From assembly GCA_963706285.1 (NCBI GenBank), contig CAVPLU010000012.1, positions 32,001 through 96,000 of the forward strand: a stretch of DNA of 64,000 bases. The letters run 5' to 3'. The stretch comes from Candidatus Bathyarchaeota archaeon. Lineage in GTDB: Archaea > Thermoproteota > Bathyarchaeia > 40CM-2-53-6. Under the pieces are notes generated by a model. It saw only the letters and a program-made list of their open reading frames with translations, made no database searches and was not told the DNA's origin. How positions within the stretch are numbered: the stretch's first letter is position 1; the number at the start of each line of letters is the position of its first letter. The position numbers and the translations under genes are program-made. Positions 1-64,000 of this stretch are shown here, piece after piece.

Positions 1-85
1 CCTGCCACTATGCGACGAAGTTCATTTAGACTGAGGGAGTAAGGCCACGTTCGGCCTGAGGAAACTCCGCGTCCTCGCGGCAATC

Positions 86-619
86 TTGCTATCTCTCGGT
101 ATAGGCGCACTTATTGTCGGCGTGATTCTTCCCGCCTTCAAGTCACAGCAGACTTTCACGGCTTCAGGCCCCCACGTCACGTTCACTCAAGAGAGAAACT
201 ACTGGGTTGACTTCTATCTGATCCCGCCAATAGATCAGGGAACACCAATCATGCTTTCGCTAGTGAGCAGCAAGCCTGGGTCAACCTGGGTATTCCTCGC
301 ACCTTTCGATCTGCAAACTGAATCAGTGTCAGGATCATCTGTCGTCAACGAGATGCTCGGTCCAAACGATACTGGGCTGGTAGTTTTCGGCAAGGCAACC
401 AAATCGGCCGTGTACACGCTCAGAATCTCAAGCTGGAACAGCACATACTCCGTTCGAATAGAGTCGAGGTGGTCTCGTTTCTTTGATTTTCGCTATGGCA
501 TAGTCCTGGGAGCAGCACTTGTTCCAGCCTCGCTCTTCCTCTTCTACTATGATGGAATAGTCGAGAAACGCGACCGAATGTACGAGAAAGCATTGAGAGA
601 AGCTGGAGTAGGGACATAG
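86..619 (+). CDS. hypothetical membrane protein
   Basis: 177-aa ORF with N- and C-terminal hydrophobic segments; no recognisable motif. Confidence 0.6.
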   Translation: MLSLGIGALIVGVILPAFKSQQTFTASGPHVTFTQERNYWVDFYLIPPIDQGTPIMLSLVSSKPGSTWVFLAPFDLQTESVSGSSVVNEMLGPNDTGLVVFGKATKSAVYTLRISSWNSTYSVRIESRWSRFFDFRYGIVLGAALVPASLFLFYYDGIVEKRDRMYEKALREAGVGT

Positions 620-913
620 CCACGCTCCCCATAACACAATGCTTTGTTCGTGTGAATCAAAGTATGAAGAAATGCAATCCAATTTTCAAGCAGAGTCTGA
701 AGTCAAGAACCATGCAACTGCCAATTGAAACTGATCTGCAACCGATGTAGACATTCGTCGTCAACCAAGCAAACGTCCCCGCTGACGGAGTAATGCGCCG
801 AACGGCGGGCACATCACCTCGTTGTACTCGGCTTCCGACACCCTTTTGGCTGGACTAAGAAGTAAGCTGATTGGGGCGATGATGAGAGCTGGTATTGGAG
901 ACGCATGTGATCG

Positions 914-1125
914 ATGAAACCAGAACCGAGCCCCATCTTTGAGTGAACGAGACACTACATACGACAGGTTGCTTTGACTGAGAAGCATCACAACAAGAGG
1001 AACGCCTCAAAGGATACAACACCCTACTTTGGCGCATTCGAACGATTGGATTGAAGGCGATCATAGAAGGATGCGAGCGTGATCTCACTTTGCTGCGTCA
1101 GCTTGCGAAGATGATGCGGACCTAA
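914..1125 (+). pseudogene. small basic helical protein, paralog of 2139-2344 (frameshifted or decayed)
   Basis: Manual translation of 997-1125 gives EERLKGYNTLLWRIRTIGLKAIIEGCERDLTLLRQLAKMMRT*, which aligns with the minus-strand ORF at 2139-2344; the 5' part is out of frame. Confidence 0.55.
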
Positions 1126-1205
1126 GCTCGGCCAAAGTCTTCTCAAAATCAGCTAGAAGACGCTTCGCTCGTTCAGAGTCAGCCTCCAGCAATTCAACTG
1201 CGGGA

Positions 1206-2000
1206 TTAGACCAACCTGCTCTTAGAGGGATCACCCCAAGGAGGCTTGTTGAACACGACAATGTATCTTCTTTCAAGTTCCTTCTCTAAGCCTGCAAATC
1301 GAACGTATATTGTGGGGGGAAACGAGAAACGCATTCGATCAAGCTCTTCTTGCTCCGTCGGATCAGATGTTTTGATGGTGACCGTTCTGTCTATTCCCTC
1401 TTTGGCATCAAAGAAGAAGGTGATGAGGGTAAATCTCTTGGAATCGTGACTCAGTAGCGAAAGGCGCTTAGTCGGTTCTCCGCTTTTTCCAGAATCGACT
1501 TCTGTTGTCTGATATTCTCGAAGGTCTAAGTTAACCCACTTGATTGGAGAAGCGTATCCTATGGCTACTTGCACTTCTAGGGCATCCACTTTCTTTTCGG
1601 ATGTTATGACTTCGAAATCGAACTTGTCTATGAAACTCTTCGGAAACCCGCTCACGTCGTGATGCTTATGAATGGAGACTTCAAGCTCAGGTTCAGTCTT
1701 TGGTTTTGCGCTTGATTCTGCTCCCTCTAGGAGGTCGCTTTCTGTCGCTGGACGACGAATGAGAGCGTAGTTCTCTCTAGTACACCATTGATCCAAGCGT
1801 GAAAACAAAAGCCGTTTTCTTTCAGATGCCACTTGTATTCTTAAGATCGGGAGAAGCAGTCGGTAGCTCCAACTACCGAACCAAAACGCCTTCTGCGTTT
1901 TAAGATTAATGATGAGTTTAACACGTGGAATATGGTGCAAATCTCTTCTCAAACCCAACTTTGTAACAAGAGGAAGGAAATAGTACCAAGAGTAGAACAA
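1206..2000 (-). CDS. hypothetical protein in accessory island
   Basis: 264-aa ORF, visibly more AT-rich than flanking housekeeping genes; no motif recognised. Confidence 0.55.
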   Translation of the reverse strand: MFYSWYYFLPLVTKLGLRRDLHHIPRVKLIINLKTQKAFWFGSWSYRLLLPILRIQVASERKRLLFSRLDQWCTRENYALIRRPATESDLLEGAESSAKPKTEPELEVSIHKHHDVSGFPKSFIDKFDFEVITSEKKVDALEVQVAIGYASPIKWVNLDLREYQTTEVDSGKSGEPTKRLSLLSHDSKRFTLITFFFDAKEGIDRTVTIKTSDPTEQEELDRMRFSFPPTIYVRFAGLEKELERRYIVVFNKPPWGDPSKSRLV

Positions 2001-2138
2001 GCGCTTCTACATGCGCGAACGTTGTCTAGGGTCAAAGAGTTCTGATCGTCTGAGTAAGGCATGACCTTGGTTTGAGCCACGTGCTTTTTGATTATCGCTT
2101 GGGGCAGAATCGTGGTCGAAAACAGGACAAATGAACCC

Positions 2139-2344
2139 TCAAGCACGTGTCTTTCTGGTCTGTTCTTGGAGTTTTAGAAGCCTCTTGAGCGATGCGAGGT
2201 CATGTTCACACCCTACTATGATGGTTTCAGTCCTATCTTGCGTATGCGATGCAATAGCACGGTGTAGTCTTTGAGTCGTTCACCTTTCAGGTATGCTTCC
2301 AGGATGCGGCGTTCGGATGTGCCTAGTATCTCCTTTCGGACCAT
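2139..2344 (-). CDS. small basic protein divergent from transposase (putative DNA-binding regulator); one indel
   Basis: MVRKEILGTSERRILEAYLKGERLKDYTVLLHRIRKIGLK/IIVGCEHDLASLKRLLKLQEQTRKTRA* after correcting one base. Confidence 0.6.
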
Positions 2345-2350
2345 GCGATC

Positions 2351-2400
2351 TACGACAATATTGTCGTAACCCTTATATTTACCTTACGCTACAATATTGT
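2351..2400. promoter_or_regulatory. divergent promoter with two palindromic operator-like sites
   Basis: Perfect 18-bp palindrome TACGACAATATTGTCGTA (2351-2368), second ACAATATTGT core (2391-2400), TATA-like TTATATTTA between them. Confidence 0.6.
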
Positions 2401-2453
2401 GGTGTGGGTTGCGATGCGGTTCCAGCAAGAACCTGACGAGGGTCGAGTAATGC

Positions 2454-3578
2454 GTGGTCAAACGATTCCAAGCGGGAAGTCAAATCAAACGGCTCGACCA
2501 TGACAGGTATGAAGTGGATTCTCAGTCAGGTCACGGTTTCTATATTCAGTTGCTAGACGGATGGCGTTTGGGATTGCAGTTGCCCAGACCACGTGTACCG
2601 AGACGCAAATGCAAGCACCTGTGGGCTGTCGAGTTTAGCCTCAAGCTCCGACATGACGTTAAGACAGAACGTGGTCATCCAGCCGTTAAGCCCAACATTT
2701 GTCCGTTCTGTGATTCAAGCGAGCTGGTTCAAGATGGACTACGCCATAACAAGAGCGGCGATCTTCAACGGTTCACTTGCCGATTGTGGAAAGCGGTACT
2801 CGCAGAACATGGGCTTCGAGCGAATGAAAGCATAACCGCAAGGAATCACAACGGCTATGCAGTTGTACTTCTCGGGTGAGAGCCTACGCAACGGCTAGAA
2901 CTTCCTACGACTGCTGGGTGTGGAGGTCAGCACACTACGGTCTAGAATTGGATTCACAAGTATGTAGGCCTAATGGAGAAGTATCTTGACAAGATCACGC
3001 CGCAGGTCTGATACTTGGCGAGCTGACGAACTGTACGTCAAGATTCAAGGGCGACATGAAGTACGTTTTCGCCATGATGGACGATGAAACCCGTTCTGGA
3101 TCGCCCAAGAAGTAGCTGACACAAAGGACACGCATGACGCAAGGCATCTATTCCAAATGGCAAGGGAACGTGCTGACAAGAAGCCGACCGTTCTCATCAC
3201 TGACGGTCTCCGTCGTATCACGATGCGTACATGAGAGAGTACCGCACGAACAAGAACGTGGATAGCACAGTTCACATTCGAGAAATCACGCTGACGGGAC
3301 ACCACAACAACAACAAGATGGAACGGCTGAACGGCGAGATCAGTGACCGAGAGAAAGTCATGCGCTCACTCAAGAAGTCCGACACCCCGATTCTGACGGG
3401 TATGCAACTTTTCCACAATTACGTCCGACCGCACGACGGGCTAGCGGGACGTACGCCGTCAGAACTTGCAGGAATCCAAGTCAACGGCGAGAACCGATGG
3501 TTAACACTCATCCAGAACGCCGGCAGTCACCCGCAAGTCGACAAGCGACACCGAAAACGCGAGAGACTTGTCCCATAG
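2454..3578 (+). mobile_element. archaeal IS6-like DDE transposase with N-terminal SWIM finger and zinc ribbon (multiple frameshifts)
   Basis: Across frames: CSCPDH..KCKHLWAV (SWIM), CPFC...QRFTC..CGK zinc ribbon, WRADELYVK DDE segment, NNNKMERLNG...HNYVRPH..L.G.TPSELAGI C-terminus. Confidence 0.8.
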
Positions 3579-3710
3579 ATGCAACAGAACCAATTACCGC
3601 AATGTTTATTTTGATTCCGAAGGGTGACATCGAAAGACTCTGCTACCGGACCTCTGGAGCAAGCTACGGCTCGCAGCCAAGAAGGTACAGGTCATCTTGA
3701 GGAAAAGCGG

Positions 3711-4454
3711 ATGGGTTTACGAATACGCGTTCAGAGAAGAGGACGAGGCGGCACAGTATTCAGAGCGCACATCTATCGGAGAATCGCTCCCGCTTGTTAT
3801 CCTCCATTGACACCTGCAGACAATGCAGGTCGCGTGGACGGTACGATCGTCGACATCATGCATGATCCAGGCCGCGGGTCACCGTTAGCCTTTGTGCAGT
3901 TCTCAGACGGAAAGTCATGTTGCCTGAACGCTCCAGAAGGGATCTTAGTTAGCCAGACAGTCTCTCGGGGAGCCGAATCACCCCCTGAGATCGGCAACAT
4001 TCTTCCGGTAGGCAAGATACCTGAGGGAACAATGATCTGCAATATTGAGAGAGAACCAGGAGACGGCGGCAAGATAGCAAAAGCCTCAGGCAGCTACGCG
4101 ATGGTTGTCGCACACAGACCAGGCGGAACGGAACTGCGATTGCCCTCAGGGACTTCGGTCAATCTGACGAACAATTGCAGAGCCACCATCGGCGTTGTCA
4201 GTGGTTCAGGCCGTACTGAAAAGCCGTTCATGAAAGCTGGCGCGAGAAGAGCTTGGCTACTGCCAAAAGGAAGATTGTGGCCCATCACGAAGGGACAGGC
4301 CATGGTCGCCGCTGCGCACCCACACGGTGGCGGACGCCACAAACATGCTGGGAAGCCCACTACTGTATCGAGGAATACTCCTCCGGGACGAAAGGTAGGG
4401 CTAATAGCAGCGCGGCAGAGTGGACGGTCAAAGAGGAAGATCCGAACGGAGTAG
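3711..4454 (+). CDS. rpl2: 50S ribosomal protein uL2
   Basis: MG.RIRVQRRGRG, HDPGRGSPLA, AM...AHPHGGG, PPGRKVGLIAAR. Confidence 0.97.
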   Translation: MGLRIRVQRRGRGGTVFRAHIYRRIAPACYPPLTPADNAGRVDGTIVDIMHDPGRGSPLAFVQFSDGKSCCLNAPEGILVSQTVSRGAESPPEIGNILPVGKIPEGTMICNIEREPGDGGKIAKASGSYAMVVAHRPGGTELRLPSGTSVNLTNNCRATIGVVSGSGRTEKPFMKAGARRAWLLPKGRLWPITKGQAMVAAAHPHGGGRHKHAGKPTTVSRNTPPGRKVGLIAARQSGRSKRKIRTE

Positions 4455-4461
4455 ATTCGAA

Positions 4462-4855
4462 TTGACGCTACTTGATCCCACTTGCCAATGCACTCTCTAC
4501 GATCAGCAACAACGAACGCAGGCACAAACGTGAGTGTCTCGTCTGGCCCGCATCGAAACTAATGGGGCAGGTGCTGCGGGTGATGCAGAAGAACGGTTAC
4601 CTTGGAGAATTCGAGTACATCGATGATGGACGATCCGGCAAGTTCCGAGTCCAGCTTCTTGGGCGCATCAATAGTTGTGCTGTCGTGAAGCCTCGCTATT
4701 CCGTGAAGTCAAGTCGCATAGAGGATTGGGAGAAGAGGTTCCTACCCTCAAAGGAAGTGGGGTTGCTGATCATGAGCAGCCCGGGCGAAGTAATATCACA
4801 ACGCGACGCAAAGGAACGCAAGGTCGGCGGCAGACTACTTGCCTACGTATACTAA
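4462..4855 (+). CDS. rps8: 30S ribosomal protein uS8 (1-nt insertion near start)
   Basis: MTLLDPLANAL after indel correction; EFEYIDDGRSGKFRVQLLGRIN; GGRLLAYVY. Confidence 0.95.
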
Positions 4856-4879
4856 TTGATTGACGAGAGTGAATCAAGA

Positions 4880-5476
4880 ATGGTCAGAGACTCACGATAC
4901 AATCTCGCGTATCGAAGAAGAAGGAGCACAAAGACCGACTATGGAAAGAGAAAGCGACTTGTTCTATCGGGCCTGCCACGATTAGTCGTGCGACCTGCAA
5001 ACAAGCACATCACGGTTCAAGTGATTGAAGCCACAGCGACGGGCGATCTGGTCCTCGCCTCTGCACACTCATCCGAGCTTAAGAAATACACGTGGAAAGG
5101 AACTGGAGGAAATGTTCCTGCCGCGTACCTTACCGGACGCTTGGCTGCCTATAGGGCCAAAGCAAAAGGGATCGAGAAGGCTGTACTGGATGTGGGAACA
5201 AAACGTGTTAGCACCGGATCGCGGCTGTATGCTGCATTGAGCGGAGCCGTGGATTCCGGGATGGAGATTCCTCACGGTGAGAAAACAATCCTTCCTAAGG
5301 AACGCTTACGAGGGGAACATATAGCAGCATACGGCAAACTGCTCTCCGAGAAACCAGACCTGTACCAGAAACGTTTCTCCGCCTATTTGAAACAAAAACT
5401 CAAACCCGAAGAGGTCCCAGCACATTTTGACGAAGTCAGCGACAAGATGGCGCATTCGTTCGAGAAGAAGGCGTAA
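4880..5476 (+). CDS. rpl18: 50S ribosomal protein uL18
   Basis: RRRR..KTDY.KRKRL, PRLVVR, N.PAAYLTG, GEHIAAY. Confidence 0.95.
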   Translation: MVRDSRYNLAYRRRRSTKTDYGKRKRLVLSGLPRLVVRPANKHITVQVIEATATGDLVLASAHSSELKKYTWKGTGGNVPAAYLTGRLAAYRAKAKGIEKAVLDVGTKRVSTGSRLYAALSGAVDSGMEIPHGEKTILPKERLRGEHIAAYGKLLSEKPDLYQKRFSAYLKQKLKPEEVPAHFDEVSDKMAHSFEKKA

Positions 5477-5482
5477 AGATAG

Positions 5483-6113
5483 TTGAGCAAGAAAGCCAAA
5501 ACAACACATCCGGCTCATGTGAAGAAAGCGGAAAAGACCCCAAAGAAACGAGCGAAGCCTCAACTCGCCGCCGCCGAAGGTAGCGCCTCCACCAAAACCA
5601 GTCGAGATAGCACCTAAGCAAGAGCAGGAGCCGGTCGAACACTACCTTGTTGCGATACGCCTTGATGGCAGCCCAACCGTGCGACATCCAGAAGAATTGA
5701 CAATGAATGCCCTCAGGATGAAGAGTAGGTTCAGTGCTGTGCTGCTTCAAGACAACCCGTCAGTGAGGGGTATGCTTCGACGCATCAAAGACCACGTGAC
5801 CTGGGCCGAGGCCAAGAAGGAGGATATCGCGACGCTATTGTCAAACAGAGCCATGACGACAGAGGGTCTCGGAGTCACATCCGATTTTCTGAAGAAGAAC
5901 GCTGGCCTTGCAGGACTAGAGGAAGTAGTCTCCAGTCTCTACTCGGGCAAGCTCACGCTTGCGAAGCTATGGGAAATGGGAATCGCACCGTATTTCCGGC
6001 TTCACCCGCCAAGAGGCGGTTTCCCAAAGAGTTCAAAGCGTCCGTTCACAGATAGCGGCGAACTTGGCTTCAGGAAGGAAGGGTTGCACCGCTTACTGGC
6101 CAAGATGTGCTGA
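5483..6113 (+). CDS. rpl30: 50S ribosomal protein uL30 with Lys/Pro-rich N-terminal extension (1-nt indel)
   Basis: YLVAIRLDG upstream in frame, GML.RIKDHVTW.E, FRLHPPRGGF, GELGFR. Confidence 0.9.
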
Positions 6114-6145
6114 TCGGCCGGACCAGCAGTGCGGACGACGACCCA

Positions 6146-6692
6146 CTAATCTTTCACTAGGGATTTTATGGGACAATAGGTTTCTGTATCCAGAATATCC
6201 TTGATTTTCACGATATCTTCTGTTACTATCCGCGCGACTCTTTCTGAGACGGACGGGACAATTCCCTTCTCGAACTCCAGCACGGCAAGGACATCATGTT
6301 TTCCTAGAAGAAGGTGCGATTCCACGACATCGTTGTACTTCATGATCTCACTCATTACTGCCTGATTCTTACCCATCTTGGTATCTATGAATACGAATGC
6401 ATAGGCTCGACGTTCTGGACGAACTAGATGCGACTCTCGCATCCTTGACATTGCCGGCACGATCGTGCTGGTATCCCTGACAAGCGCCATCCTTCGTATC
6501 TTCCCAGTTACAAGGTCGAGCATTCGTTCTCTCGGGTCCACAGGTTCCTCCTCGAAAGCCATCGTTGCCATAATATCCCAAGTCCCAGCAAGAAGGTGAG
6601 TCTCTTTGACTTGCTGGAGTTTCATCAGACGTTGCATGAGCAGCATCTTCCTTACCCGTTTGTGCTCGAACGAGCTCGAACGCCTTGACCAT
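6146..6692 (-). CDS. tandem Lrp/AsnC ligand-binding (RAM) domain protein, no HTH (indel near start)
   Basis: Two repeats of AF..(V/I)....GK....V.E.HLL.G..D. Confidence 0.8.
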
Positions 6693-6763
6693 TCGCGGCA
6701 AAATCATCACTACGGTCTCAGAGCATGGTGTTGCAGCATATATGCTGGTTTCCCGTTTCGAAA

Positions 6764-8776
6764 CTACTGGTACTTTTGACAGGCGGAGCAGTACCATCTG
6801 CTATACTGGCTAATCCAGGTCAGCGGCTTCCCGCATGTCGCACAATAATTAGCACTTTGAGGCTGCACAGGCATCATCGAGGATGCGCGTTTTCCTCTTC
6901 TTCGAAGCAACAGCCAAGCAACAAGTACACCTAGAATGAAGCTGCCAATTACCTCTATGACTGTCAAGACCCCGGCAGGTATGAAGCCGCCTGCAGCAGC
7001 GTTTGCGTTTGCAGCCGACTGTAATGCGTCGACTCCATCGTTCACCGCTTGTAGGTAATTCATCGTGGAGTACGCTTTCTCTGCGCTGTCAGCCTTCGAT
7101 CTCGCTGCCGATAGGTCTCCTTCGTTGATCAGCACAGATGGTGTCTCAGAGAGCAGTTGGGCTGTCTCGCGGAGCAAAAGATCCGCCTGACCACGTACTA
7201 ATGTGTCTCGGTCAAAGATGCTGAAACCATTCTCGTATGGATAGTATGCCATAACTGACGCGACGAAGTTCTCAGTTGGATCGAACGAAAAGGGATGCAT
7301 CAGGCCCACCATGTGGCCGACCTCATGAATCACGGTATTGGTGAACCCAAAACCCTTGCCGGGTTGTGCCGGGTCTGAGTAGTCGCCTCTCTTGAAGTCG
7401 TATGTGGCGTGACTGATCAGAACAAGATCATAGAGCGCGACGCCCCAGATCGTTCTATCAAAGTCCACCTCCTTTCCTATCATCTCTTTGTAGGTGAAAC
7501 CAAACTCATACTGACCGGAAAAGGCGAACGCGAACACAGGAATATCGTACTCTGTCGCGTCTCGCGTAACTTGCATGAAATCGTTGATGTGTCCCTGTCC
7601 GCTCTCGCTCAACCATTCATAGACCGGGCGAGCATCAACGGCGGGCGTACCTGGTGGCGAGCCGTAATATACGGGGCTCCGTGAGTTCACGATTATCTGC
7701 TGAAGCTCTGGGTAGTCGCTTACGCGTGCGTACTTTGTCTCTGCTGTCACAGTAGCCCAGGGGAGTAGCGCCTGCCATTCTTTGACGGCCGTTTCTTGGT
7801 CGAAAGTCTTGGTGATCGGTGGATCAGTGGTGTCGGTTCGATTATCGAGGACCACGGTTTTGATCTTGTATGAAGATGCGTAGCTAATGGGGTAGACGAA
7901 GTCTGGTGCAAAGATGTTAGGAACTGCCCCTGAAATGTAGTCTCCAACAAATTGGTTTAGCCAAAGTTTACCGTAGGCCGTGGAAAGATCGACCCCGTTT
8001 AAGCCATATGCAAGTTGAATTGGCAGCTGTTCAGCTGTCTGTTCGGGTCCGGCTGAAAGGTCAGCGTAGAAGAGTCTTGAATGACCGCCCCAAGCGGTCA
8101 TGTATCTTCGGTTCAGCTGGATTCCAAGGTCGCCGTCTGCGTAGGTCTTGTTGTAGAAGTGACTCGTGAACTGAACATCTTTTCCTTGCAGCGCGAGTTT
8201 GTACTGGCTGAGCGTTGTGGATGGCAGACGAGTTGATAGGTCTGCGAGCACAAGCACGTACCCGTTTTCGGGTAGGCCGCCAAAGTCTGATTGGTGTTGA
8301 ACTAGCCACGTCTCGACATTATCGGCTGGATAGTACGTGTTGGCGCTTTGCACGGGGAAGTGCGTGTAGTTCAGAAAGTGACCAGTTCCGAGGGGGCCTT
8401 TGATTTCCGAGTAAGAGATATTCCAAATGACGTTCTGGCGAGTCTCTTTCTTCGCATTGGATTGTAGAAACTGCACGAAATCGTTAAGGAAGGATCCGCT
8501 AGGAAAAACATACTCATAGTTCAGAAAATAGAAGGTGTTTGTACTAATTCCGGGTATCTGCATTAGCTGATACCGGGTCGAAGGAGAATTCCAGGTCAGA
8601 TAGTTCTCGTCAATCAAGTTCTGATCGAATCCAAGCAGCACGACCTTAATGTCCAGCGAGGCGGTTCGTGTTGCTAGAGGACTAGTAGAGTTCTGTTGTG
8701 CGGCTGAGACATTTGCGATCGGATAAGACGATGCAAAAAGAATGACCATAACCAAAAGTAGACTTTTTGCTTTCAA
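6764..8776 (-). CDS. secreted, membrane-anchored metzincin-type zinc metalloprotease with C-terminal zinc ribbon
   Basis: Signal peptide; HEVGHMVGLMH plus SVMAY Met-turn; C-terminal TM, RRR, then CATC...WYCSAC. Confidence 0.8.
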   Translation of the reverse strand: MKAKSLLLVMVILFASSYPIANVSAAQQNSTSPLATRTASLDIKVVLLGFDQNLIDENYLTWNSPSTRYQLMQIPGISTNTFYFLNYEYVFPSGSFLNDFVQFLQSNAKKETRQNVIWNISYSEIKGPLGTGHFLNYTHFPVQSANTYYPADNVETWLVQHQSDFGGLPENGYVLVLADLSTRLPSTTLSQYKLALQGKDVQFTSHFYNKTYADGDLGIQLNRRYMTAWGGHSRLFYADLSAGPEQTAEQLPIQLAYGLNGVDLSTAYGKLWLNQFVGDYISGAVPNIFAPDFVYPISYASSYKIKTVVLDNRTDTTDPPITKTFDQETAVKEWQALLPWATVTAETKYARVSDYPELQQIIVNSRSPVYYGSPPGTPAVDARPVYEWLSESGQGHINDFMQVTRDATEYDIPVFAFAFSGQYEFGFTYKEMIGKEVDFDRTIWGVALYDLVLISHATYDFKRGDYSDPAQPGKGFGFTNTVIHEVGHMVGLMHPFSFDPTENFVASVMAYYPYENGFSIFDRDTLVRGQADLLLRETAQLLSETPSVLINEGDLSAARSKADSAEKAYSTMNYLQAVNDGVDALQSAANANAAAGGFIPAGVLTVIEVIGSFILGVLVAWLLLRRRGKRASSMMPVQPQSANYCATCGKPLTWISQYSRWYCSACQKYQ

Positions 8777-8857
8777 GAGGAGTCATTTACAAGGGAGCAG
8801 TTCCAGCTAATAAATCGCATCTAGCTCGTTCAGCTAATGAACTACATCTGGATCGTT

Positions 8858-10084
8858 TCATAATCCCTGCTCGATCATTGGTGCCGTGTGAGATCCGTAT
8901 GGAACTAGTGCAATCTTTGCCTCTTTTCCAGCATGTCGGATCGCTCGCTCCAAGGCGCTTCTCACGCTTTTTGCGTCAAGGAGTCCATACAATGAGGCTT
9001 GGTGCTCAGGCAATGTGGAGACTAGGTACACCCGGTGGTCACTTGAGACCCTCCTCAGAGAATGCTCCAGCAAAATATCAAGTGAGAAGAACTTTCGGGC
9101 GTGAGCTAGTCGAGCCTTTGACTCGACACCTCCAAGCCCGCCTGACGGGAATCCACCTAACCCTCCTGAACATTCGGCGACTAGGATCACTATGCCATGG
9201 TCTTTGCAGATATTCGCAGCCACGAGGGCGCTCGGAGAGGCTTCAAAGAGCGAGCGGTCCCACGGAGCACCACCAGCACTCGAAATCACAATGTCCGCCT
9301 TGCGACGCAACGATGGCCTGAACAGCTTTCCGGCCAGAGCACAAGCCTGCTCGAATGTTCCCATGAAATCACCTGCAAACGCCCCTGCGAGTCTGCCATC
9401 TGGATTCTCCACAAGGTGAACTGCAAAGTCAATTCGCGCTGTCTGCGACGCACGAAAGAGTGTTTCATACGTTGGGTTTCCGGATAGTATCCCGGGTAGC
9501 CTCTCACCTTTCAAGCACGGAGTAAGGCATGTCTTGATCGTTTTTTCTGACGCAAGTCCCGGCACCACAGAGCTCGGTCCACCGCTGTACCCCCAGAACG
9601 GATTTATGGAAACATCCGAGATTACGCATCGCACGTCAGCGTTTGCAAACGTTTCGTTGAGCAATATCTCGCTGCCATCGTCCAGTTGTCCAACTTTGGC
9701 AGCCTGGGAACCTCTAGCGTCATGTCTGGTCGGCATATGGAGGGGCTGTATGCTGCCATCAGTACGCATTGCACCTGACAATGGTATCGTCGGGTCCCAC
9801 GCTTCTTCAAGCAACTCAAAATTCTCAAGACCCTGATCCGAGAGTTGCATCGCTAGCAGATTTGCGGCTGAGGTGCATGTACCAGATTTCCCTTGGAAGG
9901 CGATGACAATCCTCTTTGCTTGACGGGCAGCCTCAAGCAGGTTCTTCCCGGCTAAGGCAGTCGACACTACATCTTCAAGACGATTGCTTGTTGACTCCAC
10001 AAGAGGCCCTAGGAAACCAAGCAGGTTCTCATCCTGCACAGCCACCGCGACATCCGTCGCTCCATAGGGCAACCAGAACTCCAA
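8858..10084 (-). CDS. LarA (lactate racemase)-family protein with degenerate active site
   Basis: LPYG start, GYSGG....PG, ADIVISSAGGAP.D, LVAECSGG.G. Confidence 0.8.
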   Translation of the reverse strand: MEFWLPYGATDVAVAVQDENLLGFLGPLVESTSNRLEDVVSTALAGKNLLEAARQAKRIVIAFQGKSGTCTSAANLLAMQLSDQGLENFELLEEAWDPTIPLSGAMRTDGSIQPLHMPTRHDARGSQAAKVGQLDDGSEILLNETFANADVRCVISDVSINPFWGYSGGPSSVVPGLASEKTIKTCLTPCLKGERLPGILSGNPTYETLFRASQTARIDFAVHLVENPDGRLAGAFAGDFMGTFEQACALAGKLFRPSLRRKADIVISSAGGAPWDRSLFEASPSALVAANICKDHGIVILVAECSGGLGGFPSGGLGGVESKARLAHARKFFSLDILLEHSLRRVSSDHRVYLVSTLPEHQASLYGLLDAKSVRSALERAIRHAGKEAKIALVPYGSHTAPMIEQGL

Positions 10085-10191
10085 GTCGCATCAACTGATC
10101 AGGCATTGAACATGCATTGACGAGTCGCGAGCACTGAGCCACGACAGAACTAATTAAAGCACCGCACCAATAGCGCTATGGGCGCAGACAC

Positions 10192-10839
10192 GTGGTGGCT
10201 CGATTGCGAAAAAGAAAAGCCCGAGCTCCGGCTCGGCGCGACCTCGAAGCCGAGCTTTCGCAGATCCTAGTCAAGACCGGTGCAACAAAGTTCGGTCTTT
10301 TCAAATTGTCCAGCGGAAAGCTAAGCCCATACTATATCGATCTCAGAATGATACCAGGAGATCCCACGGGGCTTCGTACTGTTATTGAAATCTACGAGAT
10401 GATGGTCAAATCGAAGATACGGCTCACCTCTTTTGATAGAATCGCCGGAGTGCCGACTGCTGGTGTACCATATGCTTCGATCCTCGCTTATCGACTTGCG
10501 AAACCTTTCCTCTATGTGAGAAGAGAGGCAAAGACGCATGGTGGACAGAGAAGAATCGAGGGCCAACTACTTCCCGGCGAGCGCGTCGTATTGGTTGACG
10601 ATTTGATAACAACGGGTAAGAACACGCTGGAGGCAGCAGAAGCTGTTCGTGCGGAGGGCGGGCAGGTCCAACACGCAATCGTACTAATCGACCGACAAGA
10701 GGGAGGGAAGGCGGCGCTTGCGGAAGCAGGATTGAAGTTGTATGCATATACAGATGTCACGAGGATCGCTCGTCGATTGCGAGACTCTGGGGTCATCGAG
10801 GAAGATCAGTACAAAGCGATTCTAGCGCAAATTGGGTAA
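10192..10839 (+). CDS. pyrE: orotate phosphoribosyltransferase
   Basis: F.LSSGK.SPYYIDLR; PRPP motif VVLVDDLITTG. Confidence 0.95.
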   Translation: MVARLRKRKARAPARRDLEAELSQILVKTGATKFGLFKLSSGKLSPYYIDLRMIPGDPTGLRTVIEIYEMMVKSKIRLTSFDRIAGVPTAGVPYASILAYRLAKPFLYVRREAKTHGGQRRIEGQLLPGERVVLVDDLITTGKNTLEAAEAVRAEGGQVQHAIVLIDRQEGGKAALAEAGLKLYAYTDVTRIARRLRDSGVIEEDQYKAILAQIG

Positions 10840-11353
10840 GTATATGTTCAGATATCCCTACACGTAGCTGAAACCTTACACAATTCGGTTTCCGCCTCCC
10901 TTGGAAGACAAGAGAACATCGGACAGATTGTCTGCAGTGGTGCACCATTCCAGCTGAATAGCAGGCCCATTCGTCACTGAAGACTAATCCTCTTGGTAAC
11001 GGAATGTCGATGTGCCCTGGCCTTCACCGTTCTATGTGTCGGCTTAGACGATGGAGGCTACTGTCAAGTCCAGACCGTGCTGCCCTGAATGTGGCTCAAG
11101 TGATACGCTACAGGACAGTGTGGATTTGTTCAGGTGCTACTCCTGCGGTCACGTCTGGACAAGCGATCTAAGTTTCGGTTCCTTGACACCTAGCGCTCTA
11201 GATTGACTGTCTGTTTCTTGCTCTTGCTGCTCGATCGTCTTGACTCCGCCTGGGCTCACGGCAGGAAGGAACATCTGTCATCCGGGTTTTCCAGCAAAGT
11301 GTATTATTCTTCAGAGCAGCAAGTGTCAGCTATCTGGGACGTGAGCTCGGGTC

Positions 11354-12034
11354 ATGCGCACCTTCAGGCCTCTTGTCGTTTCGATTCTGGCTATTGCCTT
11401 GTTGTCACCTGCCTTCTCTACAGCTCAAGGTAACAACATCATATTCAGCCAACTGGTACCGCTGAACAGCCAAGCCGGTGTAGCCGATGTGGGACCCATC
11501 GACAGCCCTTCTATCAGACCGACAGGCCTTTCTCTCAAACTGATTCTTACCATCTCAGCTACGGTCGAACCCAAAACCTACTCTATGGAGCTTGAATGTC
11601 CTTTTTGCGAGATAGCAGCTCTATCGGCGGACATGACGATAGTGGGTGAGAAGCACATATCTTCGGACACTTGGAACTTCAAGGATGGCCCCTATGTCAA
11701 GGAGTACATCGTGGAACTAAAGGCCACAAACACAGATATGACTCTGACAGTCTATCTCGATTCCGTTAGATTCAGTGGCATCACCAAGGATGGAATCCTC
11801 GCAAATCTCGAAGTTCTCGTCTACGATATGGCAAACTCCACCGCCCAGACGGTGACCCAAAGTACCGCCGCGGTCCAGACAACCAAACAACTCATTCCCG
11901 GCTTCACCGCTGCTCCAGAATCAATCATTCTTGGCCTGGCAATAGGACTAACAGTCTTAGCCGTCTTTGGAATTGTTGTAGGCGTGAAGCGTAACCGTGC
12001 TCACTCGTCTGCGCCAGTACCGAAACTAATGTAA
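11354..12034 (+). CDS. secreted protein with PGF-CTERM-like sorting signal
   Basis: Signal peptide, Thr-rich linker, IPGF + TM + KRNR. Confidence 0.75.
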   Translation: MRTFRPLVVSILAIALLSPAFSTAQGNNIIFSQLVPLNSQAGVADVGPIDSPSIRPTGLSLKLILTISATVEPKTYSMELECPFCEIAALSADMTIVGEKHISSDTWNFKDGPYVKEYIVELKATNTDMTLTVYLDSVRFSGITKDGILANLEVLVYDMANSTAQTVTQSTAAVQTTKQLIPGFTAAPESIILGLAIGLTVLAVFGIVVGVKRNRAHSSAPVPKLM

Positions 12035-12221
12035 AGGTCCCTGATGTTCGCCAAAATTCATTATGTGTGATCGTTTTGGGCTAATCTCGCCTCACGCATG
12101 CTCCTTCTGAGATACGCGAGATGAGGAGCTCTCGAATGGTCGATGTGTGGATTTCCCGCTGCGCCCACGGTGGACGCCGTGCCAGTGACTTAACATCTTT
12201 CTCTGAAATACGTCAATCAGG

Positions 12222-12602
12222 CTAGAATGGCACCTGGCATCCGCAACCTCGGCCTGGAATTCCTAGCTCCCGAAACATGCGGGAATCTCCTCCATACATA
12301 TTCTGAACTCTCTCGAGAGGAGGCTGATACATGTACTTCTGCCGTGGAGGTTGATATTCGTAGGTCTGAGCTGGAGGCTGATACCAGTACATCTGGGGAG
12401 GAGGTTGATAGGTGCATGTCTGAGTTGGGGGCTGATAGACGCGCTTCTCAGATGGAGGCTTGTAGGTGTATTCCTGCGGACGTGGCTGATAGTAGATTTC
12501 GGGCGGTTGAGGGGCTAGACGCTGCTCGGCCGTGTAGCATCGCTGTGGCACATAGACGGTGTATGCAACCGGTGGTCTCGGAACATAGTAGTATGACATC
12601 AC
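12222..12602 (-). CDS. Tyr/Gln/Pro-rich repeat protein
   Basis: 126-aa ORF with 9-aa xxxxYQPPx repeats. Confidence 0.6.
   Translation of the reverse strand: MMSYYYVPRPPVAYTVYVPQRCYTAEQRLAPQPPEIYYQPRPQEYTYKPPSEKRVYQPPTQTCTYQPPPQMYWYQPPAQTYEYQPPRQKYMYQPPLERVQNMYGGDSRMFRELGIPGRGCGCQVPF
12319..12500. repeat. degenerate 27-bp tandem repeat (about 7 units), coding
   Basis: GGAGGYTGATA-like core recurring every 27 bp. Confidence 0.85.
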
Positions 12603-12773
12603 TAAGTCGTTGAAGAGTAGACAAGGGAAGAAGGATAAACGTTACGCCACACCATGCAGTATTCACGGCAATATTTCGACCTGGAATTGCACGAAGATTT
12701 GCCGTTCATTTGAACACGCTAACGTCAATGGCCTGACAGATCCAAGTCTTGGCTCTTGCGCTGACTGAAATCT

Positions 12774-13286
12774 ATGATTGAACTGAGGAGGATCCTACAC
12801 ACGCTATTATGGAAGGACGATACATCTACCGACAATCTTCCAGGTGCAGCAACTGTGAGGAGAAATATCGTCGGTCTCGTAGTTGTCTGCACAATATTCC
12901 TGTGGGCAGCCTTCCCCATATTCATTCGGAGTTCTGATTTCGTTCTCGTATTGACTGTAACCCCCAGCGTGAACACTGAGTGTGTCACCGAGTCAGCGTG
13001 CTACAAATTACAGTTGGAGAACCGTGGGCTTTGGCCTGTCACAATCGCCATAGCAGAACTGCAGGTATATCCTTCTCTAATCGGTCCGAGTTTGAATGTG
13101 AACTGGCTGGGGCCTGCGCCTGATAAGACGCTGTTTCTTGTGCCATTCACAGGGTTGTCGTACACTTTCTCAATCAAGATTATGGGAGGCCTGCAGCCTC
13201 CAGATACGGTCTACGTGATTCTGACCGCAAACGTGACGGTCCTCTTTGTGACTCAGCATGCAGTCTTGCACAGCGGCAAACGCTAG
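12774..13286 (+). CDS. hypothetical membrane-anchored beta-rich protein
   Basis: One TM followed by an Ig-like pattern (LENRGLWPV.I). Confidence 0.55.
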   Translation: MIELRRILHTLLWKDDTSTDNLPGAATVRRNIVGLVVVCTIFLWAAFPIFIRSSDFVLVLTVTPSVNTECVTESACYKLQLENRGLWPVTIAIAELQVYPSLIGPSLNVNWLGPAPDKTLFLVPFTGLSYTFSIKIMGGLQPPDTVYVILTANVTVLFVTQHAVLHSGKR

Positions 13287-13313
13287 CACGAGAACCGATG
13301 TGATTCCTCGCCT

Positions 13314-14328
13314 CTATTCGCGTCTGAAAGAGCGAATGAGGTTTGAGGCAGCAGTGTAGGGATCAATCGCTCGGTTTGCAACCTGCTTTTCATATTCCGT
13401 AAAAGCCTGACTTCTTCGCAGATCGGGAATGAATTCGAGTTCTAGTTCCTGTTCAATAGCAGCCAGAAGTTGAGCCTCGCCGTCCATGAGCCCGCCCCTA
13501 GTGAGATGATATTTGGCAACGTATGCTTGATGCTCACGGATAGCGGCAACTCAACTCGAGAATTCCGCTAGGTTTGAGAGAATCTGTGAGAATCACTTGA
13601 GGCTGCCATGTTCGTTCAGAGCCGTAGGTTTGAAGCATGCCTCTGATGTCGAGAAGCGTTCTGTTTGCGCCTGGCAGGTCCGCCTTGTTTACAACGATTA
13701 TGTCTCCAATCTCCATGAGACCAGCCTTGAATGCTTGTATCTCATCTCCCCATCCAGGAGACAAAACAACCACAACAGTCTGGGCTAGTTTCATTATTTC
13801 CAAGTCTGTCTGACCTGCACCAGCAGTCTCTACTACGATATGATCCCAAGAAGCAGCGTCAAGTATGCTCACAACGTCTGCAGCTGCACGGCAAAGTCCA
13901 CCCACAGCGCCACGCGTTGCCATGCTTCTAATGAACACTCTGGGGTCTTCCGTTAGATCTCTCATCCTTATTCTGTCGCCCAATAGTGCCCCACCTGAGA
14001 AAGTGCTGCTTGGGTCGATGGCAACAACAGCGATTTTCTTCCCCTCGGCACTAACTCGTCTGGCCAAAGCTGCGATGAGGCTGCTCTTTCCGGAGCCTGG
14101 GGGTCCAGTGACTCCGACGACGGACGCCCGGCCAGTCTGTTGGAATAGTTTCCCAATCACGTGTTTTGCCGCGCTTCGATCGTTCTCAACTCTCGATATC
14201 AAACGCGAAAGTGACCTGCGGTTGCCGTGTGTTGTTTCTGCTATGAGTTCGTCCAGATCTTGTTCCCTTGACGAGTCCACTGTGGTCACGATACCTAGAG
14301 AGTTTATCCCATCCTCTGATCGAGACAC
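13314..14328 (-). CDS. meaB: MeaB/ArgK GTPase chaperone of B12 mutases (C-terminal indels)
   Basis: GVTGPPGSGKS, IDPSS.FSGGALLGDRIRM, FIRSMATRG, VVNKAD; C-terminus continues in other frames to DPYTAA..RRE*. Confidence 0.93.
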
Positions 14329-14331
14329 TGT

Positions 14332-15918
14332 CTAGAACGATACTTTTGGTTTGTACTCCCCGAAGGCTTCCATCAGAACGCCACTAATTTCCCCGTTTGT
14401 TGCTCCTGATTTCACGGCATTCAGTATGCTTGGCATCAGATTCGCGGGAGTGGCAGCATTGGATTTCAAAACCTGCAGCGTGTCTTCGACTCTGTGCGTG
14501 TTTCTTGAGCTCTTGTACTTTCGAAGTCTCTCGAGTTGTCTAGCCTCTGCTTCCGGATCGACTCGATGGATCTTGAACCTTAGATCTTCCATTTCAGTGA
14601 ACTTGTTTACGCCTACAACGGTCTTGTCGCCGCCATCTTGACGCAGTTTTGCGTCATACGCGCTGTGCCTGATTTCGTCTTGCATGTACCCGGATTCGAT
14701 CGCTGCTAGGGCACCCCCCATGGCATCGATCTTCTTGAACTCCTGATTCACTCTCTTTTCAATCTCATCGGTCAAGTATTCGACGTAGTATGATCCCCCA
14801 AGAGGATCGACCGTTCTTATGACTCCCGACTCATGTGCCAAGATCTGTTGAGTTCTCAGTGCCACCTTCACGGCCTCTTCTGTAGGCAGGCATAGAGCCT
14901 CGTCGTATGAGTTGGTGTGAAGCGACTGCGTCCCCCCAAGCACCGCGGCAAGAGACTGCAGCGTGACTCTTACGATGTTATTGTGAGGTTGCCTCGCGGT
15001 CAGGCTCTCTCCGCTCGTCTGAGTGTGGAATCTCAACATCCATGATTCTTTTGCCTGAGCATTGAACATCTCTTTCATGATTTTGGCCCAGATGCGTCTG
15101 GCAGCCCGAAACTTCGCAACCTCCTCAAAAAGATCGTTCTGACATGCGAAGAAAAATGATAGACGAGGTGCGAAAGAATCCACGGTCATGCCTCTTTCTA
15201 GGCATGTCTTCACGTACTCGATGGCATTTGCGAATGTGAACGCGAGTTCTTGGATAGCATTTGCTCCGGCTTCGCGGATATGGTACCCGCTGATACTAAT
15301 CGGGTACCATTTCGGAACTTGTTTCGCACAGTAGTCTATGAGATCTGCACAAAGTCTGAGAGAGGCTTTTGGAGGGTAGATGTACGTGTTCCTCGCAACG
15401 TATTCCTTCAGAATGTCGTTCTGAGTGGTTCCCCTCAGAAGCTCAGGCAAAACACCCCTCTCCTGGGCGACTGCCACATACATTGCCAAGAGTGTCGTCG
15501 CTGTCGAGTTAATCGTCATCGAGGTACTTACTTTGTCAAGGGGAATGTCTTCGAGTAGGGTGCGCATGTCATCAATTGTGCTGATCGGAACTCCGACCTT
15601 GCCTACTTCCCCCTGCGCTCGGGTGCTGTCGGCGTCAAGCCCAAGCTGGGTAGGGAGATCGAATGCGACACTCAATCCTGTCTGTCCATGCTGTAGCAGG
15701 TACCTGAATCGCTCATTGGTCTCCTCAGCGCTGCCGAAACCACTGTACTGCCTCATGGTCCAGACTCTTTCCCTATACATAGTGGAGTAGATTCCGCGAG
15801 TGAAGGGATACATTCCCGGCTTGAAATCGGGGCCACCTTCCGAAGGAGGCGGAGTTCCCGAGTAGATTACATCGACCGGGATTCCGGAGTCTGTACGCAT
15901 CTCTTTTGCTAGACCCAT
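14332..15918 (-). CDS. methylmalonyl-CoA mutase large (substrate-binding) subunit
   Basis: [46 protein letters not shown]. Confidence 0.93.
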   Translation of the reverse strand: MGLAKEMRTDSGIPVDVIYSGTPPPSEGGPDFKPGMYPFTRGIYSTMYRERVWTMRQYSGFGSAEETNERFRYLLQHGQTGLSVAFDLPTQLGLDADSTRAQGEVGKVGVPISTIDDMRTLLEDIPLDKVSTSMTINSTATTLLAMYVAVAQERGVLPELLRGTTQNDILKEYVARNTYIYPPKASLRLCADLIDYCAKQVPKWYPISISGYHIREAGANAIQELAFTFANAIEYVKTCLERGMTVDSFAPRLSFFFACQNDLFEEVAKFRAARRIWAKIMKEMFNAQAKESWMLRFHTQTSGESLTARQPHNNIVRVTLQSLAAVLGGTQSLHTNSYDEALCLPTEEAVKVALRTQQILAHESGVIRTVDPLGGSYYVEYLTDEIEKRVNQEFKKIDAMGGALAAIESGYMQDEIRHSAYDAKLRQDGGDKTVVGVNKFTEMEDLRFKIHRVDPEAEARQLERLRKYKSSRNTHRVEDTLQVLKSNAATPANLMPSILNAVKSGATNGEISGVLMEAFGEYKPKVSF

Positions 15919-15947
15919 CCTTCTCCAGCACACTGCCTTGACATGCG

Positions 15948-17784
15948 ATGTCGAGGAGACAGCTAGAAAAAGCGCTTATAGCTTATGCGCTAGACTTGGA
16001 ACTTGGAGGCAAATGCACCGCAATGTCTCCGACCGAGAAAATGAACTTCTGGAAAACCACTCTGAAGCAGCTGAAAGCGAAACGAAAGGCAAGGTCTCCA
16101 ATGCTCTTGAATTCTCAAAGGAGAAAACTGACAGCTGAGGAGCGACGATGGGAGAAGAAGATACTGAGTCCTTGGCTCTCGGATAATCCGGAATCCAAGA
16201 GTGGATTCAGGAATGCTTCTGGCATCGCCCTGAATCGAATCTACACTCCGAAGGAGACTGCCTCTGACGATTACACGAAAGACGTTGGGTTCCCGGGCAA
16301 TTTTCCGTACACTCGAGGAATCTACCCAACAATGTACCGTGGACGAACATGGACTATGCGCCTCTTTTCAGGATTCGGCACGCCCGAAGACACCAACAAG
16401 AGACTACGCTACCTTCTTGACCACGGCGAAACAGGACTGAGCATAGCCTTCGACATGCCCACTCTCTACGGGTATGATGCGGATCATCCACGTGCGCTAG
16501 GAGAAGTGGGAAAATGCGGCGTATCAGTCTCATCGCTCGAGGACATGGAGCACCTCTTTGCCGATATCCCTCTAGGAAAGGTGAGTACCTCGATGACGAT
16601 CAATGCCCCCGCAGCGATCCTCACTTGTATGTACATTGCGGTCGCACAGAAACAAGGGGTTGCACCCTCTCAGATCAAGGGTACAGTTCAGACGGACATT
16701 CTCAAGGAGTACATAGCTCAGAAGGAGTGGAACTACCCCCCTGAGGCGCACCTTCGCATAATCCGAGACATGATCGCATACTCCACAAGAAATTTGCCGC
16801 ATTGGAATTACGTCAGCGTCAGTGGATATCATATCCGTGAAGCTGGATCAAGCGCCCTCCAAGAGCTCGCCTTCACTCTTGCCGACGGATTTGAGTACAT
16901 CAAACTCGGCGTAGAAGCCGGTCTCAAAGTGGACGACTTCGCTCCACGGCTCTCCTTCTTCTTCAATTGTGGAATGGATCTTTTTGAGGAGGTTGCGAAG
17001 TTTCGGGCTGCCAGACGCATCTGGGCTCACGTGATGAAGAACCGATTTCGGGCAAGAGATCCACGGTCTATGCTCCTAAGATTCCATACACAGACTTCTG
17101 GAGCTTCGCTAACGTGGCAGCAACCGTTGAACAACATCGTAAGGACAGCGATTGAGGCTCTTGCCGCGGTGCTTGGGGGGACGCAGTCGCTTCACACCAA
17201 CTCATACGACGAAGCCTGGGCGCTGCCTACCGAGGAAGCCGCAACAATTGCACTTGAGAACTCAACAGATAATAGCAGAAGAGACGGGCGTCGCGGACGT
17301 GATTGATCCGCTTGGCGGATCATACTATGTTGAATACTTAACCGATGAGATGGAGAGGCAATCGTACGAGTACTTCGACAGGATTGAGTCTCTAGGCGGG
17401 GTCCTTCCAGCAATCAAAGACGGGTTCTTCCAGAAGGAAATCGCTGACACCGCATACAAGTACCAGAAAGAGATCGAGCGTCGCGAGCGGGTGGTCGTGG
17501 GAGTGAACAAATACGCGATGAAGGAACAGTCTCCTTTGAACACATTGAAAGTCGACATTGCCGGTCAAGAGAGACAGATTCGCAGACTGAAAGAGTTGAA
17601 GGTTCGCCGCGACAACTCGAGAGTCAAGACAGCATTGGACAACTTGCGCCATACGCTGGAGAATGATAAAGCGAATTGCATCGTACCCATCCTCAACGCC
17701 GTGCAGGAATACGCAACATTGGGCGAGATTACTGAGGTCGGTCGTCAAGTTTTCGGCGATTGGAAGGAGCCAGGCATACTGTAG
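15948..17784 (+). CDS. acyl-CoA mutase large subunit, isobutyryl-CoA mutase-like (1-nt insertion near 17255; true start may be 16023)
   Basis: [24 protein letters not shown], continuing as [12 protein letters not shown]...[10 protein letters not shown] in the next frame. Confidence 0.9.
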
Positions 17785-17873
17785 AATCTACATTCTCGAC
17801 GTTAATGTTATCAGAGCCGTATGAGAGATACAGGTCAAGGGGAAGCATTACGCAGGCCGTGACAGTGAAATCG

Positions 17874-18315
17874 ATGGAGCCTAAGGCAGGCGCAGGCATC
17901 AGGATCTTGGTCGCTAAACCCGGGCTTGAGCGAATCTGAACAGCTAGACGGGCACGACCGAGGAGCACTGGTTCTCTGCAGAGCATTCAGAGACGCCGGT
18001 ATGGAAGTGATCTACGCCGGACTATTGGCGACACCTGAGCAGGTGGCACAGATGGCAGTAGACGAAGACGTCGACGTGGTCGCGATGAGCCTGCTGAACG
18101 GTGCACATCTCACGGCCTTTCCCAAGGTCGCCAACTTGCTACGACAGAAGGGTGCGAGTGACATTGTCCTCGTTGGCGGGGGGATAATCCCCGAAGAGGA
18201 TAAGCCACTATTGGAGAAAGAGAGGATAACGGGCAATTTCGGCCCTGGAACTCCTCTCAGCGAGATCATCAACCACATAGTTGAAAGAGTGAAAAAGGAA
18301 AGACGCCGTGGTTAA
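17874..18315 (+). CDS. acyl-CoA mutase cobalamin-binding small subunit; exons 17874-17928 and 17948-18315
   Basis: Spliced product [41 protein letters not shown]...GGGIIP, 140 aa. Confidence 0.92.
17929..17947 (+). other. 19-nt BHB intron in mRNA
   Basis: CCCG-GGCT-[TG^A]-G..C-AGCT-[AG^A]-CGGG; removal restores the frame and the GAC codon of DGHDRG. Confidence 0.88.
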
Positions 18316-18782
18316 ACGAGCGGTGCCTCTGCGTTTTCGGCGTACGACTGCCTTGCAGAACTTCACCTTCAGAGCATGCGTACCTGACGCCTTTCGAATA
18401 GGATTTTGGCGTATTGTTTTAGCCCATTCATGGCTTCCAAGGGCCACACTAACTGACAGCCCTGACTTCGGGCACATTAAGATGTGTACCCAAGAGCACA
18501 CAAATATCTGGGAAGCAAACCACTGATGGATTCAGACCAGGGAACAGTCCACCGAAATTGAGATGTGGTCACCTCGGCCACATCAAATACCCCCAGGATC
18601 TACAGGCACGGGGTCATCTACTCTCTTCCGCGCTTCCACTTCACGCTAATTTGGAGACCACACATGGAACGCACAGCGCCGATGTTAGAGATTCCTCGAA
18701 AAATCCATTACAACCTCAAACGGGTGAAGGAACAAAGCGCTTTATCATAAGCAACCCACCTCTTCTCTTCGAGGCGAAAACT

Positions 18783-20063
18783 ATGAGAAAGGTCGCAGTT
18801 GTTGCTGGTGGAATTTCCAGATATCAAAAACCGAGGCATGAAAACCAGGAGGAAATGGTTGCCGAGGCGATGAAAGAGGCGCTGGAGGACACTCCCAATC
18901 TCTCGATTCGAGATATAGACAATCATGTGTGTTCCTACTTTAGCGATCACTTTGAGCAGCAACTCGCGTTCTCATGGATACCTAATGATTACCTTGGACT
19001 TACGCCGAAGCCCGTCTTCAGAGTTGAAAATGGCGGAGCTGGACCTGGAACAGCAATCAGGACTGCTTGGGCGCTTGTTGCATCAGGCCTGTCAGATATC
19101 TGCTTAGTAAGTGGTTTCGAGAAGCAAGGTGAAGTTTCGTCAGCAAAGGCAAACGAGTTCATCGCTTTGGCAAGCGATACTGACTTCGACTTCCCAGTTG
19201 GCGGCTACTATACTGGCTACTATGCCGCGATGGAGGCACGTCACATGTACCTCTATGGCGAGACTGAGGAAGATCTTGCCATGATCGCCGTCAAGAACCG
19301 GAACTACAGCTTGGATAACCCATACGCACAGTGGCCGATTGAATGTGGAGGAAAGCGAATTACCGTTAGCGATGTCTTGTCGTCTCGTCTGATCGCATGG
19401 CCTCTCAAAGTACTTGACTGCTGCCTACTGAGCGAAGGAGCCAGCGTCATTGTATTGGCCTCACCGAAGTACGCCAAGAAGATCACGGATACGCCGATCT
19501 GGATAACGGGAGTCGGGCTTGGAAGCGACATGATGAGACCGGGGGATCGACCTGACAATCCAGGTTTCCATGGCATGTTCCCGAGCGAAGCCCGAGCGTA
19601 CCCGAAACACGCGCTAAAACCACGAGAACCATACCCTGAGATGACAAACTTCGGAGCTTGCAAGGTTGCAGCGCGGACCGCGTACAAGATGGCGGGAATC
19701 AAGAAGCCAGTCAAGGAGATCGATATTGTAGAGATACATGACGCGTATGATTCGAGCGAGCTCCAAACATACGAGGATCTTGACTTCTGCAAGAGAGGCG
19801 AAGGCAAGAATCTCATTCGAGAAGGGCAGACCTACGTCGACGGTGACATTCCAGTCAATGTGAGTGGAGGCCTCGAAGGTTTTGGTCATCCTGTGGGATC
19901 GACAGCAATTGGCCAAACAGTGGAGCTATTCTGGCAGCTTAGACAGGAAATTGGTAGGAAGCATAAGAGTGATGCAACTCAAGTCAAAGGAGCCAAAGTG
20001 GGGCTCAATCACAGCCACGCAGGGACCGGAACCGCGATCGCAGTCATGATCATGGAAAGGTGA
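18783..20063 (+). CDS. thiolase-like protein (SCP-x/Ltp2-like) lacking the nucleophilic Cys
   Basis: RVENGGAG, LAMIAVKNR, EIHDAY, NVSGGL...GHPVG. Confidence 0.88.
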   Translation: MRKVAVVAGGISRYQKPRHENQEEMVAEAMKEALEDTPNLSIRDIDNHVCSYFSDHFEQQLAFSWIPNDYLGLTPKPVFRVENGGAGPGTAIRTAWALVASGLSDICLVSGFEKQGEVSSAKANEFIALASDTDFDFPVGGYYTGYYAAMEARHMYLYGETEEDLAMIAVKNRNYSLDNPYAQWPIECGGKRITVSDVLSSRLIAWPLKVLDCCLLSEGASVIVLASPKYAKKITDTPIWITGVGLGSDMMRPGDRPDNPGFHGMFPSEARAYPKHALKPREPYPEMTNFGACKVAARTAYKMAGIKKPVKEIDIVEIHDAYDSSELQTYEDLDFCKRGEGKNLIREGQTYVDGDIPVNVSGGLEGFGHPVGSTAIGQTVELFWQLRQEIGRKHKSDATQVKGAKVGLNHSHAGTGTAIAVMIMER

Positions 20064-20737
20064 ACCAAATGGAGCCTGACAAAGTCATCAAAGAGAAGAA
20101 GCCAGACTCAAAATGGTCAGAATGGGGTAGACTCGGAAAGTGGAATGTTGTAGGCTACAAGATCATCGAGGGGAACAAGGGCCCTAGACCAGACAAACTC
20201 CAAAGAGCTCGCTACATGCTCGTCAACCGTCCATGGGACGTGATGTATGAGCATAGCTATGGACTGGTCTCGAAATTCTTTGAAGGGCTCATGGAAAAGA
20301 AATTGATGGGAACCAAATGCCCGAAATGCGGAGACGTGTTCTGCCCACCGAGAGCGCACTGCTGGAGAAACAGCTGCAAGCTGGCGGAAACGGAGTGGGT
20401 AGAGATGCCAATGCATGGCATTCTCCACTGTTTCACAGTACTTGGTTTCGCAGGTGAGGCGTTTCTGTCAGATCTCCCATTCATACTCGCATACGTGAGA
20501 GTGGATGGAGCAAATACGATGATTGCAGGCAGATTTGTTGGGATGGATCCTGAAGACGTTGAATGTGACATGAAGGTAAACGTGAATTTTGTCGAGCATC
20601 CAACTGGAACTCCAATGGACATCTACTTTACTCCAGAAGGCCCACCGCTCGGCAGGCGCTCAGCGGAAGCAAAGGAACGGATGCGGAAGCAGCTTGAGCC
20701 AATTCGAGCATACGTGAAGGCGAAGTTCGGAAAATAG
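20060..20737 (+). CDS. DUF35/ChsH2-type zinc-ribbon OB-fold protein
   Basis: LMGTKCPKCG.VFCPPRAHC; follows thiolase gene. Confidence 0.88.
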   Translation: MNQMEPDKVIKEKKPDSKWSEWGRLGKWNVVGYKIIEGNKGPRPDKLQRARYMLVNRPWDVMYEHSYGLVSKFFEGLMEKKLMGTKCPKCGDVFCPPRAHCWRNSCKLAETEWVEMPMHGILHCFTVLGFAGEAFLSDLPFILAYVRVDGANTMIAGRFVGMDPEDVECDMKVNVNFVEHPTGTPMDIYFTPEGPPLGRRSAEAKERMRKQLEPIRAYVKAKFGK

Positions 20738-20829
20738 CAACAACCTACACCTCAAGCGATGAGTTATTAGGCAATATGCTGTGACAGCTTGGGCCTGTTC
20801 AACGATCAGTTGTCTTGTCAGTGGTAAGC

Positions 20830-22002
20830 ATGGTAAGACCTCTCGCAAGTATTGTTTCCGTTGGCATCTCAAAATTCGGGATTAGAAAGGGACTGTACGC
20901 CCGTGAGCTTTTCCTGGAAGCCGCTCAAGAGGCCTTCGAGAGATGTCCGAATCTATCTCCTAGAAAGCATGTTGACGGCTTGTTTGTCGGTCAGATGAGT
21001 GAGTCATACGAGCATCAGGCGCACGTTGCACCTATGATCGCGGACTGGCTCGGTATTCTACCAGTGCCCGCATATCGCACCGAAGCTGCCTGTGCATCTT
21101 CCGGAGCAGCGATGAGATGTGCGATATTCGCGATAAAATCCGGCATGCACGACATAGTTCTAGTTGGGGGAGTCGAGAAGATGACGAACCAACCCACGGC
21201 AAGAGCGACTGAGTATTTGGGTATGGCTTCGGACTTTCCGTTTGAACAATGGCATGGGATAACATTTCCCGGCATATTTGGCATGATGGCTACGGCACAT
21301 ATGACAGAATACGGAACCACGGAAGAACAACTCGCCAAAGTCGCCGTGAAAAATCATGAGAACGGAGTATTGAACCCGAAAGCACACTTGCAGAAGAAGA
21401 TATCCGTCAGTGACGTGCTCGCGTCGCGGCCGGTCGCGTGGCCTCTGAAGCTCTACGACTGTTCAATGATATCAGACGGCGCAAGCTGCCTTATCCTCAC
21501 AAAACCCCAACTAGCCAAGAAATTCACCGATGACCCCGTCCACATTATCGGATCAGGGCAGGCCCAAGACACTCTCGGCCTCTTCGAGAGGAAGGATCCC
21601 GCGACGATGAACGCGACGAAACTGGCCGCAAGAGACGCTTACAAGATGGCAAACTTGGGTGTGAAGGATATTGACGTGGCTGAGGTCCACGACTGCTTCA
21701 CAATTGCTGAGATCATGGCGTACGAGGCCTTGGGTTTCTGCAAGCAAGGCGGAGGCGGGAAGCTGATCGACGACGGAGTCACGAATATTGGTGGTAAGAT
21801 CCCGGTCAACACGAGCGGGGGATTGAAATCCAAGGGTCATCCGGTTGGCGCCACGGGAACAGCTCAGGCCGCTGAGATCTATCTGCAGCTTGCTGGACAA
21901 GCAGGAAAACGGCAAGTAAAAGGAGCAAAGGTCGGCCTCACCCAAAATATCGGAGGCTCGGCCTCAACTGCTGTGGTCCAAATTTACCGTCGAGGGAACT
22001 AA
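20830..22002 (+). CDS. acetyl-CoA acyltransferase (thiolase)
   Basis: EAACASSG, EVHDCFTIAE, NTSGGLKSKGHPVGATG. Confidence 0.93.
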   Translation: MVRPLASIVSVGISKFGIRKGLYARELFLEAAQEAFERCPNLSPRKHVDGLFVGQMSESYEHQAHVAPMIADWLGILPVPAYRTEAACASSGAAMRCAIFAIKSGMHDIVLVGGVEKMTNQPTARATEYLGMASDFPFEQWHGITFPGIFGMMATAHMTEYGTTEEQLAKVAVKNHENGVLNPKAHLQKKISVSDVLASRPVAWPLKLYDCSMISDGASCLILTKPQLAKKFTDDPVHIIGSGQAQDTLGLFERKDPATMNATKLAARDAYKMANLGVKDIDVAEVHDCFTIAEIMAYEALGFCKQGGGGKLIDDGVTNIGGKIPVNTSGGLKSKGHPVGATGTAQAAEIYLQLAGQAGKRQVKGAKVGLTQNIGGSASTAVVQIYRRGN

Positions 22003-22003
22003 A

Positions 22004-22402
22004 ATGACGCTTGACCCGCCACCCACCATAGAGAGCTTCTACAAATTCTGCACGGAAAAGAAGTTGATGGGAGTCAAATGCGCCAAATGTGGAAAGGTCA
22101 CCGTTCCTCCCCGCGCGATCTGCGTCCACTGCAGGAACACCGACCTGGGTTGGATAGAACTGCCAAGCAGAGGAAGATTGGTCACTTACACAGTGATACA
22201 TGTAGCGCCTCCCCAGTTCGAGGCACTTGCTCCTTACGCGATCGGTATTGTTGAGTTTGCAGGAGGAGTGCGACTCCCAGGAATGGTGAAGAACGTGAAG
22301 CTGGATAGCCTGAAGATTGGCATGGAGCTTCAGACGGAATTCGAAACGTCAACTTCGAATGAATGGCCGCAGTGGCCGCGTTACTTCTTTCGTCAGCTAT
22401 GA
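22004..22402 (+). CDS. DUF35 zinc-ribbon OB-fold protein
   Basis: CAKCG...PPRAICVHC, GRLVTYTVIH, PYAIGIVE. Confidence 0.9.
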   Translation: MTLDPPPTIESFYKFCTEKKLMGVKCAKCGKVTVPPRAICVHCRNTDLGWIELPSRGRLVTYTVIHVAPPQFEALAPYAIGIVEFAGGVRLPGMVKNVKLDSLKIGMELQTEFETSTSNEWPQWPRYFFRQL

Positions 22403-22466
22403 AATTCGGCCTGATTCATCGATTACCGCCAAGATTACGGCGGAGCCGGTCCTTCCTTCTGCTTAG

Positions 22467-22874
22467 CTAGCCCTGGCAGAGTTCCACAAGTGTTCCTCTA
22501 GTCGATTTAGGATGAAGGAAAGCGATCAATTGGCCTTCTGCGCCAACTCTCGGCTCCTTGTCGATCAGAGTGGCTCCAGCTCTCTGCGCTGCGTCCAGAG
22601 TGGCGCGTATGTCATCAACCGTGAGTGCAAGATGATGCATTCCCTCGCCACGCTTGGCCAAGAAAGCCGCAACAGTACTTGTGGGATCAGTCGGTTCAAA
22701 CAGTTCGATCGAACTCCCGCCGACTTTGAAACTTGCCACGCGTATCTTCTGATCTCTGACTTCCTTGACGTAGCTTGGTTCCAGACCAAGCGTTGACCGG
22801 TAGGTCTTCAATGCTTCGTCGAGGTTTGAGACAGCTATGCCCACATGGTTGAGGCCTTTGATCAACTTCTGCAT
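22467..22874 (-). CDS. mce: methylmalonyl-CoA epimerase
   Basis: NHVGIAV, GEGMHHLAL.VDDI, AFLHPKST.GTLVEL. Confidence 0.93.
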   Translation of the reverse strand: MQKLIKGLNHVGIAVSNLDEALKTYRSTLGLEPSYVKEVRDQKIRVASFKVGGSSIELFEPTDPTSTVAAFLAKRGEGMHHLALTVDDIRATLDAAQRAGATLIDKEPRVGAEGQLIAFLHPKSTRGTLVELCQG

Positions 22875-23098
22875 CTCATTCGTCTGTCGACGTCTCATGC
22901 CTATTACGCTTGCGAATGTCTAACTCGCAATCGATGCTTGGAGTTCCCCACGACTCAAAGGACAGCTACAGCTACCACTGGCACAATCCTGCAGATCTCG
23001 AGCGCCGTACACGCGTACGATCGGGAGGATCCTGCAATGGTCGGATCTATCCGACGCACTGACAGCTAACGCTGAGCGAACGACATCTCCGCGTAAGG

Positions 23099-23362
23099 TC
23101 AGTTCTTCTCTTCGGCCTTGGTTTCTGGGAGAGTCTCAGGCTCTAGCGGTGCGGGAGGAGGGGTCGTCATCATCGTCCACCCGATCCACATCGCGATCAC
23201 GAGCACTGCAAGCACAAAGAGAAGCACAGGCAACCCTACAGCCCAATCGTGCAGCCACATGGGGAGAGAGAGTACCTGAGGGAAGAAAGCTATGAGGTAT
23301 CCTATCGCAATGATCAATGAGACTACGAAAATGCCTCCGCCATACAATTGGTCTCGATTCAC
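23099..23362 (-). CDS. small two-TM membrane protein
   Basis: Two hydrophobic helices, WIGWTMMTTPPP motif. Confidence 0.75.
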   Translation of the reverse strand: MNRDQLYGGGIFVVSLIIAIGYLIAFFPQVLSLPMWLHDWAVGLPVLLFVLAVLVIAMWIGWTMMTTPPPAPLEPETLPETKAEEKN

Positions 23363-23423
23363 ACGAAATCACTATCCAACTACTTCCGACCTCGTCATAG
23401 CATATAAAATGTTGTTCTTCCCG

Positions 23424-25269
23424 TCAGCGATAGGCGGGCCGAGTACTGACATGAAGGGGCAGTGTGAGGGGCCGGAATGGGTATCCAGCAGTTTTCTCCC
23501 TGATCTCGGCGGCGAGTCCTTCTACGGTCAATTTACGTTGGGTACCTGTTTCCCGCACACGAACCGGCAGCTCCGTTAGACCTTTCTCTCTAGCACCAAC
23601 GACTATGATGTAGGGGATCCATAGACATCTCGGCCGTTCGCACTCTCTTCTCTACAGTCTCATCAGAATCATCAACGTCAGCCCTAACTCTCGCGTCGCT
23701 CAGTTTTCTTGCGAGCTCATCGGCATATGGTAGAGAATCTCGCTTTACAGGAAGAATCCTCACCTGACTCGGTGCCAGCCAAAGTGGGAGCTGCGGCTTC
23801 TTTCCTTGCCTTTCCATCCTTGCACAAGTGTCCAATATCGTGAATATGTAACGCTCAACGGTCCCGATTAGTGCCGTATGAATTATCGGCGGATACTGCT
23901 TTGTGCTATTCTGGTCGACGTATGAAATGTCAAATCTCTTGGCATTTCCCATATCAATCTGGAACGTAGCTATTTCTCTGGGTCGGTCGAGTTCGTCGAC
24001 AATGTGATACTCAACATTGAGCACCCAGTAATAGATCCCCTCAGGGACAAAATTGAGGAGGATAGGCTTCCTTTCAAGCTTCGCCAGTTCAATGAAGTAG
24101 GACTTGTTACCTTCCAAGAAGCTCCTGGTTGTATTGTAGACTGAGACGTAGTCCCTTCCAAGTTTCGCTACCTCTTCATAGATTACCTTGTGTGCACCTA
24201 TGGACACGTCCTTCGAGTTCTCCAGATCGCGGCAATAGATGTGAAGGTCGGGCATGTGCAGTTTTCTTACCCTGAAGCATAGAAGCAACTCCCCGCTCTG
24301 CTCAAGACGATAGCTGTCTGCAACTTCGAAAGTGCCGAAAGGTATATTCCGGTAGCTGATCGTCCAATCCTTCACCATTGCGAATTGTTGGTGACATGCA
24401 GCATAACGCATGACGAAGCTCTTTTCGTCCAAATCAATCTTGTATAGCCTTGCCCCGAAAAGGTCGGCGTGTTCCTTTACGGGTTTCACTGAAAGATCGA
24501 AAAGGTTGGTCCCGCGTACCTGGAGCACTGGGATGCCGACGTGGTTGGCGATAGCCCAAGAATAGTCGGCGATTAGGTCGAATATTAGCGTGGCTTCGGG
24601 ACCGTATCTCATATGGCCAACGTCTGAGTACGGCTCCCACTCGATCCCGAATTTCCTGCAGTACTCCAGGAAACGGGGTTCGCCACCGCCTGCGAGTCCC
24701 TTCTTGAGAGCTTCTTTCTCGACGAGGCTTCTGAACTCTTCTTCTCCTTTAGAGTACCGATAATCTCCAGGACTGAATAGATGGCCTTCAAGATCCATTA
24801 TCATGTATTCCGTCGGAACGGGCGCACGTTCCCCAGTCTTCTTCTCAGCGGTTATCGTTCGCGAAAGCTCTGCCAGAGGATGCCCCAGACAATGCAGTCG
24901 GAAGCTCTTGTAATACCCGAACGGGCTTCTCTGAACTGCGAAGCCTTGATCATGGAGAAGGGCTTCCATCGTGGCGAGCACTTTGATTGCTGGATCTCTT
25001 GACGCTAGGCTGCTCGAAAGGTGTGCGTACGGGTACAGCATTACATTTCTAGTTCTCACTCGATCCGCGACTTCTTTGATCGCCTCCGATCCGTTCGCGG
25101 CGATCTTTCCTGGATCCTTTTCGTCATCTTTTTCGATTGTACAGAATGCAACTAGGACATTCTCCATTTGACCATGGGAACGTGAATCCTCGAACTCTTC
25201 TGGTTCATTAACTGCTTTCTCGCGCACCTGATACTCGAAGGATTGGGAGTGGATTAGCAGAACTCGCAA
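23424..25269 (-). CDS. thrS: threonyl-tRNA synthetase (archaeal type; indel near C-terminus)
   Basis: MRVLLIHS editing domain, YPYAHLS, MRYAACHQQF, LPLWLAPSQVR; continues WIPYIIVVG..RPAYR*. Confidence 0.95.
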
Positions 25270-25285
25270 CTGTCTTTACTCCATT

Positions 25286-25492
25286 CTATCCCGACAGACG
25301 CCATCTTTCTATCTGGCGATCCTTCTTCGATTTCTTCTTCATCTCTCTGTAATGCGTTCGGCACAAGTAAGCGCGTTTAGCGCCACCAATATCCATTTTC
25401 GCCTGTGCCACAACATCCGGTGAAACGGAACGCACGGCTGTCTGCGTGCATCCTGCGACATTGCATTTGACTCCTTTCGAGATCCTTCCCAA
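25286..25492 (-). CDS. small Cys/His protein, likely co-transcribed with thrS
   Basis: C..AGC...AVRS...YLC..HY; directly upstream of thrS. Confidence 0.75.
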   Translation of the reverse strand: MGRISKGVKCNVAGCTQTAVRSVSPDVVAQAKMDIGGAKRAYLCRTHYREMKKKSKKDRQIERWRLSG

Positions 25493-25613
25493 TTCTCAGA
25501 TGACAGCTCCTACGCCGCCAACCTTCGTACCTAGGACCTATTCAAGCGTGTCTACGTTTTTCTTACGTAACGCGATCTAATTTTGGGGTTCTGTCTGCTC
25601 TTACTTGGCTGTG

Positions 25614-26080
25614 TCAGTGTGATCTATGGCACAATCTGAGTAGCCCCTCTATGTCTTCTGGAGTGAAGGTTTCGGGCAGTGGGGGGAGATTGGGGATTGG
25701 TGGTTCCGGTCTAGGTTCAGACCACTCACCGAAATACCTTGCCTGGATCTCCCGAGCATAGTGCTCGCAGATTCCGTAGAATGTATTCATCTTCTCGTCT
25801 GCGAGATCTTTGCCTCGGAGCCAGTCTGAATCTCTGACCCTGTTTCCTGTTAACGGAAAACCCATCTTGAATAGCGCAAAGTGTGAGACCTCATGCCTCA
25901 CGCTGAACAGACTTGAGTTACGACCCAAGAGGATTACTTCAAAGTGAGTTGGAGAACGGACAACCATAGTGGCGTACTTGGAGTCGTCTAATCCTTCCTC
26001 GGGAATGTACTCGATCTCGAAGGTGACACTATCACTTAGGCCTAGCTTTTTGAGCGCTCTCTTGATCTCACGCTTGACTA
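25614..26080 (-). CDS. hypothetical protein with HExxH motif (start uncertain)
   Basis: RHEVSHF; frame stays open upstream of the listed ATG (..KREIKRALKKLGL..). Confidence 0.5.
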
Positions 26081-26419
26081 TCGACCTAGGGATCGTATAG
26101 AGTCACTTCTTTCTCTCAGTGTAGTCTATCCCTTAGCTTCTACCGTATGCGCGTTGCTGCTTGTTTCTCATCGTCGTGTGGGTGCTTGCACAATAGAGAG
26201 CTAACTCCAGAGGTCTAAGTTATCGAAGAAGTATCCGACTAAATGATAGCCAGATATTGTCGGAGAAAACAAAGGAAGACAAGTCCTAAACGATGCCCCT
26301 AGACCCTCGTTCATGGTCGACCAATCGCGCTCAATCAGGGGTTCAGGGACCTCTTGCGTGCTCCGCAAAGCGTATTCATATAGCCTTCCTTCATAAAGGA
26401 CATCTCAAGTGTCAATCAG

Positions 26420-26989
26420 GTGTGCCCTCTGGCCAAACATGAAGCGTACATCAACATAGTGAACGTCGTCGCGTCAGCCACACTGAATCAGAAGATAGAT
26501 CTCAACTCGATTGTCCGGCTTTTTCCTGGCGTCGAATATAGGCCTGAACAGTTCCCCGGACTCGTATACCGGCTGAAGAAGCCGAAGACCGCGACGTTGA
26601 TCTTCAACTCTGGGAAGATGGTGTGCACCGGAGCGACATCCGAGAAGCTAGCAAGGAAGGCAGTCACGAAAGTTGTCGACGAACTCAAAAGGAATGGAAT
26701 GGTAATCTTAGGAAAGCCGGAAATCCAGATCCAGAACATAGTATCCTCAGTGGGGCTGGGAGGCAACGTTGACCTAGAAAAGACAACATACTCGCTGAAG
26801 AGGACGATGTACGAACCCGAACAGTTCCCAGGCCTCATCTACAGAATGGATGATCCCAAAGTAGTCATACTGATCTTTGCAACCGGAAAGCTAGTGGTTA
26901 CAGGCGCCAAGAAAGAAGCAGAAGTATCCAAGGCCGTCGAAAAATTGCAGGAAACGCTCGAAGAGAAGGGACTGATAACTTACCAGTAA
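26420..26989 (+). CDS. tbp: TATA-box binding protein
   Basis: Two repeats NVVAS/NIVSS, Y.PEQFPGL.YR, LIF.(S/T)GK.V.TGA. Confidence 0.97.
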   Translation: MCPLAKHEAYINIVNVVASATLNQKIDLNSIVRLFPGVEYRPEQFPGLVYRLKKPKTATLIFNSGKMVCTGATSEKLARKAVTKVVDELKRNGMVILGKPEIQIQNIVSSVGLGGNVDLEKTTYSLKRTMYEPEQFPGLIYRMDDPKVVILIFATGKLVVTGAKKEAEVSKAVEKLQETLEEKGLITYQ

Positions 26990-27161
26990 TCCGCGATAAG
27001 TTGAGCGCGGCCTGTTTTTCTCTTGGAGAGGCGGTTTCCCTAGAGCGTACCACAATCAATTAGTATTAATTATATGTTACTTAATTCTTGCACGCTGTGT
27101 CGAATCATAGTCCAGACTGATTGAACAAGAACTGCAACTTGGAAACCGAGGCTGTCCGTAG

Positions 27162-27476
27162 TCAGTCGCTTTTCTCAACTTTGATATCTATCGTGGAGAC
27201 ATTCCGCATGTCTCCCCCTTCGCCAAGCGCTTGCGTTCCGATAGTGACCTCCCTGACCGACATCTTGCCTCCGAAGAACCTTCTCCTCACAACCTCCACG
27301 ACGTCGACTGCTCTGCTGATTGCTCTTCCTCGAGCCCTGATTGTCAGTATCTTTGCTCCACTCTGGAAGTGCATCATGACCGCAGTCGCGTAGGCCATCA
27401 CGGGCTTCTTTCCTATGAGTATCGTATCAGGGGGGATAGGCTCCCTCGGGGCACTCGGCACTGGAGCTTCTGTCAT
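27162..27476 (-). CDS. albA: chromatin protein Alba
   Basis: IGKKPVMAY, ARGRAISRAVDV, NVSTIDI. Confidence 0.95.
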   Translation of the reverse strand: MTEAPVPSAPREPIPPDTILIGKKPVMAYATAVMMHFQSGAKILTIRARGRAISRAVDVVEVVRRRFFGGKMSVREVTIGTQALGEGGDMRNVSTIDIKVEKSD

Positions 27477-28001
27477 GCAGTGTTCACCTCCGAAACAGGG
27501 TAATCCACCGATAAGTGCAAAGCTATACTTTCGAGAACTCGACTTAAGCCTTGCCATACTTACCCTCGCGAGCTTGGGAGCAAGAACTCAAAATTGACTC
27601 AGGCAAGCATCTTCTGCGACCGTCATGACCTCGCTAAATGGTCTCGCTCGATCGATTACTTTCAAGTTGCTCACGCACATCATCATTGAGAGCACAGATA
27701 CTTTTCGAATGAAGCCACAGAACGATCACCATTCCTATGTGATTTGCACAATGCCTATGCGCCAAAACGCAAAGCTCAATCCTATTTAAGCCCCGAAATA
27801 TCAAGCAGCCGCGGTTTTAGCTCCAGCATATTTTCCCTTCAATCGTTCCAGACCTCGAAGGGGCTTCTCATGAGAAAGCTGTTCAGGTCATCCCGCTCTT
27901 TTTGACAGATTTCTTTCCAGAAATCTAATGGCGATAGGCACCCCAAATGACGAACTCACAACTCAGTTTGTGGGTTGCACAATCTAGGAGGAGTAACAAT
28001 A

Positions 28002-28649
28002 TTGCCAAATGGCTTCAATGACTGGGATGGACGATCGCCGCTTCGGACACGAATAACGAATTCTGTGCACCGTGGTGCATCGTTGAATGACCGCCTCGCC
28101 GAGGCAATCTTCCGTCTACAGGCTCAAGAGAATAGGCTCGCGGGATCTGCAGCTAGGATGCAACAGCACGATAAGGAGATGTTCGACAAGTGCGTGCGAG
28201 CCCAAATTTCCAAGGACAATGCCCGAGCAGCAATGTACGCCAACGAGTGCGCACAGATCAGGAAGATGGCAAAAGTCACGCTGCAGTGCCAAATGGCACT
28301 TGAGCAAGCTGCTCTGAGGCTTGAGACTGCCCGTGAGTTTGGGAATATCGCGTCCATGATGGCTCCTGTGGCGTCCGTTGTCAAATCGGTGCAGGGGCAC
28401 ATAACAGGAATAATCCCTGAAGTGGGATACGAACTTGCCGAAATAGGGGAAGTGTTGAACAACGCCGTTTATGATGCTGGCGACTCTCTAGGCTCAGACA
28501 CGGGAATCCAGACTTCAGGTGAGGAAGCCCAAAGAATCCTCACGGAAGCCAACACTTTAGCAGAGCATAGAATGCAGCAACATTTTCCTGTACTGCCGAC
28601 AGCACCCGCCCCCATGGCTCAGAAGGCAACGGAGCAGGGATTCCAGTAG
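28002..28649 (+). CDS. ESCRT-III/Snf7 family protein (CdvB paralog)
   Basis: A.MYANECAQIRKMAK...ALEQ..LRLET; FPVLP tail; AGGAGG SD before TTG 28002. Confidence 0.9.
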   Translation: MPNGFNDWDGRSPLRTRITNSVHRGASLNDRLAEAIFRLQAQENRLAGSAARMQQHDKEMFDKCVRAQISKDNARAAMYANECAQIRKMAKVTLQCQMALEQAALRLETAREFGNIASMMAPVASVVKSVQGHITGIIPEVGYELAEIGEVLNNAVYDAGDSLGSDTGIQTSGEEAQRILTEANTLAEHRMQQHFPVLPTAPAPMAQKATEQGFQ

Positions 28650-28678
28650 AGGTACTGAGCCTCTCAGGGTGTGAACTC

Positions 28679-29393
28679 TTGGTTATGCTCGTGGAGGATG
28701 TTGGAAAGTTCCTAGGTAGAACAATTCAGAGTCCTTACAGTACGCCTGTGGGCAAACTGATCGGAATGGATACGAACATCCGCAATGAGGTGACTCAAGT
28801 CAACATTGAGCAGGAATCAGGCATCTCTGGCGAAGTATCCATCCGCTCAAGTAAAGATAGAGAACGGTTCCGTGGTGCTCACTCCTGCGTGGAAGCACGA
28901 TGCTGTGGACTTGCAGCGTGAGTACTTGACTGCATCAAAACGAATGATCGCGCTCAAATCGCTTCTCTCAGACGGAGACATCGATACGGTAGCATACAGA
29001 GAAATGGCCAGCGAATACGAAAACGCCATAAGCGCAATGGAAAGTCGCCGTGTTGCACTTGTTGATTCGCTCAAGGAAAAAACTCTGAAGCTTGAAGACG
29101 AAGTGCGAAGGCTCCAGCTGTCGTTGACAGACAACAAGCTGCTCTATTCTTCTGGAGTGGTCGAAGCGATCGCCTACAAGGACGCCTGCCAAATCATACA
29201 TGAGATGATGAACGGGCACATTGCCGAGAAGAAAGACATCCAGGGAACTATTGAGAACTTGATTTCTCTAGAAAAAGGACGCTCGGAGCAAGAACAACCA
29301 TCATCCCGTCAAGAACAACCAATATCCCGTGAAGTTGAACGAAGCATTCCCGATTTTGTCGTTGTGAAGATCAACGAAGAGATGCCAGCATAG
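28679..29393 (+). CDS. cdvA: CdvA-like cell division protein (1-nt indel near 28822)
   Basis: PRC-barrel-like N-terminus (FLGRTIQSPY..PVGKLIG), coiled coil, C-terminal FVVVKI; between cdvB genes. Confidence 0.8.
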
Positions 29394-29406
29394 GCAGTGA
29401 CGCAAC

Positions 29407-30180
29407 TTGTCCATCGTCAACAGAATCTTTCCCCACATCCATGAGGTTCCGCTGAAAGAGCAAATCATGAAAGCTAGTTCTAGACTCGAAATCCAGAAAG
29501 AAAGACTCGAAAGTATGGCAATCAAGATTCAGCGGAAAGATCGGGACCTTTTCGAACGATGCGTTGGTGCAGAGGCATCCAAGGATCTCGCACATGCAAG
29601 ATTGTACGCCAACGAGTGCGCTCAAGTGAGAAGTATCGCTCACATAATCATGAGCAGTCAACTTGCACTTGAGCAGGTGATCTTCAAACTCGGCATGGCG
29701 CTTGAATTCGGCGAAGTCATGTCTGATATGAAACCAATAGTCGGCATTGTCGCCGAAACAAAAGGAAGGATATCAGGAATCGTTCCGCACATAGCGAGCG
29801 AGCTCGGGGAAATAAACACCATGCTGGAGGACCTTAGCGAGGAAACAGGTCCGGTTCTGGACAACACAGTAGATGTCCAGACCACCAGCGAAGATGCGAA
29901 GAAGGTCCTCGAAGAGTCATCTGCGATTGCACAAGAGCGCCTAACTCAGACGTTTCCCAAACTGCCAGAGCTAGCTCTCGAACAGAACAAAGCTCCATCG
30001 GAGCAACTGTCTATCGTTGCGCACGAACCAGGAGTAGAGCGACGCGTCTACGACTACATCAAGGCACACCAAGGAAACTTGCACCTCTCCGATGCAGCAC
30101 GCATCCTGGACATACCGCCAGACAAAGTGAGGGAAGCCCTCGACCGGTTGGAAAGTGAGGGAAAAGTAGTTGTCGAGTAG
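29407..30180 (+). CDS. cdvB: CdvB (ESCRT-III with C-terminal winged helix)
   Basis: YANECAQVR, FPKLPE, VYDYIK.HQG.L.LSDAA..L wH domain. Confidence 0.9.
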   Translation: MSIVNRIFPHIHEVPLKEQIMKASSRLEIQKERLESMAIKIQRKDRDLFERCVGAEASKDLAHARLYANECAQVRSIAHIIMSSQLALEQVIFKLGMALEFGEVMSDMKPIVGIVAETKGRISGIVPHIASELGEINTMLEDLSEETGPVLDNTVDVQTTSEDAKKVLEESSAIAQERLTQTFPKLPELALEQNKAPSEQLSIVAHEPGVERRVYDYIKAHQGNLHLSDAARILDIPPDKVREALDRLESEGKVVVE

Positions 30181-31387
30181 CGCTCCTAACGGGAGCCAAA
30201 ACACCTTACAGACGTTCGGAACTCCTCCACCTGTTCATTCGGGCACCGGATCGGGTTCTGCCTCTGAAGAGCTCGAGAGCTTGGCAGTACGTTATGCAAA
30301 TGAGGCTATCCAATTTGATAGACAGGGTTCCAAAGGAATGGCCATCTCGCGCTATCAAAGAGCATCCGAGGTGCTGCTGAAACTATGTTCACTGTACCCC
30401 GAGGCGCCCACAAACAAGGTCTACATGGAGCATATTGAGAACTATCGGAGAAGAATGAAAGAACTCAACGACCAAGGCCCCCGAACTGGCTCGAATCACT
30501 CGTCACAGCTCGCAGCTGAACAGACCGAGCATTTTTCCCCGATTCAGAAGCCGAATGTTAGATGGAATGATATTGCGGACCTACGTGACGCCAAGATGGC
30601 CGTAGAGGAATCTGTGATCTACCCGGCCAGGCGTCCTGATCTGTTCCCGCTTGGGTGGCCTAGAGGCATTTTGTTCTTTGGCCCTCCAGGTTGTGGTAAG
30701 ACCTTACTGGCGGCCGCAATTGCTACTGAAATCAACGCAGATTTCTTCTGCGTTGACGCCGCGTCGGTCATGGACAAGTGGCTGGGCCAGTCTGAGAAGA
30801 ACGTCGCAAACCTCTTTCAAGACGCAAGACGAGCCTCAGCGTCAGGAAAGCCTGCAATAATTTTCATTGACGAAGTGGACTCTCTCGTGGGAATTAGAGC
30901 AGATGAAGTCGGCGGAGAAGTTCGCACGAGAAATCAATTCTTGAAAGAGATGGATAGCATATCAGACAAGTCCAACCCTACCCATGTGTATGTGGTAGGC
31001 GCCACGAACAAGCCATGGGCGCTTGACGAAGCTTTCATCCGGCGTTTTCAGAGACGAATTTTCGTTCCCCTACCCAACGTCGAAGCGCGTACTGAACTCG
31101 TCTCCATATACTCAAAGGAATTGACGATGAGTGGGGACGTGAGCACAGATGAGGTAGTCCGGATAACGGATGGCTATTCTGCAAGTGACATACGCGATAT
31201 TCTGCAATCTGCACAAATCAAAGTCGTCCGGGAACTCTTCCAATCACAGAAGATTACCGAACGCTCTCGACCGAGAGCGATCTCCATGGAGGACATTCGT
31301 GAGACTCTCCACAGGCGACGTCCGAGCGTATCATCGGATACGCTCCGATTCTACGACAAATGGTACGAAAGATACAAGGCGCTGTGA
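30170..31387 (+). CDS. cdvC: CdvC/Vps4 AAA+ ATPase
   Basis: MIT domain, PDLFPLGWPRGILFFGPPGCGKT, IFIDEVD, ATNKPW.LDEAFIRRF. Confidence 0.95.
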   Translation: MSSSAPNGSQNTLQTFGTPPPVHSGTGSGSASEELESLAVRYANEAIQFDRQGSKGMAISRYQRASEVLLKLCSLYPEAPTNKVYMEHIENYRRRMKELNDQGPRTGSNHSSQLAAEQTEHFSPIQKPNVRWNDIADLRDAKMAVEESVIYPARRPDLFPLGWPRGILFFGPPGCGKTLLAAAIATEINADFFCVDAASVMDKWLGQSEKNVANLFQDARRASASGKPAIIFIDEVDSLVGIRADEVGGEVRTRNQFLKEMDSISDKSNPTHVYVVGATNKPWALDEAFIRRFQRRIFVPLPNVEARTELVSIYSKELTMSGDVSTDEVVRITDGYSASDIRDILQSAQIKVVRELFQSQKITERSRPRAISMEDIRETLHRRRPSVSSDTLRFYDKWYERYKAL

Positions 31388-31391
31388 GACC

Positions 31392-31940
31392 ATGCAAGTG
31401 TCAACCGACTCGACCGATCTGAAGATTCTCGCAGAACTAGTGGAGAATGCAAAATCATCGTTTGTTGACATTGGGAAGAAGCTCACTCTTCATCCCAACG
31501 TAGTTGCCTACAGAGTTAGCAAGCTGGAGCGACTAGGCATAATCAAGGACTACACAACCAGGCTCGATCTGGAGAAGCTTGGGCTCTCAGAACAGATCTT
31601 TGTTGCTGCGAGTTTGCCAGGCAATTCTGAGCGAGAACAAGTCCTTGAGAAGATCGCCTCGATGCCTCAGACCATCCAAGTCGTGAGCTCCTTAGGCGAA
31701 CCTGAAAGCATCCTGTTCTTGGTTGGCAAGAACAAAGCCGATGTCGACAAGACGATGTGGAAACTGAGAAACATGAACGTGAAGATCGAGTACACTGGCT
31801 CGATAGTACGCACGTACGACGAGGGAGGCCTATGCAACTTCCTGAAACTCCTCGCAAGAGAATTCGAGGAGTCAAGGGACCTCTCCAAGCAGCAACCCGT
31901 TTTGGAACAACAATGGGAAGGAGGGAAAGAAAGTGTTTAA
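31392..31940 (+). CDS. Lrp/AsnC family transcriptional regulator
   Basis: DLKILAEL.ENAK.S...IGKKL...RV.KLE..GIIK.Y HTH. Confidence 0.9.
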   Translation: MQVSTDSTDLKILAELVENAKSSFVDIGKKLTLHPNVVAYRVSKLERLGIIKDYTTRLDLEKLGLSEQIFVAASLPGNSEREQVLEKIASMPQTIQVVSSLGEPESILFLVGKNKADVDKTMWKLRNMNVKIEYTGSIVRTYDEGGLCNFLKLLAREFEESRDLSKQQPVLEQQWEGGKESV

Positions 31941-32541
31941 TGAAAAGAATTCGATGATGGGCAAATTCAAGGAAGCAATTCATCCCACGCCAATTCGTAG
32001 ACGCATCATGGATGCGCTTTTGAAGCTGAAGATGCAGCTTTCACGGCTGGACAGAACGGCTCAGAAGATGCAACAGCGTGACACCACATTGTACAACAAG
32101 TGTGTAACGGCGGTACAGCAGAAGAACGCTGAACTTGCTTCGATATATGCTAGTGAATGCGCGGAAATCCGCAAGATTGCAAAGGTCATCCTACACAGCC
32201 AACTCGCGTTGGAACAAGTGGCTCTAAGATTAGATCTAGTTCTCCAATTCGGCGAAGTCGCACAGACCATGAAACCCGTTGCTGCCGTCGTTAAGACCAT
32301 CAAGACACAGCTGCAAGGCATACTTCCAGAAGTATCCATGGAGCTTGCATCAGTAAACGAATCGCTCGAAGACCTAGCGTCACAAGTTGGCGACACCGCA
32401 GAGGAATCATTTGCCATACCGGTTTCCGGAGAAGACTCGCAGAAGATTCTGAGCGAAGCAAACGTCGTTGCAGAGCAGAAGATGCGCGAACGCTTCCCAG
32501 ACCTGCCCCCTGTTCCGCTGCAAGAAGCAAGAATCCAGTGA
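31933..32541 (+). CDS. ESCRT-III/Snf7 family protein (CdvB paralog)
   Basis: IYASECAEIRKIAK..QLALEQVALRL; FPDLPPVP tail. Confidence 0.9.
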   Translation: MFNEKNSMMGKFKEAIHPTPIRRRIMDALLKLKMQLSRLDRTAQKMQQRDTTLYNKCVTAVQQKNAELASIYASECAEIRKIAKVILHSQLALEQVALRLDLVLQFGEVAQTMKPVAAVVKTIKTQLQGILPEVSMELASVNESLEDLASQVGDTAEESFAIPVSGEDSQKILSEANVVAEQKMRERFPDLPPVPLQEARIQ

Positions 32542-32636
32542 GCTTAAACCGCTCCTGGATTCGCGTTCCCTTTTTTACGCGTTTTTCGAAAGCCATATAG
32601 CCTATTCATTCACGCTGCCCCACATTGTGGGGTCAG

Positions 32637-33050
32637 ATGAAGAATTTCTCTAGAACCCTCACGCTATCAACCAGGGAAAAATATCAACTCATAGATATCA
32701 CACAGGAAATCGAGGAGATCGTGTCGGAGTCTCAAGTTGCGGAAGGCCTGTGTTTGGTGCATGCTTCACATGCGACCGCAGCCATAATCTGCAATGAGCA
32801 TGAAAACGGACTAATGCATGACATCCTGAAAAAGGTCAAAGAACTCTTTCCTGCAAGTACGGGGTATCTTCATGACCGGATCGATGACAACGCATCTGGC
32901 CACATAGCTGCAGCGTTGATTGGGGCATCATGCACGTTCCCGATTGGCAAGAGCCGGCTCGTTCGCGGCACCTGGCAGAACATATTTCTGCTCGAATTGG
33001 ACGGTCCACGTTCCAGACGTGAAGTAACGATTCGTGTTATGGGCGAATGA
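32637..33050 (+). CDS. YjbQ family protein
   Basis: HATAAI..NE.E.GL, DNA.GHI, GTWQ.IFLLELDGPR. Confidence 0.92.
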   Translation: MKNFSRTLTLSTREKYQLIDITQEIEEIVSESQVAEGLCLVHASHATAAIICNEHENGLMHDILKKVKELFPASTGYLHDRIDDNASGHIAAALIGASCTFPIGKSRLVRGTWQNIFLLELDGPRSRREVTIRVMGE

Positions 33051-33271
33051 CCAAAGTCCAAGCCTACAGCCCCCGTTACCAGCAAACGACGCCCCTGCAG
33101 ATTCGCCGATTCCAAACGCGCCCTCTTCCCCAACGGCAGGATAACTGGATCCAAGTTGAAGTTGTGGCGCTGATATCACGACTTTGACATATCGCTTAAA
33201 GGTAGCCTCATCTCAAGTCGCGATCTGTGTCACATAGCCTGAGATCTTCACAGACCAGTAGCAAATGAAGA

Positions 33272-35200
33272 GTGAAGAAATTGTCGAGTAAGGGTGAGGA
33301 GCATGCACTCAAACGCGAGGTCGGATGGTACGGCTCCTTTGCAATGGGCTATGCTGACGTTGGAGCGGACCTCTACGTTGCGATAGGGCTAGTTGCATTC
33401 TATGCTGCAGGCGCCTCACCGATTGCCTTCGCCATCGCGTCCATAACGTATGTTTGCACTGGCCTGGCTTATGCAGAACTGGCGACGGCTTACCCATACG
33501 CTGGCGGGGCTCACGTCTACTCGATGAAAGCCTTCAACGACCTGATCGGGTTCATTGCTGGTTGGGCCGTCATGCTCGACTATACTGTTGACATTGCCTT
33601 GTTCTCCCTTGCAAGTGCCGGGTATTTGAGCTTCTTTTTCCCATCACTTCACGGACATTGGATCCTGGCAATTCTGGGACTCGACATCAGGATTTCAAAC
33701 ATCGGTCTCGTTGCGTTCGCAATGGTGATCGCGCTGCTTCTTCTCAACTCTGTAGGGATAAGGGAGTCCTCCGCCTTCAACGAGGTGCTCGTATCCCTTG
33801 ACATTGGCGTTGAATCGGTTATTCTTGTCGCGGGTATCTTGTTGGCTTTCAGCATGGCACTTTTTCTTAGCCAAGTTGTTGACTTTGGTGCGCCCTCTAC
33901 GTTCGCTCACATTGACTATGTTATGCCGAGCCTTGGGACTCAAACGCAGAATTTCATTTACGGCATCACGCTCGCTATGACCTCATTCATCGGTATCGAA
34001 TCCATTGCTCAAGCTGCCGAAGAAACCAAGAGACCGCAACGCTGGATTCCCCGAGCTAACAAGCTCTCAATAGTTTCTGTGGTGCTCTTCGCGGTTGGAC
34101 TATCGACACTGAGTATGAGCCTGATGCCGTGGCAGGACTTGGCAGCTTCACAGACGGACCCCATGGCCGCAATAGCTTCTAGGATTCCATACATCGGGCA
34201 CTTTCTCGGGCCCATTGTTGCCTTCACTGGATTCACCATCTGTTACGTGTCCACGAACACTGGCGTCATAGGTGCCTCTCGTGTGGTATTCTCAATGGGA
34301 AGATTCAATCTCATGCCGACATGGTTCTACAAGGTCCATGGGCGGTTCCGAACGCCCGTCCGTACAATCGCTGTCTTTGGTCTCATTGGCGCCACGATGG
34401 CACTCCTAGGTGAACTACGTTTCGTTGCTGACCTGTACAACTTTGGGGCCCTGCTTTCTTACGTGATTGTGAACATCTCGCTTATCGTTCTGAGAAACAA
34501 AGAACCTGATGCATATCGCGCGTGGAGACTCCCGGGCACCCTCAAGATTGAAGCTTTTGGTAGGAGAATCCTCGTCCCGGTGATCAGCGTTATCGGAGCA
34601 CTCTCGACTGGCGCGATGTGGTTACTCGTCGTCGGATTTCACGCCGAAGGCAGAATTGTGGGGACTATCTGGGTTGCAATTGGAGTGGTCGGCTTTATCG
34701 CGTTCAGGAGATCGCGCAAGATGAGCGTCTTTGGAAACGAGGTGGGAAAGACCATCGCCCCGGGGGCCTACATGATGAACGCAACCGTGCTCATTAGGAC
34801 TCCTGATGATGAGCGGGCAATCGTCGACGCTCTTAAGTATGAACTGGACAAGCGTTTTCGGATCCGTCTTCTGAACATCGTTGACCCGCGCGATTTTGGA
34901 TTGAGCACTGAAAACATACGTGACTACTCCCAACTCAAGATATGCCAGGCTATTTCACAGAAGGAATTGCGATTTGTTGCAAAGGAGCTTGGTTCGGAAG
35001 GATTTGAAGTCGTGTCACACGCCGAAATAGGATCGACACGGTCTATTGTGGAAAGAGAGATGGAGTCAGAAGACAACGATGTGGTTGTCCTCATCAAGAG
35101 AAAGACGTTAAAAGGCAATCTGGAAAAGAGAGAAGACACGGCGTATGCAGTAGCTTCAAAATACTCGGGGAAGCTTATGATCGTTAGGAGAGGTGATTAG
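33272..35200 (+). CDS. APC-family amino acid permease with C-terminal USP-like domain
   Basis: YAELA.AYP.AGG, F.GIESIAQAAEE.K.P, about 12 TMs, soluble C-terminal domain. Confidence 0.88.
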   Translation: MKKLSSKGEEHALKREVGWYGSFAMGYADVGADLYVAIGLVAFYAAGASPIAFAIASITYVCTGLAYAELATAYPYAGGAHVYSMKAFNDLIGFIAGWAVMLDYTVDIALFSLASAGYLSFFFPSLHGHWILAILGLDIRISNIGLVAFAMVIALLLLNSVGIRESSAFNEVLVSLDIGVESVILVAGILLAFSMALFLSQVVDFGAPSTFAHIDYVMPSLGTQTQNFIYGITLAMTSFIGIESIAQAAEETKRPQRWIPRANKLSIVSVVLFAVGLSTLSMSLMPWQDLAASQTDPMAAIASRIPYIGHFLGPIVAFTGFTICYVSTNTGVIGASRVVFSMGRFNLMPTWFYKVHGRFRTPVRTIAVFGLIGATMALLGELRFVADLYNFGALLSYVIVNISLIVLRNKEPDAYRAWRLPGTLKIEAFGRRILVPVISVIGALSTGAMWLLVVGFHAEGRIVGTIWVAIGVVGFIAFRRSRKMSVFGNEVGKTIAPGAYMMNATVLIRTPDDERAIVDALKYELDKRFRIRLLNIVDPRDFGLSTENIRDYSQLKICQAISQKELRFVAKELGSEGFEVVSHAEIGSTRSIVEREMESEDNDVVVLIKRKTLKGNLEKREDTAYAVASKYSGKLMIVRRGD

Positions 35201-35471
35201 CATGGCAGCAGGCGTCGTTGTGATACTGAACATTTTCGTGCAGTCAAAGGAGCTGGATAAGGTCACGAAGAAGTTGCTGGCGCTCGCCGAGGTCAAAGAC
35301 CTATACGAAGTCACAGGAGAGTGCGACCTAGTCGCCATAATCGAAACCAAGGACATCGCAGAATTCAGGACATTCATCAAAGACAGGGTACTCGCCATCG
35401 AAGGTATACGGAGCACAGTCTCATCGGTGATTCTTTTCACACACAAGAAAGAAGGCAAGGCTGTATCCTGA
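35193..35471 (+). CDS. stand-alone Lrp/AsnC ligand-binding domain protein
   Basis: EV.DLYEVTGECDLVA...IEGIRSTVSSVI. Confidence 0.88.
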   Translation: MISMAAGVVVILNIFVQSKELDKVTKKLLALAEVKDLYEVTGECDLVAIIETKDIAEFRTFIKDRVLAIEGIRSTVSSVILFTHKKEGKAVS

Positions 35472-35935
35472 TGCGGCAAAATACTCGGAAAAAGCCTCCG
35501 GTCAAGATACTCATCCCAATAGCAGACCGTGCAGACAGGCAGTTGATGACGAGAGCGCTGTACGCTCTATCTGCCTTTAAGGATCCCGAGATTGTTCTGT
35601 TTCACGTTGTCGAAATGCCCAGTCGCACCGTACCCATTGAGGTAGTGTCACACAAAGAAGAGATTGCGCTTGCTGACGAAATCCTTTCCCCGATTTCCGA
35701 ATGGCTCAAGGAACAAGACTACGCCACTCGCAAGAAAATCGTAATTGCTCGTGACGTTGCAGAAGCAATTGTCAGCGAAGCGAATGCTGATGACTATGTC
35801 TTTGTAGTTATGACAAAGCGCGAGCCAAAGAAAGGCGTTGGCGGTCTGTTTCACCGCAGTGTCAGCGAGCGCGTGATTAGGCAGGCCAAGTGTATGGTAT
35901 TGACGACATTAACGGCCGACTCAGGCGCGAAATGA
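35471..35935 (+). CDS. universal stress protein
   Basis: KILIPI, LFHVVE, VAEAIV.EA, SVSERVIRQAKC.VL. Confidence 0.85.
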   Translation: MRQNTRKKPPVKILIPIADRADRQLMTRALYALSAFKDPEIVLFHVVEMPSRTVPIEVVSHKEEIALADEILSPISEWLKEQDYATRKKIVIARDVAEAIVSEANADDYVFVVMTKREPKKGVGGLFHRSVSERVIRQAKCMVLTTLTADSGAK

Positions 35936-36106
35936 TAACGTATTCTCGGCGAAAACTAAATAGACGTGCGCAACCGTACACGCTGCCGTGAGGCGTTTGA
36001 GGGAACAGATTTGAAGTCGCTGGTTGTCGCGGGTGGCTCTGTTCCAGGGCCGTAAACCCGAGTTGCATTCTGACTCAAACGTTCCATCACATATGGTGTT
36101 CTGCAG

Positions 36107-37552
36107 TTGAGCAAAGAGATTGGAATCACTGTTACGAAGAAAGACGACCTCTCTGAGTGGTACACTCAGGTCGTCACGAAAGCGGGACTTGCTGACTACG
36201 CTAGCGTCAAAGGATTCATGGTTCTGATGCCCTATGGTTACTCGATATGGGAGAAGATCAAGGAATTTCTTGACAAGCGCCTCAAGACTATGGGCCATAG
36301 CAACGCCTACTTCCCGTTGCTGATTCCAGAGAGCTTTCTCAAGAAGGAGGCTGAGCATTTCTCGGGCTTCACACCTGAGGTTTTCTGGGTAACCTTAGCC
36401 GGGAACGACAAGCTCGGAGAACGACTAGCAGTCAGGCCGACTTCTGAAACTGTGATCTATGATTCATACGCGAAGTGGATCAGAAGCTGGAGAGATCTCC
36501 CGCTCTTGATCAATGTCTGGAACTCTGTTCTTCGAGCCGAGATCAAAATGACTAAACCGTTCATGCGGACCTCCGAGTTCCTGTGGCAGGAGGGGCACAC
36601 TGTTCACGCCGACAGACAGGATGCTGACAAAGAGGTCATGGCGATTCTTGAACTGTACAGACAACTTATCGAAGAACAGCTTGCGATCCCTGCGCTCACA
36701 GGATACAAGACTGACCGCGAGAAGTTCGTTGGTGCTCTCTACACGACGACCCTCGAATCTATGATGCCCGACGGGAAAGCTCTTCAGATGGGCACATCGC
36801 ACAATTTGGGACAAAACTTCTCCAAAGCTTTCGAGATCAAGTACCTTGGGAAAGACGAGCAGTCGCATTATGCGTGGAACACTTCGTGGGGGGTCTCATG
36901 GCGACTGATCGGTGCAGCTGTTATGCTTCACGGAGACGATCGTGGATTGATCATCCCGCCACGCATTGCACCGGTGCAAGTAGTCGTCGTACCAATTCCC
37001 TACAAGGGTGCTGAAGGAGTGGACGTTACGAGTCAAGCCAAATTGGTGGCAGTAAAGCTGCAGGAAGCTGGAATCAACCTCACCTTTGACGACCGTACGC
37101 AGTACACGCCTGGTTGGAAATTCCATGAGTGGGAGTTGAAAGGGGTCCCCCTGAGGATTGAGATTGGTCCTCGAGATATCAGCCGTCAACAGGTCACTAT
37201 GGTTCGGAGGGACACATCAGAACGGTCAGTCATTCCTGAGGCAGACGTGATCAATGAGACAAAAAGGTTGCTTGATGCGATTCAATTATCCCTGTTCGAG
37301 AAGGCAAGCCATTTGCTCAAGGAGGCCATCTATGACGTACGTACCTACGAGGACCTGAAACAGGTCATCGAGACCAAGGGCGGATTCGCTAGGGGCTGTT
37401 GGTGCACGGAGACCGCATGCGAAGACAAGATAAAGGACGAAACAGGCGCCACAATTCGTGTCGTTCCTATACAAGACGAGCAAGTCTTCTCTGGATGTGT
37501 CTGTTGTGGAAAGCCTGCCAAGAAGGTCGTCTACTTCGCTCGGGCATACTAA
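36107..37552 (+). CDS. proS: prolyl-tRNA synthetase
   Basis: LAVRPTSET, RTSEFLWQEGHT, QMGTSHNLGQNF, FARAY. Confidence 0.97.
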   Translation: MSKEIGITVTKKDDLSEWYTQVVTKAGLADYASVKGFMVLMPYGYSIWEKIKEFLDKRLKTMGHSNAYFPLLIPESFLKKEAEHFSGFTPEVFWVTLAGNDKLGERLAVRPTSETVIYDSYAKWIRSWRDLPLLINVWNSVLRAEIKMTKPFMRTSEFLWQEGHTVHADRQDADKEVMAILELYRQLIEEQLAIPALTGYKTDREKFVGALYTTTLESMMPDGKALQMGTSHNLGQNFSKAFEIKYLGKDEQSHYAWNTSWGVSWRLIGAAVMLHGDDRGLIIPPRIAPVQVVVVPIPYKGAEGVDVTSQAKLVAVKLQEAGINLTFDDRTQYTPGWKFHEWELKGVPLRIEIGPRDISRQQVTMVRRDTSERSVIPEADVINETKRLLDAIQLSLFEKASHLLKEAIYDVRTYEDLKQVIETKGGFARGCWCTETACEDKIKDETGATIRVVPIQDEQVFSGCVCCGKPAKKVVYFARAY

Positions 37553-37634
37553 GCAGCCATTAGGACGCCCGCCTTCTCGCGGGCACAACGTTTAAGCGAA
37601 CTTACCTAGATCTAGGTCGCAGCTGTGAATACGA

Positions 37635-37913
37635 ATGGGCAAGAAAAGGAAATCCGGAGGACGGAAGGGCGGCTCAAGAGGCAGCAGCACACTGGTCCAA
37701 TGCACCAACTGTGGCATGCAAGTGCCGCGCGACAAGGCAAAGCGAGTGACCAGCTTCGTCTCCTTGGTGGAGCCGTCCCTAGCACGAGAACTACGTTCTC
37801 ACGGGGCCTACATTGCTCGACAGAGAGTCTTCAAGTACTATTGCATCTCATGCGCTGTCCATTTCGGAGTCTCCAAGGTCAGATCACGTGACGAGAGACG
37901 CTCCACATACTGA
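37635..37913 (+). CDS. rps26e: 30S ribosomal protein eS26
   Basis: VQCTNCG..VPRDKAK, YCISCAVH. Confidence 0.95.
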   Translation: MGKKRKSGGRKGGSRGSSTLVQCTNCGMQVPRDKAKRVTSFVSLVEPSLARELRSHGAYIARQRVFKYYCISCAVHFGVSKVRSRDERRSTY

Positions 37914-38044
37914 GTGTCTTCGTGGCCAGACGCGTCTGCCCCTCAACGTTTGGACATCAGATGGGTCACGTTGCACTTCAAGAGCGCAAGTGCAAAACGC
38001 CAGAACCTAGGAGCGCTACGAACCTCCGCTGCATGTGAGCGCTC

Positions 38045-38659
38045 TTGTTAGGCAAGGCTTCTAAGTTAGTGGAACCTGTCTTTCGTTGGTTTGCACAGGC
38101 TCTTCACGAACTGGGTTTGAAGCCCAACCACATCACTGGCTTGTCTTTCTGTTGTAGCCTATTGGCCGCCTCTTCATTCGTGATAGTGACTGACCACATT
38201 CTCCGAGGAATCCTAGCAGCAATCTTCCTTTTGTTGTCCGGACTTTTTGATGCCACAGACGGATTGATGGCTAGGATCTACGGTGAGGAATCCCATTTTG
38301 GCGCGTTCTTTGATTCCGTGCTTGACCGCGTCTCTGAGATTGCTATCTATTGGACTGCGATATATTCAAGCCTAGTTGATTGGTCAATTGGTTTTATCGC
38401 TCTGTCAGGTTCGCTAATGGTAAGCTACTCCCGCGCACGTGCCGAGCAACTAGGTTCCGAAATGAAGGGCGTCGGCATCGCAGAGCGGCCAGAACGACTT
38501 CTCATCCTAGCAGCCTCGGCGTTTCTGAATCAACTGAACATAGGGGCACTTTTGATAGCCGTGCTTTCCATAGTAACACTCCTCCAGAGAATCGTCCACG
38601 CAAGCTCTACCCTGGTCGACACCCAAGATCGGAGTTATGAGCAAGAAGTAGCCGGCTAA
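38045..38659 (+). CDS. CDP-alcohol phosphatidyltransferase (archaetidylinositol phosphate synthase-like)
   Basis: DATDG.MAR.....S.FGAFFDSVLDR, SYSRARAE, ERPER. Confidence 0.92.
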   Translation: MLGKASKLVEPVFRWFAQALHELGLKPNHITGLSFCCSLLAASSFVIVTDHILRGILAAIFLLLSGLFDATDGLMARIYGEESHFGAFFDSVLDRVSEIAIYWTAIYSSLVDWSIGFIALSGSLMVSYSRARAEQLGSEMKGVGIAERPERLLILAASAFLNQLNIGALLIAVLSIVTLLQRIVHASSTLVDTQDRSYEQEVAG

Positions 38660-38727
38660 GGTCTAGTCGGGACTTATTCTCCGCTCCAAAGACTGCACCT
38701 GACGATCATGTTGACCCCGAGCGAGTG

Positions 38728-39999
38728 TCAGGGAAGTACCTTGAATGGAAAGAGCACGTAGAAGCCTCCAATCACGGCAGCGATGTAGAATAGCACAATA
38801 ATTCTTGGCGGTGCCTGGTCAACAATCATGCCCGCGACCGATGCAGCAACTGCTGGGACAGTGTTGAGGAAATAGAATATGTACATGATCCTATGCGCGA
38901 TCAATGCGGCCGGTATGAAAGTAAGGTATGTTATTGTGAACCATGCGAGCATGAACAACGAAAATTCGTTTCTTGTCTCATAGTAGCGATATAGGTTGTA
39001 CAACATGGCCGGAATAGTGAGAAAGACTATCGTTGGGTTCATTGCTCCGACGAAATCCACGCTCGGATATGTCCGGGCAACATTACCATCCGAATACACA
39101 GTAACATTCACGGTCGCATAGTGGATTTTCACTTCATTCAGGAGCCAATCCCAAGGGTAGCTCCAGATATCAGTCGGGCTACGCACGTCGGGAGCTCGGA
39201 GCGCAAAAGTGTAGCTGTAGATATGTGATAGATGCTCAAACGGGTTCTTGTAACCTGCCCAAAAGAAGTCAAGCAAGGCCATCAGCGCAATGAGCGATCC
39301 CACATACACGATGGCATATTTTTCGAAGACTGCTGCGAGACTCTGCCAGTCGACTTTCCTGCTTCTCGAGAGAAGTGCTTTCCCCAGGTGGAAAACGCCC
39401 AGAGTCACGGCTCCATATATTCCTGATATCTTGCAGAGTGTAGCCAACGCCATCCCGAATGCGCTGAGCTTCATTCTACCTGAGAAGTACCAATAGAACC
39501 CGAGCAGCATGAACCCTAAGACGAATATGTCCAAGGTCGCGATCCTACTATGAACAAAGACGAGAGTGTCGAAACTGAACAGAAATGTGCCCAATAGAGC
39601 GGTCATTGGGTTTCCTGAGACCTTCTTGAGAAGGAGGTATAGCACGAAAATTGAGAGAAGACCAAATACTACGCTTGGAAGTCGCCATCCCCACCCATTG
39701 TCTCCTATGATGCTCATTGAAAGAGCAATTAGGAGCTTCGCTAGGAGCGGATGCTCCTGGTTCACTGAATCAATCCCAGGTACGGCGTTTGCAAAAACGT
39801 TCGGTTGCTGAGGCAACCGGAGAATAATCCTCGCCACATTTACGTAGTACGTTTCGTCAAAAATCAACATCCCTGTGGGTTTGTCCAGCCAAATAAGTCT
39901 AAGGAAAGCACTAACAATGAAAAGATACATGAAGGCATGATCGTACAAGTTTTTCCTCGGGTGAAAATCAACCGCGAAAAGTCTTCTCAGGCTAGACAA
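38728..39999 (-). CDS. PMT/GT39-like membrane glycosyltransferase
   Basis: IFDETYY, EHPLLAKLLIA, GWRLPS, SRIATLDIF, S.PWDW. Confidence 0.85.
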   Translation of the reverse strand: MSSLRRLFAVDFHPRKNLYDHAFMYLFIVSAFLRLIWLDKPTGMLIFDETYYVNVARIILRLPQQPNVFANAVPGIDSVNQEHPLLAKLLIALSMSIIGDNGWGWRLPSVVFGLLSIFVLYLLLKKVSGNPMTALLGTFLFSFDTLVFVHSRIATLDIFVLGFMLLGFYWYFSGRMKLSAFGMALATLCKISGIYGAVTLGVFHLGKALLSRSRKVDWQSLAAVFEKYAIVYVGSLIALMALLDFFWAGYKNPFEHLSHIYSYTFALRAPDVRSPTDIWSYPWDWLLNEVKIHYATVNVTVYSDGNVARTYPSVDFVGAMNPTIVFLTIPAMLYNLYRYYETRNEFSLFMLAWFTITYLTFIPAALIAHRIMYIFYFLNTVPAVAASVAGMIVDQAPPRIIVLFYIAAVIGGFYVLFPFKVLP

Positions 40000-40080
40000 A
40001 CAGTCATCATTCCTTTCCGATTTGGGTTCTCCTAGGCGTTTCCCTTGCGGGTTCCAACCTGACGAAGACCATTCAGGTCA

Positions 40081-42024
40081 CTACATCCTTTCCGAGAGGC
40101 GGATACCCAAGACTGCCATCGAGTTGGCCAAGACAACTCTGAGTGCGCGAATAAGCATAAGCCTCGAGGCTTTCAGCTCTGGTGTGTCTGCGCGAAGCAC
40201 GTTCACTTTTTCGTAATATTCATGAAACTTCTCAGCAAGCACATTGGCATAGCTCGCGATCTGTTCAGGCCTTAGTCTATCTGCGGACTCCGCGAAGATC
40301 ATCGGGAACTTCCCTATCTGCAGAATCAGGAGATGTTCAAGCGGGTCAGTCAGAGCGCTGTATTCGGGGGCCTCTTGGACATCGCCGGCTTTGGATAGAA
40401 TTCCGCCTGCTCTCGTGTAGGCGTAGTTGATGAAAGGAGCGCTGTTCCTTTCCAGACTTAACACGCGATCCCAAGTGAAGGTAATAGTCTTCGTACTGGA
40501 TGTCGAGAGCATCGCATATTTTATCGCCGCCAACCCTACTGTCCTGCTGATCTCTCGCCGATCCTTGTCGGAGAGAGTCTCCTCTCGGGACGAGATCTTC
40601 TCTTCTGCACGCGATACTGCTTGACTGATGATTTCATCAACACTGATGTATCTTGCTCTACGTTTGGACATCTTGACACCCGGCAACTCGACAATACCGT
40701 ACGCGTAGTGAACCAGATTCTCCGCAATCTGCTTCTGGCCGAGCGCGTAGAGTGCAAGCTTCAGCTGCATCTGAGCCAGTTTCTGCTCAGATCCTATTAC
40801 ATTCACAACTACGTCTGCGTCACGAAACTTCTTGATTGAATAGGCGATATCGCGCGTGACGTAGAGCGTTGACCCATCGCTTCTCACAAGCGTCAGCTGG
40901 GGCACTTCGTAGTTCTCAGCAAATCCAAGAGCCTTGTCTAGTCCGTGTGCTTTCGCTATCTTGTCGACGTCTAGCGCGAGCGATGTTCCATCTGTGATTG
41001 CAAATGGACTTGAGGACAACTGCTTCATCGAATCTCGGACTTCGCCACTCCACACCAGTTCGCTTTCCCAATCCCACTTATCAAACCGCACTTCCATTTG
41101 TTCAAGAGTGGCACGAATGCCTTTAAGAGATAATTCGACAACTTTTCTCACGATGTCTCGTGTCTTATCGTCGTCTTTCTCGTACCGAATGACGATCTGC
41201 TCAACCTCACGCATCGGGGCCGTTCTTGACCGGACGGATTCGACGGTCCTGTGGAAGAGCGTTGAATCGATTGACTCAAGCTCCCCCGCGACGGATGTCC
41301 AGTCCTCCAGTTCGCCGGAAAGCTCCGGGATCTTCTGTGTAGGGTCTGAGGTTTCACGGAGCCGTGAGATCTCAGTTTTCAGGGTTTCAATCTGAACTGC
41401 ACAGTTCACGCAGGCATAAAGGAGGCCCAGCCACTGGTCGGGTTTGCCAATGGGCGTTGGTTCACCTAGAAGGGAGTAACCGTAGGCGAGCATTGCCACT
41501 TGCTTCCCTACGTCGTCAATGTAGAACCTTGTCTGAACTTTGTTACCTCTGGCGCTCAAAATCCTGGCTAGTGCATCACCCAAGATTGTGTTTCTTGCAT
41601 GACCCAAATGCAACGGTCCACTCGGGTTCGCACTCGTATGCTCAACCACTATCCTCTTGGGTTCCGGCGTAGTAGTCAGTCCATAGTGTCCTCCTGCGGA
41701 TATCGAATCCGTAAGAATCTCCTGGCCAGCCTTAGTGAAGTCCAGATGGAAGTTCACGTACCCTGATCCAGCGGGTTCAACTCGATCTATAAGATCAAAC
41801 GTAGACACGTCTATGCGATCTGCGATCTTCTTCGCTATCTCCATCGGGGGAGTTTCAAATTTCTTCCCAAGTTCAAACGGGACTGATGATGCCAACTGGC
41901 CGAATTCTAGTGATGGGGGTTCCTCGAGCATTGCGTCAGGCAAGTCCAGATGATAGAGCTCTTGAATAGACGACGCTAGGGCTTGCGTGCATTGTTCTCG
42001 GAACCTTGTGAGAGTTGGTGGCAT
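40081..42024 (-). CDS. argS: arginyl-tRNA synthetase
   Basis: EHTSANPSGPLHLGHARN, KMSKRR, YAYTRA. Confidence 0.96.
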   Translation of the reverse strand: MPPTLTRFREQCTQALASSIQELYHLDLPDAMLEEPPSLEFGQLASSVPFELGKKFETPPMEIAKKIADRIDVSTFDLIDRVEPAGSGYVNFHLDFTKAGQEILTDSISAGGHYGLTTTPEPKRIVVEHTSANPSGPLHLGHARNTILGDALARILSARGNKVQTRFYIDDVGKQVAMLAYGYSLLGEPTPIGKPDQWLGLLYACVNCAVQIETLKTEISRLRETSDPTQKIPELSGELEDWTSVAGELESIDSTLFHRTVESVRSRTAPMREVEQIVIRYEKDDDKTRDIVRKVVELSLKGIRATLEQMEVRFDKWDWESELVWSGEVRDSMKQLSSSPFAITDGTSLALDVDKIAKAHGLDKALGFAENYEVPQLTLVRSDGSTLYVTRDIAYSIKKFRDADVVVNVIGSEQKLAQMQLKLALYALGQKQIAENLVHYAYGIVELPGVKMSKRRARYISVDEIISQAVSRAEEKISSREETLSDKDRREISRTVGLAAIKYAMLSTSSTKTITFTWDRVLSLERNSAPFINYAYTRAGGILSKAGDVQEAPEYSALTDPLEHLLILQIGKFPMIFAESADRLRPEQIASYANVLAEKFHEYYEKVNVLRADTPELKASRLMLIRALRVVLANSMAVLGIRLSERM

Positions 42025-42232
42025 CTTGAACTCCGCCAAGCTATCATGATATACGCAGGCATCGTACGGGCACAACTTACTGAATAGATTTGGGGGAACG
42101 CTGGAAATGTGGACCTACCTGATTGCGTAATGACGCAGCTTAAGTATCTTTCATGGAACTATCTGCCTGCAGCTGCAGGCGAGAGAAAGAATGTGTTCTT
42201 GCTCCCTGTTGGCTGAAATGTCGGGCGGGCTT

Positions 42233-42333
42233 GGGCGGGTATAGAAAGGGCAGTTTCTCCCGATGCCTAGCCAGGATAGGGCACAGGCCTCCGGAGCCTG
42301 GAGTCGCGGGTTCGAATCCTGCCCCGCCCGCCA
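42233..42333 (+). tRNA. tRNA-Arg(CCG) with 23-nt intron at position 9/10 (42242-42264); CCA encoded
   Basis: Spliced GGGCGGG-TA-GCCT..GGGC-A-CAGGC-CTCCGGA-GCCTG-GAGTC-GCGGG-TTCGAAT-CCTGC-CCCGCCC-G-CCA. Confidence 0.93.
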
Positions 42334-42386
42334 AGTGTACAAGATACGCGGTACCTTTTCGCAAACGCATTCTTCGTGCAGTGAGT

Positions 42387-43193
42387 TCATCTCGGTTTTC
42401 GAAGGAAGAAAACGAAGAGCACTACGAGCGTCATGCAAGCGACCGTTCCTACTTTTGAGAACTCCGGGATAGGGATACTCACGGTAGTGAATTGAACGTT
42501 TGAATCCATATTCGGGCTGTCGAAGTATGCTTGGTAGCGCCATCCCTCGGTGGTTGAGCCTACAATCACAAAAAACGCCAGAATATGGCCTTTTGAGATT
42601 GTTCGATTGACCGCGAAAGTCAGAGTGTACTTCGTCGGTGATTGACTCAGTATACTGCCAATATCGTACTTGTACTGGTAGAATTGATCACCAATTGGGT
42701 TGCCTGTGGCATCGGTTTCAGTCAGACCGAATGCGTACCCAGACGCGATTGGCACAGGATCGAGCGAGCTCATCCAAACTGTCATGGTTGCATTTCCTTG
42801 GATCGTCATGTCCGCGGCGAGCGGCTGAGTGATCCATGAAACGCCACCAACCCAAGCGTCGATCAATGCAAACCACAACCGTGTACTCTGGTGGATATTG
42901 CAGGATACAGCAGCAGTTCGCGCAGTTGCATACGTGGGGGGATTTTCATCAGCGCCATCGTAGATCAATATCGACGAGTTTGAGCTCGCATAGACTGAGC
43001 GATACATGTGGAAACTCATCTTGACTAGTCCCGATTGAGAGACCTGTTCCTCAGCCGCAGCTGCATGTACAAACTGCACGTAGAGCACAAAATTTGCTGT
43101 CAGCATCAGGACCACTAAGGCAAGGGTGCACCAGTTCTGCCAACCGATAGGAGATCGCTTGAGAAACAATATCGGACGCGTTCGATCAGGCAT
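42387..43193 (-). CDS. secreted protein with PEF-CTERM sorting signal
   Basis: Signal peptide; IPEF + TM + RKPR. Confidence 0.8.
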   Translation of the reverse strand: MPDRTRPILFLKRSPIGWQNWCTLALVVLMLTANFVLYVQFVHAAAAEEQVSQSGLVKMSFHMYRSVYASSNSSILIYDGADENPPTYATARTAAVSCNIHQSTRLWFALIDAWVGGVSWITQPLAADMTIQGNATMTVWMSSLDPVPIASGYAFGLTETDATGNPIGDQFYQYKYDIGSILSQSPTKYTLTFAVNRTISKGHILAFFVIVGSTTEGWRYQAYFDSPNMDSNVQFTTVSIPIPEFSKVGTVACMTLVVLFVFFLRKPR

Positions 43194-43307
43194 GTCATGG
43201 TTGACTTAAGGCTTTCACTATGAGATGCCTGAACGGTTCCTTCGATTATGTGACTTAGTGCGCAAGCATGAAGCGGTACTAGCGTTGGAGCTTGGTCAAA
43301 CAATTCA

Positions 43308-45927
43308 TCATTCTTGGTCAGCACAAGACCGTCTTCTTTGCAGTGCATAGACCATAATCAGGGAAATGGCTAGGATGAGCCCGCCTCCTTGAAGCTCAGG
43401 GAGAGGTTCACTAGGATACTTCAGATTGATATCCATAGGCGTCACCGAGCCGAGGGACAATTGCACTTCAGCTCCTTGAGTTGTGTATCCTGGGGATGCT
43501 GCTGCGATCATGTACTTCCCGGTCGGTAGCCACATCTGATAGAAGCCGTCCAGAGAGCTTGTATAAGCTTCCACGGGACCATAGGCTGTCACTGTGGCCC
43601 ATGAAATCGGAATCAAGTCTCCGTACATGTTGAATCCGGAGACGGTTCCGAAGACACGGCTTAGCTTCTCAAAGCTTACTGGGACAGTCACTATGCTTTC
43701 AGGGGTTGTTGTGACGGTTAATGTGTCAAGCTGCGAGTAACCAGGCACCCATACCACAACCCGATATGATCCAGGAGGTAGGCCGTAGTCCTTCTGCAAT
43801 TGACGGTCCGTGGTATCATAGAAGTTCACCCACCTCAAGGCAGGATTTCCCGCGTAGTTTCGGAAGCCGGCCGTCCAAACCGTCGAGTTGGCAGGGATCC
43901 GTGTCGCATTCGCAGCTACGAGAATCCCGTGAGTATCGTAAAGCTCGATTCGTACTGGTGGCCCTGGTGGCTGCATCCACGTGTAGGGTGTCGTATCGAT
44001 AGGCGCGATCAGACCCTCCGTCCTAAACGTCAATATCAGATTGATACGGGTGCCAGGTCAGCAAGTCCATCATCATGTCGCTCGCGCTTCCAAGCGACAC
44101 CACAACCGTATACTCCCTGGCCTGAAGATAGCCCACCGTGTAAGCCCTCAAGAGATACCGGTCAGGAAGTAGACCTGTCACATTGACGAAATTTACAGTG
44201 CGCGTACCATTCTTGTAATACGTTACAGTGCCCGTACCATTCTGCCTTCCGTTTGCAGTATAGAGTACTCCAGCTGAGCCTATCAACTCGAACCTGATAG
44301 GCGCATTAGGATACAACCAAGCGACTTCTAATGGCGGAGTCTGCCAATTCACCGATCGCAAAGCAATGAGTAGACTGCCCGCCCTAACCAAATCGTAACT
44401 GAGACTAACCACCGTGCAGCCTCCCCCAATCGCTGCCTGAACAAGCGTTGTCTGCACGTACCCAGGAAAAGAAGCCTGAATCACATACACTCCAGTAGGC
44501 GGTCCGTAAACTCCTCTTGAACCAGAAACCCCAACCAGCACACTCCCGTTGATGCTCACCCGCACTCACAAGAGTACCATACGAACCCCCAAGCGATCCA
44601 TCAGCAGCATACACACTAACCCTCAATACCCCGTCTTGCGGGACACCACAGTCCTCAAGCTTGACACCCCGGCACAAGTCGCCGCCCTCAGACTCACGGA
44701 AATGCACCGTAACAAGGAACGAGCCGCTCCCCCAAAGATCCATATTAACCACGATCTCACGCGAATAATCAAACACGTGAACACGAACCACATCATTCTG
44801 ATAATACCCATTCACACGAGCATTCAGATAATAATCGCCAAGCGCGAAACCAGAAACGTAATCCGCATAATCCTGCGGAACATGACCATCCAACTCCACC
44901 GACCCATTCAACATGAAATGATAATACGAAAGCAGCGGATCGGTTCTACCAGTCACAGAAACTACAAGACCGCCAGAATAATCCGACAATTCTATCGTGA
45001 TCAGCGACGAATTAGACACGCTACCCCAAGGAACTGGCCCGCTAACACATTTCGAAGTGATGAGGCCAGTTATTGTTGCGCTTGGATGCAAATAGATGTC
45101 GACGCCTTCCAACGATTGACCAGTAGAAACAGTAACCCTCTCACTCATCTCTAATGGAGTGAAGCCATCCGCTGAAGCATTCAACGTGTACGTTCCCGCC
45201 GCGAGGCCATAGATAGTGTAGGCACCATTCGCGGAAGCGATTGAAGTAAGCCTGCGCCGTGACGGTTCTACCTTGCCTAGTCGTACCTTCCGCAATAACC
45301 CTACCCGACACATCAACAGGCTCAGCGTACATTCCTTGCGTCCCATTCATCACGCGACCAGAAATGTACGCTGGATCCAAATCACATTTCACCACAACAG
45401 TCGGAAAATTCTCCGCACCTATCGACTGCCCATCCGTGAAGACCTTAACGAAATACCTACCACACACGGTAGGAGCTTCAACGTTGAACAATCTTATGAA
45501 GTAGCTACCGATCGGAATAGTACCGTTCTCGACAACTATCCTCCACCAGCCAGGCGCGATAGCATCCCTCGATCCCTGTCTGCCTAGAGATATGCGGTTG
45601 TAGTCATTCGTTATGCTGGTCCAAACACTCACGGTGCCCGATTGCTGAAAACCAAACTCAGGCGGCACATAAACCACAATCGAAGACACAACCTCGCTTA
45701 ACGTGACGTTTAGAGAGATGTCGCCTGTCGAATTCTGCAGTATAGCACCCTTCGGATAATCCAGCTTCACCACGCTGTCAGACGTGCCCAAATCATGAGC
45801 ATACATTCCAGGAGACATCTGCACCTTAGCCTGACCTCCCGGATTTGCTAAGGCATCTCCAGGGACGCAGCCGGTCTGCAATGACCAGCAACAGTATGAT
45901 GAGCAATAGTCGCTTAGAACAATTCAT
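43308..45927 (-). CDS. large surface protein with carboxypeptidase-regulatory-like beta-sandwich repeats (several 1-nt indels)
   Basis: Four track ORFs join by single-base corrections; repeated G.Y.....L..G.Y...A...GY units; LPEL + TM + RRR end. Confidence 0.8.
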
Positions 45928-45978
45928 CTTCAATCCGCCGGAAGGTCTTGAACAATCCAAGACCGACGTGTCGCCGAG

Positions 45979-46383
45979 CTAGGTTGTTGTAGGCGTCGAT
46001 TCTTCCTCTATGGGCAGTTCCGACATATCTTCGACTTCTTCTCCTTTTCTCCGTCGAGCATACACCATAGCAATTCCCAAGACTGCCAAGACTATGAGAA
46101 AACCGCTCAGTAACGAATTGATGACTAAGATCTCGCTGGATGTCAACGGAAGTGAACTTGTTGCACGTGTGAAAGCAGTGAAAGCAGTGTTGGTTCCACG
46201 TGGAAAGGTTTGGGAAGGAAAGAACATGTCTTGGAGGTAGGCATATGCACCGTTCAGAATTCCTGCCACTAAGCTTGCGGATGCCAACCTCTTCTTGGAA
46301 ATCCTCGGGCTCTTAGATCTGATTGCCGATCCCACTGCGAGGCCGGCAACGATTACTGGGATTATGATTGATACCTGTGCCAT
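45979..46383 (-). CDS. hypothetical membrane protein
   Basis: Three hydrophobic segments, acidic tail. Confidence 0.7.
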   Translation of the reverse strand: MAQVSIIIPVIVAGLAVGSAIRSKSPRISKKRLASASLVAGILNGAYAYLQDMFFPSQTFPRGTNTAFTAFTRATSSLPLTSSEILVINSLLSGFLIVLAVLGIAMVYARRRKGEEVEDMSELPIEEESTPTTT

Positions 46384-46504
46384 AGAGCTCGCCTAACTTT
46401 TACCTGAGCTTCGAACGCATTTATATAAGGATGCTAAGAGGCCGTCATCAGGGAAAAATAGTCTTGGTGCTTCCGAGTGTCCACAACCCCGATCCGGAGA
46501 TGAT

Positions 46505-47485
46505 GTGAACGTGAATGCTCTCGTTGTGTTGAAAGAACGAGCGATTTTCGCATTCGTATTGTTGTTGCTTCTTGCGCCGATCGGCGTTGTTGTCGGTCAG
46601 AGCGCTACACAATTGACCGTAACCGTTACTGGTCAGACGTTGACTGCAGGTTTCAACAATAATGTCACGATAACGGTTACGGACAGCTACTTTTCGGGGA
46701 ACGTGTATCCGTCCTCAGCGATTTACGATGTGGACGTCGCCGTATCGTTGCCTACTCCGCTACAAATGTTCGGAGATAACCATTGGCACTACGGTACGAT
46801 CGCGTTGAAGCAGTCTGTCACCATTAGCCTTCAAGTCTATGCGCCTATTTCAGCGATCGGCAGCTCGTATCAGGGCACAATTACTGTGAATTATCGAGAG
46901 CTTGGTGACATATCCTACACTACGGAGACTCATCAGGTTAGCTTCGCAGTTCGCGGCTGGATCAGCCTAGTACTCTACGGTGTACAGGTGACGGTGACCG
47001 CTGCCGTGCCTGGCGGTAACGCAACAATCTCCGGCAACCTCCTCAACAGCGGAAACCTAGCCGCCTACAACGCGAACGTGACAGTCAAGTCAGACGCGTT
47101 AGCGTCAACCAGCGTCTCAAGCCTATTCTTGGGTGAAATTGATCCTAACATACCTAGACCATTCAGCCTCCTAATCAACTTCAAGAAAACCCTAACCGAA
47201 GGAAACTACTCAATCACAATCAAGGTAACCGCAATCGACACAAACAACCCAGCCTCACCATACAGCGTCCAACAAACATCACGAATCCAAATAAGAAAAC
47301 CCGTCGTGCAACCACCGCAACAGCGACAGCAGGAAAGTGGCGTCACTGGAATGGTTCTTGAGATCCTACGATTTCTCTATGGATTGTTCTTCGGTTTCTG
47401 GAGTCTTGCAACATCGGTCTGGCCGACCTACTCGTACTTCAGTGCTACAACCGCGTTCATCCTTGATGCCCGCCACGCAGGATAG
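46505..47485 (+). CDS. COG1361-like secreted Ig-fold protein associated with ABC exporter
   Basis: Signal peptide, ISGNLLNSGN.AAYN, LFLGEIDPN; convergent with MacB-like permease. Confidence 0.75.
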   Translation: MNVNALVVLKERAIFAFVLLLLLAPIGVVVGQSATQLTVTVTGQTLTAGFNNNVTITVTDSYFSGNVYPSSAIYDVDVAVSLPTPLQMFGDNHWHYGTIALKQSVTISLQVYAPISAIGSSYQGTITVNYRELGDISYTTETHQVSFAVRGWISLVLYGVQVTVTAAVPGGNATISGNLLNSGNLAAYNANVTVKSDALASTSVSSLFLGEIDPNIPRPFSLLINFKKTLTEGNYSITIKVTAIDTNNPASPYSVQQTSRIQIRKPVVQPPQQRQQESGVTGMVLEILRFLYGLFFGFWSLATSVWPTYSYFSATTAFILDARHAG

Positions 47486-48714
47486 AGTCCAGCCAGCGTT
47501 GCCAGTACGACAGGGAATACCAAAGAGAAGAGAATGAGCCCGCTTGAGAATACAGGGTGAATAGTCATAGTCGCGGCGGCGCTACCGCCCCCACCTCCAC
47601 CACCGAAACCGGTGAATCCTCGTCCACCGCCAATGCCAAAGCCCGCGAACATTCCACCCATGAGGTAGGCAAGCATGAAACCAAGCACCAATCCGAAAAC
47701 ACCGCCGAGCATCCCCGTCAGGGCAGCTTCAGCTAGGAAGATGCTCATTATCTGCTTGGGCCTGAAGCCCAATGCCTTCATTACGCCGATTTCTCGCGTT
47801 CGCTCCATCACGGATACGAACATGGTGTTGATTATGCCCACAGCAGCGACGAATAGCGAGACAGCACCAATACTCCCCAAGAACAAGCTCAATTGGCTGG
47901 TGATACTCGTAATGCTCGACAGGATTTGCCCGGGGCTCACAACCCGCACGTTTGATGAGTAGTAGGTTTCGATTGCTGATTGGACGTTAGCGACATCGTC
48001 GGGCGTCGCGGTTATTACGTAGATGCCCGTGTAGACCGGGGTTTTCGCTAGAAATTGGACAGCCTGTATGGGTATGAAGACTGTGTCGTCTACGTTCGAG
48101 AACAACGCCGAACCGTATTGGCTCAAGATCGCGCTAGCAAGAACCGTGTAGGCAGTTCCTCCTCCCCTAGCTCCCCTGATGCCTGAAACTGTCATTGAAA
48201 CCATCTGCGTGATTTGCAGGGGGGTACCCGAGGTCGGGTATGCAATCCCCCACCCCACGACCGCAGAGGTCGTGGCGCCAACGTCCGGTAAGGAACCGGC
48301 TGCAATTGTCAATCCGTTGTATAGCACGAACAAGGCGTTCAGATCTAACCCAACAAGAGTCGTCTGGAGAGAGGACCCACCGACGTTCATCGTTGCTCCA
48401 TACTGGTAGTACGGATAAGCCGCAATGACCCCGCTGATTGTCCGTAGGTAGCTTACGTCACTGTCTGTAAGTTGGAAGGAACTCGAACTCTGCGAACCAG
48501 AAGCGAATTGTCCGCGTGCTGGCTGAATCGTCAGAACGTTCGCACCCGTTTTCTGGATTTGGCTCGTAATACCTGCACTGAGCCCGCTTGAACTCGCGAC
48601 TAATGCTAGGATAATGGCTGATCCCACCGCAATTCCGAGCATAGTCAAGACGCTGCGGACCTTTCTGTCCATCAGAGCCTTGAAAGCTAGCCTGAATGTA
48701 TCTGCGAGTCTCAA
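47428..48714 (-). CDS. ABC transporter permease (MacB/FtsX family)
   Basis: RKVRSVLTMLGIAVG, SVMERTREIGVMKALG, GLYPAWRASRM. Confidence 0.95.
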   Translation of the reverse strand: MRLADTFRLAFKALMDRKVRSVLTMLGIAVGSAIILALVASSSGLSAGITSQIQKTGANVLTIQPARGQFASGSQSSSSFQLTDSDVSYLRTISGVIAAYPYYQYGATMNVGGSSLQTTLVGLDLNALFVLYNGLTIAAGSLPDVGATTSAVVGWGIAYPTSGTPLQITQMVSMTVSGIRGARGGGTAYTVLASAILSQYGSALFSNVDDTVFIPIQAVQFLAKTPVYTGIYVITATPDDVANVQSAIETYYSSNVRVVSPGQILSSITSITSQLSLFLGSIGAVSLFVAAVGIINTMFVSVMERTREIGVMKALGFRPKQIMSIFLAEAALTGMLGGVFGLVLGFMLAYLMGGMFAGFGIGGGRGFTGFGGGGGGGSAAATMTIHPVFSSGLILFSLVFPVVLATLAGLYPAWRASRMNAVVALKYE

Positions 48715-48901
48715 TAGGAGTCACTTCCCTTCCGAGAAATCCTGCACAAAGCGCTTTCTATCCTGATCAAATCGAACATCATTCTTCCAAGTGAGAATGG
48801 CAAACATGTCGGCTGCCTTGCTACGCTTAACCGAGTCATCATTGCTTGCCCTGTCCTTGCCTTGAACTCATGTGCAAATACTCCAAATGTGAGTATTGGC
48901 G

Positions 48902-49642
48902 TCACGCTCCTGTGTAGGAATCCATCCGCTGAAGATACTGCTCTTTCTCAATCAGCCCATCTTTGATTGTGATCACGCGATGCGTCATGTTAGCAACATC
49001 TGGATTGTGGGTCACTAGAACGAATGTAGTGCCGAGGGTCTTGTTGACTTGGACAATGTAGCTGAGAACCTCGTTAGTGGTCTTCGAGTCCACGTTTCCA
49101 GTCGGTTCGTCGCCAAGAACGAGAGCAGGCTGAGTGACCAGCGCCCTCGCGATCGCGACGCGTTGCTGCTCTCCGCCGCTAAGTTCTGTTGGGCGCTTGT
49201 TCGCTTTCTTTGCCAGCCCAACTGCGCTTAACATCTTCAAGGACCTGCTCCTGCGAATCTTGTCTGATACGCCCCTTGCTATCAGTGGCATCTCCACATT
49301 CTCAATTGAAGTGAGTCTCTGAATTAGGTTGAAGGTCTGGTAGACGAAACCAATCTTCTGGTTTCGAAGGATAGCAAGCCCATCTTCATTCAGCCTCTTC
49401 AAGTCAACGCCATCGATGATGACACGCCCTGATGTAGGCGGGTCAAGCGCACCAATCAGGTTAAGGAGCGTCGATTTCCCACTACCTGAAGGCCCAACGA
49501 TCGACACGAGTTCACGCTTTCCTATCTTAAGATTCACGCCCCTGAGAGCCGGATAGTCCATGTGCCCTACACGATAGACTTTCGTAACGTCGATCGTTTG
49601 AATCGCTGGAGGGCTTCGCGCTGTCAATTCTCTCTCAGCCAC
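48902..49642 (-). CDS. ABC transporter ATP-binding protein (LolD/MacB-like)
   Basis: GPSGSGKST, LSGGEQQRVAIARAL, DEPTGN. Confidence 0.96.
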   Translation of the reverse strand: MAERELTARSPPAIQTIDVTKVYRVGHMDYPALRGVNLKIGKRELVSIVGPSGSGKSTLLNLIGALDPPTSGRVIIDGVDLKRLNEDGLAILRNQKIGFVYQTFNLIQRLTSIENVEMPLIARGVSDKIRRSRSLKMLSAVGLAKKANKRPTELSGGEQQRVAIARALVTQPALVLGDEPTGNVDSKTTNEVLSYIVQVNKTLGTTFVLVTHNPDVANMTHRVITIKDGLIEKEQYLQRMDSYTGA

Positions 49643-49726
49643 GTGTGGGTTCGAATGGTCGAGGATTTACGTGTTTTTCCTGCGTTTTCTCACATCAATC
49701 GTCCAGAACGATTCGAAAGCACACTT

Positions 49727-49828
49727 TGGAGCCGGGGGTGGGAGTCGAACCCACATTCTGCGGCTCTGCAGGCCACCGCCTGAACCGTTCGGCCTTCGGT
49801 GGTCACATCAGTTGTGACCAACCCCGGC
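49727..49828 (-). tRNA. tRNA-Cys(GCA) with 26-nt intron at position 8/9 (49795-49820); CCA encoded
   Basis: Spliced GCCGGGG-TG-GCCG..AGGC-G-GTGGC-CTGCAGA-GCCGC-AGAAT-GTGGG-TTCGACT-CCCAC-CCCCGGC-T-CCA. Confidence 0.92.
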
Positions 49829-49992
49829 ATTTTCCCCGGCAGTCGAAACTTCAATTCTTGCCGTATAAGTCTATTGAACAGAGTATCAGTATTGACGCAA
49901 CCGGCTTCATTTGGGGTGGCAGCATCTTTTTGTTTGATCACTGTCAGGCACATGGTTAGGAAGACCTCCCGATGGAACGTGGACAGGCGTTC

Positions 49993-50268
49993 ATGATTAG
50001 GCTATGCTCAGATAAGGCAGCCTACGAAGCCGTTCCAAGAAGGAGAATCAAGGTGGATCTGGCAAGGGTCAGGCGCGTTCTCCAGTTGGCGGGAAATTGC
50101 GAGATCACTCTTTGGACTCGTCAGCTGATGGTTGTTAAGCGAGAGGATGCGATCGAGATCACGATTGTTGATGATGGTCGCATGATCATCAGGAATGTCA
50201 CGGATGAACAGGCCGCTCGAAGCATCGCAGAGACTCTATTGCCTGAGCTGACGGCAGGGGAACATTGA
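49993..50268 (+). CDS. small protein resembling the C-terminal domain of the neighbouring MoeB
   Basis: RLC..KVDL..EITIVDDGRMIIRNV versus WLC..RIDL..EITLFAHGRMLIKGV. Confidence 0.75.
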   Translation: MIRLCSDKAAYEAVPRRRIKVDLARVRRVLQLAGNCEITLWTRQLMVVKREDAIEITIVDDGRMIIRNVTDEQAARSIAETLLPELTAGEH

Positions 50269-50269
50269 C

Positions 50270-50944
50270 CTAGGCTTCTAGTATCTCCGCATTCTCCAAT
50301 GCGCGTCTAACCATGTGGTTCACATCCAGATGCGTCTCAGACTCTGCAATCTCGTCAGTTCGAGAATGCGTCCTTGGTTTACGCGTTGGGATTCCGCAGG
50401 CTGCTACGCCAGGGCTTATTGAGAGCTCGAATGTTCCGATGGTCTTGGCGACGCGTTCAATCTCGTCTTTGTTCATCCCGACAAGGGGTCTGATGACGGG
50501 AAGCCCCTCTGATGTCGAATCCGTCACGAATAGATTGTGCAGCGTTTGGCTGGCCTTTTGTCCCACGACATCTCCTGTAACTATGCAGTCTGCCATTTCT
50601 CTGCGTGCGATCTCGCTTGCGACTCTAAACATCATTCTTCTTGATATCACGCACGCGAGGTTCCGTTGGCAGGAGCTGACTATTTCCGTAAGGTCTGGAG
50701 AGTGTCCAATGATGTAGGTTCTGATTGGTGGAGAACGCGAGTAGGCCCTGACCTTTCTAATGCTTTCAATAGCGATCTCTTTTCCTCTTCGGTCAGCAAG
50801 CGGGTAGCTGTCAAAGAAAACGCTGATTGCAGCCATACCGGCCTTTATGATAAGCCATAGAGCGACAGGGGAATCGATGCCTCCGGAGATCAGACATACT
50901 GCTCTCCCTCGGTCAGCGCCCTGCGGCGAACTTCGGCTCACCAT
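50270..50944 (-). CDS. ThiI-like PP-loop sulfurtransferase lacking THUMP domain
   Basis: LISGGIDSPVA, RRMMFR.A, TGD.VGQKASQTL.NL, RPLVGMNKDEI. Confidence 0.88.
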   Translation of the reverse strand: MVSRSSPQGADRGRAVCLISGGIDSPVALWLIIKAGMAAISVFFDSYPLADRRGKEIAIESIRKVRAYSRSPPIRTYIIGHSPDLTEIVSSCQRNLACVISRRMMFRVASEIARREMADCIVTGDVVGQKASQTLHNLFVTDSTSEGLPVIRPLVGMNKDEIERVAKTIGTFELSISPGVAACGIPTRKPRTHSRTDEIAESETHLDVNHMVRRALENAEILEA

Positions 50945-50955
50945 TTCTGTTGTTG

Positions 50956-52011
50956 TCAAGCGTAACGACCTGGTCTTTTGCCAACCTTGTCCATGATTTT
51001 TCGATATACTTCGATCGCTTCTTGTTCGGAACTGACTCCTTTTATCAGCATCCTCCCGTGAGCGAAAAGAGTGATCTCGCGACCTGCGTATTGAAAGACC
51101 AAGGCCATTGGAGTCCTTAGGTGGATGCGAGTTCCCTTGCCGAGGCGCTTTGGAACGGACCTGAGGTCTATCCTGAGTTGCCTCGATGGATTGATATTCA
51201 CGGTTTCTTTGCCGCAGAGCCACGTGAGTCTCTCTTCAGCAGGTTGTTGAATTGGCTGGGCTACTTGGCACACTTTGCAGTCGCTTCTGATCTGAATATC
51301 TACCGTTCTAAAGTCCATCTCTCGAAAATCGCAAATGAGTAGCTTTCCTTCAAGTGAGGGTTGAATTCCAGCGAGCAATTTGATCGCTTCGGTAGCTTCG
51401 AGTGCACCGATGCTTCCGGTTGTTGTGCCTAGCACACCTCGCGTCTCACAGGTGGGCAAGTATTTGTCGTCGAGGCCTGGCATTATGCATTCCAAACATG
51501 GCGTCTTTGGCGACCTGAATACGGATATGTTTCCCTCCATCCCGATTGCACCCGCGAAAACGTACGGGATCGAGTGTTTCACGGCCGCGCGATTGATTAC
51601 GTATCGAGTTGCCATGTTGTCAAGGCCGTCTACAATACAGTCGCAGTCAGCGACTATTTCGTCGACGTTTGCTTCACGCACATTTTCGGCAACCGGCTCA
51701 AGACGAACTTGAGGGTTGAGACTCTTGAGTCTTCGGACTGCCGCCTCGACCTTTGGGGTTCTCACGTCCTCTACGCCATACAGGATCTGTCTTTGGAGGT
51801 TGTGAGTCTCGACAGTGTCTTGGTCGACCACTCGTATCCTGCCGACTCCGGCCATTGTGAGGTATGCTGCAGCAACTGCGCCTAGGCCTCCTAACCCTAT
51901 TATCGCTACTGTTGCGTGCCTCAGCTTCTCTTGCCCTTCGTGGCCCAGCTCCCGCATGACTTCCTGTCGTGAGTAGTAATCTCTCAGAGAGACATGCTGC
52001 TTCGTTCTCAA
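50956..52011 (-). CDS. MoeB/ThiF (E1-like) adenylyltransferase
   Basis: YSRQ, GLGGLG, D.DTVE.HNLQRQ, PCLEC, TCETRGV. Confidence 0.93.
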   Translation of the reverse strand: MRTKQHVSLRDYYSRQEVMRELGHEGQEKLRHATVAIIGLGGLGAVAAAYLTMAGVGRIRVVDQDTVETHNLQRQILYGVEDVRTPKVEAAVRRLKSLNPQVRLEPVAENVREANVDEIVADCDCIVDGLDNMATRYVINRAAVKHSIPYVFAGAIGMEGNISVFRSPKTPCLECIMPGLDDKYLPTCETRGVLGTTTGSIGALEATEAIKLLAGIQPSLEGKLLICDFREMDFRTVDIQIRSDCKVCQVAQPIQQPAEERLTWLCGKETVNINPSRQLRIDLRSVPKRLGKGTRIHLRTPMALVFQYAGREITLFAHGRMLIKGVSSEQEAIEVYRKIMDKVGKRPGRYA

Positions 52012-52096
52012 ACTGGTTCGAGAGGCGATATGACAACTCGGCTATTAAGGCTCAAACCTATGCTTGACCCGGTCGGGTCCTAACCGCCATGTCTAG

Positions 52097-53053
52097 TCAG
52101 GGGAACTTGTAGCCTAACGAGTTGTGGGGGCATGCATCTGCGCATTCCCCGCACAGTATGCACTCTGGGTCATTGAATTTCTCCCAGGGTAATGACAGGA
52201 TTCTGATCTGCATTGGGCAAGCTGCTTCACAGTGAGGACATTTGCTGCATTTCACGGGATCCCTCTTCATGCCCAAGAAGCTGTACTTCTGAAATGGAGC
52301 CATCTTGGCGCCCACAGGACACAGGTACCTGCACCAGAATCGTGGGACCCTGTACGCGCCATAGAAGAATGCTAGCAGAATAATCAGTTCTGCGTAGATC
52401 AAGACCGGAATTGAGCGGATCCACTCTAAGAACTGATTGGCAGAGAGCACCTCGAAGAATGTTGGGGCTACATTCACCTTGAGGTAGAGGAGGGCTCGGG
52501 GAATCGTTGAGAATAGGGTGCCTTCGGGCGCCAAGGGTATTAGAAGCCCGTTTGCAAAGACTCCCAGGGACGTCTTGTATTCGTCACCGAACCCCAACCA
52601 GAGAGAGATTGCCAGCGATATGCTGATCAAGAGAGCGATTGCCACAATGAAATACTTGAGGCGTTTTCCGCTCTCATGAGTGCGGACGTTGACTTGGCTA
52701 AGCGTTCCTTTCGCCGTTGTCACCATGTCTTGGATGAATCCCATCGGGCAGACCCAACCGCATAATGCTCTGCCCAGGAGTGCACCAATTATGAACACGA
52801 AGGCAAGTGCAAGCCACGGCATAATTGGGCTTGCAAGGGCTACTTGGATCACGTCCAAGCTGCCGTAGGCAAGATTCGTTGGCGCATCTACACTCAACAG
52901 TATTGGAAGAGGGATAGTGTATCGCTGAAGCCTTAGGTTAGGGTAGACTTCAGCCAGCAACAAACCGTTCAAGAATAAGATAGACAAGAGTTGCACGATG
53001 AAACGCGGTATGCCGTACATTAACTTGAATCGTTTCTTGTCTTTGTCAGCCAT
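52097..53053 (-). CDS. NapH/MauN-like membrane 4Fe-4S protein
   Basis: GRALCGWVCPMG, WCRYLCPVG, two CxxCxxCxxxCP motifs. Confidence 0.9.
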   Translation of the reverse strand: MADKDKKRFKLMYGIPRFIVQLLSILFLNGLLLAEVYPNLRLQRYTIPLPILLSVDAPTNLAYGSLDVIQVALASPIMPWLALAFVFIIGALLGRALCGWVCPMGFIQDMVTTAKGTLSQVNVRTHESGKRLKYFIVAIALLISISLAISLWLGFGDEYKTSLGVFANGLLIPLAPEGTLFSTIPRALLYLKVNVAPTFFEVLSANQFLEWIRSIPVLIYAELIILLAFFYGAYRVPRFWCRYLCPVGAKMAPFQKYSFLGMKRDPVKCSKCPHCEAACPMQIRILSLPWEKFNDPECILCGECADACPHNSLGYKFP

Positions 53054-53070
53054 GTCGCTCCCAACTGTTG

Positions 53071-53196
53071 CTAAGGAAACAATACAGTATACGACTCAAG
53101 CAATCTTGCAAGAGCTTGTGTGTTTCCGAGATACAAGGTCAAAGTGACGAAGGTGAGCCCCAAGAGAAGTGTAAATGAGGCGATGACGCGCTTCAA
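53071..53196 (-). CDS. 41-aa single-TM protein upstream of NapH-like gene
   Basis: MKRVIASFTLLLGLTFVTLTLYLGNTQALARLLESYTVLFP*; TATA-like TTAAAA near 53235. Confidence 0.55.
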   Translation of the reverse strand: MKRVIASFTLLLGLTFVTLTLYLGNTQALARLLESYTVLFP

Positions 53197-53450
53197 TGAG
53201 GTCCCTTCTAGATTTCAAGTTCTGCTAGAGTTTTAAGCGGATACGGATCTGACATAATTATGTCTTTCTAGACGTTTCGACCACGTAGTCGCGACTCTCA
53301 CAACAGATCGGAATCTTAGGGATCGTGGCTGAAACGCCCGCATGCCGACGCATCTTTCCCATCTCTGTAGTCTGCTCAAGGCTTATGTGATCAGAGGCGG
53401 TCCACGATGAAGAATCTCGGGTTCGACAACTCGGATGCATGTGACAAGAT

Positions 53451-53792
53451 ATGCGTGCTGCTGTTTCACTCTGGAAAAAGATTCGGTTGACTGCGGGCCA
53501 AAGAACGAAGGGGAAAGCATCGCACATGCTTCCAATCCGGGACCCAGATCTGCTCGTGATGGCTGAAACGACACGCCGAAAGATGGAAGCCGAACGCACC
53601 CTGGAAACTGTTTTCGAAAAGGTAAAGCCAATACTCCGTGGAGAGGTAGAACCGGCACGTCCAGCTCGACCATCCGAGATACCGACCGATCTCAAAGCGC
53701 AAGTCTCGGCTATGACTGACCCCGAGCAGAGAATCCGCGCCATTGTAGAATTCAAACTGTCTGGGAAGATGCACCAGAATCATCAGGACTAG
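53451..53792 (+). CDS. hypothetical protein
   Basis: 113-aa helical ORF filling the intergenic gap; start uncertain. Confidence 0.5.
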   Translation: MRAAVSLWKKIRLTAGQRTKGKASHMLPIRDPDLLVMAETTRRKMEAERTLETVFEKVKPILRGEVEPARPARPSEIPTDLKAQVSAMTDPEQRIRAIVEFKLSGKMHQNHQD

Positions 53793-53959
53793 ATCACAAA
53801 CGCGCAAAGTTGACTTCAAGGTGCAACAACGTTACGTCTGGAAGTATATCCTCGCATTGCTGGACCGCCTCGTGAGTTGAGATTTCCGAGCGGAGCCCAT
53901 GGGCTCGTAATATGGGGACCTTATGAGCTTCCTCCGCATCGTTTCTGTCAGCACCCACG

Positions 53960-55348
53960 GTGCAAGAGATGGCAAGTCTGGAAAAACCTCAAGGCCTTTT
54001 TGTCACAGCAGATAATGCGTCGATGTTCGCTGACCTCTACGAGCTCACCATGGCTGCAGCGTACTTCGAGAACCAAATCCCAGAAGAGGCAGGTTTCGAA
54101 CTATTCGTAAGACATCTTCCGAAGAACTTCTCATACATTGTCGCGGCAGGACTCGAACAGGCTCTCGACTACATCCTTAAACTCAGCTTCTCTGACAAGC
54201 AGATAGATTTCCTGAGAGAACATCCATCTTTTAGTCACATTGAGCAGAAATTCTTCGAATATTTGAGAGAGTTCAAGTTCAAAGGCGACGCTTGGGCGGT
54301 TCCCGAAGGAACCGTCGTCTTCCCAGGCGAACCACTCTTTCAAGTCGCTGGGAACATCATCGAAGCACAAATTGTTGAGACGTACTTGCTAGCTATGATC
54401 AATTTCCAGACTCTAATCGCTAGCAAAGCATCTAGGGTCGTTGAAGCCGCGGCGGGCCGAGACATCATTGAATTCGGTTCCAGGCGAGCCCATGGACCTC
54501 AGGCTGCATTGCTTGCGGCAAGAGCGTCGTACCTTGGCGGTTGCGTCGGGACGTCTAACCTGTTAGCAGGATATGAGTTGGGCATACCGACTTACGGGAC
54601 GATGGCACACTCGTTCATAATGACGTTTGACTCAGAGCGGGAGGCGTTCCTTGCCTACAAGAAGGCTTTCCCGGACAACATGGCGTTGCTGATAGACACT
54701 TACGACACGATTGAAGGAGCAAAGACGGCTGCTAGTCTCGGGGTCTCCCCAACGCTTGTACGCTTGGACAGCGGTGATCTCCTTGACCTGAGTGTGAGGG
54801 TCAGACGCATCCTTGACGAAGCAGGACATAAGAACACGAAAATCTTTGCGAGTGGAGATCTGAACGAGTACAAAATCCGCGATTTGGTTTCCAAAGGCGC
54901 ACCGATCGACTCTTTCGGTGTGGGAACGGAGTTGGTTACATCAAGAGATGATCCTGCTTTGCCGGGCATCTATAAGCTAGTCGAACTCCGTCGAGGGTCA
55001 CAGACCATTCCTAGGGTTAAGTTGAGTCCGGCCAAAGTCACGATCCCAGAACTCAAGCAAGTGTTTCGGGCGTACAATAGCTCAGGCCTAATCGAACAAG
55101 ACATTGTCGCAATAAGTGACGAGCACTTCGAAAACGCCACCACTCACCCACTGCTCACGAGAGTGATCGACAAGGGGCAGATAGTGTACCGCTTTCCATC
55201 CCTGTCGGAATCTCGCGAGTTCGGACGAAAACAGATGCAGACCCTCCCGCGAGAGTTCAGAGATCTAACGGTCGTTGCCGAGGCACCAGTGCGATTGAGC
55301 CCTAAGCTCTCTGCCTTGTGTGAGAAACTTTACCACGGAATAGCCTAA
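53960..55348 (+). CDS. pncB: nicotinate phosphoribosyltransferase
   Basis: DLYELTM, EFGSRRAHG, GTMAHSF, LIDTYDT, VRLDSGD. Confidence 0.96.
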   Translation: MQEMASLEKPQGLFVTADNASMFADLYELTMAAAYFENQIPEEAGFELFVRHLPKNFSYIVAAGLEQALDYILKLSFSDKQIDFLREHPSFSHIEQKFFEYLREFKFKGDAWAVPEGTVVFPGEPLFQVAGNIIEAQIVETYLLAMINFQTLIASKASRVVEAAAGRDIIEFGSRRAHGPQAALLAARASYLGGCVGTSNLLAGYELGIPTYGTMAHSFIMTFDSEREAFLAYKKAFPDNMALLIDTYDTIEGAKTAASLGVSPTLVRLDSGDLLDLSVRVRRILDEAGHKNTKIFASGDLNEYKIRDLVSKGAPIDSFGVGTELVTSRDDPALPGIYKLVELRRGSQTIPRVKLSPAKVTIPELKQVFRAYNSSGLIEQDIVAISDEHFENATTHPLLTRVIDKGQIVYRFPSLSESREFGRKQMQTLPREFRDLTVVAEAPVRLSPKLSALCEKLYHGIA

Positions 55349-55489
55349 GCACTATTGAGTAGGGACCTCAGCCAAGTGCCAAGCGACATCAGTCGATCAG
55401 GGAACCCACTCTATCGGAATGGGGCTCAAAGCTGAACACTTAAGTGAGGTGCCTAGCATCCAACGCGCGTCAGCAGAACCGAACGATTC

Positions 55490-56375
55490 GTGATCGCGAT
55501 GACTTTTCTCGCCAGCATAGGTAATTACATTGAGGTGACAAAACCTAAGACTGTTGCCTTGTTGGTTTTCACTTCCGTTGCTACCACGGCAATAGCAGCG
55601 CTTTCTGCAAAATGGTTCGTGCCATCCGTATTACTGGCAGGCTTGATTGCGATAACCGCCGCCTCGGCCGGATGCAATACTGTGACATGCTATATCGACA
55701 GGGACATCGACAAGGTCATGCGCCGAACGAGTCACAGACCGATTCCTACGGACCGTATCGAGCCCGCAGAGCGTGCACTGGTCTGGGGCCTCGGCTTGAT
55801 AGCGTTGGGGCTTGTGATCGGTTTGTGGATCAATCTTGTTTCTTTCGTGATTCTGGCGCTTGGTGTGCTGGATAATGTCGTTGTGTATAGTCTTTGGCTG
55901 AAGAGAAGGAGCTCGCTCAACATAATCCTGGGCGGCTTCAGCGGAGGATTGCCAGCAATGTTCGGATGGAGCATGATCACTGGAACAATCAGTCTCCTGC
56001 CAATCCTGCTTGCCGCACTAGTGGTGTTGTGGATTCCCAGTCACATTTGGAGTCTCGCAATTCTCAGCAAAGAAGACTACGCTCTAGCAGGCGTACCGAT
56101 GCTACCGGTTGTGATGAAGGAAAAGGTCGCATTGCGATGTATTGTTGCTACTGTGCTTCTGATGATTCCCTTCTCCTTGGCGATCTATTCAGAAGGAGGC
56201 TTTAGCTGGATCTACGCTGCATCCGCCAGTTGTTCTGGGTGCTGCCGTCTTGGTGTTGAATGTGTATTTGTTTTTCCGTCCGACGAGACAGAACGCCTAC
56301 CGAGCGTTCAAGATTTCGAGCCCTTACCTATTCCTGCTGTTTCTCGCGATGGTCATCGACAGAGTTCTTCTCTGA
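55490..56375 (+). CDS. cyoE: heme O synthase (protoheme IX farnesyltransferase; indel near 56228)
   Basis: TKPK, DRDID..M.RT..RPIP, YSLWLKRR, WIPSHIWSLA...EDY..AGVPMLP. Confidence 0.93.
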
Positions 56376-56389
56376 GCGACGTTCACATC

Positions 56390-57569
56390 TTAGTATCCCA
56401 GTATTCTCATCAGGATATCTACTCCAATAGGAATCTTGCACGTGACGACCTTCCTGATTCCTGATGTTTGCAGAATTCCCATGGTGCGATCGAAGATCCT
56501 GTCGTGACGCATGAAGATATCCGCGAATCTTCTCATTCGTGCTGAATTCGCAAGTTGGCGGCCAAAGACGCTCTTCCATCTGGTCTCGTAGCGAGATAGC
56601 GGTGTGTCTTTCTTCACATGGAGAGCTGCAATTTCGCCTGCAATTCGCCCTGACACCATAGCGGTGGGTATTCCTCCGCCATTCGTAGCCATCACCATGC
56701 CGGCTGCATCTCCGACCAGAAGAAGCCTGTCGGAGTAGGTCTTGGATACGGCCCCGTCAATTGGCAGAGGATCCGCGATCATTGTCAAGGATGTTGCCTG
56801 AATGTGACTTGTCGGTTGTGAGAGAACACTTGTGAACAAAATAGTCAAGCCGATCCTTCGCTCGTCCGGACTTGAACGTGGTTCGAATTCCTATTCCTAT
56901 GTTTGCGGTTGTGGAGCTCTTCGGAATTATCCACCCGTATCCGCCGGGCGCGATGGCGGTGCTCATGTACATCTCGGTAACATCAGGTTCTACGGTCAGA
57001 TTGTCCATGACATACTGATAGTTTACAGCGACATTCTCCGGACGCATATAGCGATCACAAACGAGTCCTCCTGAAGTGGCCACTTCAGATGGAAAACCAT
57101 CAGCGGCAATTACCACCTCTGCGTCTAGACACTCCGGTTCGGTCGTTCCAACTTCGATCTTGCGTTGATCTTCTGAGACTCGAACTCGACGCCCGAGCCT
57201 GATTTCCACGCCAAGCCTATTGGCTTCCCTTGCCATCTTCTGCTCTAGAAGGATTCGATCAAGCACGTATGCTTTGAACGGGAACTCCCAACATTTCCCA
57301 CTCGGAGAGAACATACGAAGCGTTTCACAGGTGTTAGCTATGACATCGGGGGGCATTTCGAAAAGGTGTTCGAAATCCTCGGCTCCCGGTAGAAGGTCCA
57401 GCATCTCCTCTTTGCATGGGAAATACTCTCCACACTTTACGGGCATGCCGATTGTTGTCTTCTTATCGAGTAGTAGGACCGATGCTCCGCCTTCCGCTGC
57501 AGCGATTGCGGCCTGCAGACCAGCTGGGCCGGCTCCTACGACGACTATTTCGAAACGCTGTGAGTCCAC
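56390..57569 (-). CDS. geranylgeranyl reductase family flavoprotein (indel near 56790)
   Basis: VVGAGPAG, PVKCGE, PGGYGWIIPK, LVGDAAG...TNGGGI. Confidence 0.9.
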
Positions 57570-57694
57570 CAATTGCCATTCAAGCCGTGATATGTAGTCG
57601 CGGCTCGAGCAGTAGGGGAGTTCATTTTTAAACACTCTTCCGGATTAGAATTGGTCAATTCATAAGGGCATGATATATAAATCAGGATAAGACT

Positions 57695-58774
57695 ATGTCT
57701 AGTAAATACCATGAGGAGGAAATTGGTTTGGAAGCAAGAAAAGTACAACGCGTCGGCTACTCGACTCTCACAGTCTCTCTGCCTCGCAGCTGGGTCCAGG
57801 AAGTCAATCTCAAACAAGGGGACGTAGTTTCAATCAGAAGAGAGGATGATGGATCGCTTAGAGTGTTTACTGGTCTAGAGCAGAAGCATGAGGAAGCAAA
57901 AAAGTGCATAATTGACGCTGACCTGTGCGACAAACCCGACCTCCTCAGTCGAATCATCACAGGGAACTACATACTTGGCCATGACACAATCCAAGTGGTC
58001 TCCAAACGAGAGCTTAAACCCGAGCACCTTGAAGAAACCAGACGAGCAACCCAAAGGCTGACCGGTCTAGGCATAGTCGAACAGACTCTGAAGCAAGTGA
58101 CGGTCCAAAGCTTCGTCGATCCCACGAAATTCCCTGTTTATGGGCTTATTCGTAGGCTCCACATAGTGGTTTCCTCGATGCAAGAAACCGCTGTCAAGGC
58201 ACTCGTCGAAAAGCGACCAGATCTTGCGAACGAAGTGTCGCACATGGAAACGGAGGCTGACCGAATCTACTGGCTCGTTGTCAGACAACTCCTCCTTGCA
58301 ATTCGCGACAGAAGCGTGGGCGCAAAGATCGGAATATTATCACCAACTCACGTCGCAGGAAATAGGGTGGTAGTGAAGACCTTAGAAGAGATGGCTGACT
58401 CCGCAGAAAATATCGCGAAAGAGGTGTTGTCCGTGAAGGAGCTAGGCGCCGCAAACGAGCAGATACTCGATGGGATTACGAAATTCAGTGTAATGGTTCA
58501 GTCCGTCTCTGAAAAAATGATGAAGTCATTGTTGACTCTTGACGTCAAACTAGCTAACGATGCGATTGCCGGCAGTGAGCTGGCCATGAAGGAGCAAAGG
58601 AAATTGACAGAGAAAATTCTTGGCTCGGTGAAGGACGTTGGTCTTGCGGTTTGCCTACGTACAATCGTTTGGAATTTAGCCGACATTGCCAAAGACGCTA
58701 AGATCATTGGCGAGATCGCAATAAACCGCACTCTAGAGGCGCCCAGCGAGATCTGCAGACTCGAAAAAGCCTAG
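57695..58774 (+). CDS. AbrB-PhoU phosphate uptake regulator
   Basis: RKVQRVG.STLTVSLP.SWV AbrB domain plus two PhoU helical bundles. Confidence 0.9.
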   Translation: MSSKYHEEEIGLEARKVQRVGYSTLTVSLPRSWVQEVNLKQGDVVSIRREDDGSLRVFTGLEQKHEEAKKCIIDADLCDKPDLLSRIITGNYILGHDTIQVVSKRELKPEHLEETRRATQRLTGLGIVEQTLKQVTVQSFVDPTKFPVYGLIRRLHIVVSSMQETAVKALVEKRPDLANEVSHMETEADRIYWLVVRQLLLAIRDRSVGAKIGILSPTHVAGNRVVVKTLEEMADSAENIAKEVLSVKELGAANEQILDGITKFSVMVQSVSEKMMKSLLTLDVKLANDAIAGSELAMKEQRKLTEKILGSVKDVGLAVCLRTIVWNLADIAKDAKIIGEIAINRTLEAPSEICRLEKA

Positions 58775-60204
58775 AGCACGGTTGCGATCCGTAGCACAAG
58801 CGAGAAGAACGGTTCGGGGTAGACCCCGATCAGGACCGTGATTGCCGTCGACAACGCTAGCACTCCCACAAAGAGGCGAGGCTCTTTTACCGGGGTCATA
58901 TCAGGCGCTTCGTCAAGATACATTCGTTTTATGACCCAGCCATAGTATGCAAGAGAGAAGGCACTGTTCAACACACCTGCTAGCGCCAACCAATACAGGT
59001 TTGAGTCCATAGCGGCGGTGAAAAGGATCAATTTGCTCATGAATCCACTAAGAGGAGGCACCCCTGCAAGCCCCAGCAATAATATGCTCAAGGTAAATGC
59101 CGTGTAAGGCATCCTCTTCCCCAAGCCAGAGTAACCGTCGAGAGTGGTCGTTGATAGCATCATCAAGACAGCTGCAGCCGCCAAGAAAGCTGCAGACTTC
59201 ATGACCGAATGATTCAGTATGTGGAATAGAGCGCCTCCTACGCCAAGTGCGGTGGGCGCAGCTAGACCGATCATTATGTAACCTGACTGGGCGATGCTGG
59301 AATAGGCGAGCATACGAGTGAAACTCTTCTGCATCAACGCTCCGACATTTCCCAATGTCATCGTCAGCAAAGCGACCACAGCAAAGATCGTTGACCAATC
59401 ACTCTTGAAGAAAACCAAAGCGACAACGAAGATTCTCAGTAGCGCCGCAAATCCGCCGGCTTTTGTTCCCGCTGCCAGCAATGCAGCAATCGTTGTGGGA
59501 GCACCTTCATATGCGTCTGGTATCCACATGTGGAATGGAACCGCTGCAACTTTCATTCCGAAACCGGCGACAAAAAGTGCTACAGCGAGAATGCTCAGCG
59601 GTTTCAGCAATAGATTCTGAGAACTCAAAGTCTCACTAATCGTAATGATATTAGTGCTTCCTGTCACTCCGAAAAGCAATGATATAGCATAGATGATCAG
59701 GCCAGATGACAACGCGCTGGTCAGGAAGTACTTGACGGCTGCCTCATTGGAAGCTGGGTCCTTCTTGAAAATGCCCGTGAGAACATATGTTGGGATGCTC
59801 ATCAATTCCCATGAAACGAATAGTGCGACCAAGTCTACAGATAGCGCCACCAACATCATTCCAAAGGTAGAGAAGAGAAGTAGGCCATAGTACGCCAGAT
59901 TGTTCTCGTCCTGCCTCATGTACGATATCGATGCAATGTTGACAAGCGTCGAAATGAACAGAAAGATAACTGCAAAGAACATAGAAAACGCATCGAAGTT
60001 GAGCACACCATAGACAAGTATCGGCTGTGGCGAATTTCGGAAGAGCACTACAAGAGCCGAAAAGAGTGAGATTACCAGCGCTGCCATAGTCCAGTAGGGC
60101 ACAAGGTTCCTGGCGCCTAGCCGGCGGTGCAATTGACCGACAGCGGGGGTCAGCAAACCGAAGAGCGGAAGCGGCGCCAGTATCAGTACAGTAGACCAGT
60201 CCAT
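58771..60204 (-). CDS. nuoN: NADH-quinone oxidoreductase subunit N
   Basis: NEAAVKYF, K.AAVPFHMWIPDAYEGAPT, RMLAYSSIAQSGY, LAGVPPLSGF.SK. Confidence 0.93.
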   Translation of the reverse strand: MDWSTVLILAPLPLFGLLTPAVGQLHRRLGARNLVPYWTMAALVISLFSALVVLFRNSPQPILVYGVLNFDAFSMFFAVIFLFISTLVNIASISYMRQDENNLAYYGLLLFSTFGMMLVALSVDLVALFVSWELMSIPTYVLTGIFKKDPASNEAAVKYFLTSALSSGLIIYAISLLFGVTGSTNIITISETLSSQNLLLKPLSILAVALFVAGFGMKVAAVPFHMWIPDAYEGAPTTIAALLAAGTKAGGFAALLRIFVVALVFFKSDWSTIFAVVALLTMTLGNVGALMQKSFTRMLAYSSIAQSGYIMIGLAAPTALGVGGALFHILNHSVMKSAAFLAAAAVLMMLSTTTLDGYSGLGKRMPYTAFTLSILLLGLAGVPPLSGFMSKLILFTAAMDSNLYWLALAGVLNSAFSLAYYGWVIKRMYLDEAPDMTPVKEPRLFVGVLALSTAITVLIGVYPEPFFSLVLRIATVL

Positions 60205-60353
60205 GTCTGAACCTCGCAGATCCGTAGCTGTTCAATCAACGACATATTAAGACCTTAGTCCGATCCCCGTGATCTCACGGTCAGCTATGCGGTTCACAAA
60301 AAGCTATTTGCTGCTCCCACTTCACCTCAGGGCGGGAAGCTCAAGGACGGAGA

Positions 60354-60677
60354 ATGATAGCTTTGTCATCGCTTGAAGTCATGAAGAAAATAGTAGATGC
60401 AGAGAAACAAAGCCAAGAGATACTCGAAACAAGCAAACTAGAGATCTCCGAAATGAAGAGAAATATTCCTAACAGAACCGCTTCAATGAGACAAGAGATC
60501 CTTCGCAAAGCAAATGAGGAAAGGCAGAAGGCACTCGCCGAAGCTGAGGGAGTCGGTGCTCAAGAGGCTGATAAGATAGCCTTGGAAGCGAAGAAGCAGG
60601 TTCAATCACTATCCCAGATCTCGAAGGACAAACGAAACCAAGCCGTGGAAGCAGCCATCAAGCTGCTCCTTTCATGA
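60354..60677 (+). CDS. A/V-type ATP synthase subunit H/G
   Basis: Charged helical protein (MKKIVDAEKQSQEI) heading the ATPase genes. Confidence 0.7.
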   Translation: MIALSSLEVMKKIVDAEKQSQEILETSKLEISEMKRNIPNRTASMRQEILRKANEERQKALAEAEGVGAQEADKIALEAKKQVQSLSQISKDKRNQAVEAAIKLLLS

Positions 60678-60695
60678 CGCGTGAGGTGATTATCG

Positions 60696-61321
60696 ATGAG
60701 TACCGGTTTAGACAGACTCGTGGAAGACATCATGAAGGAAGGCAGGGTAAAAGCCGAAGAAATCAAGAGAGAAGGCCTAGACTCAGATCGAGGATAGCGT
60801 CTCAAGAGCAAGAGCTGACGCCATCAGAGAAGCAGAAGAGATCGTTCGAAACACAAAGACTGAATGCGATGCTGCTGTCAATAGACGACTAAGCCAAGAG
60901 AAACAGAAAGCTCGCATAGCCTATCTGACTGAGAAGAACAAGGTCCTCGACGATATCATGAAAGAGGTGCGACACAAAGCTTGTCGAGCTTTGTAGCGAC
61001 GAATCCCGATATCGCCCGTTTCTAGTGAAATCAATCGCCCGTGGAATTGAAGCAATTCCATCTGACAGGAGTCAAAGTTGCTTTGTCTGGATACAGACCT
61101 GCGTCGATACCGAGGCTCGAAGTTGCTTGAGGAAGTACTTGCCACTGTGAAAACCCCAAAAACAGCCGTGCTCAGCAGATCAGTCTATTGAGACAATAGG
61201 GGGAGCCATTGTTACTTCACAGGATGACAAGGTGCGAGTGGACTGTACCTTGGAGGCGAAGCTCGAACTGACCAAGACACAGTTGCTTACCGAAGTATCC
61301 AAGATACTCTTCACTTCCTAG
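60696..61321 (+). CDS. A/V-type ATP synthase subunit E (multiple indels)
   Basis: GLDRLVEDIMKEG..AEEI, IGGAIVTSQDDKVRVDCTLEAKL across frames. Confidence 0.8.
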
Positions 61322-61344
61322 TCAACGATCAAGAAGCTGGCGAA

Positions 61345-62423
61345 GTGGCAGTGTCAACGAGGCGAGCTTCAAGTTATGCTCAAGTCTCAGCATCCGTTCG
61401 CGCGATGAAGGCGAAGATGTTTGGCGCGAACGGCTACGACCGTTTGCTGAGATGTTCGACTTCATCTGAGTGCATATCGATCCTGCAGGAAGAAGACTAT
61501 TTTGAGAGGTCAGTCAGCAACAGGCGAACTGTTGATCCAATTTCATGGCAGAGACTCTTCGATGCCAAGATGACGCAAGCTTGCAAAGAAGCTCGCCAGA
61601 CTGTCCCCGGATGATTGCGCACGACTGCTGGATGAGTATGCGAGCCAATATCGTCTCGAATCTCTGAAAAGTCTAGCTTGAGGATGATGGTCGCGCATGA
61701 AATTGAAGGACTACAGTCAGATACCTGCGCGGTGATCTGAAAGATGACTCTCTTCGTAGCGCCGTGGAAACGCGGAACGTAGAACGACTAGTCCAAGCTT
61801 GCCGGGTGCTCTACCTCTCTATGGCGAGATTTCTTCTGCTTTGGCAGAGAAGAAGCCTCTGCCTTTCATCGAGGCGATCGTCGACAAGCACGCTGCTTCA
61901 CACGCATTGGGACGCTACCGATATGCGCGATTGGATGGACAAGCAGTCTGTTCAAGGAGTTGGTTGGTGAGCAAATTGACTGAACCAATCTCCTCCTCAT
62001 AGCTCGATCGAAAACGCTCGGGATCTCGAATGATGATCTTCAGCAGATGCTGGTACCCGTGAACTATCGCATTGGTGGAGCGCATCGTGGAAGCGATCAA
62101 TGCGGGATCCACGACCAACGCCTTGAGAGCCTTTCTCAAAGACAGCCTACGCTAGCTCAGTGGAGAGATTCCTTGATACCTTCAAGGAGGGTGACTCGCT
62201 TTACCCGCTAGACGTGCTGCTTCGAAGACAACACGCAACCAGTTGCCTGTCGGCCTTTACCGGCTTCCCGTTCTGCGCTGGATTGCCGCTTGCGTTCGCA
62301 TATCTCATGAACTACGAAGCATCAGATGTACAATCGATAGTGTTCGGCAAACGTGATGGCCTCGCGACTGGAAAGGATCGAGCAGTTTCTCATTCTCCAG
62401 AAAGTGTTATAATAGACTCGTGA
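61345..62423 (+). CDS. A/V-type ATP synthase subunit C (multiple indels)
   Basis: YAQVSASVRAMKAKM start; LAFAYLMNYEASDVQSIVFGK end. Confidence 0.75.
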
Positions 62424-62439
62424 GGTATCCCGTCAGCTC

Positions 62440-62796
62440 GTGATCTCAGTGCCGTCCAAGTCGAGACGAATGCTGCTTGCAGCTCTTCTGATGCTGATCG
62501 GAGTAGCTACCATTATCGCTCATGGCTGCAGTATCGTATTCTCAGCCAGACCTCACCCCAGCAACAAGTACCCGGCATCCCTGAGAAAGGACTCTTTCTG
62601 GTCGGTGCAGGAATTGCAGCAGGTCTCGCAGCGTTAGGAGCTGGCGTAGGCCTTGGAACCGCAAGCGCTGCAGCAATAGGAGCGATCGCTGAGAAAGCTG
62701 AGTTGTTCGGCAGAACTCTTCTCTACATCGTGCTGATTGAAGCCATCGCGATCTACGGACTCGCCATGTTCTTCATCATATTCAGCTTGCTGTTAG
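62440..62796 (+). CDS. A/V-type ATP synthase proteolipid subunit K/c (indels)
   Basis: GAGIAAGLAALGAGVGLG..AAAIGAIAEK.ELFGRTLLYIVLIEAIAIYGL. Confidence 0.88.
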
Positions 62797-62843
62797 ATCT
62801 GAGGCAAGCGAAACGATATACGGTGATCCAATTTCGAGCACGT

Positions 62844-64000
62844 CTAGTGTGAGTGTTGCGCTGGATATCCAAAGGGCTTGAACGCGTACGCCTGAATCCA
62901 CGCGTAGAATTTCAAGAACCATTCGACCCAGTGAAGCCTTAGATCCTGAAGGAAAACGAACGCCGTTTCCAGGATCAGGATCATCATGAATGTCAGTACG
63001 AGCGAATATGGGAGCACCAATGTAGATGGGCGTCCCGAAGAGGATGCCAAGAAATAGGATGACTAAACACATCATGTATCATCTTCATCGCCATTATTCG
63101 AATGTAAGAGATCGTGTGCGAGATCGAGGCAAACATGGATTCCATCCAGTCACCAATTCCCTCGAATGGCCCTGCGATTCGAACTTTGCGCAGCTAACAT
63201 CAGTGCAGAAGGCAATGCCCAGCAATCCAAGGACCAGAAGGAAGGTTCGACAAGAACATAGGATATCAGACCGAAACCATGCGCAAGAATAAGATAGCCA
63301 AGTGTCACGTAGAACCAAAGCCAGAGACCTGGGCCGCCGATCAATTCACCGTATTCCTTGATTCTTGACTTTGTTCACGATATCCAGCACTAGCCCAGAC
63401 GATACGTGCACAATTCCGATGATGATCGACACTTTGACGAAGCGTTATTGGATGTTTGAAAGGATCAAACCAGAGCGGACCGCTCAGCCCTGTCAGTTCG
63501 ACGGAACCATTCTTCGCTTCCCATGAAGCTCCCATACAGAAAACCGAAGACTATCGCCGCAAGCACCTCCCAATATCAGCAAACCGGATCCGTCGAGTAT
63601 CATGTTGAATAGGCCACCGAGACCGGCGAATGCTCTGCTCCTGGAAACCGCGTTCCTTTCTTCTTTGCATAGAATAGTCCGGATCGAAAGCAAGACGAAG
63701 AGCAGCCCGTGCCCGACGTCTCCGAACATCAATCCAAAGAATAGCGGGTAGGTTACAATCCAGAGAATGGTAGGATCCAGTTCCGTGCTCGCAGGAGTCC
63801 CAAAACCTACGGTTAGCCGCTGGAAAGAGCCCTGTTCCGCGAGGGTTTCGAAGTAGCGTCGGGCTGCCTTGCCCGACCAGTCCTGCACTACGCAGTGACC
63901 GTCGGAGACTTCGTCTAGTGCGCTCGAAGCTCCTCGAATTCGGTTCGCGGGCAACCATCCTTCGAGCACGTAGGTTGATCCAGTCTTTCCGCAGACGTCC
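62844..64000 (-). CDS. A/V-type ATP synthase subunit I/a, partial (multiple indels)
   Basis: EGWLP, ELDPT....TYPLFFGLMFGDVGHG, LQDLRLHWVEWFLKFY..FKPF. Confidence 0.9.

Follow-up and report, generated by a model that had tools for sequence, protein, structure and literature searches.

The window, by which the entire 64,000-nucleotide stretch analysed here is meant, comes from a soil archaeon of the Bathyarchaeia and contains a cluster of acyl-CoA mutase genes (Table 1). The gene for the small, B12-binding subunit is preceded on the same strand by a gene for the large subunit, and the two probably belong to one operon. The opposite strand carries an intact, divergent large-subunit paralogue and a gene for a MeaB-type mutase-associated GTPase, the 3' part of which lies in another frame after ~13551. 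The small-subunit gene is itself interrupted, by an insert of 19 nt.

Table 1. Features of the mutase cluster and related sites (positions in the window unless a contig is named)
Feature	Position	Strand	Remarks
MeaB-type mutase-associated GTPase	13300-14328	-	PF03308 253.8 bits, positions 1-227 of 273
Second large-subunit paralogue, intact, divergent	14332-15933	-	PF01642 726 bits (1-512); TIGR00641 744 bits
Large-subunit acyl-CoA mutase gene, upstream	15948-17784	+	PF01642 positions 3-349 and 345-512, in two frames
Small-subunit acyl-CoA mutase gene	17874-18315	+	ATG at 17874; TAA stop at 18313-18315
Exon 1 (predicted)	17874-17928	+	55 nt; 18 codons (M...RILVAKPGL) and G, base 1 of the Asp codon
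Putative BHB mini-intron	17929-17947	+	19 nt; in-frame TGA at 17937-17939
Exon 2 (predicted)	17948-18315	+	TAA stop included; bases 2 and 3 of the Asp codon, followed by GHDRG...; B12-binding domain
Bulge-helix-bulge (BHB) fold	17919-17952	+	from minimum-energy folds
Outer helix	17919-22 / 17949-52	+	CCCG / CGGG; 4 bp
Central helix	17923-26 / 17942-45	+	GGCU / AGCU; 4 bp, one G-U pair
Bulges	17927-29 (5'); 17946-48 (3')	+	UGA; AGA; 3 nt each
Inner helix, weak	G17930-C17941	+	part of the BHB fold
ThrRS gene, frame break	~23621-23629	-	1 nt; presumed assembly error
Geranylgeranyl reductase (GGR) gene, frame break	56797-56835	-	1 nt; ORF pair 56390-56845 / 56757-57632
cbf5, BHB-type insert	C13:129514-129569	-	contig of the same genome, outside the window; canonical spacing

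Exon 1 reads ...GTC GCT AAA CCC GGG CTT up to 17927 and is followed by G17928; past the insert, the sequence continues AC GGG CAC GAC CGA GGA, in a frame that differs from that of exon 1. The insert separates the first from the second base of the Asp codon in DxHxxG, the cobalamin-binding motif, which appears in this gene only once the insert is removed. The first-pass annotation had reported 19 extra nucleotides with an in-frame TGA, followed by DGHDRG in another frame, and had proposed that excision of 17929-17947 restores the Asp codon and a normal 140-aa protein. The sequence bears out both points: the 55 nt of exon 1 and the 365 nt of the coding part of exon 2 (17948-18312) add up to 420 nt, i.e. 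140 codons. Positions 17928 and 17947 are both G, which makes 17928-17946 an equally good choice for the excised 19 nt.

Exon 2 on its own is recognized as a B12-binding domain, with 138.4 bits to TIGR00640 (cut-off 57.45) and 76.2 bits to PF02310 (cut-off 32.1). From its first residue, it aligns to residue 29 of 2yxb_A and residue 27 of 4r3u_C, and the DGHDRG of both these proteins is aligned with the motif of the small subunit. The unspliced message yields a peptide of ~21 residues only. One small-subunit homologue was detected in the genome; the earlier claim that both mutases depend on splicing of the only small-subunit gene holds as far as the single copy goes, within a genome that is 89% complete.

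The junctions of the insert fold into a BHB. The unconstrained minimum-energy fold contains all eight pairs of the outer and central helices as well as the 3-nt 3' bulge. It also pairs G17928 with C17941, and because of this pair, the 5' bulge and the inner helix are weak in this genome, the clean 3-nt 5' bulge not being shown and the inner helix comprising at most 1-2 bp. As a structure, the fold is unremarkable in its stability, with z = -0.70 over 81 nt and 47 of 200 shuffled sequences folding as well. The 8-bp BHB frame with such spacing and no more than one G-U pair occurs at 328 of the 4,266,700 positions of the genome (7.7e-5), and in the window, this rare register coincides with the insert boundaries that are defined by insert-free orthologues. 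Thus, the rarity resides in the register, not in the stability. The outer helix, the 4-bp central helix and the bulges at 17927-29 and 17946-48 named by the first-pass annotation are all present; of its distal helix (17905-13/17955-63), the 9 bp exist in the window but are not conserved (73% of the cells paired across 21 sequences). The BHB lies only ~45 nt after the start codon, so that translating ribosomes could compete with folding.

The small subunit was sought in 40 relatives and then in all 59 genomes of the family, that of the window included, and the site was read in the fetched loci. The insert is present at the identical codon phase in 21 of the 23 gene-bearing genomes of two Bathyarchaeia genera, namely, all eight genomes with a small-subunit gene in the genus of the window (g1; window included) and 13 of 15 such genomes in g4. 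It is absent from two g4 genomes, from the six g2 genomes that were read (of 19), from two g3 genomes and one g5 genome, from four orthologous small-subunit loci in other families and perhaps from a fifth (L021 of G037), and from 76 of 80 loci in a public collection, mostly Nitrososphaeria, with the four positives coming from the same Bathyarchaeia genera. The insert-free orthologues that were read join exactly at the insert point. In each of the 20 other insert-bearing genomes, there is a single small-subunit match, the exon-2 matches of the insert-bearing genomes contain no stops, and exon 1 is open and conserved, in a frame other than that of exon 2, in all 21 insert-bearing orthologues. 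The presence/absence check on related genomes that had been proposed at the outset thus came out in favor of an intron, with the insert conserved in 21 genomes, the BHB pairing kept and no second small-subunit copy found.

The inserts differ in length, with 17 nt in eight genomes, 19 in seven, 16 in three, 18 in two and 23 in one; modulo 3, the length is 0 in two genomes, 1 in 10 and 2 in nine. Both 18-nt inserts, which are in frame, contain an in-frame stop, and the unspliced frame ends 1-3 codons past the 5' site in 21/21 cases. At the position of the Asp, the codon in the DNA is AAC or TAC in 15 of the 21 genomes, the G of GAC being supplied by exon 1. Only excision at the BHB register restores the Asp codon; it produces an in-frame join in all 21, identical to the insert-free orthologues. 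By these sequence comparisons, the inserts appear to behave like introns, unlike recoding sites or debris.

The pairing itself is nearly invariant. In the alignment of the 21 insert-bearing sequences (A1), the outer helix is paired in 98.8% of the cells and the central helix in 100%, and free folding recovers 7-8 of the eight expected pairs along with the 3-nt 3' bulge in every sequence. The inner helix is paired in 72% of the cells overall. In g4, this helix comprises 2-5 bp, whereas the window and most g1 genomes have only ~1 bp, which makes the motif in the window a relaxed BHB. The proposal to look for covariation of the BHB was answered in part: pairing is kept, but the outer and central helices show no double compensatory changes among the 21 sequences, all the variation being one-sided and wobble-compatible (G-C to G-U, U-A to U-G), and the shuffled columns are not exceeded. 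Specifically, 244 of 500 column shuffles reach or pass the covariation score, and the fraction of paired cells, 83.5%, compares with a shuffled mean of 83.2% and is reached by 137 of 500 shuffles. The lack of formal covariation is expected because half of each helix is coding sequence.

The constraint shows up in the choice of synonymous codons, which is the more suitable test here. The Gly before the Leu is GGG in 21/21 insert-bearing genes vs 2/10 insert-free genes of the same family, the Gly after the Asp is GGG in 20/21 vs 1/10, and the Pro is CCC in 19/21 (the other two being CCT, a wobble) vs 0/10. These helix-building synonymous sites are fixed only where the insert is present; the counts come from one clade and are non-independent. 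The third base of the Leu codon, which sits in the bulge, varies freely among A, T and C: the codon before the 5' splice site is CTA (8), CTT (7) or CTC (6) in the 21 insert-bearing genes, and never CTG, a codon that does appear in four of the 10 insert-free genes from this family. Selection may disfavor G at the first position of the bulge.

Several other genes of this genome contain frame breaks of a single nucleotide. In the large-subunit gene, there is one extra base at 17253-17256, where 14 of 14 relatives read in frame. The break reads GCA CTT G AGA, and skipping one base gives ...IAL|RTQQII; at the same site, the closest relative has GCA TTG AGA and the others have GCA CTG AGA. This break, which the first-pass annotation had missed, probably arose in consensus calling or assembly. 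The single-base breaks of the large subunit, MeaB, ThrRS, GGR and RtcB alike presumably stem from assembly errors, given that essential genes are among those affected. Overlapping same-strand ORF pairs were considered as a sign of pervasive frameshifts and rejected: among the family-matched pairs, only the large subunit is split, the others being adjacent genes with over-extended starts; several overlapping ORF pieces have no family match at E 1e-5, and one such pair is the broken GGR gene. Another candidate, a shared +1 frameshift signal in the form of TTGAG at the 5' site of the small subunit, the large-subunit break and the MeaB break, was dropped, given that the large-subunit break is absent in 14/14 relatives and TTGAG is missing from the breaks in ThrRS and RtcB. 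In one relative (locus L017 of genome G023), the large-subunit match falls into two frames, split at query residue 54 of a 120-residue probe; measured from the Asp codon of the small subunit, this gene region lies ~830-990 nt upstream.

Taken as a whole, the 19 nt at 17929-17947 very likely represent an archaeal BHB intron within the coding sequence of the small-subunit mRNA, and the small-subunit message would almost certainly need splicing before the protein can be made. An improbable alternative is that the insert is retained and a shorter protein, starting MSESEQLDGHDRG and devoid of the first beta-strand, is translated in the exon-2 frame from the internal TTG at 17926. A 129-aa ORF from this TTG does exist, and GAC is found in the exon-2 frame in the window and five other g1 genomes, but in the 15 genomes with AAC or TAC, such a protein would lose the Asp of DxHxxG. 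Moreover, all 21 genomes preserve an open and conserved exon 1 (RILVAKPGL) upstream of this ORF in a different frame, and the helix-forming synonymous sites of this exon are constrained, which would be needless for a discarded upstream piece.

It is quite improbable that the small-subunit gene is a pseudogene with a dead insertion, in a lineage that is losing the mutase pathway. It is true that the cluster has three interrupted genes in this assembly, those for MeaB, the large subunit and the small subunit. The 1-nt breaks, however, are private to this assembly where checked, and they occur also in the essential ThrRS and RtcB genes, which fits assembly error over decay. Both exons of the small subunit are otherwise intact in 21 species of two genera, the sites that form the RNA structure are under constraint, and no second small-subunit copy was found in the genomes searched.

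Translational recoding is very improbable, whether by a +1 shift of frame at CUU-G or by hopping of the ribosome from CUU onto the CUA that precedes GAC. In the window, a +1 shift would be needed, CUU, a classical slippery codon, is at the shift site, a CUA codon at 17944-46 precedes GAC, and the adjoining large-subunit gene likewise needs a +1 shift at CTTG. The orthologous inserts, however, would require shifts of 0, +1 and +2, those in frame carry stops, and most of the orthologues have neither a Leu codon before the landing site nor GAC there. The pattern is not that of a programmed frameshift, with the insert length modulo 3 varying and the Leu codon being CTA, CTT or CTC, and the absence of the large-subunit shift in 14/14 relatives leaves no conserved signal. 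Finally, several 1-nt frameshifts in the assembly might suggest that the 19 nt are an assembly or sequencing artefact too, but this is refuted by 20 other assemblies, from different species, with diverged inserts at the same place.

The history of the putative intron was traced on a tree of 24 rows and 548 columns, built from part of the large subunit and exon 2 of the small subunit; G023 (broken piece), G064 (short contig) and g2, g3 and g5 (large subunit not upstream) were left out. The genera g1 and g4 form one clade (support 100/99), and the two insert-free g4 genomes are a sister pair (100/99) within the g4 clade (97/99). Two changes explain the distribution of the insert on this tree. 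Most simply, the intron would have been gained once in the ancestor of the two genera and lost once. The insert counts given above are not independent because the insert-bearing genomes form one clade. Neither a homing-endonuclease gene beside the insert (among the window ORFs and family matches) nor any sign of a regulatory role for the intron was seen in this analysis. By default, the intron is best regarded as a neutral or mildly costly passenger that is kept because precise loss is rare.

Two side observations concern the insert-free relatives. First, a large-subunit gene lies upstream of the small-subunit gene in g1, g4 and four other families, and none is found within 1.5 kb upstream in g2, g3 and g5 (loci L008, L010, L013-L016, L018 and L019); gene order and intron presence change together. 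Second, a g3 locus at a contig end (L022, G011:C103) reads CTT AAC GGG CAC, i.e. KPGL-N-GHDRG, without an insert; it has Asn instead of the motif Asp and carries the GGG codon typical of insert-bearing genes. Such a sequence might have been left behind when an intron was deleted imprecisely; alternatively, it might be an error.

The archaeal splicing endonuclease cuts after the second nucleotide of each bulge of a BHB. In the proposed mechanism, the folded pre-mRNA would have the Pro-Gly codons (CCC G) base-paired to C GGG, which spans the end of the Asp codon and the Gly codon after it, and GGCU base-paired to the AGCU found at the insert's 3' end, with two 3-nt bulges left over. The endonuclease, apparently a two-subunit alpha-beta enzyme, would cut after base 2 of each bulge, and RtcB would join the exons. 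The spliced junction would read ...GGGCTTG|ACGGGCAC, and the joined message, CTT GAC GGG, would restore the Asp of DxHxxG and encode the 140-aa protein. Genes for both enzymes are present in the genome, and we infer that cutting and joining take place in the cell and are carried out by the products of these genes.

There are two EndA paralogues, of 200 and 181 aa (C12:148962-149561 and C6:75176-75718), both with PF01974 matches above the cut-off. One is clearly of the catalytic type (TIGR00324 88.9 bits, cut-off 59.6). In alignments with the two-repeat enzymes, it falls on the C-terminal repeat, and the second paralogue, which has weak matches to beta-subunit models as well, falls on the N-terminal repeat. 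The presence of one catalytic-type and one N-terminal-repeat or beta-like paralogue points to an (alpha-beta)2 enzyme. In the accessible portions of PMC6379350 and PMC2738675, (alpha-beta)2 and epsilon2 endonucleases are described as cutting relaxed motifs, and hetero-oligomeric endonucleases as cleaving relaxed motifs outside tRNA. RtcB is encoded in the same genome, with PF01139 matches in two adjoining frames; these share 23 nt (C4:106303-106325, on another contig, outside the window). The RtcB break has the appearance of one added base and not of a BHB insert.

The tRNA set of this genome is intron-rich, as indicated by the full-length Rfam tRNA matches, 13 of 13 of which span 88-129 nt vs the 71 positions of the model, and by the finding of only three tRNAs in 2.1 Mb when ARAGORN is run without intron search. 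With intron search, ARAGORN makes 25 predictions with odd intron positions, and Rfam was preferred. Within the window, where ARAGORN finds none, two partial tRNA matches at 42265-42322 (+) and 49738-49794 (-) cover model positions 9/10-63, with anticodons CCG and GCA. Both have the D, anticodon and T arms and no recognized acceptor stem; introns may interrupt them close to this stem, at non-canonical positions.

Among eight public sequencing runs, two shared any words with the stretch of the window (a share of 0.06 each). Four runs aligned at 85% likeness contained no spliced join and no cover of 17900-17960 by this organism, and are uninformative; in what is probably a DNA run, one contig could be aligned, starting at 17943 and with seven differences.

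The mutase insert has a counterpart in the same genome. The cbf5 gene contains a 20-nt insert between CTA G and AT CCC, in the catalytic Asp codon of GGTLDP, with seven bases between the flanking helices on each side, i.e. the canonical 4+3 spacing. cbf5 was found in 29 of the 31 genomes of the order that were searched, the present one included, and by profile matches, it is interrupted at the same profile position in 29/29, being split near 66-78 in 26 genomes and containing one in-frame stop in three. A BHB intron in the cbf5 pre-mRNA of Crenarchaeota was reportedly described by Watanabe in 2002. The site of the insert is that of the known crenarchaeal cbf5 intron, according to the accessible part of PMC2738675; the same text agrees with the remark of the first-pass annotation that the crenarchaeal intron also interrupts an essential Asp codon.

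A more far-reaching possibility is that tRNA-type splicing is a routine part of mRNA maturation in this lineage, that several more 'frameshifted' genes are BHB-split and that the intron might gate the synthesis of active mutase. This reading, which draws on the intron-rich tRNAs, the interrupted cbf5 and the single mutase copy that requires splicing, is tentative and, in our view, rather doubtful. If it is true, an intron in the cofactor-binding motif, ~45 nt past the start, might let splicing capacity gate the mutase. A genome-wide scan for further split genes by the BHB alone was abandoned as hopelessly unspecific: the 8-bp BHB frame combined with an ORF-fusion test gives 5,092 hits, and stricter filters leave 133-2,476 loci. 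At an estimated ~0.6 chance hits per gene junction, no list of further BHB-split genes can be drawn up without homology data.

In the searchable full-text literature, with most subscription journals outside it, no BHB intron in a mutase gene is described; one paper contains both 'bulge-helix-bulge' and 'methylmalonyl-CoA mutase' but mentions them apart. Besides cbf5, no coding-region BHB intron was found in that literature, and one 5'-UTR case is known. Papers on cbf5 introns in Bathyarchaeia did not come up either, in searches directed at other questions. In the text available from a 2020 paper (PMC7714728), cbf5 is called the only additional example, and in that available from PMC2738675, coding-region BHB introns other than cbf5 are only predicted. 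Going by the sequence comparisons, what appears to be new here is the host gene and the lineage for a coding-region BHB intron, and the comparative evidence is unusually clean.

A further host gene, unrelated to cbf5 and interrupted in 21 species, would mean that endonuclease-dependent mRNA splicing is no peculiarity of cbf5. It would also provide a natural setting for testing how exon codons meet the demands of protein and RNA fold at once. On the practical side, gene callers will report the small subunit as a frameshifted gene or a truncated 129-aa protein, and the mutase step could be wrongly recorded as absent when pathways are reconstructed for these Bathyarchaeia.

The closest known system is crenarchaeal cbf5. 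As far as the accessible text of PMC2738675 goes, the two have much in common: in both cases, a short tRNA-type intron sits in coding sequence, between bases 1 and 2 of an essential Asp codon after a Leu codon, the motif is often relaxed, the host endonuclease is hetero-oligomeric (apparently so in the genome of the window), and the distribution is patchy, with gain and loss. They differ in that cbf5 encodes an RNA-modification enzyme, a pseudouridine synthase, whereas the mutase gene encodes a metabolic B12-binding subunit; in lineage, the mutase intron being found in two Bathyarchaeia genera; and in that splicing of cbf5 has been demonstrated experimentally (according to what is accessible of Yokobori 2009, PMC2738675), whereas that of the mutase message is deduced from sequence. 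The intron of HVO_1309 in Haloferax volcanii (Schwarz 2020, PMC7714728) is likewise an mRNA substrate of the archaeal splicing endonuclease but, by the accessible part of that paper, it lies in the untranslated 5' leader, where no codon is interrupted, and its splicing is demonstrated both in vivo and in vitro. Archaeal pre-tRNA introns, which have canonical (hBHBh') or relaxed (hBH, HBh') motifs, share with the mutase insert the 3-4-3 geometry and the cut positions, and the same enzymes are expected to act on them, going by the available text of PMC6379350; the 16-23 nt of the mutase inserts fall inside the tRNA intron range of 11-175 nt given in the accessible part of PMC2738675. The difference is that the host RNA of the mutase insert is an mRNA, with the exon halves of the helix built from codons, so that synonymous sites would carry structural constraint.

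Follow-up and report, generated by a model that had tools for sequence, protein, structure and literature searches.

Archaeal tRNA introns at non-canonical positions are removed from bulge-helix-bulge (BHB) structures that are built from exon and intron bases, for which the cloverleaf is remodelled, and which are cut by a splicing endonuclease (EndA) of broad specificity, as far as the consulted sections of a review describe them (Marck and Grosjean 2003; Sugahara et al. 2008; via PMC4090602). The tRNAs described here are predicted to share this design. The non-canonical positions listed in those sections are 3/4, 20/21, 22/23, 25/26, 29/30, 30/31, 45/46, 53/54, 56/57, and 59/60 (PMC4090602), a list that does not name 8/9 or 9/10, where the introns reported here reside. 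Split (trans-spliced) and permuted tRNAs, again as described in the sections consulted (Randau 2005; Soma 2007; Chan 2011; PMC4090602, PMC4033280, PMC3218864), also use extra transcribed sequence outside the mature tRNA that pairs to give an endonuclease substrate; there, leader and trailer pair together and themselves form the BHB. In contrast, each of the present genes is single and contiguous, and its leader mimics a mature strand and would pair outside the BHB.

Transient surrogate helices are familiar from ribosome biogenesis, where U3 snoRNA and the 5' ETS hold segments of 18S rRNA, and from the bacterial pre-16S leader. There, as proposed here, such a helix occupies a strand until processing allows strand exchange to the final helix. 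The element proposed here differs in acting on another molecule, in cis, with a sequence that repeats the final partner exactly or almost so, and in being coupled to protein-catalysed tRNA splicing. Pairing of a pre-tRNA 5' leader with the 3' end is also known to affect RNase P cleavage or site choice. In both situations the leader would pair with the 3' half of the acceptor region, and RNase P has to select the correct site, but the known cases are incidental or inhibitory stem extensions, whereas the present leader carries a conserved, intron-linked, full-register 7-nt replacement of the 5' strand. The first-pass annotation of this DNA knew of no such arrangement, and no description of a leader-encoded surrogate strand was found in the parts of the literature open to searching.

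The window analysed is a 64,000-nt stretch of a Candidatus Bathyarchaeia metagenome-assembled genome (MAG) containing two tRNA genes, tRNA-Arg(CCG) and tRNA-Cys(GCA). Both have an intron next to the acceptor stem and, just upstream of the tRNA, a second copy of the 5' acceptor strand. The two duplicates, their spacers and the TTATAC element, all reported in the first pass, were confirmed (Table 1). Removal of the introns, by reading, yields complete cloverleafs with 7/7 acceptor pairing, U8, and the anticodons CCG and GCA. The Rfam tRNA matches extend from model position 10 (Arg) or 9 (Cys) to 63. The annotation was also right that the central BHB helix takes acceptor bases (Arg C4-G7 with CCCG, Cys C3-G6 with ACCG, each next to 3-nt bulges). 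By reading, the Arg BHB has the strict form, with a CGGG/CCCG helix and bulges UA|U and AU|G, and the Cys BHB a relaxed form with bulges GU|U and AA|G. An upstream copy that is the real 5' end was rejected, as U8-N9 and the BHB fit only at the downstream copy; a split or permuted gene was rejected, both genes being contiguous and collinear; and an assembly artefact was rejected, the identical arrangement being present in many independent assemblies.

Table 1. Parts of the two tRNA genes and their leaders, in window coordinates.
Feature	Position	Strand	Remarks
Leader copy GGGCGGG, tRNA-Arg(CCG)	42223..42229	+	Candidate surrogate 5' acceptor strand; sequence read; 7/7 complementary to 42323-42329
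Spacer CTT, tRNA-Arg	42230..42232	+	Sequence read; 3 nt
tRNA-Arg 5' exon	42233..42241	+	Acceptor strand G1-G7 (GGGCGGG, 42233-42239), U8, A9
tRNA-Arg intron, 23 nt, position 9/10	42242..42264	+	Reading; Rfam match resumes at 42265 = model position 10
tRNA-Arg intron hairpin AGAAA / TTTCT	42243-47 / 42254-58	+	
tRNA-Arg intron CCCG	42259-62	+	Pairs with C4-G7
tRNA-Arg(CCG) 3' exon	42265..42333	+	G10 to encoded CCA
tRNA-Arg T arm; 3' acceptor strand; discriminator G	42306-42322; 42323-42329; 42330	+	
TATA-like TTATAC	49863..49868	-	22 nt upstream of Cys leader copy
Leader copy GCCGGGG, tRNA-Cys(GCA)	49834..49840	-	Candidate surrogate 5' acceptor strand; sequence read
Spacer AAAAT, tRNA-Cys	49829..49833	-	Sequence read; 5 nt
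tRNA-Cys 5' exon	49821..49828	-	G1-G7 (GCCGGGG, 49828-49822), U8
tRNA-Cys intron, 26 nt, position 8/9	49795..49820	-	Reading; Rfam match resumes at 49794 = model position 9
tRNA-Cys intron hairpin GGTCACA / TGTGACC	49819-13 / 49807-01	-	
tRNA-Cys intron ACCG	49800-49797	-	Faces C3-G6; 3 pairs plus G.A
tRNA-Cys(GCA) 3' exon	49727..49794	-	G9 to encoded CCA
tRNA-Cys T arm; 3' acceptor strand; discriminator U	49754-49738; 49737-49731; 49730	-	

In the window as in the genome, each of the two 7-mers has a frequency of ~3-6e-5 per position and strand. The probability of a copy within 25 nt upstream is ~0.001 for one tRNA and ~1e-6 for both, so the leader copies in the window genes are far beyond chance, as had been argued from two different 7-mers each matching its own tRNA. 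Standard tools handle such genes poorly. ARAGORN in default mode found no tRNA in the window, missing both genes, and with -i mis-assigned most genes. At E<=1 the Rfam model RF00005 matched the genome 23 times, with the Ser and Met examples not among the matches; we therefore used a custom scan for a T arm with acceptor pairing. The surrogate class was defined by two features: a 7-mer no more than ~25 nt upstream with full-register pairing to the 3' acceptor strand of the same tRNA, and a first intron at 7/8-9/10. Both window genes belong to this class.

The copies exist, are conserved, are tied to intron position, and keep the potential to pair with the 3' strand. A leader 7-mer pairs 7/7 with the tRNA's own 3' strand in all five tRNAs of this genome with an intron at 7/8-9/10 (Arg, Cys, Ser-UGA, Met/Ile-CAU, and a Pro), compared with 1/29 of its other tRNAs (Fisher 2e-5). 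Across nine genomes of the order the numbers are 18/26 and 5/160, counts pooled over related genomes, so that the statistics overstate independence. The 5/160 is near the chance rate found with mismatched leader and 3'-strand pairs in the nine genomes (602/31108 = 1.9%), and four of these five have D-arm introns. The copies match their own acceptor strand across eight different tRNA kinds. The survey of tRNA genes proposed in the first pass thus bears out both the co-occurrence with introns and the co-variation with acceptor sequence. Six of 28 tRNAs with 7/8-9/10 introns have no leader surrogate: Ser (G014, G015), Pro (G015), Leu (G023), and a GCxCAGG tRNA (G015, G037). These must still be spliced, therefore the surrogate is dispensable at least there and is not obligatory. 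A search for a surrogate inside the introns of these six found nothing above chance. The scan of this genome for the converse case, a trailer copy of the 3' strand, found no tRNA with a 3'-proximal intron, and gave three spurious matches.

Orthologs with and without the intron separate in the same way; the annotation's counter-case, duplicates equally common before intron-less tRNAs, does not hold, as intron-less orthologs with the same acceptor have no exact copy. For tRNA-Arg, a copy (GGGCGGG or GGGCGGA) is present in 10/10 intron-bearing loci, the window locus included, and in L080, while an exact copy is present in 0/3 loci of the same comparison that have no 9/10 intron and in 0/10 of a separate set of intron-less loci, one of which (L065) has a 6/7 match overlapping +1. 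Among orthologs with the same acceptor, an exact tRNA-Ser copy is found in 12/12 intron-bearing and 0/3 intron-less loci, and a Met/Ile-CAU copy in 12/12 and 0/4. The kept part is the seven acceptor bases only: in distant congeners BLAST similarity starts 0-2 nt upstream of the copy, and spacers and upstream flanks diverge. Spacers range from -1 to 13 nt overall, with ctt, tat, ttt, gtt, cct, gcctg, and gccta in Arg orthologs and mutually dissimilar spacers of 4-13 nt in Cys orthologs.

The copies reach far. The Arg copy is retained in a family with an ArgRS of just 45-46% identity, and the Cys copy in congeners, in further genera and families and, beyond the class, in two more families. In other classes of the phylum (families f29, f34, and f55) copies accompany tRNA-Cys in 7 genomes of 2 families and tRNA-Ser in 2 genomes. 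That copies occur in several classes points, from sequence comparison, to an old origin. A pattern scan of the phylum matched 49/401 genomes, a raw figure that is not meaningful, as a reversed control pattern also matches often; of 29 loci inspected, 18 are not tRNA genes. Variant copies (GGGGCTG, GGGTTCG, GGGTCTG, GGGCTC|G, and GCTCCGA) have internal changes that are all C to U opposite G, which keeps the pairing with the 3' strand; this wobble-compatibility argument is biased because pairing was the criterion by which copies were found. tRNA-Ser shows covariation: copy position 7 is A where the 7:66 pair is A-U, and G where that pair is G-C.

We folded 18 copy-bearing precursors at 37 C with the T arm enforced using RNAfold, which excludes pseudoknots and never scored the alternative of copy on intron and true strand on 3' strand. 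With the native leader, the mean probability of the true acceptor stem is 0.06, that of the 3' strand on the leader 0.83, and that of bases 3-7 paired into the intron region 0.69; with the leader removed, the acceptor stem has a mean of 0.95 and intron pairing one of 0.03. In the predicted fold the 3' strand is paired with the leader copy and the true 5' strand with the intron, except that in 2/18 precursors (L251 and L304) the 3' strand is not on the leader. The folding switch is thus thermodynamically predicted, the outcome that the annotation had looked for in folding with and without the leader. The exact 4-bp central helix has a predicted probability of 0.07-0.31 in Arg, 0-0.09 in Cys, and 0.99 in the Ser and Met paralogs; for Arg and Cys it stays low even when the leader is present. 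In the predicted folds of the six copy-less tRNAs the acceptor stem stays formed, with P ~0.98 for four.

Promoter placement was analysed with a motif from an EM run restricted to -45..-16; another EM run settled on a purine-rich motif whose positions were scattered. The motif of the restricted run lies a median of 30 nt from +1 in this genome's ordinary tRNA genes (quartiles 28-32). The Cys promoter-like motif TAGACTTA ends 25 nt upstream of the copy and 37 nt upstream of the true +1, and in Pro, Cys, and Ser the motif is 25, 25, and 33 nt upstream of the copy, so the motif-to-copy distance is like the ordinary motif-to-+1 distance in 3/5 cases. A start site at about the duplicate, as the annotation had placed it for Cys, fits these three; the restricted-run motif has no convincing site for Arg, and the Met site is probably wrong. 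No RNA run was found to contain the locus, and four RNA runs mapped onto it covered neither tRNA. The genome encodes an RNase P RNA and two EndA-family (PF01974) genes (87.9 and 44.8 bits; ORF lengths 200 and 181 aa). To judge from sequence, two such genes fit an endonuclease of the heterotetrameric type, which would tolerate relaxed or non-canonical BHBs.

The best reading, and in our view a probable one, sees in the leader copy a surrogate 5' acceptor strand acting as a placeholder in the precursor RNA, a model built by computation only. A BHB with acceptor bases and a 7-bp acceptor stem are mutually exclusive, with the acceptor stem the stabler of the two. The surrogate, at or a few nt from the transcript 5' end, would pair with the 3' acceptor strand and stack on the T arm as a pseudo-acceptor helix, so that the true 5' strand stays available for the BHB on which the splicing endonuclease acts. 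After removal of the intron, the true strand, then without its intron partner, would displace the surrogate. Tertiary contacts of the tRNA would assist, as would, in many lineages, G.U pairs or a mismatch at position 7 of the surrogate helix; RNase P would cut at the true +1 and remove surrogate and spacer. Transcription of the copy, its effect on EndA cleavage, the strand exchange, and the processing order are all steps that we infer. The placeholder interpretation of the first pass thus gains in-silico support, all of its computable predictions having come out as foreseen, and the six copy-less tRNAs limit it to a non-obligatory aid. Also counting against it, archaeal EndA requires nothing but the BHB for recognition, and introns could be removed during transcription, when the 3' strand has yet to be made; the low central-helix probabilities of Arg and Cys and the two precursors whose 3' strand is not on the leader weigh the same way. 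We hold evenly balanced the wider proposal of an ancient cis-acting RNA device, in which a surrogate strand begins those Thermoproteota pre-tRNAs whose BHB borrows acceptor bases, would set up a pseudo-acceptor/T-arm minihelix and thereby license splicing, and would then, weakened by G.U pairs or a position-7 mismatch, yield to a toehold-like strand exchange before RNase P trimming.

If true, this would be a new archaeal tRNA maturation element, in which a transcribed imitation of a mature strand settles the competition between splice signal and acceptor stem and serves as a built-in folding chaperone and an order-of-events switch. It would help explain introns at positions adjoining the acceptor stem, in the 5' acceptor/D junction, and it raises the question whether pre-tRNA architecture outside the BHB influences archaeal splicing and the sequence in which splicing and end-processing take place. 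The leader copy is a usable signature for tRNA gene finders, because ARAGORN misses such genes and Rfam half-matches them.

Pairing of the copy with the 3' acceptor strand for some other purpose, with BHB formation independent of it, is the strongest competitor, though an unlikely one. Such a helix might protect the 3' end, offer an acceptor/T-arm minihelix to 3'-end, CCA or modification enzymes, or block RNase P or aminoacylation until splicing is done. The pairing, conservation, and promoter-at-copy evidence is the same as for the placeholder model, and the copy-less tRNAs cope without it. However, these roles would suit any precursor with a free acceptor stem, whereas the copy goes specifically with introns that draw acceptor bases into their BHB, and occurs only at the chance rate in tRNAs with introns elsewhere.

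It is considerably less probable that the copy pairs with the intron or D-arm region, as an outer BHB helix or an anti-BHB regulatory helix. The copy does hold the same CGGG-type tetramer that pairs with the intron, and the Arg fold shows D-loop CCAGG paired to the spacer and G1-G2, but all seven positions are kept although bases 1-3 have no intron partner, tRNA-Ser copy position 7 covaries with base 66, the variable spacers misfit a fixed BHB geometry, and a copy on the intron plus a formed true stem would be a pseudoknot.

The least credible reading, a neutral relic of a small tandem duplication or intron-gain event, or a DNA-level element (initiator-like sequence or recombination scar), draws on a Pro tRNA leader that repeats ~16 nt of the tRNA 5' end, suggesting a duplication origin, and on one young, non-conserved abutting copy (tRNA-Gly of G000 and G001 only), but such a relic would not keep just the acceptor bases between diverging flanks across families and classes, be missing from intron-less orthologs, and vary in wobble-compatible ways. 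Integrase att duplications comprise tens of nt of a tRNA end, lie kilobases apart, and flank a mobile element; an att-site origin was rejected, the repeats here being exactly the seven acceptor bases and only 3-5 nt away. Genuine partial 3' copies of tRNA-Arg are present in one genome (G036) and look unlike the leader copies.

The first-pass annotation had claimed 7-nt duplicates of the 5' acceptor strand ahead of tRNA-Arg(CCG) and tRNA-Cys(GCA), and these are present in the window as exact copies with spacers of 3 and 5 nt. In both genes the downstream copy is the mature strand, since U8-N9 are found after that copy only. The chance of an exact copy within 25 nt upstream is ~0.001 per tRNA, in agreement with the non-chance origin claimed for the duplicates. 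Both genes were missed by ARAGORN in default mode. The Rfam tRNA model match begins at model position 10 (42265) for Arg and 9 (49794) for Cys, and thus the tRNA bodies are intact and separated from their first 9 (Arg) and 8 (Cys) bases. The use of acceptor-stem bases in the bulge-helix-bulge (BHB) substrate of EndA, also claimed earlier, agrees with our reading of the two sequences: acceptor C4-G7 of Arg would pair with intron CCCG, with bulges UA/U and AU/G, and C3-G6 of Cys would lie opposite ACCG, giving three pairs and one G.A, with bulges GU/U and AA/G.

Features of the two tRNA loci and neighbouring genes in the window
Feature	Position	Strand	Remarks
tRNA-Arg(CCG) leader copy GGGCGGG	42223-42229	+	read from sequence
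tRNA-Arg spacer CTT	between copy and true strand	+	3 nt
tRNA-Arg true acceptor strand GGGCGGG	42233-42239	+	U8-N9 come directly after
tRNA-Arg intron at 9/10	42242-42264	+	23 nt; hairpin AGAAA/TTTCT
tRNA-Arg(CCG) gene	42233-42333	+	
tRNA-Cys(GCA) leader copy GCCGGGG	49840-49834	-	read from sequence
tRNA-Cys spacer AAAAT	between copy and true strand	-	5 nt
tRNA-Cys true acceptor strand GCCGGGG	49828-49822	-	U8 comes directly after, N9 after the intron
tRNA-Cys intron at 8/9	49820-49795	-	26 nt; hairpin GGTCACA/TGTGACC
Arginyl-tRNA synthetase gene	40081-42075	-	
ThiI-family gene	50270-51223	-	PF02568, 1.3e-51

In the window's own genome (G000; 2.13 Mb, 21 contigs, 89% complete, 7.5% contamination) we looked for T arms preceding a 3' strand that has a 7/7-pairing partner upstream. 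There were 41 candidates, 5 of which were judged false, leaving 36 tRNA genes, whose lengths of 88-241 nt imply one or more introns in every gene. Rfam found 23 tRNA matches at E<=1, and ~10 expected tRNAs were not found by the T-arm/acceptor scan. The first intron lies between 7/8 and 9/10 in five tRNAs, and in all five (5/5) the leader contains a 7-mer with 7/7 pairing to the 3' strand of the same tRNA: Arg and Cys with exact copies, Ser-UGA (contig C13) with GCCGGGA twice and a 6-nt spacer, a CAU-anticodon tRNA (contig C4) with GGGCCC directly abutting GGGCCCG, and Pro (contig C3) with GGGGCTG 13 nt ahead of GGGGCCG. A leader strand occurs in only 1/29 tRNAs whose D arm follows directly (Fisher 2e-5 vs 5/5). 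This one is tRNA-Gly(UCC) (L022, G000:C3:155175-155404, minus strand), in which GCGGCC abuts GCGGCCG and the D loop contains the first intron. The Gly copy is restricted to G000 and its nearest relative G001 and is absent from G005 and G006; a recent duplication, a chance match or a relic could account for it.

Three further features of this genome's tRNA genes were observed. The leader of the 241-nt Pro tRNA (L021, G000:C3:165464-165787, minus strand) repeats ~16 nt of the tRNA 5' end, as the surrogate acceptor strand, two bases and then GTCTAGAC, which resembles the D stem; in the predicted fold it pairs with the 3' acceptor strand and also with the D-arm 3' side. At L024 (G000:C13:56498-56748, plus strand) the intron appears to be inside the acceptor strand (GCGG/.../CCG), as it does at L137 and L301, and as we read these loci of three genomes the putative first 3 intron bases (TCG, TCG and CTG) would extend the strand to a 7/7 pseudo-strand pairing with the 3' strand. 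On contig C4 (minus-strand offset 397547, ~plus-strand 81106) a T arm and 3' strand CTCCCGC lack any 5' partner within 330 nt; this could be the 3' fragment of a tRNA, a split gene or a gene whose 5' strand is interrupted.

The survey was extended from G000 to eight further genomes of seven families, at loci of these eight matching a T-arm-plus-CCA pattern (12 to 39 matches per genome, up to 30 loci per genome taken in), scoring as a leader strand any 7/7 pairing, Watson-Crick or G.U, within 25 nt. By automated count among the matches listed, 18/26 tRNAs with a first intron at 7/8-9/10 have a leader strand, as compared to 5/160 in which the D arm follows directly and 0/6 unclassified tRNAs. 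The count leaves out loci with no 7/7 true stem, with no CCA (outside G000) or <110 nt from the locus end, T loops outside the pattern, and further matches in G015 (5), G023 (9) and G036 (1). The Fisher value for 18/26 vs 5/160 is 9e-15, which is overstated as the genomes are kin. Mismatched leader/3'-strand pairs give a chance rate of 602/31108 (1.9%). The own copy is carried by eight tRNA kinds, each with a different acceptor sequence. Co-occurrence of copies with 8/9-9/10 introns and their match to the own acceptor, both predicted by the first-pass annotation, are thus found across the nine genomes, and duplicates are not equally common before other tRNAs.

When two intron-bearing members are added by hand, the Ser of G036 (exact copy) and the Cys of G037 (copy GCCGGGA), the 28 tRNAs with 7/8-9/10 introns fall into 19 with a strict copy, 3 with a near copy (GGGCGGA, GCTCCGA and GCCGGGA) and 6 with none. 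For these six tRNAs (Ser of G014 and G015, Pro of G015, Leu of G023, and the GCxCAGG tRNA of G015 and G037) the surrogate is dispensable; no substitute strand was found in their intron interiors. Three tRNAs with D-arm introns, L233 (G014), L264 and L262 (both G015), have 7/7 wobble-containing leader strands (GCCTTGG, GTCTTGG and GGGCTTG), which may be chance matches, given the 1.9% rate, or a sign that the device reaches some D-arm introns.

Comparison of orthologs with and without the intron exhibits the same association. For Arg-CCG, the copy is present in 10/10 intron-bearing loci of the first ortholog set (own locus included; 9 of the window's genus and G036 of another family), 7 with GGGCGGG and 3 with GGGCGGA, and in 0/3 loci without the 9/10 intron, one of which has a different acceptor. 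A second set, which repeats some genomes of the first, adds one intron-bearing locus with a copy (L080) and 10 intron-less loci, none with an exact copy; the acceptor is again GGGCGGG in 9 of these, and in the remaining one (L065) a 6/7 match overlaps +1. The Ser-UGA tRNA has an exact copy in 12/12 intron-bearing loci vs 0/3 intron-less (unreadable locus L037 is outside these counts), and the CAU tRNA has an abutting GGGCCC in 12/12 vs 0/4. In distant congeners BLAST similarity begins at query 41-43, 0-2 nt ahead of the Arg copy, and the Arg ortholog spacers vary (ctt, tat, ttt, gtt, cct, gcctg). Conservation is confined to the seven acceptor bases and does not extend to their surroundings. 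Orphan copies of the tRNA-Arg(CCG) 3' part occur a few kb from the real gene in G036 (L158, L159, L163) and G023 (G023:C3:154826-154850), and look like attachment-site remnants of integrated elements.

Two occurrences of the Cys 7-mer within 14 nt were sought in 401 genomes of the phylum. Because a reversed control pattern matches at a similar order, the raw counts are uninformative, and 29 loci were read, of which 11 are tRNA genes. Eight of the 11 are tRNA-Cys genes that have both the copy and the same 8/9 intron; they come from G033 within the order, from 2 genomes of f29 and from 5 of f34, families that are both marked as lying outside the class of the window. Family f55 supplies two tRNA-Ser-UGA genes, again with copy and 8/9 intron, and the remaining tRNA gene has no intron of this kind. 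None of ~55 genomes in other orders of the window's class matched the doubled Cys 7-mer. The f29 and f34 tRNA-Cys genes (L359-L367) have a TGCAAAT T loop and no encoded CCA, and keep the 8/9 intron and leader copy.

Where copy and true strand differ internally, every change replaces C by U opposite G: GGGGCTG in the Pro tRNA of G000 (true strand GGGGCCG), GGGTTCG, GGGTCTG and GGGCTC/G in three genera (true strand GGGCCCG), and GCTCCGA in the nine-genome survey. Copies frequently carry A at position 7, as a terminal mismatch. The tRNA-Ser copy reads GCCGGGA in the window's order, where pair 7:66 is A-U, and GCCGGGG in f55, where this pair is G-C. The internal C-to-U variants, an argument biased by the pairing criterion through which copies were recognised, and the joint change of Ser 7:66 and copy suggest that the copy pairs with the 3' acceptor strand.

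Precursors were folded with ViennaRNA (37 C, T arm enforced, nested structures only). In four precursors from the window and its genome, folding with the leader gives a probability of 0.93-1.00 for the copy on the 3' strand and ~0 for the true stem; once the leader is removed, the values are 0.90-0.99 for the true stem and 0 for the central helix. The exact central helix with the leader reaches 0.99 in Ser and the CAU tRNA and only 0.07 in Arg and 0 in Cys. Among 18 copy-bearing precursors the predicted switch is seen as anticipated: the native leader gives a true acceptor stem of 0.06, the 3' strand on the leader at 0.83 (>=0.76 in 16/18) and bases 3-7 paired into the intron region at 0.69, and removal of the leader gives 0.95 for the true stem and 0.03 for bases 3-7. 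Scrambling the copy mostly regained the true stem. The corresponding values for 8 precursors without a strict copy and with native leader are 0.61, 0.13 and 0.26.

In 19/28 ordinary tRNA genes (score >=6), the distance from the end of an AAgCTTTA motif to +1 has a median of 30 nt and quartiles of 28-32. The best site for Pro, Cys and Ser is 25, 25 and 33 nt ahead of the copy and 45, 37 and 46 nt ahead of the true +1, spacings that hint at a copy at the start of the transcript. The automatic search gave no convincing site for Arg and the CAU tRNA.

Beyond the demonstrated copies, their tie to this intron position, their conservation and pairing potential and the predicted switch, we propose that the copy would occupy the 3' acceptor strand in the precursor, leaving the true 5' strand to build the BHB that EndA cuts. 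Ligation would take away the intron partner of the true strand, which may then displace the copy, with RNase P trimming as the last step. G000 encodes an RNase P RNA (183.7 bits) and two EndA-family genes.

The portions of PMC4090602, PMC3293823, PMC4033280, PMC12397907, PMC3728597 and PMC3218864 that could be searched make no mention of a leader mimic of the acceptor strand, and in that portion of PMC4090602 the non-canonical intron positions named do not include 8/9 and 9/10. The phrase "alternative acceptor stem" is absent from the papers retrieved; within the literature that could be searched, the arrangement is undescribed.

The arginyl-tRNA synthetase gene is divergent from tRNA-Arg(CCG) across a gap of ~150 nt; its closest relatives are 94-72% identical, in Candidatus Bathyarchaeia MAGs, and adjacency to the cognate tRNA is seen again in most Bathyarchaeia loci retrieved with the protein. 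The ThiI-family gene shares the strand of tRNA-Cys and is located ~430 nt upstream of it. This family acts in synthesis of 4-thiouridine at tRNA position 8, and its proximity to a tRNA spliced at 8/9 is probably a coincidence.
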